Shown here piece by piece: positions 1 to 46,220 of a stretch of 46,220 bases of DNA (positions are counted from its first letter, which is position 1; every line of letters begins with the position of its first letter). The position numbers were made by a program, and so were the translations under genes. The DNA lies in assembly GCA_019058015.1 (NCBI GenBank), contig JAHLWH010000095.1, forward strand, positions 1-46,220. The letters run 5' to 3'. The notes under the pieces were generated by a model. The model did not search any database. It worked only from the letters and a program-made list of their open reading frames with translations, and had not been told where the DNA came from. Source of the DNA: Promethearchaeota archaeon. Lineage in GTDB: Archaea > Asgardarchaeota > Lokiarchaeia > Sigyniarchaeales > SOKP01.

Positions 1-70
1 AGAAGATCTTTTGTTTGATAATTTTATGAGATTCTAAAAAACAAATACAAATTTTAATTATAAAAGATTT

Positions 71-1084
71 ATGATAACGAATGAATAAGTTCAATACCGA
101 AATCTTGGGCGAACAGGGGTAAAAGTTAGTCCTCTCTGTCTGGGAACCATGAACTTCGGTGTGAGAACCCCAGAAGCGGAAGAAGCTGAAATAATCAATC
201 AGTATATTGAAGCTGGCCACAATTTTATTGATACTGCCAATGTCTATGGTCGTTTCAATGGGAGGGGAGAAGTTGGTTGGAGTGAAGAGATTATTGGGAA
301 TACCTTATCTGCAAATGGGAAACGTGGAAGAATAATTTTAGCCACAAAAGTTTGGGGTCATATGGATCCTGAAGATCCAAATGCTGGGGGATTAAGTCGA
401 AAGCATATATTAACTTCATGTAAGGCTTCTTTGAAGCGTTTGAAAACCAAATATATTGACCTTTACCAGTTACATCGCCCTGTTCTTGATATTCCGATCG
501 ATGAAACATTACGAGTTCTAGATGACCTTATTAGAAGAGGCTGGGTTCGATATATCGGAACAAGTATGTTTCCTACGTGGAGAATTATGGAGGGTCTCTG
601 GGTGTCAGAAAAATACCATTTGAATCGATTTGTGAGTGAACAACCGCGTTACAATATCTACGATAGAGAGATCGAACGAGAAATCGTTCCAATGGCTCAA
701 AAATATAATCTCGCTATATTGCCCTTCTCACCTTTAGGAGGAGGGATTTTAACGGGTAAATATCGCAAGGGTGAATCATTCCCAGAGGACTCAAGGCTAA
801 CATTCGATGAATTGGCTTCTTACTATGTTAACGCTTTAAACAAAAAGTTTTATGAGTTACTCGATATTCTTAAAGAAATATCTAACGATAAAGGGTGTAC
901 AATAAGCCAACTTTCTCTTGCTTGGGTTATAACACAACCTGGCATAACTAGTGCCATTATAGGTCCACGTACTATGGAACAACTAGAAGATAATCTGGAT
1001 GCATTGAATGTGACACTAACAGAAAAAGATTATCAAAGAATTGACGATATGACTATACCAGGAAGCAACATTGAAAATTTTTAA
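71..1084 (+). pseudogene. Aldo/keto reductase with a disrupted 5' end
   Basis: AKR motifs IDTANVYG, ILATKV, IDLYQLH, LPFSPLGGGILTGKY. The conserved N-terminus YRNLGRTGVKVSPLCLGTM lies upstream of ATG149. It is cut off from ATG71 by an in-frame TAA (86-88), and ATG81 is out of frame. Confidence 0.7.
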
Positions 1085-1211
1085 TAGACACGATTATTAA
1101 TTCGTGATTAGCTTACTAATACAGTAACTCTAATAAATTATAATTCAATGGTTTATCTTAGAGATATCTATTAACTTTAACGAGTAATTTCTACATGTTG
1201 GAAAGTAATAA

Positions 1212-2129
1212 ATAGGAAAATTTGATTGGCCAGGAAGTCCTGAGAATATTGGAGAAAAACTGGCAGAAATCGCTAGGACCGCAGATGATATGGGATTTTA
1301 TAGCTTATGTGTGATGGATCACCTCTTTCAGCTGGGAACTCAATATGGCATTATTCATGGACCAGTTAAGGCACCAATGCTAGAAGGTTATAGTACTATT
1401 GCATATTTAGCAGGTTTAACAAAACGAATTAACCTTGGTTTATTAGTCACCTGTAATTTTTTCCGACATCCAGGACTCCTAGTCAAAATCGTTTCGACTA
1501 TTGATGTTCTTTCAGGAGGACGTGCTTTTCTCGGTATTGGTGCTGGATGGTTTGAACGAGAAGCAAAAGGACTAGGCTTTCCCTTCCCCTCTATTCGTGA
1601 ACGTGTCGAACGCTTGGAGGAAACAATCCAAATTGTGAAACTCATGTAGGCAGGAAAAGTGGAACCCTATAATGGGAAATATTATCAACTTGCAGAGCCA
1701 ATAAATTATCCACCTCCTCTAAGTCAGCCCCATCCTCCTATTCTTATTGGTGCTTTCGGAGAGAAAAAAATGTTACGTTTAATTGCAAAATATGCTGATG
1801 TATGGAATTATGTTATAGGGTCACCAGTTGAAGAATTTGGTGTCCTTAATAGAAAGTTAGAAGAAGAATTTGAGTATCTTCGCAGAAAACTAGCTGTTTT
1901 AAGACAACATTGTAATGATGTTGGACGATCTTTTGATGAAATTGAAAAAACTGTTGTAATATATACTAAATTAACCCCAGATGCTCAAAATGAAAATTAT
2001 GTGATTGACCTCTGTTACGAATTGGCGAAGTTAGGTTTTCAACAAGTCATTTTTGATATTCCGAATGTTAGTGAAATCACACCTCTTAAAATTTTAGGTA
2101 AAATAATACCTTATTTATACAAATTGTAA
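1212..2129 (+). pseudogene. LLM-class (F420-dependent) oxidoreductase, split by an in-frame TAG and missing its start
   Basis: ORFs 1290-1649 and 1659-2129 are in the same frame, separated by TAG 1647-1649 where homologues have Trp (..MW..PYNGKYYQ). Upstream IGKFDWPGSPENIG is preceded by TAA TAA (1206-1211). Motifs VMDHLFQ, DVLSGGR, GIGAGWF, PPILIG. Confidence 0.85.
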
Positions 2130-2470
2130 TGTTCTGAAAGATCTGGCTTATAATTCGAAAGAAGTATTCTCTGTTGGCAGATCCATTAGAAACTATTGAA
2201 GTTTAAAAAAAGATAGAACCACATTTTGCTTATGGAAAACTATATAAAAAATCTGTTAGTCATCCACTAGTATTAAGATTTATTGAATATCCACAAACTT
2301 CATTTTTTCGTTTAATCTTTTTGACAAAGATAAAGAAAAGACAAAATGAAAAAAAAATCTTTCTATAATGACATTGTTTTATATATTCCAATTTACAAAA
2401 TCAAAATTTATTATGAAAAAGAGGGAGGTGGGACTCAACTAGTTAACAAGAATAACGGAATTGCTGGATA

Positions 2471-3520
2471 TTAGGAGATTTTGATTGATCGAAGTACTAT
2501 AGAAGCTGAACAAAAGGCTTTCAATATAAATATTCTTTCTTTTATATATTCTAAAAGATATTTTTTAATTTTTACACATAATTCTTCTTCATTATAATCT
2601 GGAATAAAGGCAATAACAGGCTTTTTCTGTGCTAAAGTGGATGCTAGTTCAGAATCTTTTCCAAAAGTATCACTTTCTTGAACCATATACACTGTACATT
2701 TTACCCGTTTCAACATAAGTCCTTCAATTAGTCCTTTGTCTCTATTTAATTCACAATAAGGCTGTGTAGGATCAAAATATCTTATTTTTAAGTCTTTTAT
2801 TAAAGGATTTGTAAATATTTTTTTAATCGTTTCAAAGGTTTCCTCAAATTCACAATTTTTTCTCATTGAAGTAGCTATATACACATCAATATAATCCCAA
2901 ATTAGATAAGCATTAGTATTATGAGTTCCTTTTTCTCGATTATCTTTTATCTCATTATCAAGCTTTATTAACATGTTTTTTAAAGGTTCAAATTCTTCTG
3001 GTTCTTCACAACTTTCTAAAATTTCTTTAAGATACTCACTTTCTTTTTACACTAAGGTAGAACTTATATAACCTAAATACCAAGTATTCTCTTTATTAAT
3101 TTTGTTTATATTAATTATTGGATTCGGTCTATTTTTATAAATCAATTCTAGGGTATCGGGTGAAATGTCAAATTTTATAAAATGGTTATCAATTTCTTTC
3201 TTTCTTATTTTTGAAAATCTTTTGAAAATAAATTTGAAATTTCCAAAATTTAAGATGCTAAGTCCTCTAAATTCAACGATTCCATCTTTTAGAATCTTAA
3301 GATTTAATTTTCCTCCACGAAAAAAGTAATTGAAAAAATCTCTTGAGATCCTATCTTGATTTAATAATAATAAAATCTCATTAAACTGTTCATAGTCTAA
3401 AGAACCAGACTTTAAATCCTCAATTATTTTTATTAAAAGGATACGTTTACTTTCATTTAATTCTTCAGCATTATAAGGTTTTCCACATATAATAATATAA
3501 TATCAATTTTGAGAAATCAT
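2471..3520 (-). pseudogene. Disrupted gene with a C-terminal nucleoside-deoxyribosyltransferase/TIR-like domain
   Basis: One reading frame runs from ATG3520 through TGA (3503-3505) and TAA (3047-3049) into ORF 2471-2974. Motifs DVYIATSMR, RYFDP, SDTFGKDSELASTLAQKKPVIAF resemble the NDT flavodoxin-like fold. Confidence 0.6.
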
Positions 3521-3993
3521 CTACATCATTCAAATTTAATTTATTAATATCATAATCTCTAAAAATCATTCTTCTGAGCACTTTTTTAATAATTTATGAG
3601 TTTCTATTATAATTATTGTTCAATAATAATTTATTCTTGATGAGAATTTTCTTTTGTTTATTTTTAAATAATTTAATTTTTTTTTATAATACCATATTCA
3701 GAATTTTTTCCTACTTTTTTTCATAGTGTGGCAGAATGATTATATCTTATATTTTTTATATCATTTTCTATAAAGTGTAAAATCTTTAAAGGATTTAAAA
3801 TTGATAAAAATTAAAATGATATTTTCATAAAAATTTTATAAACTTTCTCGTGAATTATTTTTACATTCATCTTATTTACTTATAACTATAAAAAAGATAA
3901 AGTTTTTTACTTTTAGATTCTCTTTATTAATTTAATTGATTCTTGCAAAAATTTCTCTTTGTTTTGCATTAATAATCTATTTTTACGTTATCC

Positions 3994-4066
3994 ATTGTCA
4001 AACATTTCTAAAAATTTATATTCTATTCTCAATCATTTTCAAAACTATTGTCAAATATTTCTGAAA
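3994..4066. repeat. Imperfect 20-bp direct repeat (2 copies)
   Basis: ATTGTCAAACATTTCTAAAA (3994-4013) and ATTGTCAAATATTTCTGAAA (4047-4066). Confidence 0.5.
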
Positions 4067-4090
4067 TATTCAAAAAAGATATAAAAAAAA

Positions 4091-6253
4091 TTAATTTAAG
4101 CTGTATCTTCTTCTATCTCTGAATTCTTGTGCTTTTCCTTTATTCCACCGATCAACTCGAGAATAATATCCGGTAATTCTTGAATAAACTTCAATATCTT
4201 TCCCCTTCCCACTACATCGTGGATTGGTGCATCTGTCAAGAACACCTTGAATAAACAACCCGCATTTCATACAATAGGAAAAATCAAAAGTGTAAGTAAA
4301 ATACGCAGTCTTTGTGTTGAGAGCGATTTTTTTGGTCATTTTCCAAATACCTTCGGGATCAGGTTCTTGCTCACCCATCCATAAGTGAGTAATTACGCCA
4401 CCCTTAACAATTGGATGATATTCCGCTTGTTTTAAGATCCTTTCGAAAAGAGGAATATCAGCATCATAATTTAGATGACCACTATTAGTATAATATGGAG
4501 AATCTTTTGTTCCTTGAAATAAGACTTTATTTTTATAATGTCTTAGGTCTAACCTTGCAAATCTCTCTGAAGATGATTCGCTAGGTTGTTCCCATAAGCT
4601 AAACTTAATTTTTTGAGTGTTATGAGGATGGTATTTAAATTCTTCCGTTCTGTCTGACAGAAATTGAAGAACTCGTTTTCCAAAATTAAAAGCGTTATCT
4701 GATTCATGCAATTGATTTCCCGTGTGATATTGGACCATTTCGTTCAATCCAGTGAAGCCCATGGAGAGGCTTTGTTTTCTCATATCAAGTAATTGGTTTC
4801 CATCAACTACGCTTGCACAAAGTGGTAATTGCCGATCCTTTAATCTTTGTTTAAGAATATTAAGTTTAATAAGATTTATGTCTTTCATCATGTTAAGACG
4901 ATCACCCAATATTTCGAATAATTTATCATCATCGCCATTTGCTTGATATGCAACTCTGGGTAAATTAACAGAAATACTTTGAAGCGACCCCATATTCATG
5001 TATGATTTTGTCCAATCAAAAGCATCAGGGTCATCACATGTTTTTCTCATACCATCGGGAGTTAATATTATTCTACAACATTGGCTGTGTATTTCATCGG
5101 GAAGCCAATCGGCGCAGGTATTTAGAAAGTATGGCGTTCCAAATTTAGCAGTTTCCTCCATTAATTTTAAATAGGCATCTTCATATTTTATCATCCACTC
5201 TTTTTTCAATTTAATTTCATGCTTTGGAAATGCAAAGAGTTTTCCAAACTCATCCCCTTCGTAATAGATCTCAGTTAAGCCATTGAATAATTTTAGGGTT
5301 TCATCTTTAAAGTCACCATATTTACCTACAACCTTTCCACCTATACCAATTGCATCTATTTCTTCTAATATTTTAGGTACTGTTGGTGTGCATGATATAG
5401 AGGTAAATGGAACTTGACCTCCTCGTGCAGCAAAAATTTGATTAGTTTCAAAAATAAAACATTGAGCAGCTTGTTTTATATCTTTCTCATTTAAACCTGA
5501 AATATATGGTGCAATCATTGTAGTGAAATTATCATAACCCTGTCCCCCACTAAATTCACCCTGCACTATTCCCAACCATTTCGCTGCATGTAGCATTGCT
5601 ACCATAGCAGATTTTGCGGGTCCTGAGCATGCTGAGTGGCTCCACGTTTTTGTTGGTGGAAGTCCATACTTTAAAATTAACCTAAGATCCCACTGTTGGC
5701 AAAATGGGCGTAAATCGAAGTATCTCAGCATATGAACGTGGATATCCCCAGACAAATGTGCATGGGATTGTTCTGTGGTAAGTAATCTTAAGAGTGCGTA
5801 TTCTTCGGCTAAACTATCAGCACTCCAATTATGAATTGATTCTGGATTAGAAAATTGATTTGCATTTTCTTTAGTTCCTTTATATAAGAGTCGCTCATAA
5901 TCCATTAGAGGCATACCGATTCTTGTATAAAGTTTTCTTTCATTTTCAAAACCTTGTTCAGACAAGACGGAACATACTAATTCTCTAATATGTGGTCCCG
6001 AGAGAAACTTTATATTTGATGATATGATTCTTCTAACTACTTTTTCGGTTATTATTTTCGCTTCTTCTATGTCCATGTTAGTTTCTTTGATAATACTTTC
6101 TTCAATCTTAATGGGATCAAAATTAACTACATCTCCTTTAGATTGAAAGACTTTTGGAAGAAGATTTTTGATATACCATATGCGATGTTGATTTTGTTTA
6201 GCAATTTTTTCTTTCGAATCTTTTAAATCTTTATCTTGTATTGTAATGACCAT
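4091..6253 (-). CDS. nrdD: Anaerobic ribonucleoside-triphosphate reductase (class III) with an N-terminal ATP cone
   Basis: ATP cone (VFQSKGDVVNFDPIKI..IRELV), HLSGDIHVH, FSGGQG, SQCCR, C-terminal CxxC..CxxxxC metal site and glycyl-radical motif YSRITGY. Confidence 0.97.
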   Translation of the reverse strand: MVITIQDKDLKDSKEKIAKQNQHRIWYIKNLLPKVFQSKGDVVNFDPIKIEESIIKETNMDIEEAKIITEKVVRRIISSNIKFLSGPHIRELVCSVLSEQGFENERKLYTRIGMPLMDYERLLYKGTKENANQFSNPESIHNWSADSLAEEYALLRLLTTEQSHAHLSGDIHVHMLRYFDLRPFCQQWDLRLILKYGLPPTKTWSHSACSGPAKSAMVAMLHAAKWLGIVQGEFSGGQGYDNFTTMIAPYISGLNEKDIKQAAQCFIFETNQIFAARGGQVPFTSISCTPTVPKILEEIDAIGIGGKVVGKYGDFKDETLKLFNGLTEIYYEGDEFGKLFAFPKHEIKLKKEWMIKYEDAYLKLMEETAKFGTPYFLNTCADWLPDEIHSQCCRIILTPDGMRKTCDDPDAFDWTKSYMNMGSLQSISVNLPRVAYQANGDDDKLFEILGDRLNMMKDINLIKLNILKQRLKDRQLPLCASVVDGNQLLDMRKQSLSMGFTGLNEMVQYHTGNQLHESDNAFNFGKRVLQFLSDRTEEFKYHPHNTQKIKFSLWEQPSESSSERFARLDLRHYKNKVLFQGTKDSPYYTNSGHLNYDADIPLFERILKQAEYHPIVKGGVITHLWMGEQEPDPEGIWKMTKKIALNTKTAYFTYTFDFSYCMKCGLFIQGVLDRCTNPRCSGKGKDIEVYSRITGYYSRVDRWNKGKAQEFRDRRRYSLN

Positions 6254-6802
6254 AATTATTCAATTTTTTAAAATTATTTTTAATACTTGTATTTAAGGGT
6301 TGGATATTTTTTTCCTAAAAGAAAAGAGTTTTATTCGAAATAAGTGAATCTTTTTGTCGTATTTTGTCGGCACCTCTCCGTTTCCCTCTGTTAGAATAAT
6401 TTGATACAATTGAATTAATAATTTATTTTTTAGATATAAAAAATTAATGTTTTTTTTATTTTTTAAAAAAATTATTACCACCATAAGAAAATTTATTAAT
6501 GTGCGCTTAGATATTTATTGATTGATTATATTATGATTTGATATATTAAATTGAGATTTTTTTAAATATTTTAAATTTTTATTTATATTTTTTTTATGTC
6601 GTTTATTTTGAGAGAGTTTGCTAACTTTCTAATTTTTAAATTCTTTTTAAGAATTGATTTTGAAATTCAGAAAATTATAATAATAGAAAAAATAAAACTG
6701 TCATATTTAAAGAAATAAATTTCTAATTTAATTGTAAAAAAAATATGTATTGTTTAGGTGCTTTATATTTTGAATGAGAAGTTTAAAATTGGATTAGAAG
6801 AG

Positions 6803-7114
6803 ATGAAATTTGTTAAAATGTTAGATGGTATTTATAGAAAGACATTAGTTTTTAATGAAACTTTAATGCTTTGTCAATTTTTATTAGAGAAAAATGCTAC
6901 TATTCCTATTCATACTCATATATCGAGTCAAGCAGGTTTTGTTTTAAGAGGAAAGATAAGGTTTGAAATAGAAGAAGGGGGAAAAATGGGACAATTTATA
7001 ACAAAAAAGGGAGATTCCTACATTTTTAATTCTAATCAAAAACATGGGGCATTTATATTGGAAGAAGCCGAAGTAATTGAAGTATTTTCCCCTTATAGGG
7101 AAGAATATGTCTAA
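6803..7114 (+). CDS. Cupin domain protein
   Basis: PIHTH..QAGFVLRGKI..KGDSYIF..QKHG, EVFSPYRE. ATG6803 is preferred over GTG6758. Confidence 0.88.
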   Translation: MKFVKMLDGIYRKTLVFNETLMLCQFLLEKNATIPIHTHISSQAGFVLRGKIRFEIEEGGKMGQFITKKGDSYIFNSNQKHGAFILEEAEVIEVFSPYREEYV

Positions 7115-7142
7115 AATAGAAATCTTGATTAAGAACTCAGAG

Positions 7143-7523
7143 TTACCATTGATATACTGCTAAAGAAAAGACTCCAAATATAGCTAATAGGAATTCTCCA
7201 ATTAACCAAGACATAAAATATTGTTTCTTTTTTGAGAGATCTCTTCTTAATAGATCAACTACACCAAAACAAAAAACCGTTGTTGTAATACTAAAGATCA
7301 TTATAATAACTGAAGTTCTAGTAATCCCTATCTCTATATCCCCTATTGTTATCATATGGTTTTCATCAATAAAAGCGAGATATAGGTTTAAAACAAGCAG
7401 AGCTCCACCAATTAGGAGCGAGATCCAACCTGTAAATTGAATTATACTTAAAAATTTTTTATCTAAATCGGGTATTTCAGGTAACGCTGACGGTTTCTTT
7501 TTTTCTTTTTTAGACATTTTCAA
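7143..7523 (-). CDS. Three-TM membrane protein, possibly OST2/DAD1-like
   Basis: Three hydrophobic segments in 126 aa. The family assignment is only a pattern resemblance. Confidence 0.7.
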   Translation of the reverse strand: MKMSKKEKKKPSALPEIPDLDKKFLSIIQFTGWISLLIGGALLVLNLYLAFIDENHMITIGDIEIGITRTSVIIMIFSITTTVFCFGVVDLLRRDLSKKKQYFMSWLIGEFLLAIFGVFSLAVYQW

Positions 7524-7594
7524 CGATTAATTGGTTTTATTGAAAATTTATATCATAAAAAATATACTATCTTACTTTAATTTTTGGTAATTAA

Positions 7595-8083
7595 TTAAGG
7601 TCTATTTTTTAAAAAAATAATTGCTTGAGCGATATTACCATTAGAATCTTTTAATGCTGCTTCAGCTTCTTTTAATGAAACATTTGCTTGTGCGGCGACG
7701 AGTTGTATGTCATTTTCTGTAATTTCTGGCTTTAATTCTTCATCAGTAATTTCTTCCATTTCAGTTGAATCTGCAATTTGAATTGATTCTACGCTTGAAA
7801 TATCAATTGTTTTTTCTTCTGCCGTTCCCATAACTTGATATATTTCTTGCCCCATCTGTTTCATTAAGAAGACTTCTGGTTGCTTTATTACCATAGTTTT
7901 ATATTCTAACTCAAAAATTACTCTATTCACATCAATTTGGTCCATGGAGATTCCTTGTTGCCCCATTTTTCTTCTCATGGCCCTTGACCCAAAAGAATGT
8001 TCACCTTTTCTTGCAATTTTAGGTTGTGGTCGTTTTGGAACATCCTTCTTTTTTTTCTGAAGATCTTTTGGAACTTTAACCAA
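7595..8083 (-). CDS. nac: Nascent polypeptide-associated complex protein (NAC + UBA)
   Basis: MRRKMGQQGISM..VIKQPEV..GQEIYQVMG NAC domain. C-terminal DIQLVAAQANVS..AEAALKDSNGNIAQAI. TTG start with GGTGA SD. Confidence 0.95.
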   Translation of the reverse strand: MVKVPKDLQKKKKDVPKRPQPKIARKGEHSFGSRAMRRKMGQQGISMDQIDVNRVIFELEYKTMVIKQPEVFLMKQMGQEIYQVMGTAEEKTIDISSVESIQIADSTEMEEITDEELKPEITENDIQLVAAQANVSLKEAEAALKDSNGNIAQAIIFLKNRP

Positions 8084-8140
8084 AAAAATTCACCAAAAAT
8101 TTATACATATTAATTAATACATTAAATGAGAAATATTATT

Positions 8141-8638
8141 TTATTTATTTCCTTTTCTAATTTTTATTCCAACGCCTTTATCAAATGATAAGAGATATTC
8201 AACTGGCAACTTTAACTTTCCAATTCCTAATAATTTATCATTTTCATTAACAACAATAACCTCATCATTTGGTCTTAAGTTTTCATCGATTTTTATTAAG
8301 TGTTTGCAAAAAACATTCCTCCCCTTTTTAATAAATTCCGAAACATCATTTTGTACAATCGCTCTTAATTTAGGGGGAGGTATATGATCAATTATTTTTT
8401 GAGCGGAATATAAAGTTAAAGCATAATACCCGGAAGTTGGTCTTAAAATAAATAAAAGATTATTGTTGTGATAAATAAATTTAATTTTTTTTGTTTTCTT
8501 GGATCTTTCTATTTTACAATTACTTTTATCATTAAAAAAAAGATTGGTAATTTCATTACCGAAAATAAAATCTGATAATGATCTAACTTTTCGAAATGCA
8601 ATTATGTTTGTATTAGATGAAATATCTTCTAAACGCAT
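8141..8638 (-). CDS. PUA-domain RNA-binding protein (archaeosine TGT C-terminal-like)
   Basis: SDFIFG..RSKKTKKI, GRNVFCKH..LRPNDEVIVVNENDKLLGIG PUA signature. Confidence 0.88.
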   Translation of the reverse strand: MRLEDISSNTNIIAFRKVRSLSDFIFGNEITNLFFNDKSNCKIERSKKTKKIKFIYHNNNLLFILRPTSGYYALTLYSAQKIIDHIPPPKLRAIVQNDVSEFIKKGRNVFCKHLIKIDENLRPNDEVIVVNENDKLLGIGKLKLPVEYLLSFDKGVGIKIRKGNK

Positions 8639-8700
8639 TATAATAAAATAGAAATGAATAACAAAATAAATTTTATCATAAAAAAGAAATAATTTTAAAG

Positions 8701-9915
8701 TTAAGAGTAAAGCTTTGATTCTATACTTTTTTCTTTCATTTTTCCTAGAACTTTAGATGCAGCTTCTAAAAAGTCCTTAAAGGAGATAGTATCTGCCTCC
8801 CTTCTAATCGCAAACATACCCGCTTCAGTACATATTCCTTTTATATCCGCTCCTGTGGCTCCTTTTGTCATATCCACTAATCTATTTAAATTAAAGTTTG
8901 ATTTGTCAATATTCATGCCTCTCATATGAATCTTAAAAATACTCTCTCTTTCTTGCCATCCAGGAATTGGAAAATCTATTAATCTATCAAACCTACCAGG
9001 TCTTAATAGAGCAGGATCTAGTATATCAGGTCTATTAGTGGCGCCAATGATTTTAACATCCCCTCTTTGGTCAAACCCATCCATCTCACTGAGAAGTTGC
9101 ATTAATGTTCGTTGAACCTCTCTATCTCCCGAAGTGGCAATTTGTAATCGTCTTGATCCGATTGCATCTAGTTCATCAATAAAGATAATTGATGGTGCCT
9201 TTTCTTTAGCCAACTGAAATATCTCTCTAACTAAACGTGCACCTTCTCCAATAAACTTTTGAACTAACTCAGAACCAATAATTCTGATAAATCTGGCTTG
9301 TGTTTCATGAGCTACAGCTTTTGCAACCAACGTTTTACCAGTACCAGGAGCTCCAAATAATAATACTCCCTTAGGAGGTTCAATTCCAATTCTTTCAAAT
9401 AATTCTGGTTTCTTTAATGGTAATTCAACTGTTTCTCGAATTTCTTGTATTTGTTCTTCTAAACCCCCAACATCGTCATATGAAATATCTGGAATGGAAT
9501 CAATTACTTCCATGCCCTTAACAAATGGATCTAACTTTGTTGGTAAAATCTCCATAATTGCAAACGTGCGTTGATTCAGCGCGACCCTCACACCCGATTC
9601 TATTTTTTGTCCTTTAACTTTTCGACTTGAATTAACTACAAAACTTGGGCCTGTTGAGCTTTTTACTATCGCTCTTCCCTTTTTTTCATCAAGCACATCA
9701 ATGACAGTGGCGGTAACTAAAGGTGGTTCTCTGAGTCTATCTATTTCATTTCTTAAACTATGAAGTTCTTGTTCTAATCTTAATCTTTCTGCGTCTAATA
9801 ATTGTTTTTCAGTTTCTAGGCTTCTAAGTCGCTTTTCAAGATGTCGAGTATAAGTGACTAAATACTCTCCTTCTTTGAGATCCTCATTTTTTTTTTTTTC
9901 CTTAATAGCGGGCAT
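8701..9915 (-). CDS. pan: Proteasome-activating nucleotidase
   Basis: N-terminal coiled coil + OB domain, [25 protein letters not shown]-terminal HbYX motif (LYS). Confidence 0.98.
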
Positions 9916-10128
9916 TATTATTATAACTATATATATTTAGAAAATTTAAATTTGATGAAAATATAAAATATTATTTTAAATATAAGAGAAAAGATGATAA
10001 TATTATTTAAAATTTATTTAGTTGTAACTATTGGATGATAAGAAATTCAATATCTTGAAATTTTATAAATGAAAAAATTTTTAGCAAATTTAAAATTTTT
10101 TTAATTGTAATTATTATATGTGGAATTA

Positions 10129-10686
10129 ATGTCCTATAAAAAGCAAAATTATCCAGAATGTCCTATATGTGGGGGCATAATTTGGGGGAAACCCAGTCAT
10201 ATCATTGTTGAGGGCGTTAGACTCACTGTGTGTCAATCATGTTCAAATTTAGGACAAAGAACTTCAATATCCTCCCCTTCAAAAATTCAATCAAAAATTT
10301 TTTACAAAAAACCAATAAAGCGTAAATCGGTAGCTACTCCTCATATAGCGAAACCTAGTGTAAAAAAAGATGATGAGTCAGATCTACAAATTGTCAGTAA
10401 TTTCGCTGCTAAAATTAAAAAAACAAGAGAGAAATATAAATTAACTCAAGAAAAATTCGCTTTAAAATTACATGAGAAAGCATCTTTAATCCGAAGTATT
10501 GAAAACGGAAAAAGAATCCCAACAATCTCATTAGCTAAAAAGATTGAAAAAACTTATAATGTAAAGCTCATTGAAAAAAAAAAAGATGATGAGAGTGACT
10601 ATAGAAAATATATTCAACAAAAAAAGGCTCCTACGACATTGGGAGATATGATTATTGTAAGGAAGAAAAAGAAATCTGATAACTGA
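10129..10686 (+). CDS. mbf1: Archaeal multiprotein bridging factor 1
   Basis: Zn ribbon CPICG..VEGVRLTVCQSC, HTH (LTQEKFALKLHEKASLIRSIENG), TLGD tail. Adjacent to pan and tfe. Confidence 0.93.
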   Translation: MSYKKQNYPECPICGGIIWGKPSHIIVEGVRLTVCQSCSNLGQRTSISSPSKIQSKIFYKKPIKRKSVATPHIAKPSVKKDDESDLQIVSNFAAKIKKTREKYKLTQEKFALKLHEKASLIRSIENGKRIPTISLAKKIEKTYNVKLIEKKKDDESDYRKYIQQKKAPTTLGDMIIVRKKKKSDN

Positions 10687-10692
10687 TATGAG

Positions 10693-11271
10693 TTAAAAAT
10701 TTTTAATTGTATCTTGAAGCGATCCTATTTTTTCCTTTAAGAAATCAATTAATTCTTTGTTTTCATCTGCAACTAAATTACCTCCGCAACCATCCACAGG
10801 GCATTTGAAATTTAAATCTACAGCATCATCGAAAATAAATCTAGTTTCAGGTTTTCTACAATTCTCACAAATAAAAAAATAATTATTTAACTCATAATTT
10901 ATTCGATCCCTTAATTTACTTATTAAGTTTTGCTCTTTTTCTAGTAAAATTTCATTTAACTTATCAAAATCATGCCACCAATAATAGATAAACCAGCCAG
11001 TATTTTTATCTCTCACTCTTCTAAATTGAGCTAATTTTGCTGAATATAATTTATATAATGTTTTTCGAACCGTATTTAACTTTAATTTTTCCTCATCATT
11101 TGGTTCAAAATCAATATTCATATCTTGAATTCTTTTCTTTATGTTTTCCGTTATTACATCATCGGTTATTTCTTTATTTTTTGAATTCAATAACTCTTTT
11201 GCAACTTCAATGCAAATATTGCCTCCGATTACAAATAAGAATGATTTTAATAAGGAATCAAGTTCAGAGAT
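10693..11271 (-). CDS. tfe: Transcription factor E alpha
   Basis: LNTVRKTLYKLY, RDKNTGWFIYYW, Zn ribbon CENC..FKCPVDGCG. The frame is open 27 codons upstream of TTG11190, to ATC11271. Confidence 0.93.
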   Translation of the reverse strand: MSELDSLLKSFLFVIGGNICIEVAKELLNSKNKEITDDVITENIKKRIQDMNIDFEPNDEEKLKLNTVRKTLYKLYSAKLAQFRRVRDKNTGWFIYYWWHDFDKLNEILLEKEQNLISKLRDRINYELNNYFFICENCRKPETRFIFDDAVDLNFKCPVDGCGGNLVADENKELIDFLKEKIGSLQDTIKNF

Positions 11272-11434
11272 TAGAAATCACTAACTTCTAGGAAATAAAT
11301 AATATATTAAAAAATATTTGCTAAAATTAAAATTTTTTTAAAATAAACAATTAATATATAATTTTCATATTGAAAAAAAGTAATTATTAAGCAAATTAAA
11401 TTATTAAAACACTTTTAGCTTTATAAAAAATTAT

Positions 11435-12214
11435 TTATACTGAGAAAGTTAATGAATTTGCATATTCTATTTCATTATTAATCTCAATAGTTCTCACTAA
11501 TTTTCCTTCTCGTATTGCCTTAAGTCTTATTAAACTGGTGTTTTTTAAGCCTTTAGGAATGATAATATTATTGATTTTATAAATATTAATTAATTTAAAT
11601 ATTTTAATTGTTTCGGGAATTTTATCTTCAAAATCTGGAATTAATTTTTCATATAAAATCTTTTTATTTTTTTTTGATTTTTTCACTGTACCAACACAAA
11701 ATTTGGTTAATTTTTCAAATTCTTCATGGGTTAGTTTTTTTTTAGACGGTTGTGGTAGTTTTGTTTTGCATTTTACAGAAAAACCTTGTTGATCATTAAA
11801 ATTGATAAAATAATAACTATATTTATTTAGTTCTTTTATTACCTCAAGGAATCTTGATTTAAAGAATTTTTCTTGAAATGTACCCTTAAAATTTTTAATT
11901 TTTCCTGTTGATTTTTTCAATTGCCAATCTAAACCTAACTTTGGAAAAACTATATTTAAATCTGACCTAGCAATGATGTCTAATTTCACTTCAAATTCAT
12001 TATCGGACATTACAGAAACTACATATTCTTGGATAAAATTCTCATATTCAAAACTCCCAGATATTGTTATTTTATTAGCTGTGAATCTAACTTTTATTAC
12101 TGGTCCGGTAAACTCTCCTTTAGAATATCTTGTGAAATGTTTGTGGATTTCTTGATAATCTTCTGCTGGATTTTTCAGCATTGAATTTTGAAGTAAATAA
12201 GTAAGAAAATGCAA
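11435..12214 (-). CDS. Conserved hypothetical basic protein
   Basis: 259-aa ORF. TTG start downstream of GAGG. Motifs HFTRYSKGEF, KLPQP, AIREG. Confidence 0.75.
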   Translation of the reverse strand: MHFLTYLLQNSMLKNPAEDYQEIHKHFTRYSKGEFTGPVIKVRFTANKITISGSFEYENFIQEYVVSVMSDNEFEVKLDIIARSDLNIVFPKLGLDWQLKKSTGKIKNFKGTFQEKFFKSRFLEVIKELNKYSYYFINFNDQQGFSVKCKTKLPQPSKKKLTHEEFEKLTKFCVGTVKKSKKNKKILYEKLIPDFEDKIPETIKIFKLINIYKINNIIIPKGLKNTSLIRLKAIREGKLVRTIEINNEIEYANSLTFSV

Positions 12215-12382
12215 ATAAATTAATCCTCAAATTATCCTTATGAAATAATATAAAATAAAAATTTAAAATATTTGATTTTTATCTTTATAGAACTTTTTAA
12301 GAATAAAAAAAAATTAATATATTGATAAATTTAAAATAGATATAATATTTATTTCATATCTTTTTTAATCTATGATGATATA

Positions 12383-12571
12383 ATGATAATTCAACTTTAT
12401 TTATGGGCTTGGATTTTAATTATAATTGGTTTTGGTTTTGTGGGTGTTTTGGTTTTATATGTTAAATATAGTACTGAAGTTTCTATTAAATTATATATTA
12501 TTACCATAGTTGTTTCTTCAATAAGTTTGGGCTTTGGGGTTCATTTATTCCTAGCTAATTTTGGTATATAA
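12383..12571 (+). CDS. Small two-TM protein, OST5/TMEM258-like
   Basis: C-terminus SSISLGFGVHLFLANFGI resembles the TMEM258/Ost5 C-terminus (ASLFMGFGVLFLLLWVGI, recalled from memory). Two-TM hairpin, 62 aa. Confidence 0.7.
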   Translation: MIIQLYLWAWILIIIGFGFVGVLVLYVKYSTEVSIKLYIITIVVSSISLGFGVHLFLANFGI

Positions 12572-12699
12572 AGAAGAAGTAATTTTTATACAGAAATAAT
12601 TAGTCAATATTTATTTTGATTTATTAAAAATAGTATAAAATTTAAAGATCGATAGATAGTATGTATACATACATATTCAATAATAAATAGTGAACTTAA

Positions 12700-13143
12700 A
12701 TGCTGTTTCAAATAAGTGAAGCTACTATATGGTATATTATTTGGCTTGTTTTAGCAACAGTTATTGTCGCTTTGATTTTATATATCGTTGTAAGATTAGT
12801 TGATTCTAAGTTGCGTGCATCAGATAAAAAGTGGATGATTTTATTAATCGCATTTATTATGGTTTTGATTATTCCACTTGTCGTTGGGGCAATTTCAACG
12901 GTTCTAGGTGCGCTTGGAGATTTATTGGCAGGACTCCGAACCGCAATATATCCATCAGGACAAAATTTTCTAGTACAATTAGCACCAGTTATTGCTTTTC
13001 TATTATTATTCATATTAGTAAAATTCTTGATCACTGATTCCTGGGAACATTCAATATGGATCTCTCTAATAACATTCTTCTTCTTGTTTTTAATATACTG
13101 TGTCCTCCCTGAGTTATATAATTATACAGGTGTCGGATTGTAA
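12700..13143 (+). CDS. Hypothetical four-TM membrane protein
   Basis: 147-aa ORF with four hydrophobic helices. Confidence 0.8.
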   Translation: MLFQISEATIWYIIWLVLATVIVALILYIVVRLVDSKLRASDKKWMILLIAFIMVLIIPLVVGAISTVLGALGDLLAGLRTAIYPSGQNFLVQLAPVIAFLLLFILVKFLITDSWEHSIWISLITFFFLFLIYCVLPELYNYTGVGL

Positions 13144-13152
13144 CATATCACT

Positions 13153-14007
13153 TCAAAATTTCCTTTTTTTTTTTTCTATATTTAGGTGATTCATAATAGA
13201 ATTTAATTTGGAAAAAAACCCTAGAATAAAACTTAATTCCTTTTTTGACATGATTGCTCTTTCAAATACGTTTTTAAATGCATAATACACCTTTTCTTTT
13301 TTATGAGTTCTGATTCTAACTTGCTTTATTAAATTTCTTATGATTTTATAAATAATAAAGCGATCTTGCTTATTAGCTAATAATACTGGTTTATTTCCTC
13401 TTCCAATATTTATGATATTTATTTTTTTATATAATTCATATAAGATAATACCGACAGCATGAGAAAGATTTAAAGTAGGATAGGTATTACTGGCTGGAAT
13501 TCTTAAAAGAATGTCAGCCAAACTGATTTCCTCATTTGTCAATCCTCTTGATTCTTTTCCAAATAAAATTGCAATATTGAGAGGTGTTTTTGATAGAGGA
13601 AGTGAAAAGTCTTCAGGGAATATTGTTAATCTTCTAAGATTTGTATAGCGCATACCACTTGCAGTTGTCGCAATAATTAGATCAAATTTTTTTAAATAAT
13701 TTTTTAATTCAGATGTATGGTATTTTAATGGGTCAATTTCAACAATTTCAGAATTTAAAAGAATTTCCTTACCATGCATTGCGAAACCCCGTGTTTCATA
13801 ACTAACAATATGTTCTTTATGCTCAATGGGATTAAAAATAACCAAATTAAAAAATTCAAAATTACGCATAACCCTTGCAACGCTCCCAATATTACCAAAA
13901 TGTTCCGGTTGCACCAAAACTATTGTAAAAGAAAGATTCTTGTAATTTTCATTTACTCTTGTTTCTTGAAAAGAATCATGTTGCCTAAATAATCTTTTTT
14001 TATTCAT
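13153..14007 (-). CDS. trmJ: TrmJ-family SPOUT tRNA 2'-O-methyltransferase
   Basis: IVLVQPEHFGNIGSVARVMRNF, ILFGKESRGLTNEEI, YPTLNLSHAVGIILYEL. Confidence 0.93.
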   Translation of the reverse strand: MNKKRLFRQHDSFQETRVNENYKNLSFTIVLVQPEHFGNIGSVARVMRNFEFFNLVIFNPIEHKEHIVSYETRGFAMHGKEILLNSEIVEIDPLKYHTSELKNYLKKFDLIIATTASGMRYTNLRRLTIFPEDFSLPLSKTPLNIAILFGKESRGLTNEEISLADILLRIPASNTYPTLNLSHAVGIILYELYKKINIINIGRGNKPVLLANKQDRFIIYKIIRNLIKQVRIRTHKKEKVYYAFKNVFERAIMSKKELSFILGFFSKLNSIMNHLNIEKKKRKF

Positions 14008-14067
14008 TTATATCACAACTCATTTTCATTTTATATTATTAAAAAAATAACCTTAATACTTAAAATT

Positions 14068-14110
14068 AAAAAAAAATAGTTATCTATCCTCATTTTTTAG
14101 GATTAGATAT
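14068..14110 (-). terminator. Hairpin + U-tract terminator candidate after rpoB
   Basis: Minus strand: TATCTAATCCT-AAAAAATG-AGGATAGATA followed by ACTA and a T9 tract. Confidence 0.45.
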
Positions 14111-14138
14111 TAAGAAAAATACAGTAGAAATACTATTA

Positions 14139-17100
14139 TTAGACTTTGTCCTTCAACTTTAATCTAGGGGCTAATCCAAGACTCATCATTTCCTGCATTA
14201 ATAATTTGAAAGCATAACTACAAACTACTTTAGAAATTTTAGTACCTTGCCCGCAAATTGGACAATAAGTTATGTCACGGTTTCGATCATATACAGCAAG
14301 CAATCCACAGCGTTCACATATTAATACAACTGTTTTATCTGATTCATCTAATAATCTCTCTTTAAGAAGTAGAGCACTTCCATGTCCAATAAGACAATCC
14401 CTCTCCATTTCGCCAAATCTTAGCCCTCCTTCTCTTGCACGACCTTCTGTTGGTTGCCTGGTCAAAATCTGCACGGGCCCTCGGGCTCTTGCGTGAATTT
14501 TATCGGCAACAAGATGATACAATTTTTGATAATAAATAGGTGCACAATAAATACCTACATCATATTTCTCACCTGTAATACCGTTATATAGTGTCTCCCG
14601 TCCGTTAAACTCAAACCCAGCTTTTAATAATAACTCCTGTAGCTCAGTAATATTCTTCCACTCAAATGCTGTCGCGTCACCGATTTTTCCAGTAGTACAT
14701 GCTATTTTCCCACTAATACCTTCAAAAAGTTGTCCTAGTGTCATCCTACTTGGCATTGCATGAGGGTTAATTATCAAATCAGGAATTATGCCGTCTGCTG
14801 AAAATGGTAAATCTTCTTGAGCTGCAACTAACCCAATAACGCCTTTCTGACCGTGCCTTGATGAAAATTTATCTCCCAATTCTGGAATCCGAAGATCCCT
14901 TACTTTAATTTTTACGAGTTTATTTCCGTCAACTGTTTCAGAAATGATGATAGTGTCTACGATTCCCTTCTCACTGTGCCGCATATTAATTGACGTTTCT
15001 CTGCGATTAGGTTGAGATAAATCGAACTCCCCATAAGACTTTATGAATCTTGGTGGAGAGGTTCTACCAATTAATACATCGCCACCATCAACTTGAGTTT
15101 CTGGTTCGATAATTCCATCGAATTCTGAGAGAAATCTGTATGATTCTGCGGATTTAAAGCCCCTAACTCCTCTCTCTGGTATCTCAAATTTATCCACTTC
15201 TCCTCCTGGATATTTTCTCTCCTCTCCATCATAAGTGCGAAAGAAATGACTGCGTGCAAGACCTCTCTCAATAGAGGCTCTATTGATTATTAAAGCGTCT
15301 TCAATATTGAATCCTTCATAAGACATCATTGCAATAATAAAGTTTTGACCAGCAGGACGTTTATCAAAACCTATAATATCCATAGGATGAGTTTTAACTA
15401 ATGGCATCTGAGGGTAATGTAGAGTGTGGCCTCTAGTGTCAAGTCTTATGTGAAGATTTGCTGAGAACAAACCTAATGCTTGTTTTACCATTCCAGCTTC
15501 ATAAGTGTTTCTTGGGGATTGATTATGTTCTGGAAATGGAATAATTGAAGCACATATACCCAAGATTGCAGCAGGGGAAATTTCTAAATGGGTATGTTCT
15601 AAAGTTAGATCATCTTGGAACATGGCAATAAATGCATTTTCTTCTTCTTCAGCATCTAAATATTCAATTACACCTTTCTCAATTAAATCGGACCATTGAT
15701 ATTTTCCATTCTTCAATTTTTCTATGTCTTCTTCAGTTATTATAACTTTACTATTTTTTACTACAAATAATGGTCGGGTAGCTCTGCCACCATCACAATT
15801 TATTTGGATTTCATTTGATTCCGAATAATAAGCAATATTAACGGTTTGGTCAATTTCTCCCCTTCGTCTCTTTTCTCGTATTTGTCTTATTAATGGATTA
15901 TGTTTTTGATGAATTCCAATTAGTCTTCCATTTAAAAATATTTTAGTTTTATTTCCTTTTATGTTTTTTACCTCATCAATCGAGATAACGCCTAGATCAA
16001 TTAAAATATGTTCTATACTCTCTTCATCTGTCCCTACGGATATTATTGATGCTAGTGCTAAATTTTTAACTAAGCCACAATTAGGACCTTCTGGTGTTTC
16101 GCAAGGACATATTTTCCCCCATTGTGTGGGATGTAGATCTCGCGCTTCAAAATGGGGTTGACTTCGACTTAATGGCGAGACAACTCTTCTAAGATGGCTA
16201 AGAGAAGCAACATGATTAGTTCGATTCAGTAATTGGCTAACCCCAGCTTTTCCACCAACCCAATTACCTGTGGCGAGCGCATGCCTAATTCTTTCAGAGA
16301 TCACATCTGCTCTAACGGCAGTTTTAATATTGGGTGCTCTTCCTCGAACCGCAATTCTTTCTAATTGATATTTAATATCTTTAACTAAGTTCAAAAAGGC
16401 AACCCTAAATAAGGAAGTAAATAATTCTCCCGCAAGTTTAAGGCGTTTATTTGCATAATGATCTTTATCATCAGATTCTCTCAATCCTAATGAAAGTTCC
16501 ATAACTTTCTGACTCATCTGGCCAAGGTAATATGCCTTTTTAATTCGATCGCTTTGTTCATTACCAATATGTGGCAATAAATATCTATCCAATACTTGAC
16601 AAGCTCGTTTAATACGATAATCTTTTGTTTGTCCTACCGCAACTCTTTTTCCTATATAATCTAATGCATTTTGAAGAGATTTTTCTGGATCTTGATGAAC
16701 TTGTATTTCTGATGCAACATCTATTACGGGAATTAATTCTTTTTGGATCTCCGGATTATCAGAAATAGCTTCAAAAATTTCACGATCCGATTTAAGTCCT
16801 AAAGCACGCATAAGAATTGCTAGCGGGATTTTTCCTGGAACAGAAGGGAAAGAAACTCTTAAATTTCCATCTTTTTTTCGTTCAATTGTTACAGGTGCTC
16901 TAAAACCATTTTTTGTAGAAAAAACTTTTGCTTGGTGGGTTGCGCTTGAACTTTTACTTGATTCTTCTGCTAAAATTCTGTTTGGTGCAAGATCTTCTTG
17001 AGTTACTAATACTCTTTCAGTACCATTTATTATAAAATAACCTCCTGGATCAAGTGGATCTTCACCTCTGTTTATAAGCTCTTGAGCCGTCAGATCTCGA

Positions 17101-17519
17101 AGGGGACAATTACAACTTTTTAACATAATTGGAAGCTTACCAATATAAATTTTAATTGTTTCTTGAGGTTCTTCTCTTTGAGTTCTCTCATCAATGGTAA
17201 TTGGAATCATATCAAGATGAATATCACCAGCATAACTTAATTCTCTAATTCTTGCTTCCAAAGGAGTTATTTCTTTTGTAGCTCCATCAGCCTCCCTAAT
17301 CATGGGGAGACCGACGTGGATTTTATTGAATTTAATTTTAAATCCGGGGATATCTGGTATCACTTGAGCGCTTTCTTCTACAATTTCTTGCATTTGATGC
17401 TCAATAAAATCATTATAAGAATCTAAATGCTGACGGACTAATCCTTTTTCTTCAAATAATTTTTTTAAAATTAACCAAGCATCTTCATTGGTTATTAAAT
17501 AATTTTCTTCCAAACTCAA
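14139..17519 (-). CDS. rpoB: DNA-directed RNA polymerase subunit B (Rpo2, unsplit)
   Basis: GGYFIINGTERV, ETPEGPNCGLVKN, GDKFSSRHGQKG, REGGLRFGEMERD, C-terminal Zn finger. Confidence 0.99.
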   Translation of the reverse strand: MSLEENYLITNEDAWLILKKLFEEKGLVRQHLDSYNDFIEHQMQEIVEESAQVIPDIPGFKIKFNKIHVGLPMIREADGATKEITPLEARIRELSYAGDIHLDMIPITIDERTQREEPQETIKIYIGKLPIMLKSCNCPLRDLTAQELINRGEDPLDPGGYFIINGTERVLVTQEDLAPNRILAEESSKSSSATHQAKVFSTKNGFRAPVTIERKKDGNLRVSFPSVPGKIPLAILMRALGLKSDREIFEAISDNPEIQKELIPVIDVASEIQVHQDPEKSLQNALDYIGKRVAVGQTKDYRIKRACQVLDRYLLPHIGNEQSDRIKKAYYLGQMSQKVMELSLGLRESDDKDHYANKRLKLAGELFTSLFRVAFLNLVKDIKYQLERIAVRGRAPNIKTAVRADVISERIRHALATGNWVGGKAGVSQLLNRTNHVASLSHLRRVVSPLSRSQPHFEARDLHPTQWGKICPCETPEGPNCGLVKNLALASIISVGTDEESIEHILIDLGVISIDEVKNIKGNKTKIFLNGRLIGIHQKHNPLIRQIREKRRRGEIDQTVNIAYYSESNEIQINCDGGRATRPLFVVKNSKVIITEEDIEKLKNGKYQWSDLIEKGVIEYLDAEEEENAFIAMFQDDLTLEHTHLEISPAAILGICASIIPFPEHNQSPRNTYEAGMVKQALGLFSANLHIRLDTRGHTLHYPQMPLVKTHPMDIIGFDKRPAGQNFIIAMMSYEGFNIEDALIINRASIERGLARSHFFRTYDGEERKYPGGEVDKFEIPERGVRGFKSAESYRFLSEFDGIIEPETQVDGGDVLIGRTSPPRFIKSYGEFDLSQPNRRETSINMRHSEKGIVDTIIISETVDGNKLVKIKVRDLRIPELGDKFSSRHGQKGVIGLVAAQEDLPFSADGIIPDLIINPHAMPSRMTLGQLFEGISGKIACTTGKIGDATAFEWKNITELQELLLKAGFEFNGRETLYNGITGEKYDVGIYCAPIYYQKLYHLVADKIHARARGPVQILTRQPTEGRAREGGLRFGEMERDCLIGHGSALLLKERLLDESDKTVVLICERCGLLAVYDRNRDITYCPICGQGTKISKVVCSYAFKLLMQEMMSLGLAPRLKLKDKV

Positions 17520-17577
17520 TATTACTTCACGCAGTTTATTTTACAATAATCTTGATTTAAGATTTTAGATTTTTATA

Positions 17578-17835
17578 TTAGCTAGTTTTTTCTTTAGTTA
17601 CATACCTATAATATTCAATTTCATCTAAGGTTGTTTGGGATTTTCTTAAAATTTTAACAACATCGCCCTCTTTTGCTCCGATTGAAAAAATTGCAGGATC
17701 TGTGTTCAAAATGCGAGGTAAGTCAATAACTTTAATCTTATACTTATTTAGTAAATCTTTAGTTTGCTCTTTTGTTAATATAATGTGTTTAGGGACTAAG
17801 TTGTGCCTTAGGACGTCTAGTTTTTTTTTAGCCAA
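17578..17835 (-). CDS. rpoH: RNA polymerase subunit H (Rpo5)
   Basis: HNLVPKHIIL..LPRI..DPA..GDVVKILRKS..YYRYV. Confidence 0.98.
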   Translation of the reverse strand: MAKKKLDVLRHNLVPKHIILTKEQTKDLLNKYKIKVIDLPRILNTDPAIFSIGAKEGDVVKILRKSQTTLDEIEYYRYVTKEKTS

Positions 17836-17912
17836 AAGATATCACTCAATTTAATAGAGAAATAGTCTTATAATTTTTGAAATAATCCTTATCTAAAAAA
17901 TTTTTCCTTTAC

Positions 17913-18539
17913 CTAACCTTTTTTTAAAAAAAAGATCCAATAACCACTTCTTTTAAGTTTTATTTCTATTTCCATATCGGAGAGTGTATCTGAGAGAATT
18001 TCAAATATATTTTTTGCACCAATTGTTCTTCTTATAACAAATTGAAAAGTACCTCCTTTTTTTAAATAATAAGGGACTAAATAACAAAAATTTAAAAACT
18101 CTTTTTTGCCCTTTTTTAAAGGAGGATTTGAATAAATTCCATCAAATTTTAAATTTTCAGATTTTATGAGGTCAAAATAAGAATTATTAAAGATTTTAAC
18201 ATTTTTAACACGATTAATTTTAACATTTTCTCTAGCACACCAAATTGCCCTACTGTTTATATCGATCATGTATACGGTACTATCTGGATTTTCTTTCGCT
18301 AATACAATGCCTATTGGTCCATATCCACAACCCATATCTAAAAGTAAGGCATTGTTAGGTGGTATTTGCATGTATCTTATAAATGTTTTCGTTCCAAGAT
18401 CAATTTTTCGATAGCTAAAAATCCCCGAGGAAGTTTTAAATATATACAAATGTCCTCGTAAACTTTCTGAAATTGAATAAGTTTTTAAAATTGATTGAGG
18501 TGATTTTGAAAAATAATGAGAATTATTTTTATCTTTCAT
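17913..18539 (-). CDS. Class I SAM methyltransferase (RsmC/MJ0882-like)
   Basis: SHYFS, SGIFS..IDLGT, LLDMGCGYGPIG, SNPP. ATG18539 overlaps the cbf5 stop (ATGA). Confidence 0.92.
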   Translation of the reverse strand: MKDKNNSHYFSKSPQSILKTYSISESLRGHLYIFKTSSGIFSYRKIDLGTKTFIRYMQIPPNNALLLDMGCGYGPIGIVLAKENPDSTVYMIDINSRAIWCARENVKINRVKNVKIFNNSYFDLIKSENLKFDGIYSNPPLKKGKKEFLNFCYLVPYYLKKGGTFQFVIRRTIGAKNIFEILSDTLSDMEIEIKLKRSGYWIFFLKKG

Positions 18540-19513
18540 TTGAATTCCGTCCATCGTGGGTAAGTTCTTCTTTTCATAAAGACTTTATTGATTTTTACCA
18601 TAATACCTGAATTTGCTTTATAAATTTTCATACCACTCTTTAAAGCTGTTCCAAAAGCAATCAATTCATTTTTTTGGGTCATGATTGCAACTATAGTGCC
18701 TTTTTGAATTGAGGCATCAACATATAATATACCCGGAGATGTTAAATTTGCTCCATGACATAGTGCATCAACAGCACTATCTCTAACGATTATTTTTGGA
18801 AAAGATTTAGTGATTATCTCGAGAGGTTGAATAACTTTTCGTAAGTAAAATTCATCTCCTTCCTCTCTAAAAATAGTGACTGCATCCTTTAAATTCTGTA
18901 GAGTAATTAATGTTTTATTTTCTTCGAAAACACTAGATTTGGTCCTTCTTAACTCAACCATATGGGCTCCGCTACATAATGCTTCTCCAAGATCAAAACA
19001 TAATTTTCTAATATAGGTGCCAGCTTGGCAACCAACTCTAAATATAACATATTGCCCTTGAATATCTAAAATATTATTATAATAAATCTCTCTAATCCGT
19101 AATTTTCTCGCAACAGAAGACTTTAAGGGAGGTCTTTGATATATTTTTCCTGTGAATAATGAAAATAAACTTCTAATTTGTCTTTCTGAAATTGGAGAAT
19201 GAAAAAAAATGACACAAACATATTCTTTTTTTGAATTTAATAAGTAAGAAACTGCTTTTGTTGATTTATTTATGGCACAAGGCAATATCCCGGTTACTTT
19301 TGGGTCTAAAGTCCCACCATGCCCAGTTTTTTGTACTCCTAAGATTTTTCGTACCCAAGTTACCACTTCATGACTTGTGGGTCCTTTTGGTTTATCAAGG
19401 TTAATAATTCCATAATTTATATATGTTTCGATATCCCGATCTTCAGGTTTACAACCATAATTTTCGTTTATTGGTGATTCTGATTTAATTAAGAGCTGAT
19501 CTTGAAATTTCAT
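18536..19513 (-). CDS. cbf5: H/ACA RNA-guided pseudouridine synthase Cbf5
   Basis: INLDKPKGPTSHEV, GHGGTLDPKVTG, GTYIRKLC, C-terminal PUA domain. Confidence 0.97.
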   Translation of the reverse strand: MKFQDQLLIKSESPINENYGCKPEDRDIETYINYGIINLDKPKGPTSHEVVTWVRKILGVQKTGHGGTLDPKVTGILPCAINKSTKAVSYLLNSKKEYVCVIFFHSPISERQIRSLFSLFTGKIYQRPPLKSSVARKLRIREIYYNNILDIQGQYVIFRVGCQAGTYIRKLCFDLGEALCSGAHMVELRRTKSSVFEENKTLITLQNLKDAVTIFREEGDEFYLRKVIQPLEIITKSFPKIIVRDSAVDALCHGANLTSPGILYVDASIQKGTIVAIMTQKNELIAFGTALKSGMKIYKANSGIMVKINKVFMKRRTYPRWTEFK

Positions 19514-19598
19514 GCTTATTATTGTTTAAATAATACATATTTAATTAATTTATGAACATAGTGAAAAGAATTTATTTTATTAGAAGTATGATTTTAAG

Positions 19599-19672
19599 CG
19601 GGCTTGAGGGGAGTTGAACCCCCGACCTGCGGGTTAAAAGCCCGTTGCGCTACCTGACTGCGCCACAAGCCC
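19599..19672 (-). tRNA. tRNA-Lys(UUU), no intron
   Basis: Acceptor stem GGGCTTG/CAAGCCC, anticodon loop CT-TTT-AA, T loop GTTCAAC. Confidence 0.96.
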
Positions 19673-19758
19673 TTATATTATTTTTTTCTTTAGAAGTTAT
19701 AGATTTGATTTAATTATAATATTAAACAAAATAAAAATTTTATTAATTCTTTTTCTTT

Positions 19759-20784
19759 TCATGCACCGTTAAAATGCTCATAGCTAAAATCTTTTAGGAC
19801 ATTTCTTTTACCATCTTTAATAATATAAATTTTATTTTCTGCTATTACTTTTCCTATTGGAATAAGGTATCCACTTTGATCTTTAATTAATTGTGCGGCT
19901 TTATTAAAATCACTGGGGTCAATTGTGAAAAGATGGATAAATTCTTCCCCACCATTAAATATTAATTTTTCAAAAGAGATATTAAATTTTTCAGAATATT
20001 CTTTAACAAATTTTTCTGTTGGAACATCATTGAGGTTAATTTCAAAACCAAGATTATTATTTGCTTTAGTAAGTTCTTTTAGAGATTTTGCTAATCCATC
20101 AGAAGAGTCAATACTTGACGTTGCTAATTTGTTTTCTGCTAGAATTTTACCTTCTATTTTGCTAACCGAAGGATTAAGAACAGAATCGATTGCTTTTTTA
20201 TACTTTAGATTAGAAAAATCTCCAAATTTATTTAAAATAATATTAAAACCAACTCCAGTAAGACCAAAACACCCATTTATGCATAAAAGATCCCCAACTT
20301 TCATTCCTTTTCTGTAGATTATTTTGTTTTTTTGTCCGAATCCGAATACAGTCGGGTTTATAATTATCTCATCTTTAGTTTCATTAAGATCTCCTCCTAG
20401 ATACTTCAAATTAAATTTTTTACAAGTCTCAATTATTCCTTTCATAAGTTCTTTGAAATCGGCTAGTGTCATATTATTTGGAAGTCCTAAAGAGATTATT
20501 ACAGCTACTGGTGTGATTCCCTTTACTAGTAGATCACTAATATTCATAATAATTGATTTTCGTCCGATATGAAAGGGGGTCATTTGATGGGGAACATCTG
20601 AAGTAGAAACGAGCATATCGGTATTTATGACAACGTAATTTTGATTTAGATTACCTTTAATTTTCAAATTCATAAAAAAAGCATCATCATTTTGTATTTT
20701 TTCACCGGTCTTTTCAAAAATTAATTGTTCGATAATCTCAATGATTTTTGATTCCCCAAGTTCTTTGAGAGTTAATCTTTTCAT
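19759..20784 (-). CDS. thiL: Thiamine-monophosphate kinase
   Basis: LGESKII, NDDA, NTDMLV, MNISDLLVKG, GGDLN, SIDSSDGL, GGEEF. Confidence 0.95.
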   Translation of the reverse strand: MKRLTLKELGESKIIEIIEQLIFEKTGEKIQNDDAFFMNLKIKGNLNQNYVVINTDMLVSTSDVPHQMTPFHIGRKSIIMNISDLLVKGITPVAVIISLGLPNNMTLADFKELMKGIIETCKKFNLKYLGGDLNETKDEIIINPTVFGFGQKNKIIYRKGMKVGDLLCINGCFGLTGVGFNIILNKFGDFSNLKYKKAIDSVLNPSVSKIEGKILAENKLATSSIDSSDGLAKSLKELTKANNNLGFEINLNDVPTEKFVKEYSEKFNISFEKLIFNGGEEFIHLFTIDPSDFNKAAQLIKDQSGYLIPIGKVIAENKIYIIKDGKRNVLKDFSYEHFNGA

Positions 20785-20872
20785 TGCTTTTCTTGAGTAT
20801 GCTTTTCTGAAAAAAAATTTATAACTACTTTAAAATTATTATTATTTAATTTTTAAAGGTATTTATAAAAAT

Positions 20873-20969
20873 GCCTCTGTAGCCTAGTGGTATAGCGTCT
20901 GATATGTATATGTATTAAAGCACAGAAGTCGTAATCAGAAGGTCGAGGGTTCAATTCCCTCCAGAGGCT
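20873..20969 (+). tRNA. tRNA-Thr(CGU) with a 25-nt intron at 32/33 (20904-20928)
   Basis: Acceptor GCCTCTG/CAGAGGC, anticodon stem TCTGA/TCAGA, spliced loop TT-CGT-AA. Full BHB at the junctions. Confidence 0.9.
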
Positions 20970-20975
20970 TTATTG

Positions 20976-21983
20976 TTATATTTCTTTAACGGTAAGAAAT
21001 TTATCAATCATTTGGAATGCAAGCATTTCAAATGCATCATTTACTCCTGTCCCATCTTTCGCAGAAGTTTCAAAATATGAGAGGCCTAATTCTTTTGCTA
21101 GTGCTTTTGCTTCTTCTTTTGTTACATCTCTCTGGTCTATTAAATCACTTTTATTCCCTACTAAAATTAATGATGTTTTCTTCGAATCTTTTAATATTTC
21201 TTCATGCCATTTCTTTATTTTATCAAAAGTATCTCTTCTCGCTACATCAAATACTAGTAATCCTGTTTCAGAATTTCGTAGATAAGTTTGGCGAACTCGA
21301 GCGAATTGAGCTTGTCCTGCAAGATCCCATATGACGAAACGAACTTTTGTATTCAAATCTTTAAATTCACATTCTTTTTTCATAATGTTTGTGCCTATTG
21401 TTGCTTTATAACTTTCTTGGAAATTATCATGAACAAATCTCATTACCATAGATGTCTTACCAACACCACCTTCTCCCCCAAGAATTAATTTGTAAGCATA
21501 CTCTTCCGATTTTACGCCAATTTGTTGAAGTTTTCCTTCTTTTTTTGTAATTATTTCTGACCCAACCTTTTTATAAAGATTTGGTATAACGGGACTTACC
21601 TCTCGGCCATCAAATATTCTTGCAATTTTTTCTGCAGCTAAATAAGCATAGGGAAAAATGGGATCAATCATTGCAATACCATCCAAGATTGAGATAAAGA
21701 CAGCATCCTCTCCGGCTTCGCAAAAGATTAATCTATATTCCTCTGTATCAAATGTTCCTGTTCCAAAATTCCCAGAACTAAATTCTTGTGTAATTCTTTT
21801 CAATACAGGCTCGATTAGTGAAGATAAACCACCAACTATTTCCTCATCAATTTTATCTTCTCGAGATTGTGAGGCTAGGACCAATCCTTCTCTGTCCACA
21901 ATTATTGCAGCTAAAAGATCTTCTCCCACAGTATTAAAATACCATCTTAATAAAGCTTCTAATTTTTTTCTATCTATTGACAT
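20976..21983 (-). CDS. Roadblock/LC7 domain fused to a Rab-like small GTPase
   Basis: N-terminal LAAIIVDREGLVLAS roadblock motif. G1 GEGGVGKT, G2 T, G3 WDLAGQ, G4 NKSD, G5 ETSAK. Confidence 0.92.
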   Translation of the reverse strand: MSIDRKKLEALLRWYFNTVGEDLLAAIIVDREGLVLASQSREDKIDEEIVGGLSSLIEPVLKRITQEFSSGNFGTGTFDTEEYRLIFCEAGEDAVFISILDGIAMIDPIFPYAYLAAEKIARIFDGREVSPVIPNLYKKVGSEIITKKEGKLQQIGVKSEEYAYKLILGGEGGVGKTSMVMRFVHDNFQESYKATIGTNIMKKECEFKDLNTKVRFVIWDLAGQAQFARVRQTYLRNSETGLLVFDVARRDTFDKIKKWHEEILKDSKKTSLILVGNKSDLIDQRDVTKEEAKALAKELGLSYFETSAKDGTGVNDAFEMLAFQMIDKFLTVKEI

Positions 21984-22195
21984 GACATAGAATTAATATA
22001 ATTATAGTTGTAATTGTAAATAATATAAAAATTAAGTAAAATATAATAAGCTTTAATAAAAATTTTTTAGATAGAATTAATAACTTATTCGGATGATAAT
22101 CTAAATATTTGTTTTTGTAATTAAATTGGAAAAATTTTTAATTTTTTATTAAAATAATTAATTGATATTTATATCTTTAAAAAATTCTAAATAAA

Positions 22196-22308
22196 GAAGG
22201 AGTCGCCAAGCATGGTCAAATCTTGATTTAGGTCAAGAGATTAGAGGTGATGGACTGAGGTTCCATTGGCGTAGGCCTTCGGGGGTTCAAATCCCCCCTC
22301 CTTCACCA
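22196..22308 (+). tRNA. tRNA-Leu(GAG) with a 25-nt D-arm intron at 21/22 (22220-22244) and encoded CCA
   Basis: Acceptor GAAGGAG/CTCCTTC-A-CCA, anticodon arm ATGGA-CT-GAG-GT-TCCAT, long variable arm, T arm GGGGG-TTCAAAT-CCCCC. Confidence 0.92.
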
Positions 22309-22336
22309 ATTTAATTTTTCAATTTTAGATAAAAAT

Positions 22337-22369
22337 AATTAAGAAACAAAATTTCGCGTTTTCTTAATT
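22337..22369. terminator. Inverted repeat between the convergent tRNA-Leu and glycyl-radical genes
   Basis: AATTAAGAAA (22337-22346) / TTTCTTAATT (22360-22369). Confidence 0.4.
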
Positions 22370-22378
22370 TAAGTTTGA

Positions 22379-24778
22379 TTAAAAAATATTTTCTAACCTG
22401 TTAATTATGTCATTTTGAATTGGTGTTCCAAGATCAATAAATGAAGCATTATATCCACCTACTTTTACGATTAAATCAATAAATTTTTCAGGATGTTTCT
22501 GAGCATCTTTAAGAGTTTCTGTTGAAACTACATTTGGTTGAATTTGCATACCCCCTGAATCAAAGTAGGATTTTAATAAAAAATAAAATTTGTCTATGTT
22601 TTCCTCCTTTTCAAGATTTTGTGGATGAATTCTAATGTTAACTGCAACTCCATTTGTAGCGTAATCATAATTTAATTTAGCTACAGAATTTAAAATGGCT
22701 GTAATTCCATTTTTTTCAACTTTGTTTACGGGAGATAAACTATTTGATATCGGTTCCATCGCTTTTCTTCCATCAGCAGTGGGTCTGGTAAAAAATCCTT
22801 CCATAACGTGTATTCCCATTGAGTATGCTCCAGCATTATATCTACCTCCTCTGAGTGGTACATGTTTAACAACTTCAGAATTAAATAAATCCCATAACTC
22901 TATTGCAAGAGAATCAATACTTTTTTTATCATTACCCCATTTATCATAGTTGTTAATCAATTTTTGTCGAAATAATTCTTTATCTTTAAAATTAGAATTC
23001 ATAATTTGAATGAATTCAGGAAGCGATATTAGGTTTTCTTCATATACTACTTTTTTAATGTTATATAATGAATCGACTAATGTTGCAAAACCATACCCGG
23101 TTATGGAAGAAAAGTTATATTTTGCACCTCCACAAACATAATCCTTCCCACTCTCCATACATCCTTTTAATGTAGCTGAAATGAATGGATCTTGAAAGTA
23201 TTTCATTACTTCAATATCACCCACTTCTGCTATTTTTACTGACTTATTTATATTAAATTTTAATTGATGAATAAAGGCTTCTAAAAGATTTTCAAAAGTT
23301 TTAAAGATTGTTGGATCTCCAGTCTGTAATCCATCAACCATTTTTGACATATTACTATACCCATTATTCAAAGTTAATTCTAAAACACCAGGTAAATTCA
23401 GAAACATTCGAGCAGTTGCTTCAAAACTGTTACCTTGACCAGTAGGTTCAACGCATCCAATTAAAACATAATCTCGAGCATCTTCTAAAGAATATCCTGC
23501 TTTAACCAATGATGGGACTATAATATCATCATTATAAAATGCTATTCCTGAAGTATATTTGAAAACTTTTATTACTTCTTTAAAAAATTCTTTTGGTGTA
23601 TTTTTGTGTATTCTCACCGATAAGTCCGTAGTAAAAATCTTTAGATTTTTATAAGCTTCAAGAAAGAGATAAGAAAGATCATTTGTAGCATCAACTCTAT
23701 TTTTATCCATCCCAGAAATAGTTATTGTTTGAGTATTTTGACCTAGTGCATTGGCAACCATTGTATAATCTGTTGGTAATATTGTAACATTCCAAGTTAA
23801 TTTTAAATTTAATTCTTCTATTAATTCTAAAGCAAATTTGTGAGTAATCTTATTTTGTTTTAAATCTTTTTGATAATAGGGCCATAAAATTTGATCTAAT
23901 CTTCCTAAAGCGATAACACTTCTATTATAAATGATGTTCGCTATATTTTGAGTAAACCATATACACTGAATTGCCTCATAGAAGGAATCAGGAGGTTTTT
24001 GACCAATTTTTTTCATCATTTCTGCAATGGTTTCAAGCTCATTTTTTCTCTGGTTATTTTTTTCATTATATGCTTTTGCATAAGCAAGATCTGAATAACG
24101 TAATGAAAAATCAATGGCTGCTTTATAATATATCTTTACAGTTTCATAAAAATCGTTTTTTTCCTGATATTTATGATCATTCTTATCTAGTAGTTTTTGA
24201 TATGATTCAGCTTCTTTAATTATTCCAGCATAACCTAGTTTTAGCAATTTTTCATAACCAGCAGATAAATGACCTTCTGAAGTTCCTATTTGGATAGCGA
24301 TATTAGGAGCGACAGCATCTAACTTTCTAGTACTACTGATAAGCTTTTCATCAACCAATCGTTGATATATAATATTACTATATAAAGATTTTCCCTTCCA
24401 AAATGGATCAAGCTCTAATAAATCATCAATTTCATGATTTTCAATTTGGAAAGGTTGAAGTTTTCTTTTTCCGAATTTTAAAATACTACTACGTTTACTA
24501 AAATTATCATCATAGGAAAGTAAATCTAAATTGATTTTATCGCCTAAATTTTTACTCGTTTCATTTCCGACAAGCAATTCATCATTTCTAATAAAAATAG
24601 TCATGTTCTTCAAAGTGTGTGCAAGTGCCTGAGCTCTTTTCAAAATTTCAGGGTCTTCTTTATTTTCTTTATATATTTCGGTAAAGAATTTAATACGTTC
24701 TATGCATAAATCATAATTACTTGAAAGAAGATCCATTTTTAACTTGATGGTTCTTTGCAGTGGGTTTTCAGTGCTCAA
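22379..24778 (-). CDS. Glycyl-radical enzyme (PFL2/PflD-like family), substrate unknown
   Basis: RAQAL..IFIRNDELLVG, LGRLDQILWPYY, Cys loop IGCVEP, NSLSP, Gly loop LIVKVGGYNASF. Confidence 0.93.
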   Translation of the reverse strand: MSTENPLQRTIKLKMDLLSSNYDLCIERIKFFTEIYKENKEDPEILKRAQALAHTLKNMTIFIRNDELLVGNETSKNLGDKINLDLLSYDDNFSKRSSILKFGKRKLQPFQIENHEIDDLLELDPFWKGKSLYSNIIYQRLVDEKLISSTRKLDAVAPNIAIQIGTSEGHLSAGYEKLLKLGYAGIIKEAESYQKLLDKNDHKYQEKNDFYETVKIYYKAAIDFSLRYSDLAYAKAYNEKNNQRKNELETIAEMMKKIGQKPPDSFYEAIQCIWFTQNIANIIYNRSVIALGRLDQILWPYYQKDLKQNKITHKFALELIEELNLKLTWNVTILPTDYTMVANALGQNTQTITISGMDKNRVDATNDLSYLFLEAYKNLKIFTTDLSVRIHKNTPKEFFKEVIKVFKYTSGIAFYNDDIIVPSLVKAGYSLEDARDYVLIGCVEPTGQGNSFEATARMFLNLPGVLELTLNNGYSNMSKMVDGLQTGDPTIFKTFENLLEAFIHQLKFNINKSVKIAEVGDIEVMKYFQDPFISATLKGCMESGKDYVCGGAKYNFSSITGYGFATLVDSLYNIKKVVYEENLISLPEFIQIMNSNFKDKELFRQKLINNYDKWGNDKKSIDSLAIELWDLFNSEVVKHVPLRGGRYNAGAYSMGIHVMEGFFTRPTADGRKAMEPISNSLSPVNKVEKNGITAILNSVAKLNYDYATNGVAVNIRIHPQNLEKEENIDKFYFLLKSYFDSGGMQIQPNVVSTETLKDAQKHPEKFIDLIVKVGGYNASFIDLGTPIQNDIINRLENIF

Positions 24779-24969
24779 TCTAAAACCAATACCTTTCTTT
24801 AAACACTATTTTTTTTTGTGGATTCTTAAGTAAAATATTAATTACATTTACTATTTCTTATAATTTTAACATAATTTTGCTTATTTAAAAAATCAATTGT
24901 AATATTTATTTAGATTTTTTTTAATCGTATTTTAATAGAAGTGAGTAAAAAATTTGATTTAAGATAGGA

Positions 24970-27900
24970 TTAGAAAAAGTCTGATAAATGATGTTGCCTA
25001 ATTTTTGGATTGTTAGCTACAGATTTTACGTATGACTCAATTAATTCCATTCTTTGTTTAGTATAATTATCTAAATCAAATTCTTTTATTATTTTTAATG
25101 AGCGGGAAATATATTTTTCGATCCCACCACGATTCACTGTTAAGATGATTTTTCCACCACATTTACATATACCTCCTGTGTATAAAGGTGGGGTTCTATA
25201 TTTTTCATTACATTTAACACACCTAAAGTTTTGATTGGTGAATGAACGCAGGTTTCCAAGAATGTCAGGAGTTAAATGAGTTTTTAAAATTCTTCTGGCA
25301 ACATCTTGGACATTTACAGACTTTATGATTTTTGCCAAATATAATTGAGCATGTATTTTTTCATCTATTTTTTCATATAATTTATAGGCCGTAGTAAGAG
25401 GGCCAGCATTAATTGATTCAGTGGGATGAGTGAATCCAAGTTGTTCAAATTGGAGTTCAGATCCGAGACGTGTGCTTTCCAATTCCATTTTATCAATTAT
25501 TTCAATAGGATCCAAATATTTCTCTGTACTTTCATAAAATTCTAAGGGATATTGATAAAGAGTATCAATGTTATGGGCCTCTGAATCAATTTCATTTGGG
25601 TCAAGCCTTACTGATATAACAAGTGGTTCATCCATTTTTCCTCCAATTTTACTTGGAAGATAATGCAGTGAAAAATTAAGTAAACAATCCATTAATAGCA
25701 TCAATCCATCTTCATCCCCATCACAATTACGACGTTTCGCAGCATGCCAGAAAGGGTGTGCGTAAATAGCCCTAGCTGATGAAAAGCCAATAGCTCTCCC
25801 AATTATTCCTGCAGAAGTATGGGGTGCTAAACCTATAAAGATTTGGCCTATTAAATCAGATTTATTCTTAATATTATAAAATGGATTTATATTATAGAAA
25901 GTTTTCAATTCTTCATCAAGAAAATTGGCAACTTTTCCAAAATATTTTGCACTATGTTCAGACAAAAGAATATCTTGTACTTTTAATTCAAGAATTTGTT
26001 CATCTTTTTCAAGAGGTTTCCCATAAATGTCATATAAATAACCAAATTCAATTAGTTTCTTTATAGAAGTTCCAATTTCATTTGGTTTGAAGTGTGTCAA
26101 TGGGAGATCAGTTGCATCATAACGAATTGTGCCATCTTTATATACAAAAACTCCGTGTAATGCTCTCAAGATTCCTTTTTGGAGTGGTTCTGCAACTTTC
26201 ATTAAATTTGTAAGCCCATATACACCCTTGACATTAGGAAGAGAATGATTTATCTCTTTCATAATTGAATTAATATATTTTTTAAAATTGAATAATGCTG
26301 GAGTTGAGTTTTTCAGCATTCCGTTACAATATGGACAAGATACATTTTTTGCATCAACGAATTTCTTGCAATTAGGGCAAAATTTTTGGAATTTTGTGTG
26401 AGTTCCACATGTGTTGCATTTATTAAAAATAGTAATCGTATTACAATTAGGGCATTTTTTTCTGCAAATATCAATTTTGATCTTACCCAATTCAATTGCT
26501 TTTTGAATAGTACGAGAGCTGCCTACTTTTTTACTTAAGGGAAATAATACATGAATTGGAGGTTTCATTTTTTTTTCTTCAGATTTTTCTGGTCGCCCCA
26601 TCCGGGATCCTATATAATGGTAACACATATTTTTGACTTTCGTGGCAGATACTGAATTGAATAAGTCAAAGATATTTGATATTTTAGAGAGATCAATATC
26701 TTTTCTTGATTTTAAACCGAAAATTTCCTCATAGATTTTATTTTTTGCCTTGCTAAATACAATTTTATTGTCAATAATTCTATGCGGGATAAAAGCTTTC
26801 TCTAGGATAGATTTAATTTCTGGAATTATATCCAAAGTTAAAATCCCATTTTTATAATTATCTATAATGACCTTTCTTAATGAGATGATTTCTTTTAATG
26901 TTAAGTTATTCCAAAAATCAGTATAAACCGGATGAAGTGGAATATTTAGAATTTTACTAATAGCAATTGCTTCTTCCGCAGAGGGTATCTTTTTAAAGAA
27001 GTCTGTATGATAAGATTTTAATCTCTCTTCCTCAATGGGAAATTTTTTAATTTTTTCTTTATTCTTTTCCAATGAATTCTTTAAATCTAGAGCCCACCAT
27101 TCTTCACAATATCCACTTGGGAGTAAAATATGATTATTTTCAACGAATTCTCCAAAACCAATAAGAATATCTCCCAAAAAGAGTATTTTTTCAATATCTT
27201 TGTACAATTCGTTAGCCATAGATTTGGTTTTTATCTTTACTACGTTTCCATTTTTTAACAGAACAATTGGTGTATCAATACTAGAAACTGGAACAATGGA
27301 GGCACTTTTTCCGGGTCTTTCTATTTTAACTTGAGTGCCAATGGCTACAAAATTATCTAAAAGAGTCATTGTTACTGGATGCATCCCGCATGCAGCCAAT
27401 CCACTATTGCGTGACCTCCCGTAACGAATTCGATGACCTCCAATTTCTGAAGGATAACTAAAGACTGGCCTTCCAGCGATAATATCAGCAATGAATTTTT
27501 CATTTTTCACAATTGTTTGATGCTTAGATATTATATTCTCTTTATTTAATTTCGATTCACCTGATTCAGATACTTTTATTAACTCATCCAGCCATTCCCA
27601 TCCACTTAAATTCATTTCCTTGGTAATCTTTTGAAGTTTGCTTTTTTTTAAAAGGATTCCGTCATTTAAGACTAAACATGCGCCACCTCTAATTCTATTA
27701 GTCTCTATTCGAGGAAGATCCCTAAAAGCTGATACCTCCTCTTTTTCTGTTGGATCTCCATTAATTTCTACTGGTAAATTTTTAACTGCAAATCTAATTT
27801 CCTCATTAGATGCGGGATATTGCAAATTTAAAATGCGATTATAAAGCTTTATTTCTTCCACCATTCGTCCAATTTCTCCCTCAGTAGCCTTATATTTAGG

Positions 27901-28413
27901 TAAATTTATTTTTTTTCTTACCATATCAGCAAGTAATATGCATAATGCAGTCGTTGTTCCACCAGCGGCTCGTATAGGTCCAGCAAAGTACAAAGATAAA
28001 TAAGAGTTACCTAAATTGTCTTTTCGGATAAGAATTCTTGAAATTCCTTCCAATGGAGCTGAAACAACACCTTGTGTTTTAATCGCTAATGCTGCTCTAA
28101 TTGCTCTATCAACTCTTTCATCCTTTGATTCAATGTTACCTAAATTTTTATCTAATATTTCAGTTGCAATTTCAAATACAATTTCATCTTCATTTAATCC
28201 ATTCGCTTTTAACTCTCTAAGGCGTTTAGCAATTCCTTTTGGTCCAATTAAAGTTTCTACTCTCCCAGCAAGATCTTTAGCAATAGGAGACTCTACATCA
28301 GTTGATGGATCTAATCCCCTACTTCTCGCTTCTTCTGCAATATCGTAAATTTGGTTAACTTGCTGTTCTAGCTCATTAAAATATTCTTCTTGTTTTTTAC
28401 TTAATACTACCAT
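24970..28413 (-). CDS. polC: DNA polymerase D large subunit DP2
   Basis: FAGPIRAAGGT, RYGRSRNSG, GSRMGRPEK, catalytic KRRNCDGDED, Zn fingers, C-terminal PIP box QHHLSDFF. No intein. Confidence 0.98.
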   Translation of the reverse strand: MVVLSKKQEEYFNELEQQVNQIYDIAEEARSRGLDPSTDVESPIAKDLAGRVETLIGPKGIAKRLRELKANGLNEDEIVFEIATEILDKNLGNIESKDERVDRAIRAALAIKTQGVVSAPLEGISRILIRKDNLGNSYLSLYFAGPIRAAGGTTTALCILLADMVRKKINLPKYKATEGEIGRMVEEIKLYNRILNLQYPASNEEIRFAVKNLPVEINGDPTEKEEVSAFRDLPRIETNRIRGGACLVLNDGILLKKSKLQKITKEMNLSGWEWLDELIKVSESGESKLNKENIISKHQTIVKNEKFIADIIAGRPVFSYPSEIGGHRIRYGRSRNSGLAACGMHPVTMTLLDNFVAIGTQVKIERPGKSASIVPVSSIDTPIVLLKNGNVVKIKTKSMANELYKDIEKILFLGDILIGFGEFVENNHILLPSGYCEEWWALDLKNSLEKNKEKIKKFPIEEERLKSYHTDFFKKIPSAEEAIAISKILNIPLHPVYTDFWNNLTLKEIISLRKVIIDNYKNGILTLDIIPEIKSILEKAFIPHRIIDNKIVFSKAKNKIYEEIFGLKSRKDIDLSKISNIFDLFNSVSATKVKNMCYHYIGSRMGRPEKSEEKKMKPPIHVLFPLSKKVGSSRTIQKAIELGKIKIDICRKKCPNCNTITIFNKCNTCGTHTKFQKFCPNCKKFVDAKNVSCPYCNGMLKNSTPALFNFKKYINSIMKEINHSLPNVKGVYGLTNLMKVAEPLQKGILRALHGVFVYKDGTIRYDATDLPLTHFKPNEIGTSIKKLIEFGYLYDIYGKPLEKDEQILELKVQDILLSEHSAKYFGKVANFLDEELKTFYNINPFYNIKNKSDLIGQIFIGLAPHTSAGIIGRAIGFSSARAIYAHPFWHAAKRRNCDGDEDGLMLLMDCLLNFSLHYLPSKIGGKMDEPLVISVRLDPNEIDSEAHNIDTLYQYPLEFYESTEKYLDPIEIIDKMELESTRLGSELQFEQLGFTHPTESINAGPLTTAYKLYEKIDEKIHAQLYLAKIIKSVNVQDVARRILKTHLTPDILGNLRSFTNQNFRCVKCNEKYRTPPLYTGGICKCGGKIILTVNRGGIEKYISRSLKIIKEFDLDNYTKQRMELIESYVKSVANNPKIRQHHLSDFF

Positions 28414-28746
28414 ATTAAACCAAATATTCTGTTTTATAGTTGTAAAATCTGTAATGTAAAATTATATAATACCATATTATATTTTATTCCAATTATTAAG
28501 GAGATATTCAATATCTGTTAAAGAGATATACAGTGCTACTATTTTTTATAAAAAAGAAAAAAATCTTTTATTTACTATAATTAATTGCAAAAATCAATAA
28601 AGTAAAATAGAGTTTTTATTTATTATTCTCTTTTATTTATATCTTAAGAGGTTATTAAAAAAATATAAAAAATATTCAAATAGATATAAAATTGTTGGAT
28701 TTTATGAGTTAATATTTAAAAAATTTATGGAATTTGCTAATAGAGC

Positions 28747-30624
28747 ATGGAAAGAAATCACTCACGTTATAATCAAACAGAGATTAGAAAGTTCTTGATT
28801 AAGAAGTTATTAAAATCTGGTATTAACATATCACCAGAATTATTTAATTTAATTTTGAAGTCAGATGATCCAAATATTAATATTGATATCTTAATAAAAG
28901 AAACAAGTTTCTTACCTTCTTTTAACAATCATATTACGATAGATGAGATACTAAAAATTCCAGAAAATAAAAGACCAAAAATTTTTACAAATTATACTAA
29001 CCAATATCAAAAAATTAAAAATATTTTAAAAACCTCAGAAATTAATAAAGCAGTTGTTGAAATTGAGAAAACTTCAAACATTTCAGAGGATTTGATTAAA
29101 AAAAAAGAAAGTAGCGACATTAAAGCTGAATTTGAAACCACATGTGAGGAAGAAGATAATGAAATTAAAGAAATAATTTCACCTCCCGAAATTTATCAAA
29201 ACGATTTGTTTTCAGAAAAATATGATGTTAAATCGGCTTATGAGACGAAAATACAAAATTCTCTCAAAATTGATGATAGGAAAGTTAGTAAAGTTGAAAT
29301 TAATAAAATAAAAATAAATCAAACTTATTCTAGTATAAAAAGATATAGTCCGTTAGCTAAAGAATATGATGCAAAATTTGAGATATTAAAAGATCCAACT
29401 GGAAAGATGAATACTTCGGGAGAATACGAAGATTTTTTGGAACTTTTTAAAGACAGATTTTATACATTTAAAAAATTAATGAGAAAACGAGAAAATATTT
29501 CAGCAGCAAATAATATTGCAAATATTTTAAGGTTAAATCAAGTGGGCGAGGTAAAAGTAATAGGATTAATCATAAACATTAAAACAACATCATCTGACAA
29601 TAAAATGATACAAATTGAGGATTTAACTGGACGAATAAATCTTTTAGTAAAAAATGACTCAATTAATTATGAGTTGTTCCAAAAAACGAATTATTTAGTA
29701 AATGATATAATGATTTACGTCGAAGGTTTTTATAGACCTGGGGAAAATAATAGACCTGGAATAATTTTTGTTCGAAATCTTACAGAAATAGATGTACCAG
29801 TTTCTTTTAACCCAGCATATTCTGATACTCCTTTATCTATTGCATTAATTTCCGATATGCATATTGGAAGTAAAAAATTTATTCCAAAATTATGGAAAAG
29901 ATTCATTAAATTTTTGAATGGAGAGTTTGGAAACCAAAAAACAATAGATTTTGCAGGTAAAATTAAATATATTATGATAGCAGGAGATTTAATTGATGGA
30001 ATTGGGATATATCCCAATCAAAAAGAAAATTTAGAAATTTCAGATATTTATAAACAATATGAGAAAGCAGCAGAGTTATTAAGAGAGATACCATCTTATA
30101 TTAAAATATTTTATTCACCTGGATCTCATGAACCAGTGCATAAGGCATTGCCTCAACCCGCTGTTCCAAAAAAATATATTGAAGGTTTGTTTGATTTGGG
30201 TGTTATTTGTGTGGGAGATCCAGTTTTAATTCAAACTGAAGGCGTAAAAACGTTATCATTTCATGGTGACAGTTTAATTGATCTTAATATGTCAATTCCA
30301 GGTTTATCTCACGAACAACCCACAAAATCGATGAAAGAAATATTGAGATTTAGGCATTTAGCACCCTCATACGGAGGAAAAAATCTAATTGCTCCAGTGA
30401 GAAAAGATTGGTTAGTAATTGATACTATTCCTGATATTTTTCATACCGGTCATATTCACATAAGTGGTTTTGGGAATTATCGTAATATTTTATTAGTAAA
30501 TAGTGGATGCTTTCAAAATAAAACTAAATATATGGAATCTTTCGGAATCAACCCAACTCCAGGTCGGATTGGTATTATTGAACTAGATAAAAGGAAAATA
30601 ACTGAAATCAATTTAAATAGTTAA
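28747..30624 (+). CDS. polB: DNA polymerase D small subunit DP1 (exonuclease subunit)
   Basis: OB fold (IEDLTG), phosphoesterase motifs SDMHIGS, AGDLIDG, PGSHE, FHG, RHLAP, GHIH, NSGCFQ. Confidence 0.96.
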   Translation: MERNHSRYNQTEIRKFLIKKLLKSGINISPELFNLILKSDDPNINIDILIKETSFLPSFNNHITIDEILKIPENKRPKIFTNYTNQYQKIKNILKTSEINKAVVEIEKTSNISEDLIKKKESSDIKAEFETTCEEEDNEIKEIISPPEIYQNDLFSEKYDVKSAYETKIQNSLKIDDRKVSKVEINKIKINQTYSSIKRYSPLAKEYDAKFEILKDPTGKMNTSGEYEDFLELFKDRFYTFKKLMRKRENISAANNIANILRLNQVGEVKVIGLIINIKTTSSDNKMIQIEDLTGRINLLVKNDSINYELFQKTNYLVNDIMIYVEGFYRPGENNRPGIIFVRNLTEIDVPVSFNPAYSDTPLSIALISDMHIGSKKFIPKLWKRFIKFLNGEFGNQKTIDFAGKIKYIMIAGDLIDGIGIYPNQKENLEISDIYKQYEKAAELLREIPSYIKIFYSPGSHEPVHKALPQPAVPKKYIEGLFDLGVICVGDPVLIQTEGVKTLSFHGDSLIDLNMSIPGLSHEQPTKSMKEILRFRHLAPSYGGKNLIAPVRKDWLVIDTIPDIFHTGHIHISGFGNYRNILLVNSGCFQNKTKYMESFGINPTPGRIGIIELDKRKITEINLNS

Positions 30625-30657
30625 GCTATTAAATAATAACTAATTCTTGTAAAAAAA

Positions 30658-31335
30658 ATGATTATTAATAAAACACCTTCAAATCACAAGGAATTGATAA
30701 TATATATTTGGAGGAGCTTAGATCTTCCTTCAATTGGGAGGGAAGAGCTAATTTATTATATTTCTTTTGAATTATTTCTTTTAAAACCAAATAAATCAGT
30801 TCAATTAGTCAACGAATTAATAAAAAAAGGTTTTTTAGTTGAAAAAAGTGGGAAAATTTTCCTTTCTAAAGAATTACGAGAAGATTTCAATACTTGGCAA
30901 AAAAAAGAGAATGAAAAAGTAAAAAATGCTTTAGAAGATATTAATTTAAAAGCAATTAGTCTGAATGATCTTTCTAAAGAAAGAAAAGGTTCATTTAATA
31001 TGCTTTTAAAAGAATTATCAGATGAAAGTACTCTAAATAGGTCGGTTTCAGTTTCTACAAATTCTTTTACATTTCATGAACTTAATATTGATCAAGGAAT
31101 AATAAAAGGAGAAGTTCGCGGTACTAAAGAAAAGAGTTATAAATTTGAAGTTGAATTGAATAAAAAAAAAATCACTCATGATTGTCATGATTTTTTGACT
31201 CGTAAGAGTAGGCAAAAAAAGTTATGTAAACATTTAATAAAATTATTTCTAATTTTAAAATCAGAAAATGAATCAAAAACTGAAAAAATATTAACGAATA
31301 TTATCGAAGAACTTGATAATTGGGAATTTATTTAA
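30658..31335 (+). CDS. Hypothetical protein, wHTH-like N-terminus and SWIM-like Zn finger
   Basis: GEVRGTKEKSYK..HDCHDF..LCKH. N-terminal ISFELFLLKP..LVNELIKKGFL resembles DUF2240/wHTH. Confidence 0.75.
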   Translation: MIINKTPSNHKELIIYIWRSLDLPSIGREELIYYISFELFLLKPNKSVQLVNELIKKGFLVEKSGKIFLSKELREDFNTWQKKENEKVKNALEDINLKAISLNDLSKERKGSFNMLLKELSDESTLNRSVSVSTNSFTFHELNIDQGIIKGEVRGTKEKSYKFEVELNKKKITHDCHDFLTRKSRQKKLCKHLIKLFLILKSENESKTEKILTNIIEELDNWEFI

Positions 31336-32654
31336 AATAATTTTTTAAAAGTATTTTTATTTAATTTTGATTTTCCTTTTTGTGCAATAATGGGTTTATA
31401 ATTAAGGATATGCTTTATATTTTCAATTTTCTCTAAAATTTTAAATAATTCATCTAATGGCATATCTAATTTTACGATTTTTGAACGACCATAGTAACCC
31501 ATCGATACTACTTCAGCTTTTATGATACCTGCTAATGCCAGCTCATTTATTAAATCACTTACTCTCCTTCGTGTTAATTTCTTAACACCGGGAATTTTTT
31601 TATAAATTTCAAGATAGACATCATAAATATCACCAGTAATTATTTTTAAATTAGGAAGATGTTTTGCAATTAGATAAATAGAACATAGAACTAATTGAAT
31701 TTGTTTGGGTAAACTCTCTATGAATTGTTCCGTATTATCTTGCTCTAAAGATTTTTGAGCTTTATAAGCAAATTTTGACGACACTTTTTTATTACGGCTT
31801 CTTTCTGCTAACTCTCCTGCTTTTCTAAGTAATTGTAGAGCTTTTCTAGCATCTCCATGTTCTTTTGCCGCAAGTGCTGCACATAATGGAATTGTCTCTT
31901 CCGATATCACGTTTTTAAAAAAAGCAATTTCAGCTCTTTCTCTTAAAATATCTGTCAATTCCTCAGCATTATATGCAGGAAAGACTAATTCTTCTCCACC
32001 AAAACTGCTTAAAACCCGAGGATCAAGAAAACTTTTAAATTTTAAGATATTTGAAATTCCAATTAAACATATCCTACATTTTTTTAATTTATATTTCTCA
32101 TTTAATCTAGTTAAATCATATAATATTTCATTTCCACCTTTTTTTTTAATCAAAATATCGATCTCATCCAGAACAATAAAACATACGGAGTTTCCAACAA
32201 CATCATCTAACAAATTTAAAAGTTTTTGAAATATTATATCTTTTGGCAAACCTGTTGGCGGGATTTTTTCCTCTGTGGAAAGAGTATTAAAAATATTTGC
32301 TAAAATTCTATATGGAGTATTAACTTGCTGACAATTATTATAAATCCACCAAGGTCTATTTATTTGAATTTCGTTACATTTTTCATCAAGTTTCCTGCTA
32401 ACAAACCTTATGACTGAAGTTTTTCCTGTTCCTGTCTTTCCATAACTTAAAAAATTAAAAGGAACTCCATCTTTTAAAAGGCAAGCTGTAATTTCAGCAA
32501 TTCTTTTTATCTGTATATCACGATGAGGTAGGTTATTTGGAATATAAGTTGGATTTAACGCATCCCTATTTTTAAATATTTTAGGACTTTTCAAAAAATC
32601 TGTATAAAATTGTGAAATATCAAATTTATAATTCAATTCATTATTTTCTTTCAA
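31332..32654 (-). CDS. cdc6: Orc1/Cdc6 replication initiator
   Basis: LNPTYIPNNLPHRD, Walker A GKTGTGKT, Walker B VLDEID, GDARKAL, C-terminal wH (RRVSDLINEL..G..GRSK). Confidence 0.97.
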   Translation of the reverse strand: MKENNELNYKFDISQFYTDFLKSPKIFKNRDALNPTYIPNNLPHRDIQIKRIAEITACLLKDGVPFNFLSYGKTGTGKTSVIRFVSRKLDEKCNEIQINRPWWIYNNCQQVNTPYRILANIFNTLSTEEKIPPTGLPKDIIFQKLLNLLDDVVGNSVCFIVLDEIDILIKKKGGNEILYDLTRLNEKYKLKKCRICLIGISNILKFKSFLDPRVLSSFGGEELVFPAYNAEELTDILRERAEIAFFKNVISEETIPLCAALAAKEHGDARKALQLLRKAGELAERSRNKKVSSKFAYKAQKSLEQDNTEQFIESLPKQIQLVLCSIYLIAKHLPNLKIITGDIYDVYLEIYKKIPGVKKLTRRRVSDLINELALAGIIKAEVVSMGYYGRSKIVKLDMPLDELFKILEKIENIKHILNYKPIIAQKGKSKLNKNTFKKLF

Positions 32655-33106
32655 AACTTTTCCCCTAGCTAATATAAATTCTAAGATTTAATTCCAGTTG
32701 AAATTAAGCTCAATAAAAAATTTCATCTGGAGAGAATATTTAAATCTTCCTATTAATCAAAAAAAAATTAAGAACTCATTAATATCTTTTAATAGATTTT
32801 TAATATTTTTTATTAATTGATTATTATTTTCCAAAATCGAGAAATCTTAATAAATTTTTATTTGTGTTTTTTACTCCAAAGGAAATATTTTATAAGTAAG
32901 AATTATCAATAAACAATAATTATATTTTTGTCGGCAATTAGTTATAAAGAGATATTATTAAACAACGATTATGTAATTAACAAAAAAAATATTAAATCGA
33001 AAATTATTTGATATTTTTCAATATAGACAATTTATTAATTTACGTTAATTAAAACATTTATTAATATTAAATTAAATTTAATCAATCATCTCATAGAATT
33101 AATTTT
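32655..33106. promoter_or_regulatory. Candidate replication origin (oriC) with three mini-ORB boxes
   Basis: TTCCAGTTGAAAT (32692-32704, +), CTCCAGATGAAAT (32720-32732, -), CTCCAAAGGAAAT (32874-32886, +). Very AT-rich spacer, directly upstream of cdc6. Confidence 0.72.
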
Positions 33107-33895
33107 ATGCGAAATAAAAGAAATGAACTAAATGAGAAGGAAAAAATAAACAAGAAAATCGCCTTTATACTTGCCTTAGTGTGCATTTTTTTAATTTTTA
33201 TCGATTTTTTAATAATTTCATTAATTTTTTCATGGACTGATTGGGTTGCATTATTAATTTTTTCATTATTATTTATAGTTCCCGCTTATTTAGCAAATGC
33301 AGGTATGGTTTTAATAGGCGGAGGAAAGCCAGTTGATGGAGGAAAAAATTTTATTGATGGAAGACGAATTTTTGGACCTGGAAAAACTTGGAAGGGATTA
33401 ATTAGAGGTCCATTATTAATAGGAATTCCAATTTCTGCAGCAATTTCTCTTCTTTTTATTATTTTATGGGGCGTTATTGAGCCAATTCCTTCTGAAGGGA
33501 TTGCTAATGGTGTATATAAATATTATAATAGTATGATTTATTATAGATATTATTTTATTGGTGGTAGACCTGATGATAATTTAATTTTTGGTTATTTAAC
33601 AATAATTATAAGAATTTTTTTGTGTGCTTACGGTGCAGCTTTTGGAGATTTAATTGGTTCTTTTATTAAAAGAAGATTAAATGTCAGTAGAGGAAATCCA
33701 TTATGGATTATAGACCAACTTGACTTTGCGATGTTTGCTATGATTATGGCATCTATTCCTTCGTTTATTTTGCCAGAAATCTTTTTGCCATTAGATATTT
33801 TAATAATAAGTTTTTTACTTATCTTAACTCCATCTGTAGCTATATTAGCCAATACAATAGCTTATTTAATCGGTTTAAAAAATGTTCCTTGGTAA
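33107..33895 (+). CDS. carS: CDP-archaeol synthase
   Basis: PAYLAN..GGGKPVDGG..DGRRIFGPGKTWKG, GDLIGSFIKRR, DQLDF, LKNVPW. Confidence 0.95.
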   Translation: MRNKRNELNEKEKINKKIAFILALVCIFLIFIDFLIISLIFSWTDWVALLIFSLLFIVPAYLANAGMVLIGGGKPVDGGKNFIDGRRIFGPGKTWKGLIRGPLLIGIPISAAISLLFIILWGVIEPIPSEGIANGVYKYYNSMIYYRYYFIGGRPDDNLIFGYLTIIIRIFLCAYGAAFGDLIGSFIKRRLNVSRGNPLWIIDQLDFAMFAMIMASIPSFILPEIFLPLDILIISFLLILTPSVAILANTIAYLIGLKNVPW

Positions 33896-33914
33896 GCGCT
33901 TTGTAAAAAAATTT

Positions 33915-34421
33915 CTAGTCCCTTAAATATAAACAAGAGATTTTAACTGGGTATATAAATTCTTCAAATATCTCATTAACAATTTTTATATAATTTCCTG
34001 CTTTGCCGACAGCAATACCTCTCTCTTTAAAGTGGGGGATAAATATAAGCAATTCTAAATCTCCAGTATTGTTTTTTATTAATAATTCTAGTTTTCGAAT
34101 ATTTACATTTGGAAAGAAAGTATAAATTAAATCAATAATTCGTCTCTTTTGTTTAATAATAAGAATTTTTTTTCCGATCAGAGCAAATCTTAATTGTGCT
34201 AAATATTTATTTGCTTTCTGAAAAAGAGAAGGCTTAACAAAAAAAAAGATGTAATTTTTATAATGAATTATATTTTCGCAACATATATTAGTTTTAGACA
34301 TAAAAAATTTCATATATTTTATTTCTTCATTTCTAATAATACTTCTAACGTTTACTTTTTGATTAAAAAAAACAGCCTCAACCCAATTTGAATTATCCGA
34401 TATTGTCAAAATTATTATCAA
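33915..34421 (-). CDS. Divergent archaeal NusA-like KH-domain protein
   Basis: ERGIAVGKAGNYIK KH motif. The first KH GxxG loop is degenerate. Confidence 0.65.
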   Translation of the reverse strand: MIIILTISDNSNWVEAVFFNQKVNVRSIIRNEEIKYMKFFMSKTNICCENIIHYKNYIFFFVKPSLFQKANKYLAQLRFALIGKKILIIKQKRRIIDLIYTFFPNVNIRKLELLIKNNTGDLELLIFIPHFKERGIAVGKAGNYIKIVNEIFEEFIYPVKISCLYLRD

Positions 34422-34510
34422 ATCTACAGTTATAATTATAAAGTCCTTTTTTTTTAATAGATGGTTGTTAAAACATACTAAAAAAAATAATAAATAAATA
34501 TTTCCTTTAT

Positions 34511-35305
34511 TTAAGGTCGATTTGGTTTAAAATCTGGCTCATTCTCTAATTTTTCTAAAATAATTGAAATTTCTTCCATTATACTTTCACTTCCTTCAAG
34601 TAATAAAGTGATTGCGCCTTCCATTCCTCCTACTCCACCACTCCCTACATGATAAGCATTAATATCAAAAATTGACTCCAAAACAGTGACTTCATTCATT
34701 ATTGTACCAGATATTGGCATCATACCAATCTTTAGACTGTTTTTTCCTGGATCATCAATCTCGTGCATACCCATAATTTCAGATAATTCAACAACATCAC
34801 CATCTATTAATTTTTCAAGTGTTATTGGAATTAAAAGTTTGAGTCCGAGTGCTTTTATTGATCCTAATAGGCTTCCAATTGTTCCTCCAGTTTTACTTCC
34901 TAAAAACACACCAACTTGTCCATTATAATCTAATGCATTACCACCTTTGATGATAATATCTCCTTTCTTGAAACGTTGAATACATTTTACACGATCTGTA
35001 ACTTCTCTAATTTCCCCATCTTTAAAATAAATTTCTGGCCATGATATGGGATTTACTGAAAGCGATCCAATGCCGTTATGATCTTCAGTTGGAATTATTT
35101 GTCCTGCAACAAAATTAGGTTTTTTAAAAAAATATTCACTTTTTGAAATTTTTAGTAACTCCTCTAGTACATATCCTTGAGTTGTTCCTTTTGTTACTAA
35201 AATATTTCCCTTTTGCATTTTTTCTTGAATCATTGGAAGACGGGCTATTAGTATCGCAATTAATCTTTTACTTTGAGACGGTTTGAGACAAACTAGTTTC
35301 TTCAT
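34511..35305 (-). CDS. Conserved hypothetical protein (NagB/RpiA/CoA-transferase-like fold suspected)
   Basis: LKPSQSKRLIA, GTTQGYVLEEL, IIKGGNALD, GGTIG, GSGGVGGMEG. Confidence 0.75.
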   Translation of the reverse strand: MKKLVCLKPSQSKRLIAILIARLPMIQEKMQKGNILVTKGTTQGYVLEELLKISKSEYFFKKPNFVAGQIIPTEDHNGIGSLSVNPISWPEIYFKDGEIREVTDRVKCIQRFKKGDIIIKGGNALDYNGQVGVFLGSKTGGTIGSLLGSIKALGLKLLIPITLEKLIDGDVVELSEIMGMHEIDDPGKNSLKIGMMPISGTIMNEVTVLESIFDINAYHVGSGGVGGMEGAITLLLEGSESIMEEISIILEKLENEPDFKPNRP

Positions 35306-35350
35306 AAATAATATATTGTTAATTTAAAAAAAAGGATTTTGATTTACGTA

Positions 35351-36115
35351 TTATAAAATATTTTTTTTTTCAAGAATCCAAGATTCAATGAAAAACTCCT
35401 GTTGATATGAATTTTGTTTGGGATCGAATTCACAGTGTATTTTACTTTTAGGAATCCAAACTTCAGAACCATTCCCAAATATAAGAAGGATTGCTTTATC
35501 TGTCGATTTTTTAATTCTTGCTTTTATTACTTGTTTAGAATTATTCTTTATTTTATCGTTTTGACTATTTTTCGTGTATTGTTCGATTATATTTTTTTTA
35601 TCTTCGGTATTACTATAATCATTAATATTTTCAAAAAAAGATTCACTTTCAAAAGATTCAAGAAAATCTTCAGAATTCTTAGCTGATGATTCTTTTTTCT
35701 TGTAAGTTGTATTTCCAGAAGTTGCAAATGAAATTTTTTCTTTTATTAAATGTTCAATTAATAATTTTAAAAATTCCGTTTGTGGAAATCTTAAACTTTT
35801 TGCATATTCATCAACTCTAATCCACAATAATTCATCCCTTTCATCCCAATTAAGACTTATTGAAGTTTTCTCTTCTTTAAATGAATGAAAACCACTCCAT
35901 TTTGGGAGTTTCTTATAAAGTACGCTTATAATTGTAATCATTTCTTCGATTGAGATTTTTATTGTCTTTCCTTCTCCCTTTGATGGTTTTTCCCATTCAT
36001 TATTTGCCTTTTTCTTCAGAAACTTAAGAAAGATAAATGGATCTGTTTTGGATCTACTAGATAATATCATTCCAACCTTTTGACCAAAAAAACTTTTATT
36101 GTGAATATCTGTCAT
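35351..36115 (-). CDS. Two-domain hypothetical protein (possible Whirly-like N-terminus; TDKA..WIPKS C-terminal domain)
   Basis: 254-aa ORF with GAGG SD and a low-complexity linker. The fold call is an inference. Confidence 0.75.
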   Translation of the reverse strand: MTDIHNKSFFGQKVGMILSSRSKTDPFIFLKFLKKKANNEWEKPSKGEGKTIKISIEEMITIISVLYKKLPKWSGFHSFKEEKTSISLNWDERDELLWIRVDEYAKSLRFPQTEFLKLLIEHLIKEKISFATSGNTTYKKKESSAKNSEDFLESFESESFFENINDYSNTEDKKNIIEQYTKNSQNDKIKNNSKQVIKARIKKSTDKAILLIFGNGSEVWIPKSKIHCEFDPKQNSYQQEFFIESWILEKKNIL

Positions 36116-36342
36116 AAAAATTAAATCCTCAATTAATTCTTATTTTTCTTATTATAATAATGAGAAGTCCCTAAAAGATTAGTATAAAAGTTTTTTGTCG
36201 GTTGGCATTTATGATATTACTTAAAAATATTTGATGATTTCTTGAAATTTATTATTCAGAACAATTATTTTGGAATTATAATTAAATTTTTTGGAAAAAA
36301 GATAATTATTGTAATATTAAAATAGAAAATAAAAAATAAATT

Positions 36343-36412
36343 TAGGAATATATTCTTCCAATAGAATCGTCTTTAAACGATTTCCAATCCTAAATATTCT
36401 AAGCCTAAATCT
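36343..36412 (-). other. 3' arm of the 23S processing stem (BHB)
   Basis: Complementary to 39653-39753. Together they form a 12-bp / 3-nt bulge / 4-bp / 3-nt bulge / 8-bp BHB plus a 19-bp outer helix. Confidence 0.92.
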
Positions 36413-36620
36413 ATGATCCACCTTTCATATCCACACACTCGAGCGTTTGAGAACGGCGGGCTGAAAGGGTCGCCCGGAAGCTTCCCTCTTACACCCCCAG
36501 TCTCACCAACCCTGTCTTTTACAGGAGCTCTCGTCCCCCTTCCACGGTGCACGTCACCGCACCCCGCTCATCATCGATATGATATCTGCGAAGAGGGAAT
36601 GGGAGATTATTTTCTGGTTG

Positions 36621-36652
<32 letters not shown>

Positions 36653-36778
36653 TCTTGGCGCGTGGCTGCCCGGCGATGCCTTGTCAGACAACCGGTAAAC
36701 TAGAGGCGCCGGCCTCATGTTCCTCTCGTACTGGTGAGACCTTACCATCAATCTCCCAACATACCTGTCAGATAGAAT

Positions 36779-36821
<43 letters not shown>

Positions 36822-37454
36822 TTAATGGGCGAACAGCCCCACCCTTGGAGGTTATGTGCGCCTCCAGGATAGGAAGAGCCGACATCGAGGAAGCAAGCCG
36901 CGAGGTCGATAGGGACTCTTACTCGCGACAACTCTGTTACCCCCGGGGTAACTTTTCTATCACCTCAGCTAGCCACAAAAACCTATACTGAGGATCGCTA
37001 GACCAGGCGTTAGCCTCAGGATTCCTCGCTTTGCAGAATCCTGTCAGGCCAGCTTTTGCTCTTATACTCTACAACGGATTTCTGTCCCGTTTGAGCTGAC
37101 CTTTGGATACTCTAGATATCTTTTCTAGAGTGAGCCGCCCCAGCCAAACTGCCCGCCTGCGGATGTTCAACGCATAAAGCGCCGTTAGTGTTTTAAAATA
37201 AAAAAGTCGGTGTTCCATTGTTGCATTCCCACCAACCGGAGTCGATGGTTCGACGCTCCCGACTACACTCTGTATCTTATTCCAAAACACAACAACAGGT
37301 TGCAGTAAAGCTCCACGGGGTCTTCTCGTCCCGACAGGTATCTCTGGACTGTTCTCCAGAGTGTGATTTCATTCGTCAGAAGGCTGGGACAGTGGGGAGA
37401 ACGTTGGACCCTTCATGCACGTCTAAACTTACTAGACAAGGCGTTTGGCTACCT

Positions 37455-37485
37455 TTCCCCTTCCTTAACGAGATCGTTAAGGAAT
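37455..37485 (-). other. 31-nt BHB intron in 23S rRNA at 1927/1928 (E. coli numbering)
   Basis: Interrupts CTCTCTTA|AGGTAGCC. 10-bp inner hairpin, CTCT/GGGG central helix, two 3-nt bulges. Confidence 0.92.
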
Positions 37486-37782
37486 TAAGAGAGTTATAGT
37501 TACTCCCGGCGTTTAGCAGGACTTACTCGCGTTGGACCGCGGATTGATCATACTGCCACTGGCCAGGTTTCAGTTTCTGTAAACACGCTTTCGCGATATC
37601 AGAAACCTATGTTTTTATTAAACAGTCGTCCCCCCCTAGTCACTGCGACTTAAAGATCCCTACACACTAATGCATGCAGAAATCTTCAAGCAAGCCTTAT
37701 CCCAAAGTTACGGCTCTAATTTGCCGATTTCCCTAGCCTCCTTTACTCGAACACGCCTTAGGCTACTCACCTTGGGGCACCT

Positions 37783-37812
37783 ATCGACAGTACTTCGAAT
37801 TTCGTAGTACTA
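37783..37812 (-). other. 30-nt BHB intron in 23S rRNA at about 1617/1618
   Basis: Interrupts CCGACAC|AGGTG. CGAC/GTCG central helix, AGTACT/AGTACT inner helix. Confidence 0.87.
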
Positions 37813-39652
37813 GTGTCGGTTCTGGGTACGGACACGGCGTTCCTTGAATTTTGCCTTTTCATTGAATCCCAGGATCAGCAGAACCCTCCACATTTGGAAG
37901 GCTATTCATGCTTTATGGTGGGTCTCAAATTTACTCTACTCGCCACCATTATACATTTAAATAGAGAGATGTACGACAACTCTACTCCACCTACCTAAAA
38001 CTGTCAGCAAAATTCCGTGCGTTACCGCAAAATGTAGCGCCGTGGTACAGGAATATAAACCTGTTTCTCTTTCGCGCAGAACATTTAAGAATGCACTTAG
38101 GACCGACTAACTCTTCGCTGACGACGCATTGCGAAGAAACCCTTGCCCTTTCGGCGGATGGGATTCTAACCCATCTATGCTATTACTATCGCCAGGATCT
38201 GCACTCCGGAACGGTCCACTGGAAGTCACCCCCCAGCTTCCGCCCGAACCGGACGCTCCCCTACCGGATCACGAATTCTTCTATTCGTGCCCCTGGGTCT
38301 CGGCAGCAGATTTAAGCCCCGTCCATTTTCGGGGCTATTTTTCTCGGCAAATGAGCTGTTACGCACTCGTTAAAGAATGACTGCTTCTATATCCATCTTT
38401 TTGCTGTCTTCGAAAAATAACGCCCTTTAGTTTGACACTTAACCTGCATTTTGGGGCCTTAACCCAGGTCTAGGTTGTTCCCTTCTCGGCGATGACCCTT
38501 ACGGCCACCAACCCGTTTCCCAGTGTCTTCAGCGCCGGCAAATTCGGAGTTTAAGAGAAAAGGGAGGAATTTCTTCCCCTTGCTTTCCAATTAGTGCTCT
38601 ACCTCACCGGCTACCTCGACTGAGACCTGGCTGAGACCAGCTTCGGGGAGAACCAGCTAAACCCAGTCTAGATTAGCCTTTTGCTCCTATTCTCAGCTCA
38701 TGAATACGAATTGCACGTCAGTTATCCTGCAGACCTCCATCACCCTTTCGAATGACTTCATCTTGGCCAAGAATAGATCGACTGGCTTCGGGTTTTACAG
38801 CAGAAACTTTAGGCCCTTTCAGACCATTTTTCTGGATGCATCCCTTAGAAGATTATATAAAATATCCGAAGATTTTTATATAGATCTAATGTGATGATGC
38901 ATTTGCAAAAATATCGGTTTCCCTATGCCTACAGAGGTTATCTCCTTAAGCTCGCTTCTACTATAAACTCCCTGGCCCATGTTTCCAGACGGATGATGCA
39001 ACTCTGGTCCTCTAGTCTCGAATGAACTGTTGCCAGCATATCTTCGACTAGAATCTATCCTTTCGAGCCGCATCCTTAACAAACTATTTGGTTTCAAGCA
39101 CTTTTCACTACCCTTCCGGGTTGCTTTTCATCGTTTGCTCACGCTACTAATTCGCTATCGGTCTTGGAGAATATTTAGATTTGCCAGTTTGTGTCTGGCA
39201 CATTCATACGAGAAAACCATCCCGCACTACTCTGGGTATCCAGTATCAACCTTGTAATTTACGGTTACACGGCTATCACGCTCTATAGCTCTTCATTCCA
39301 GAAGTATTCACCTTCATTACCGAGGTCGTGCTGGACCCGTACTCCACATCTCCCCAACGTTTCCCTTGGGGATTCGGTTTGATCATTTCCGCTTTCGCTC
39401 GCCGTTACTTACGGAATCACTATTGTTTTCTTTTCCTCCACCTACTAAAATGTTTTACTTCGGTGGGTTCCCCACCCCTAACGGAGTTTTCATGGATTAT
39501 TAGGCCATGAAAGGATGTCCCATTCGAGAATCTCAGGATCAGAGTCTACCTGCGACTACCCTGAGCTTATCGCAGCTTGTCACGCTCTTCATCGGTTTCC
39601 AAGCCGAGATATCCACCAAATAGTGTAGGCGTATTGGATAATACTCAGAGGA

Positions 39653-39753
39653 AGATTTAGAGTGCTTATATTTAGGATTAGTTTGTTTTTTTTTAATTTT
39701 TTAGATATTTTTAATACCTAAGACGATTACCTGTTTGGAAGAATATATTCCTA
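39653..39753 (-). other. 5' arm of the 23S processing stem (BHB)
   Basis: Sense AATCCTAAATAT-AAGC-ACT-CTAAATCT pairs with AGATTTAG-GCTT-AGA-ATATTTAGGATT. Confidence 0.92.
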
Positions 39754-40008
39754 TGAGCACAAGATTAAGAAATATATGGAAAGCTTGGAATTAATGATTA
39801 TTAAAATTCTTAATATTCTGGAGTGTATTTCCAAATTAAATATTATTTAATTATAAAAATTTTGAATTCCTTGTGCCTAGCTTAAACATCATTTCCCGAT
39901 AAATCAAATGCCCCGAGATTTTTGATTTTCTTCCATGATATTTGTGCTAGTTATTAGGATATTGCATCCATTTTTGGGGCGAGGATGAAATAGTTTGCTC
40001 CCAATAAC

Positions 40009-40015
40009 TTATAAA
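40009..40015 (-). promoter_or_regulatory. Candidate TATA box of the 23S rRNA promoter
   Basis: TTTATAA on the minus strand, about 25 nt upstream of the more GC-rich leader. Confidence 0.35.
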
Positions 40016-40114
40016 TTTAATACTAACATAGTATTAAAAGATCATTGAAATTATAAATTTTATGTTTTTGATATTCTTAAAAATATAATAAATATTTATT
40101 AGGTTTTAATAATT

Positions 40115-40975
40115 ATGGACAAAATATATGTTGGAACTTCAGGATGGGGCTACTCAGAATGGAAAGGGGTTTTTTATCCTCGTGTATTAGAACCAAATGA
40201 GTATTTATTATATTATTCTGAAATATATTATACAACTGAAATTAATACAACGTTTTATCAAATCCCCCTTCAAAAAACAATCAAGAAATGGGTTAAAAAT
40301 ACACCTGATGATTTTATTTTTTCTGCAAAAATTCCCCGAGACATCACTCATCAATTTAAGTTAAATTTAGATAAATGTTCACCTATATTAAAAAATTTTT
40401 TAGATGTTATTGAACCATTAATTGAATCAAATAAACTTTTGGCGCTTTTATTACAATTACCTCCTTCATTTAACAAAGAAGATAATTTTAAAGATTTAAA
40501 AGATTTTATTGAGTATTGGGATCGTTCAGAAAAGTATGAACGAGTAATCGAATTTAGACATAAATCTTGGATGGATGATGAAATTTTTTCATTTTTAAAA
40601 GAAAATCAAATAACATATTGCGGGGTGATAGAACCACTTTTACCTCCTAGAATGGACATAACAAATAAAAATTTGTTTTATATTAGATTTCATGGATATG
40701 GGACTAAACCATGGTTTAATTATAATTTTTCGAATGCAGAAATTGAAAAATGGGCTAAAGAAATTAAGAAATTAGATGGAAAAGTTAAGCAAATTGGTAT
40801 TTATTTTAATAACCATTTTTCAGGATATGCAGCGAAAAATTCATTAGTTTTTATGAAGGAGCTGAAAATTACTCCCAGAAATCCCCCTGGGAGTATTAAA
40901 TTGACTAAAATTAAAAAAAAATCTGGAGCTATTCCTAAAAGTCAAACAGAATTAGAAAAATTTTTTAAAAAATAA
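40115..40975 (+). CDS. DUF72 (YecE-family) TIM-barrel protein with a C-terminal PIP-box-like motif
   Basis: YVGTSGWGYSEWKGVFYP, TEINTTFY, LLQLPPSF, EFRHKSW, YIRFHG, YFNN. Tail QTELEKFF. Confidence 0.95.
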   Translation: MDKIYVGTSGWGYSEWKGVFYPRVLEPNEYLLYYSEIYYTTEINTTFYQIPLQKTIKKWVKNTPDDFIFSAKIPRDITHQFKLNLDKCSPILKNFLDVIEPLIESNKLLALLLQLPPSFNKEDNFKDLKDFIEYWDRSEKYERVIEFRHKSWMDDEIFSFLKENQITYCGVIEPLLPPRMDITNKNLFYIRFHGYGTKPWFNYNFSNAEIEKWAKEIKKLDGKVKQIGIYFNNHFSGYAAKNSLVFMKELKITPRNPPGSIKLTKIKKKSGAIPKSQTELEKFFKK

Positions 40976-41003
40976 ATTATTAAAGTTGGAAAGACTGTTT
41001 TTC

Positions 41004-42011
41004 ATGGTAAATAGTATTAATATTGGAATTATTGGAGCTGGAGCAATTGGATGTCTTTTTGGGGGGAATATTTCTAAAGTAAAATATAATAATCTCACAA
41101 TAAACGTGTTTTTATATACACGAGAAAGACACAAAAAAGCGATTAGAGATCATGGTTTAATACTTGAACAAGGCGGTAAAAAAGAGAACCTATTAAACCT
41201 AAATGTTTTTACTGAACCAAAATATCCAAATCGTCCAAATATTAATGATAAATTTCCATTTCAGTACCTCTTTTTAACAACTAAAGCTTATGATCTTGAA
41301 TCTGCAATAGATGAATATTGTGAGCTTATAAAAAATTCCAAATATTTTATAATACTTCAAAATGGTATAGGAAACGTTGAAATAGTTAAAAAAAAGTTTT
41401 CCCATCTTAAAATTTTGAGGGCTGTCACAAGTAATGGTGCATTAATGGAAAGAGATGGTTATGTAATTCGTACGGGGGAAGGTATCACCAAAATTGGTTT
41501 TATAAAAACAGAGAATTCGGAAAAAGAAACGGTTAAAATAAATAAAGAAGATAAGAAAAGTCTTGAAACCTTGAAAACAATTTTAAATTTAGCTAATTTA
41601 GAAACAGAAACTGTTGATAATATAGAAAGTGTCTGTTGGGAAAAGATTTTTATCAATGTTGGAATTAATTCATTTGGAGCTTTAACTGGTTTAAGAAATG
41701 GAGACTTGCTTGAAATTAAAGGGTTAAGGGATATTATGGAACAAGCCGTTATAGAAGCAGTGAAAGTCGCTAAGAAAAAGGGAATTGAGCTTGAGGCAAA
41801 AAATTATGTTAAAATTATGTTAGAGGTTGCTAAAAAAACTGCAATGAATAAAAATTCTATGCTTCAGGATATTTTAAGTGGTAAGAATAAAACTGAAATC
41901 TCTTTTATTAATGAAAAAATTGTATCTTATGGAAAGCAATTGGGTGTAGATGTTAGTATTAATGAAGTTGTATCATATTTAATTCATGGATTAGAAAAAG
42001 CTAATGACTAA
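41004..42011 (+). CDS. panE: 2-dehydropantoate 2-reductase
   Basis: IIGAGAIG, TTKAYD, LQNGIG, WEKIFINVGIN, NSMLQD..TEI. Confidence 0.95.
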   Translation: MVNSINIGIIGAGAIGCLFGGNISKVKYNNLTINVFLYTRERHKKAIRDHGLILEQGGKKENLLNLNVFTEPKYPNRPNINDKFPFQYLFLTTKAYDLESAIDEYCELIKNSKYFIILQNGIGNVEIVKKKFSHLKILRAVTSNGALMERDGYVIRTGEGITKIGFIKTENSEKETVKINKEDKKSLETLKTILNLANLETETVDNIESVCWEKIFINVGINSFGALTGLRNGDLLEIKGLRDIMEQAVIEAVKVAKKKGIELEAKNYVKIMLEVAKKTAMNKNSMLQDILSGKNKTEISFINEKIVSYGKQLGVDVSINEVVSYLIHGLEKAND

Positions 42012-42019
42012 ATATTAAT

Positions 42020-42568
42020 TTATTCTTCAATTAAATCTGCTTGAAGGGCCATAAGGTATGCGTTTTCCCCATCTTTGTAATAATTTTTTAATATTTTTTG
42101 TTTTTCAAAATGCAATTTATTCTGATAAAGATTTATGGCTTTAAAGTTAGATAATCTCACTTCAAGAACAAATTCTTGAACATTAAATTTTTTTACTTGA
42201 AGTAAACTTTTTGCTAATAATATCGTTCCGACTCCTCTTCCTTGAAATTTTTTGTCAACTGCTATAGAAACTAAATGACCTTTACTTACAACCTTAAGCC
42301 CAAAATTAGAAATTCCCTTTTCAATACGCCACATAATATATCCTATGATTTTATTTATCTCTCCTTTTAACATAGCTACTAAAAAGGAATTCGAAAATGA
42401 GTCTAAAATACTTTTATAGAAAAAATAAGGATAATTTTCAGGTAATGTCTCCTTATTTATTTTTTCTACTTGATGTATATCATTTATTTGACATGGAACT
42501 ACTTTAAAGAAGTTATCTTCTTTATCGTGATATAATGTGTGTAAATAAAATTTATTATCAATAACCAT
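42020..42568 (-). CDS. ard1: N-terminal acetyltransferase (Ard1/RimI family)
   Basis: TLPENYPYFFY, GHLVSIAV..QGRGVG, LEVRLSN..AINLY, YYKDGENAY. Confidence 0.92.
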   Translation of the reverse strand: MVIDNKFYLHTLYHDKEDNFFKVVPCQINDIHQVEKINKETLPENYPYFFYKSILDSFSNSFLVAMLKGEINKIIGYIMWRIEKGISNFGLKVVSKGHLVSIAVDKKFQGRGVGTILLAKSLLQVKKFNVQEFVLEVRLSNFKAINLYQNKLHFEKQKILKNYYKDGENAYLMALQADLIEE

Positions 42569-42654
42569 ATTCTTAATATATTTAAAGATTTACTAGATAT
42601 AAAATTTTTTTTAAATTTAAATAATGATTTTTTTTTTATTTACATAATATTAGG

Positions 42655-43458
42655 CTAAGATTCTAATATTTTAAAAGCATCTTCTTTTTGTGTTTCTATA
42701 TATTCTTTTATTAAATTTAACATAGTGTAAATATTTTTTTTATTATTAAATTTCAATATTATTTCATTTAATCTTTTTTTGGTATCCTCCTTTAATTTCT
42801 TGGCGATCTCAATCATTTTAGGTACTACTCGGATTATGTTATCTACAATGGTAATATCAGCATTAATGGATGTTCGACTTAATGGATTAAGATCAACTGC
42901 AATCACTTTTTTTCCTAATTTCTTCAATGCTTCTGTTCTATCACCATCTTCCAAGGGAACAAATACCACATCTGCTATTTTTATTCCATTAGGGGCAACT
43001 CTTCTACGATTACTGGTCAATTCTTCGATCTCAACCATTTCTATTTCGTTTATTCCTAAAATTTCTTCTGCACCTGCCTTTACTAACATATTTTTAATCG
43101 CTTCAACTCGTCCTTCTTTTCTATAAAATAAATTTATTTCTAATTTAGAATTGAGTATTTTTGATAATTTAACTAATTCTTTAGAAATCAAGGCTGCTGT
43201 ATTTCCATTCACACTTATAATTGGATGTTTAGCAAGCATTAACATAGCTACAGCAGCATTCATTGCTTTTATCGCCGGTGGATTTGTTTTTTCTCCAAGA
43301 ATGTAATCAAAAGCTTCACCTCTACCATGAGCAATTAATCCTGCTTCTGCAACTACTAAATTTTTCATTCCTATTATTAATTTGTGTCTTTCTCTAAGAG
43401 ATTTTGCACGAGGATGTGAGTCTGGGATGAGGTCAATATTTTCATTTGGTTGGTTCAT
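42655..43458 (-). CDS. pps: 4-phosphopantoate--beta-alanine ligase (phosphopantothenate synthetase)
   Basis: IPDSHPRAKSL, GLIAHGRGEAFDY, ISVNGN, VPLEDGDR, DLNPLSRT. Confidence 0.97.
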   Translation of the reverse strand: MNQPNENIDLIPDSHPRAKSLRERHKLIIGMKNLVVAEAGLIAHGRGEAFDYILGEKTNPPAIKAMNAAVAMLMLAKHPIISVNGNTAALISKELVKLSKILNSKLEINLFYRKEGRVEAIKNMLVKAGAEEILGINEIEMVEIEELTSNRRRVAPNGIKIADVVFVPLEDGDRTEALKKLGKKVIAVDLNPLSRTSINADITIVDNIIRVVPKMIEIAKKLKEDTKKRLNEIILKFNNKKNIYTMLNLIKEYIETQKEDAFKILES

Positions 43459-43524
43459 CTTAAATATAATAAAATATAAAAAAATATTAATTTTATTACA
43501 GATTTTTTTTAGTAAGGTAATTAA

Positions 43525-44796
43525 ATGTCAGAAAGATCAATAAAGAGTCAAGACTTAAAAAAATTTAAGACAAAAAAATTATTAGATTTTTTGCGTAAAA
43601 AGAAAGGATTTCATACTGAATTAATTAGTTTATATATTCCTCACGATAAAAAACTTTCTGATGTTACTAATTATCTTAAAAATGAGGTTGCTGAAAGTCA
43701 AAATATCAAGTCAAAATTAACTCGAAAGAATGTTTTGGATAGCATTGCAAGTTTACAAGGGCAGTTAAAAAATTTTAAAGAAATTCCTGAAAATGGATTA
43801 ATAATATTTTCTGGAGCAATACCACAAGGAAATGCTCCAGGTACGGAAAAAAATGAAATTTATATATTAGAACCTCCTGAAAAAGTTACAATCTTCAAGT
43901 ATCATTGTGCTAGTGAATTTTTTTTAGAACCATTAGAATATATGCTAGAGGAACATGATGTATATGGTTTGATTGTTATAGATAGAGGGGAGGCAGCCGT
44001 TGGATATTTGAAAGGAAGTTATGTGAAGATAATAAAGGATTTTACCTCTGGAACGCATAGTAAACATAGAGCTGGAGGTCAATCATCGGTAAGATTCTCT
44101 CGGCTTATAGAAGAAGGAAAAATAAGATTTATTAGACGCATTGCTAGTTATTGCAACGAAGTTTTTTTAAATATAGATGAATTAAAAGGGATCTTTATAG
44201 GTGGTCCAGGTTTTACAAAAAATGAATTTGTAAAGGATGGGAGTTTAGATTATCGACTAAGAGAAAAAATCATAAATACCGTAGATCTCGGCTATGGTGG
44301 TAAGGAAGGAATAAGACCTTTAGTTTTAAAAATAAAAGATGATATTAAAAATGTAAAATATATACGCGAAAAAGAAATTGTTCAAAAATTTTTAGGGGAA
44401 TTAGCAAGAGAAACAGGTAAGGCAGTTTATGGTAAAGAGGAAATTAGAAAAGCTTTAAATTATGGAGCGTTAGAATATTTAATATTCTCAGAGGATTTAG
44501 ATCTTATTGTTGTAAAAATTGAATGCAAGGCATGTAAATATTCAGAAACAAGAACTGTGAAATTAGAAGAGTTAGTAAAAGTAAGGGAAGAAATTCAAAA
44601 TACATCATGTCCAAAATGCCAATCTAGTTTGTTTAATATTACTAAAGAAGAATCATTAATAGAAGAATTAGGCGAATTGGCTGAGGTTTCGGGAACAAAT
44701 ATTGAAATTATTTCGACAAACACAGAAGATGGAGAGATGGTTCTACACACTTTTGGTGGAGTTGTAGGAATATTAAGATTTATAATTGATTTTTAA
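43525..44796 (+). CDS. prf1: Archaeal peptide chain release factor aRF1
   Basis: TELISLYIP, NIKS, YHC, GGQS, Zn-ribbon minidomain CKAC..CPKC, FGGVVGILRF. Confidence 0.98.
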   Translation: MSERSIKSQDLKKFKTKKLLDFLRKKKGFHTELISLYIPHDKKLSDVTNYLKNEVAESQNIKSKLTRKNVLDSIASLQGQLKNFKEIPENGLIIFSGAIPQGNAPGTEKNEIYILEPPEKVTIFKYHCASEFFLEPLEYMLEEHDVYGLIVIDRGEAAVGYLKGSYVKIIKDFTSGTHSKHRAGGQSSVRFSRLIEEGKIRFIRRIASYCNEVFLNIDELKGIFIGGPGFTKNEFVKDGSLDYRLREKIINTVDLGYGGKEGIRPLVLKIKDDIKNVKYIREKEIVQKFLGELARETGKAVYGKEEIRKALNYGALEYLIFSEDLDLIVVKIECKACKYSETRTVKLEELVKVREEIQNTSCPKCQSSLFNITKEESLIEELGELAEVSGTNIEIISTNTEDGEMVLHTFGGVVGILRFIIDF

Positions 44797-44826
44797 AAAT
44801 ATAATTTTTAAGTCAAATTACAGTAA

Positions 44827-45786
44827 TTACTGATTTAAAATTATCGGTCCACTAGGACATATTTCTAAATCGAAAATTTTAACTTGTGGTTTGTAGGATT
44901 CATATATCTCAACAACATCATTAACTCTTTCAGAATCACATAAAGCAAATATTGATTTTCCTAATTGATTCATACTTGCTTTCACATTTGTCAGCTTATT
45001 GAGAGAATTCATTAAATTCTGACATTCTGAAAGATTTAGACGGTTTAAGAGGTTTGTTTGTTTTACAAAATTAATAGATTCATCCAAAAAAATAAAAATA
45101 TCGGGAGATTTTAATATCCCTTTCATGGCTTTTTTTCCGGCATCTTTTATTTTTAAGCTTAATAAGGGATCTGATAAAATTGATTTTGTCTGTATTTCGC
45201 CAAATGTACCAGAAATTATCTTTAAGTTTTGGGGATAGGGAATTTTTTCTACAAAAAATGGATATCCAGGCTTTAAAATTATACTAAGTCCTCCATGCCA
45301 TAGACCTGCTACAGTACCTAATCCTGTCTTATTCTCTACTTCTGCAATATGGGCAATTTTTCCAAGTTCATCATAGGGAAAATTTAAATCCATAAGAAAA
45401 TTAATCCCTAATGCTGTACCAATAGCTCCTGAACCACTTGCCCCATAACCACAGCCAACAGGAAGATCAAAGTTATGATCGATTCTCATTTTCACTTTTT
45501 TCTTAAAAAATTCCTTTAGGTATAAGAAGATATAGTTTGTAGTCTTTGCATTCTTAGTTTGTTCTTGTCCATTAATGAAAATCTGAACTTTATTCTCCTT
45601 AGAAGTTTCAATATCTTGGATTGAGATTTTTGTATATCCAAATGCTGTAATACAAAAACCCGCTCCTCGAGAACCAATTTTTTCTGGGTTTCCAATTTTG
45701 ATTCCATTAATTTCATCAACGATTTGAAAGAAACCAGAAATTCTGTGAGGTACTTTTATTAAAATTTCAGAACTATTTAATGACAT
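44827..45786 (-). CDS. pok: Pantoate kinase (GHMP family)
   Basis: VPHRISGFF, GSRGAG, PVGCGYGASG, AHIAEVENKTGLGTV, ASMNQLG. Confidence 0.95.
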   Translation of the reverse strand: MSLNSSEILIKVPHRISGFFQIVDEINGIKIGNPEKIGSRGAGFCITAFGYTKISIQDIETSKENKVQIFINGQEQTKNAKTTNYIFLYLKEFFKKKVKMRIDHNFDLPVGCGYGASGSGAIGTALGINFLMDLNFPYDELGKIAHIAEVENKTGLGTVAGLWHGGLSIILKPGYPFFVEKIPYPQNLKIISGTFGEIQTKSILSDPLLSLKIKDAGKKAMKGILKSPDIFIFLDESINFVKQTNLLNRLNLSECQNLMNSLNKLTNVKASMNQLGKSIFALCDSERVNDVVEIYESYKPQVKIFDLEICPSGPIILNQ

Positions 45787-45860
45787 AGAAAGCTTTTTTT
45801 GTATATTAATTAAATATTATTACAAGGTTTTAATAATCTAAATAAGTTATTGTGAAATTT

Positions 45861-46220
45861 ATGTCTCTTAAAAGAGTTATAAAATTTGGAGGATCCCTTT
45901 TATTTGAAGGAGAGAAGATTAATTCGATTAAAATCAAAAAATTTTGTGAATTAATTAAACCTAGAGAGGGCATTTTGGCCATTGTCTGCGGGGGGGGAAT
46001 TATAGCTAGAAAATATATTCAAACACTCAGGGAATTTGGCGTAAATGAATCGAAATGTGATATGATGGGTATTTATATATCAAGGTTAAATGCTAGATTG
46101 ATAATTGAAGGACTGGGAAATGCATCTTTTCCTATAGTATTAGAAACTATAGAAGATTTGGCAAAAAATAAGTTATTTAAAAAAATTTTAGTGCTTGGTG
46201 GATTACAACCGGGTCAATCT
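45861..46220 (+). CDS. pyrH: UMP kinase (runs off the window end; not in the ORF track)
   Basis: MSLKRVIKFGGS..IVCGGGIIARKYI..DMMGI..SRLNA..VLGGLQPGQS. Confidence 0.93.
   Translation, partial: MSLKRVIKFGGSLLFEGEKINSIKIKKFCELIKPREGILAIVCGGGIIARKYIQTLREFGVNESKCDMMGIYISRLNARLIIEGLGNASFPIVLETIEDLAKNKLFKKILVLGGLQPGQS

Follow-up and report, generated by a model that had tools for sequence, protein, structure and literature searches.

Site L1927 of the archaeal 23S rRNA gene is a described intron site. In the crenarchaeote Vulcanisaeta distributa it holds Vdi141.L1927, a 586-bp intron that encodes the 169-aa LAGLIDADG endonuclease I-Vdi141I (PMC2602781); the original prediction, made from the letters of the DNA, had named L1927 as a crenarchaeal intron site, and this report of the Vulcanisaeta intron confirms it. 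The same source gives the target of I-Vdi141I as nearly identical to that of I-PpoI from Physarum (PMC2602781). I-PpoI belongs to the Physarum group I intron PpLSU3, for which nearly the same target beside helix 69 (H69) is described there. PpLSU3, however, is a self-splicing eukaryotic ribozyme with a His-Cys box endonuclease, and its splicing mechanism is unrelated to that of the intron reported here. Archaeal group I introns are listed for the LSU sites 1923 and 1931 (PMC6125680, Table 1).

Very short introns have been described in 16S rRNA genes. In the Thermoproteales, BHB hairpin introns of less than 50 nt occur at seven of 13 intron loci, including the ORF-less Pog.S1205 (Jay and Inskeep 2015, PMC4496867). 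As far as that account describes them, introns of the Pog.S1205 type resemble the present one in that they are ORF-less, shorter than 50 nt, shaped as a BHB hairpin, located in conserved rRNA and patchily distributed. Their hosts are the 16S genes of hyperthermophilic Thermoproteales, whereas the present host is a Lokiarchaeial 23S gene. Furthermore, Pog.S1205 is reported to be co-converted by a neighbouring endonuclease intron, while the present intron has no such neighbour. The BHB introns of Asgard tRNA genes, as presented in PMC11291895, share the enzyme system and the motif with the present intron. Here, in contrast, the host is 23S rRNA and there is no sequence similarity to other loci of the genome. 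For rRNA, Penev et al. 2020 (PMC7594248) mention the removal of 'known intronic regions' and an 'analysis of introns', for which their main text gives no detail. Full-text searches turned up no account of mini-introns in 23S genes of Asgard archaea; the supplements of Penev et al. may bear on the novelty.

In this report a 31-nt insert at L1927 of a Lokiarchaeial 23S rRNA gene is analysed. It is very probably an ORF-less, protein-spliced archaeal BHB intron. With Vdi141.L1927 it has in common the site by name, the archaeal 23S gene and the protein-spliced class, and the two are likened by site and class; the former is a 586-bp crenarchaeal intron with an endonuclease, whereas the latter is a 31-nt Lokiarchaeial intron with no ORF. 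Kind and site are both already in print, and the element is a further small example, ordinary in itself. Its chief value is to document that intronless, mini and ORF-bearing alleles exist side by side in Asgard archaea at a single, universally conserved position. Asgard archaea are the closest prokaryotic relatives of eukaryotes. The locus adds a clean case to the emerging view that tiny enzyme-spliced introns are numerous in these archaea, both in their tRNAs and in the most conserved parts of their rRNA.

The insert interrupts an invariant joint of the 23S rRNA gene

The window, i.e. the whole analysed stretch of 46,220 nt, contains a 23S (LSU) rRNA gene on the minus strand (36427–39640). 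The gene matches Rfam RF02540 (LSU_rRNA_archaea) with 2579 bits over model positions 1–2987 and is full length. At 3214 nt it exceeds the 2987-position model by 227 nt. Apart from this gene and two tRNAs, there are no Rfam matches above the gathering threshold in the window. The assembly from which the window derives (G000) is of metagenome type, with 3.84 Mb in 283 contigs and a completeness of 94%. By genome-wide Rfam match it has a single 23S gene.

The insert occupies 37455–37485 and is read on the minus strand from 37485 down to 37455. Its boundaries are defined by the Rfam consensus, intronless congeners, E. coli numbering and the BHB geometry. In the local covariance-model alignment the model reads CuCuUA[1]gGUAGC and the gene reads CUCUUA[32]GGUAGC, which equals an insertion of 31 nt. 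In E. coli K-12 rrlH the flanks of the insert correspond to U1926-A1927 and A1928-G1929, which places it at L1927, three nucleotides past the 3' strand of H69. This numbering was taken from the annotated rrlH of NC_000913.3; a BLAST search of the window against E. coli genomes was matchless. The 5' splice site is predicted between 37486 (A1927) and 37485, the 3' splice site between 37455 and 37454 (A1928). Hence the coordinates 37455–37485 of the original prediction are exact on the position ruler, and its statement that a universal sequence is broken at 23S position 1927 beside H69 is upheld by both the Rfam alignment and the rrlH numbering.

Excision of the 31 nt in silico gives back the universal sequence CUCUUAAGGUAGC, which is identical to the Rfam consensus and to the intronless alleles of 16 relatives. 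Cutting and joining at the BHB sites accordingly restores the conserved mature sequence. The joint at which the insertion lies is invariant, both in the Rfam consensus and among all 16 relatives that are uninterrupted. Inserts of this type in a universally conserved stretch disrupt alignments, the annotation of rRNA, and primer and probe sites.

An insert of 31 nt cannot encode a protein, and the intron-encoded ORF that characterizes homing-endonuclease introns is absent. A mobile element of another kind, for instance a miniature transposon or part of a group I or group II intron, would fit the patchy occurrence among close relatives described below, and archaeal group I introns are listed for the neighbouring LSU sites 1923 and 1931 (PMC6125680). 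However, 31 nt is far below the size of a ribozyme core, no such core is found by covariance model and Rfam shows only LSU at this place. A blastn-short search of the own genome for other copies of the 31-mer yielded only exact 11–13-mers with E values of 0.86 or more. The boundaries moreover agree with BHB cut sites. There is hardly any chance that the insert is an element of this kind, and the protein-spliced BHB intron is the preferred reading. A dispersed intron family common to the tRNA introns was considered separately and rejected, the matches in the genome being chance-level 11–13-mers.

Geometry and stability of the BHB element

A BHB consists of two 3-nt bulges around a 4-bp helix; in substrates of this type the cuts follow the second of the three bulge nucleotides, and a marginal outer helix is common among them. 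In the present element the bulges lie on opposite strands and are 4 bp apart. The 5' bulge is UA↓A (U1926-A1927↓A) and the 3' bulge is AA↓A (A-A↓A1928), arrows marking the predicted cuts. All segments named in the following are on the minus strand. In the central helix the exon strand CUCU (C1922–U1925, 37488–37491) pairs with the intron strand GGGG (37457–37460) at four of four positions, forming two G-C and two G·U pairs. The inner hairpin (37461–37484) has a 10-bp stem (37475–37484 with 37461–37470) and the 4-nt loop AUCU (37471–37474), as obtained from the RNAfold minimum free energy (MFE) structure and from the anchored pair count. The outer helix is formed by A1919, C1920 and U1921 (37492–37494) with G1929, G1930 and U1931 (37451–37453) and comprises 3 bp, one of which is a G·U pair. 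With both flanking helices the element is of the strict hBHBh' form. Every part of the hBHBh architecture that was originally proposed (ACT/GGT outer helix, AA↓A bulge, CTCT/GGGG central helix, TA↓A bulge and 10-bp inner stem) is present. The motif is textbook in its geometry and its outer helix is marginal.

RNAfold assigns −19.5 kcal/mol (z = −3.4) to a segment of 61 nt. Its MFE structure replaces the strict motif by a 5-bp UCUCU/GGGGA helix and a 3x3 internal loop. Once the 5' strand of H69 is added to the segment, H69 together with the intron hairpin (−16.8 kcal/mol) comes out slightly more stable than the strict BHB (−14.9 kcal/mol). In the ensemble of a 96-nt segment the pair probabilities are about 0.64–0.65 for the central helix, about 0.26 for H69 and 0.003 for the outer helix. 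The outer helix is thus not predicted on thermodynamic grounds, and the element may act as the relaxed HBh' form.

In the mature rRNA, H69 (37489–37507, minus strand) consists of the 5' strand GGGAG (37503–37507), a loop and the 3' strand CUCUC (37489–37493), according to the Rfam structure line. The competition of the intron GGGG with H69 that had been postulated is borne out: the BHB takes positions 1919–1925, including the whole 3' strand of H69 (1920–1924). Because the BHB uses this entire strand, BHB and H69 are mutually exclusive. Splicing would have to precede the folding of H69, as it would for any BHB intron at L1927.

When the 31 nt are shuffled in place 200,000 times, a central helix of four pairs out of four arises in 1.8%, and together with an inner helix of at least 3 bp in 0.097%. 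The combination with an inner helix of at least 6 bp is found in nine of the 200,000 shuffles; the inner helix of the real insert has 10 bp. A loose BHB scan of the whole 23S gene returns 20 candidates, compared with 22.5 ± 6 in dinucleotide shuffles, and BHB geometry alone is therefore not significant. What is improbable is a geometry in register with insertion boundaries that were defined independently.

Presence and absence among close relatives

Among 41 related genomes, 19 matched the region; 18 genomes cover the L1927 site. The identical 31 nt are present in two of the 18, the genome of the window and G002 from the same genus. The other 16 are uninterrupted; they include members of three families as well as the congeners G001 and G004. 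An alignment with Asgard 23S genes had been suggested as a check, and with two carriers and 16 uninterrupted genes it agrees with an intron. The relatives that share the insert are titled Promethearchaeota, a phylum of the kingdom Promethearchaeati. This is the Loki/Asgard group, in agreement with the term 'Asgard-like' used at the outset.

Over 280 flanking bases the intronless G001 is 100% identical to the window apart from the gap, and G004 is about 100% identical. The insert-bearing G002 is 97.3–97.5% identical over 2.3–2.4 kb. Two metagenome contigs also carry the insert: L108 (96.5% identity over 6.3 kb) has it in identical form, and L079 (95.6% identity over 10 kb) with one change, located in the loop-closing pair. 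Within the genus, presence and absence of the insert form a precise polymorphism. This natural coexistence of intron-bearing and intronless alleles is useful for studies of intron gain and loss.

A metagenome-type assembly of 283 contigs calls for caution, and rRNA genes are prone to misassembly, so that an assembly artefact or a chimeric join has to be weighed. The same insert is, however, found in another species representative and in the two metagenome contigs, which come from other assemblies. Furthermore, DNA runs from three other studies contain 27–29 of 30 sampled words of the stretch (0.90–0.97). In a salt-marsh DNA contig (X9), on the other hand, the 31 nt are missing and the SNPs are of G001 type. 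Intron-bearing and intronless alleles thus both exist as DNA in nature. An artefact is excluded for practical purposes and the insert is a genuine part of the gene.

L1927 is a recurrent insertion site

Inserts of 14–44 nt at the exact site were sought by pattern scan in 185,579 species genomes and a metagenome collection. The scan yielded 86 stretches (17 + 69). Of these, 31 with archaeal flanks were analysed and reduce to 18 distinct sequences; the other 55, with bacterial-type or unrelated flanks, duplications or chance matches, were left out. A search of 400 genomes of the phylum (143 with a match) together with the extracted regions contributed two further mini-inserts, an Odin variant and one of 49 nt. 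The resulting 20 distinct mini-inserts at L1927 are 28–49 nt long and represent at least five sequence families. Their hosts are Promethearchaeota (Loki), Odinarchaeota and a further archaeal lineage, with flanks that agree with the archaeal consensus of Rfam.

A BHB in register is present in all 20 mini-inserts. Pairs were counted by anchoring at the splice sites, with G·U taken as a standard pair; a three-sequence MAFFT alignment was unhelpful. The outer helix, both strands of which are exon, is paired in 60 of 60 cells. The central helix is paired in 80 of 80 cells in register, compared with 43–61 of 80 when its 3' strand is slid by 1–2 positions. Its intron strand varies (GGGG in the present gene, AGAG or GGAG elsewhere), and the exon partner CUCU is invariant. 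The first three inner pairs are formed in 59 of 60 cells and use two to four standard pair types per position (C-G/U-A; G-C/U-A/A-U; A-U/C-G/G-U/G-C), which constitutes covariation. None of 5000 partner permutations matched the observed pairing, a figure that overstates the support as the sequences are related within families.

A long intron at the same site is present in G273, which belongs to the same family (genus g2). It spans 1235 nt (256–1490 of L122), contains a 370-aa ORF and has the strict geometry (4/4, 3, 6). The ORF has no match in Pfam, NCBIfam, PDB sequences or the protein atlas, and its single-sequence AlphaFold model has a pLDDT of 33. By eye, the ORF contains motifs that may resemble LAGLIDADG. 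The intron ends, ACAAGG...CCUUGGGAGA, are those of one family of 32-nt mini-introns (ACAAGG...CCUUGGGAGAC), and because of this equality the sequences point to an origin of the 32-nt family by ORF loss. The present 31-mer has the site and the BHB register in common with the G273 intron but belongs to a different sequence family (AUUCC...GGAAGGGGAA); no long relative of it was found in the searches. Long ORF-bearing introns and mini-introns coexist at L1927 within Lokiarchaeia. The two forms at one site provide a natural series for the endonuclease-loss cycle.

The sole insert that misses the motif among 22 at L1927 is a 251-nt AT-rich sequence in G169 (L128). It starts like the 'ACAAG' family but offers the central helix no complementary 3' strand, which may reflect decay of an intron or faulty assembly. 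Degeneration has to be weighed for the 31-nt intron too, which would then be spliced inefficiently, with the gene becoming a pseudogene or giving partly defective ribosomes. The two G·U pairs of the central helix, the marginal outer helix and the lost 3' BHB half of the G169 relative would be in line with this. Yet the gene is the only 23S gene of a genome that is 94% complete, and it is otherwise full length with a score of 2579 bits. Across four lineages that are 2.5–4.4% apart nearby, the insert is unchanged or has one loop-closing change. In the other families, too, the BHB helices were scored with G·U as a standard pair. Degeneration is therefore very improbable, and a functional protein-spliced intron is the more probable reading of the insert.

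Splicing machinery and RNA data

BHB introns depend on a host splicing endonuclease and an RtcB ligase, and the genome encodes both. Two ORFs of about 200 aa, on contigs C235 (869–1471, minus strand) and C115 (11248–11868), represent the endonuclease EndA. Each has both the N-terminal and the catalytic EndA domain (PF02778 and PF01974; 98.4 and 66.3 bits). By eye, one copy appears to keep a Tyr/His/Lys-like pattern and the other to be without the His. Judged by their sequences, the two subunits would fit an (alpha-beta)2 endonuclease, the type reported for Asgard EndA (PMC5829648). RtcB is encoded with a score of 577.5 bits. Together with the polymorphism within the genus and the BHB register of 20 out of 20 mini-inserts, EndA and RtcB support the initial proposal of a minimal endonuclease-less intron in an Asgard-like LSU.

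ARAGORN calls introns in 23 of the 38 tRNA genes genome-wide; these are rough calls. With 23 of 38 genes called intron-bearing, the splicing system is in heavy use. One tRNA gene lies in the window itself (20873–20969, plus strand). It is a 97-nt Rfam tRNA, for which ARAGORN gives tRNA-Thr(CGU) and places an intron of 25 nt at a non-canonical position.

Three metatranscriptomes (X15, X17 and X18) were compared with 37150–38100. Their contigs in this region are only 46–145 nt long, and none bridges the L1927 junction in either intron-bearing or spliced form. The cover of the intron interval by RNA contigs is nil; the depth of 458.6 for X15 in the bin 37438–37469 stems from the last 5 nt of an exon contig, and an interval without cover carries no evidential weight. 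As the intronless DNA allele exists in the environment, a spliced-looking read is ambiguous unless it carries linked SNPs of the G000 type, e.g. at 37243, 37915 or 38007.

Alternatively, the 31 nt might never be spliced and persist in mature 23S rRNA, forming a very small expansion hairpin where H69 meets H70. This would be compatible with the lack of spliced RNA in the metatranscriptome contigs, none of which spanned the junction, and with RNAfold, by which the strict BHB is not favoured. Expansion segments are a known feature of Asgard LSU rRNAs (PMC7594248), and the gene is 227 nt longer than the model. However, expansion segments reside in variable, surface-exposed helices, whereas L1927 is located in a universally conserved single-stranded joint. 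The complementarity of the 3' part of the insert to the exon in the exact BHB register would not be needed by a retained hairpin, and this register is kept by all 20 unrelated-looking inserts. In addition, a retained GGGG would compete with H69, and close congeners do without the insert. Retention is improbable on these grounds. Excision as an intron is preferred.

Proposed pathway and origin

The course of cleavage, ligation and circularisation would be as follows. In the pre-rRNA the 10-bp intron hairpin would form first, co-transcriptionally. The intron GGGG would then pair with the exon C1922–U1925 and A1919–U1921 with G1929–U1931, so that positions 1919–1925 would be captured in the BHB. 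An (alpha-beta)2 endonuclease would cut both bulges behind their second nucleotide (UA↓A and AA↓A), and RtcB would join A1927 to A1928 and probably circularise the 31-mer. The 3' strand of H69 would then be freed to pair with G1906–G1910.

As to its origin, the intron may be a selfish remnant, most likely the BHB core of an endonuclease-bearing L1927 intron that persisted after loss of the ORF. Its present carrier would be one small clade of a Lokiarchaeial genus. It is also conceivable, albeit unlikely, that the mini-intron is more than a tolerated remnant and makes the formation of H69, a key helix of the intersubunit bridges, dependent on splicing, as the BHB would keep the 3' strand of H69 until EndA and RtcB have acted. 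The many ORF-less mini-introns in 23S genes of Lokiarchaeia (L1617, L1917, L1927 and others) would then have spread without homing endonucleases, e.g. through reverse splicing or conversion with introns nearby.

Further inserts in rRNA genes

The 23S gene of the window contains a second mini-intron of 30 nt at L1617 (37783–37812, minus strand; CCGACAC↓...↓AGGUG), evident from the Rfam alignment ([1] in the model, [31] in the gene). It has the central helix CGAC/GUCG, an inner helix of 6 bp and an outer helix of only 1 bp. The L1617 insert is absent in G001, G022, G018 and G008 and in families f2 and f3, and it is diverged in G004 and G009. In G009 a C-to-U change in the exon is matched by a G-to-A change in the intron, which converts CGAC/GUCG into UGAC/GUCA and is compensatory.

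Other inserts were observed close to L1927. In two members of family f1, genus g11 (L117 of G192 and L121 of G236), mini-introns of 30 and 57 nt follow U1917 in the loop of H69. Both form a strict BHB with a central helix of 4/4, inner helices of 7 and 6 bp and an outer helix of 6 bp that is the H69 stem itself. In genomes of other Asgard families (L123 of G310, L126 of G159 and L124 of G082), CUCUC is followed, at about L1923–1924, by inserts of about 800 nt. They lie a few bases upstream of L1927 and may be group I introns.

The pattern was also matched by L037, L074, L090, L091 and L110 and by the CPR-titled contigs L033, L038, L040 and L044, which have 23S flanks of bacterial type and 24–43 nt between the H69 motif and an AGGTAGC further downstream. 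Among these bacterial-type matches, some may represent genuine inserts in 23S genes of bacteria (CPR); others are ordinary sequence.

The 16S and 23S genes are unlinked in the genome of the window. The 16S gene is divided between contigs C111 (40453–41294) and C75 (22513–23228, L129), with the break at model position 828/829. Model positions 752–824 are repeated on C75 just upstream of the 16S part. The break may be due to a large intron or to a repeat that disrupted the assembly.

Additional short inserts are present in two relatives of the window's genome. In G009 (L007) they follow rRNA positions 2328 (30 nt), 2784 (38 nt) and 2850 (133 nt), and in G022 (L008) a 36-nt insert follows position 2730. 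These inserts suggest that there are many mini-intron sites in this family.

Follow-up and report, generated by a model that had tools for sequence, protein, structure and literature searches.

A candidate 30-nt BHB mini-intron in the 23S rRNA gene of an Asgard archaeon

The 23S rRNA gene of the Promethearchaeota genome analysed here (G000) is interrupted by a 30-nt insert which is probably an archaeal bulge-helix-bulge (BHB) intron; we infer that it is cut by the tRNA-intron endonuclease EndA and that the exons are sealed by RtcB. The first-pass annotation had proposed a BHB intron at this place, and the reading was supported by the exact absence of the insert from a congener, by a compensatory change between exon and intron, by an inner helix that varies in sequence yet remains paired, and by the endonuclease and ligase genes encoded in the genome. 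Asgard archaea are the closest prokaryotic relatives of eukaryotes. Introns have been known in archaeal rRNA since 1985, and the mechanism is therefore not new; any novelty may lie in the site, the length of 30 nt, the Asgard host and the range of sites occupied across the family.

The insert and its predicted BHB structure

The window, that is, the whole stretch of 46,220 nucleotides that was analysed, contains a 23S rRNA gene of 3214 nt, compared with the 2987 positions of the Rfam archaeal LSU covariance model. This gene was the only LSU match in the G000 assembly (3,841,276 bases, 283 contigs, 94.4% complete). Alignment of positions 37650-37960 to the covariance model assigned 31 bases to 1 model position, with CCGACAC on the left and GGUGCC on the right, confirming that the conserved CCGACAC/AGGTG sequence is interrupted. 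The insert is located in a small hairpin loop of the 23S rRNA, CC-GACACA-GG.

Read on the minus strand, C37813 is the last exon base, the insert runs from 37812 to 37783 and A37782 is the first base of the next exon. Both edges are fixed, since neither can be slid by a base. From 5' to 3' the 30 nt comprise the third bulge base (1 nt), an 8-position stem strand, a 7-nt loop, a second 8-position stem strand, the central-helix strand (4 nt) and the first two bases of the other bulge (2 nt). The size is minimal: besides the hairpin there are only four pairing bases and three bulge bases, one at the start and two at the end.

The site had been placed at about 23S position 1617/1618. In an E. coli 23S copy 2907 nt long, counting put the junction between 1618 and 1619. 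The E. coli reference numbering covers 2904 nt, 3 nt below the copy examined, and 1617/1618 is consistent with our count if one extra base of the 2907-nt copy sits upstream. A37782 aligned with E. coli A1618 (1619 in the 2907-nt copy), and the adenine 3' of the junction is one that we take to be m6A1618 in E. coli.

The features of the gene and of the insert were as follows.

36427..39640, minus strand: archaeal LSU (23S) rRNA gene; Rfam RF02540, 2579.4 bits, model positions 1-2987
37783..37812, minus strand: 30-nt insert, candidate BHB mini-intron; 31 nt for 1 model position; missing from 5 aligned relatives
37815..37818, minus strand: central helix, exon strand CGAC; 4/4 pairs with 37785-37788
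37785..37788, minus strand: central helix, intron strand GUCG; GUCG or GUCA in 18/18 variants, matching exon C or U
37812..37814, minus strand: 5' bulge, A37814 C37813 / U37812; predicted cut between C37813 and U37812
37782..37784, minus strand: 3' bulge, A37784 U37783 / A37782; predicted cut between U37783 and A37782
37789..37811, minus strand: inner helix h' and loop; 37811-37804 with 37796-37789, 7-nt loop 37803-37797
37781, minus strand: outer helix, single pair of G37781 with C37819 (outer count = 1)

Each element of the fold that had been described from the sequence was recovered: a perfect CGAC/GTCG central helix (37818-37815 with 37788-37785), the AC/T and AT/A bulges (37814-37812 and 37784-37782) and the AGTACT/AGTACT inner helix. 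To the six contiguous pairs of this last helix, AGUACU/AGUACU in the RNA, an A.A mismatch and a C-G pair could be added, giving 7 pairs over 8 positions. The outer helix was also as annotated, consisting of the pair C37819-G37781 alone, a relaxed motif. With only 1 bp in the outer helix the motif is of the HBh' kind, and the insert lacks the strict hBHBh' form, in which both flanking helices are present. The BHB core itself is complete: a 4-bp central helix, 3-nt bulges on opposite strands and junctions after the second bulge base.

As a rule, EndA cleaves 3' of the second bulge base, and the canonical 37/38 tRNA intron conforms to this. The cuts predicted by this rule matched exactly the insert edges defined by homology.

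Folding of the insert with its flanks (66 nt) gave -16.8 kcal/mol and z = -2.0, and 9 of 200 shuffled sequences folded as well; for the inserts of two relatives the z-scores were -0.8 and -0.8. The BHB was the minimum-energy fold in 6 of the 18 sequence variants described below, in contexts of 55-70 nt, and other pairings won in the remaining 12, frequently that of exon GAACC with a GGUU at the intron start. The folding energy of single sequences is weak evidence for the BHB, and the case beyond chance is comparative.

The first intron bases of many variants, N-GGUU or N-GGUC, can pair with the upstream exon GAACC/GAACUGAC (loci L031, L197, L198, L202, L206, L208, L210-L213 and L066). This pairing competes with the BHB helix and imitates the CC/GG pairs that natively close the mature loop; it may act as a conformational switch or preserve a sign of how the intron arose.

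Presence, absence and covariation among relatives

An LSU match was obtained in 13 of 21 related genomes. In an alignment of eight LSU genes the 30-nt block was present in G000, G004 and G009 and missing in G001, G008, G014, G016 and G020. The insert of G004, a member of the same genus as G000, is also 30 nt long and differs from that of G000 at 10 positions; G009, from another genus, has an insert of different sequence at the site. A further genome of the G000 genus, G002, contains an insert identical to that of G000. In G001, again of the same genus, the junction is uninterrupted and the rRNA is 99.02% identical to that of G000 (3122 of 3153 aligned positions). The only LSU gene found in G004 (10 contigs, 100% complete) contains the insert, so that the interrupted gene must yield working rRNA.

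The distribution of the insert was then determined at higher taxonomic levels by scans with the exact exon flanks, which reach inserts of up to 30-31 nt, while longer introns and divergent flanks escape them. The site was matched in 24 of 135 genomes of the family and in 35 of 154 genomes of the order, 25 of these belonging to the family and 10 to two other families. In a sample of the phylum 85 of 400 genomes were matched, 78 of the 85 without insert; the other 315 gave no match, mostly because the LSU gene was not assembled. BHB-type inserts were present in six genomes, all of one family: G000, G002 and G004 (genus g1), G009 and G036 (g6) and G115 (g2). This corresponds to 6/25 of the site-bearing genomes in the family and to 3/4 in the genus. 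No BHB-type insert within the reach of the scan (up to 31 nt) was seen in the 10 site-bearing genomes of the order's other families. One genome of another family (G316:C83:5323-5365) has a 21-nt insert at the same rRNA position, the 3' end of which, by our reading, is not BHB-paired with the exon.

A scan of metagenomes, using the flanks only and allowing a gap of 15-45 nt, yielded 19 contigs with an insert. Chance bacterial matches to a separate, looser pattern on genome contigs (120 loci, L077-L196) were left out of all counts. Genomes and metagenome contigs together provided 18 distinct variants at the site, with lengths of 29, 30, 31, 33 and 44 nt.

In all 18 variants the central helix has 4/4 pairs and the bulges read AC/N and AN/A. 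One pair of this helix, formed between exon and intron, is C:G in 13 variants and U:A in 5. Since U could pair with G as well, the strict occurrence of U:A is notable; because the variants are related by descent, the U:A class may represent one evolutionary event.

Pairing was quantified in an alignment of all 11 variants of 30 nt, the 7 variants of other lengths being left out. At column 12, on the exon strand of the central helix, the pair is CG in 6/11 and UA in 5/11. Overall 88.8% of the cells were paired, as against 21.0-49.7% when the 3' partners were slid by 1-3 columns, and 6 of the 13 pairs (30 cells) had changed on both sides. For the inner helix the corresponding values were 5 of 8 pairs and 81.8% of the cells paired. 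The observed pairing or covariation score was reached by 0 of 500 shuffles, a count which is not a probability, since the sequences are kin.

The invariant intron columns are those of the central-helix strand, the first base of the 3' bulge and one G-C pair of the inner helix near its base (columns 20/40). These are the parts that an endonuclease would read, and the loop is not among them.

Splicing enzymes, sequencing runs and alternative explanations

The G000 genome encodes two PF01974 (tRNA-intron endonuclease) paralogues, located at C235:869-1471 (minus strand) and on contig C115 (locus L022:1183-1803). The 200-aa EndA matched PDB chains 3p1z_B (1e-34) and 3ajv_B (3e-33), with which its active-site Tyr/His/Lys and a KPR-containing loop aligned without gaps; we take these chains for catalytic subunits of a heterotetrameric crenarchaeal enzyme and the KPR-containing loop for a feature that widens the substrate range. 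The 206-aa paralogue lacks the catalytic His, as expected of a structural subunit. Judged from these alignments, the two proteins probably form an alpha-beta heterotetramer like the crenarchaeal enzymes of broad specificity, which may be able to use the relaxed motif with its 1-bp outer helix. The protein-atlas cluster nearest to this EndA is commonest in Promethearchaeota. RtcB is encoded as well (577.5 bits). Two EndA paralogues fitting an (alpha-beta)2 enzyme occur in 44 of 60 Asgard genomes according to a preprint (10.64898/2026.10.13.758758).

In the proposed route, the CGAC preceding the junction would pair in the precursor with the GUCG near the 3' end of the insert. Each splice site would then lie in a 3-base bulge flanking the 4-bp helix, with the remaining insert bases folded into the closing hairpin. 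EndA would cut both bulges after the second base, and RtcB would join the exons, restoring the universal CCGACAC-AGGUG loop; RtcB would probably also circularise the excised 30-mer.

Contigs from three RNA runs (X15, X17 and X18) and one DNA run (X5) were compared with the window over positions 37300-38100. Over the insert (bin 37786-37812) the depth was zero in each of the three RNA runs and in X5 as well, and the contigs fit the intron-less congener. RNA contigs stopped at 37782 and started at 37813, and in two contigs of X17 a loose end of 9 bases, belonging to the other exon, preceded 37813. In the DNA run a 951-nt contig lacked both the 30-nt insert and a second, 31-nt insert of the same gene (see below), and carried changes at 37915, 37954 and 38007, precisely those that set the intron-less G001 apart from G000 in that stretch. 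G001-type SNPs were also found in the RNA, at 3/3 positions in X17 and 1/3 in X18, X15 having no cover at 37921-38028. Since the DNA of X5 holds the joined form together with the G001 SNPs, and the RNA shares these where covered, the RNA contigs were counted neither for nor against splicing. The presence of the SNPs in salt-marsh DNA and RNA contigs indicates that the intron-less species seems to be the commoner one in those runs.

The insert could also be a micro-expansion segment, retained as an extra hairpin on the loop of the mature 23S rRNA. The lineage does have rRNA insertions elsewhere, of 63-82 nt near 38830-38900 and as large blocks near the 3' end, and Asgard archaea are known for expansion segments (Penev et al. 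2020, PMC7594248), a study in which an intron analysis was performed and known intronic regions were removed. Expansion segments are found in variable, peripheral regions and throughout a lineage, whereas this insert sits in a loop whose flanks are the same or almost the same across the phylum sample (matched in 85/400 genomes) and is optional among species of one genus. Its conservation is limited to the bases that define the BHB, and the same layout is repeated at about 10 other conserved-core sites. Moreover, a retained hairpin needs neither the pairing of its 3' end with the upstream exon nor a G-to-A change answering the exon C-to-U change. We consider retention improbable.

Excision at the BHB with the ends left unjoined would produce a 23S rRNA that is fragmented or linearised from a circular form. 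RNA contigs ending exactly at 37782 and 37813 are what this predicts, and BHB-dependent circularisation and permutation of archaeal 23S rRNA are documented (PMC7758197, PMC12918454). However, short de Bruijn contigs break at such places regardless, and the two X17 contigs do run from 37813 into the other exon for 9 bases, probably coming from the intron-less strain. Element-free congeners would need another maturation route, and RtcB is present in the genome; excision of this kind is, in our view, quite improbable. Least credible, and very improbable indeed, is an assembly artefact or a dead rRNA copy. The division of the assembly into 283 contigs and the splitting of its SSU gene across two contig ends speak for it, but 6 genomes, each assembled separately, and 19 metagenome contigs have the same insert or a variant of it, the remainder of the gene scores as a full LSU, and in the near-complete G004 genome no LSU gene was found besides the interrupted one. 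A spliced BHB intron therefore remains the preferred reading.

Other classes of element were considered and rejected. At 30 nt the insert is too short for the ORF of a homing endonuclease or for the catalytic core of a group I intron, and no Rfam family besides the LSU model matched at the insert. A search of the 3.84-Mb genome with up to 4 edits allowed found neither mini-intron a second time, which argues against a repeated mobile element.

Further mini-introns and relation to known introns

A second candidate mini-intron is located in the same gene.

37455..37485, minus strand: second mini-intron of the gene, 31 nt, CUCUUA/AGGUAGC, near E. coli 1927/1928

Its layout is that of the 30-nt insert, with a central helix CUCU/GGGG (4/4 pairs), a 4-nt loop, an inner helix of about 10-11 bp and an outer helix of 3 bp. 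It folded with -16.7 kcal/mol and z = -3.36, a value equalled by 0 of 200 shuffles. Among the eight aligned LSU genes it occurs in G000 only. Metagenome locus L204 has a near-identical copy, and L202, L211, L205, L068 and L032 have further variants in the same position.

To survey such inserts, LSU loci were aligned to the intron-less G001 gene and all inserts of at least 14 nt were listed (253 records). Retaining those with 12-nt flanks at least 11/12 identical on both sides left 40 distinct inserts; owing to this selection for conserved flanks the set is uninformative on variable regions. In G001 numbering the insert sites are 1826/1828 (the 30-nt site), 1988, 2115, 2123/2124 (near E. coli 1927/1928), 2267, 2642, 2688, 2723/2726 and 2789/2792. 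Relatives carry similar inserts of about 30 nt at about 10 other conserved 23S sites. The length was 29-31 nt in 29 of the 40, with a mode of 30 nt, and 32 to 209 nt in the remainder.

A strict BHB rule, demanding 4/4 central pairs and at least 3 contiguous inner or outer pairs, was passed by 29 of the 40 inserts. Among shuffled inserts 0.4-1.0% passed, and when the real inserts were moved to random LSU positions 1.5-2.8% did. In most of the 11 inserts that failed, the inner helix is mismatched close to its base.

BHB-type inserts of relatives were observed on L007 (G009), L045 (G139), L033-L037, L068 (G157), L010, L031 and L032. They are mostly of 29-32 nt, some at 2789-2792 reaching 106-209 nt, and the LSU gene of G009 has four of them.

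The 40 inserts gave no general signal of an origin by tandem duplication when their first and last 12 intron bases were compared with the adjoining ends of the exons: identities averaged 3.95 and 3.70, and mismatched site pairs gave 3.51 and 3.40. A weak resemblance between the intron start and the start of the 3' exon was seen at the 30-nt site only.

The same layout recurs at many conserved 23S sites, with clean presence or absence between near-identical species. As a tentative suggestion, possible rather than probable, the element at 1617/1618 is one of a lineage-wide group of BHB mini-introns of about 30 nt, devoid of ORFs, that were gained and lost at 10 or more conserved-core 23S sites in this family and its neighbours. 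If this is true, the mini-introns would be the smallest rRNA introns known and an rRNA counterpart to the Asgard burst of tRNA introns, itself unexplained, and natural presence/absence pairs of 99%-identical congeners would allow a direct test of how introns are gained. Mini-inserts disrupt universal-primer and probe sites and split rRNA assemblies; left in by annotation, they would distort rRNA alignments and structure models.

Staphylothermus marinus has two 23S introns, of 54 and 56 nt. BHB introns have long been described in the 23S rRNA of Desulfurococcales and Thermoproteales (PMC3608112; PMC4496867). Those of Desulfurococcus mobilis, Staphylothermus marinus, Pyrobaculum and Aeropyrum resemble the present element in lying in the conserved core, in being bounded by a BHB and in being patchy among close relatives. 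Such crenarchaeal introns are recognised by the tRNA splicing endonuclease via the BHB, a role that is predicted for EndA here; the present case differs in its Asgard host, its length of 30 nt and its lack of an ORF.

The introns of Thermoproteales 16S rRNA are also similar. Jay and Inskeep 2015 (PMC4496867) describe many introns at 13 conserved 16S loci, with conserved BHB cores, variable interiors and a patchy occurrence among relatives, those above ~100 nt having been screened for homing endonucleases. The host RNA is 16S there and 23S here, and the inserts studied here, in contrast, cluster at 29-31 nt (29/40) and have no coding capacity. Many of the longer 16S introns reportedly carry a homing endonuclease.

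The non-canonical tRNA introns of Asgard archaea (Valentin-Alvarado 2024, PMC11291895; preprint 10.64898/2026.10.13.758758) are likewise short, bounded by a BHB and repeatedly gained at many positions, and their splicing has, according to the same sources, not yet been shown in any Asgard cell. Both papers deal with tRNA genes; the word 'rRNA' is absent from the main text of the preprint, and '23S' from PMC11291895. The preprint names as the central open problem how intron sequences arrive; rRNA mini-introns with datable gains and losses are a second, independent data set on this question.

In Pyrococcus furiosus, a helix-98 fragment is excised from circular pre-23S rRNA (PMC7758197), and a short piece is thus removed in maturation there as well. 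In that species the element is a fixed helix, and its removal leaves open ends and a circularly permuted rRNA, whereas the element described here is optional among congeners and interrupts a universal loop that needs to be restored. In the literature accessible as full text, outside the classic site catalogues and supplements, we found neither a BHB intron at LSU 1617/1618 nor rRNA introns of about 30 nt in Asgard archaea.

Larger length differences were also seen in the LSU gene. A block of ~63 nt near window positions 38830-38900 (minus strand) is present in G000, G001 and G004, longer in G008 and G009 and missing from G016, G020 and G014. The region around it is variable, and its behaviour is that of an expansion segment, not of an intron. 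The gene has large variable blocks towards its 3' end as well.

The SSU rRNA gene of G000 is split between two contig ends, C111:40453-41448 and C75:22513-23228, near model positions 824-940. This break in the assembly could be due to strain variation or to another insert.

Intron-bearing tRNA calls number about 15 across the genome, in a list that is noisy. Within the window, an Rfam tRNA match of 97 nt (20873-20969, plus strand) was missed by ARAGORN in default mode; when introns were allowed, ARAGORN reported the same interval as tRNA-Thr(cgt) and placed a 25-nt intron in it, at a position that is non-canonical.
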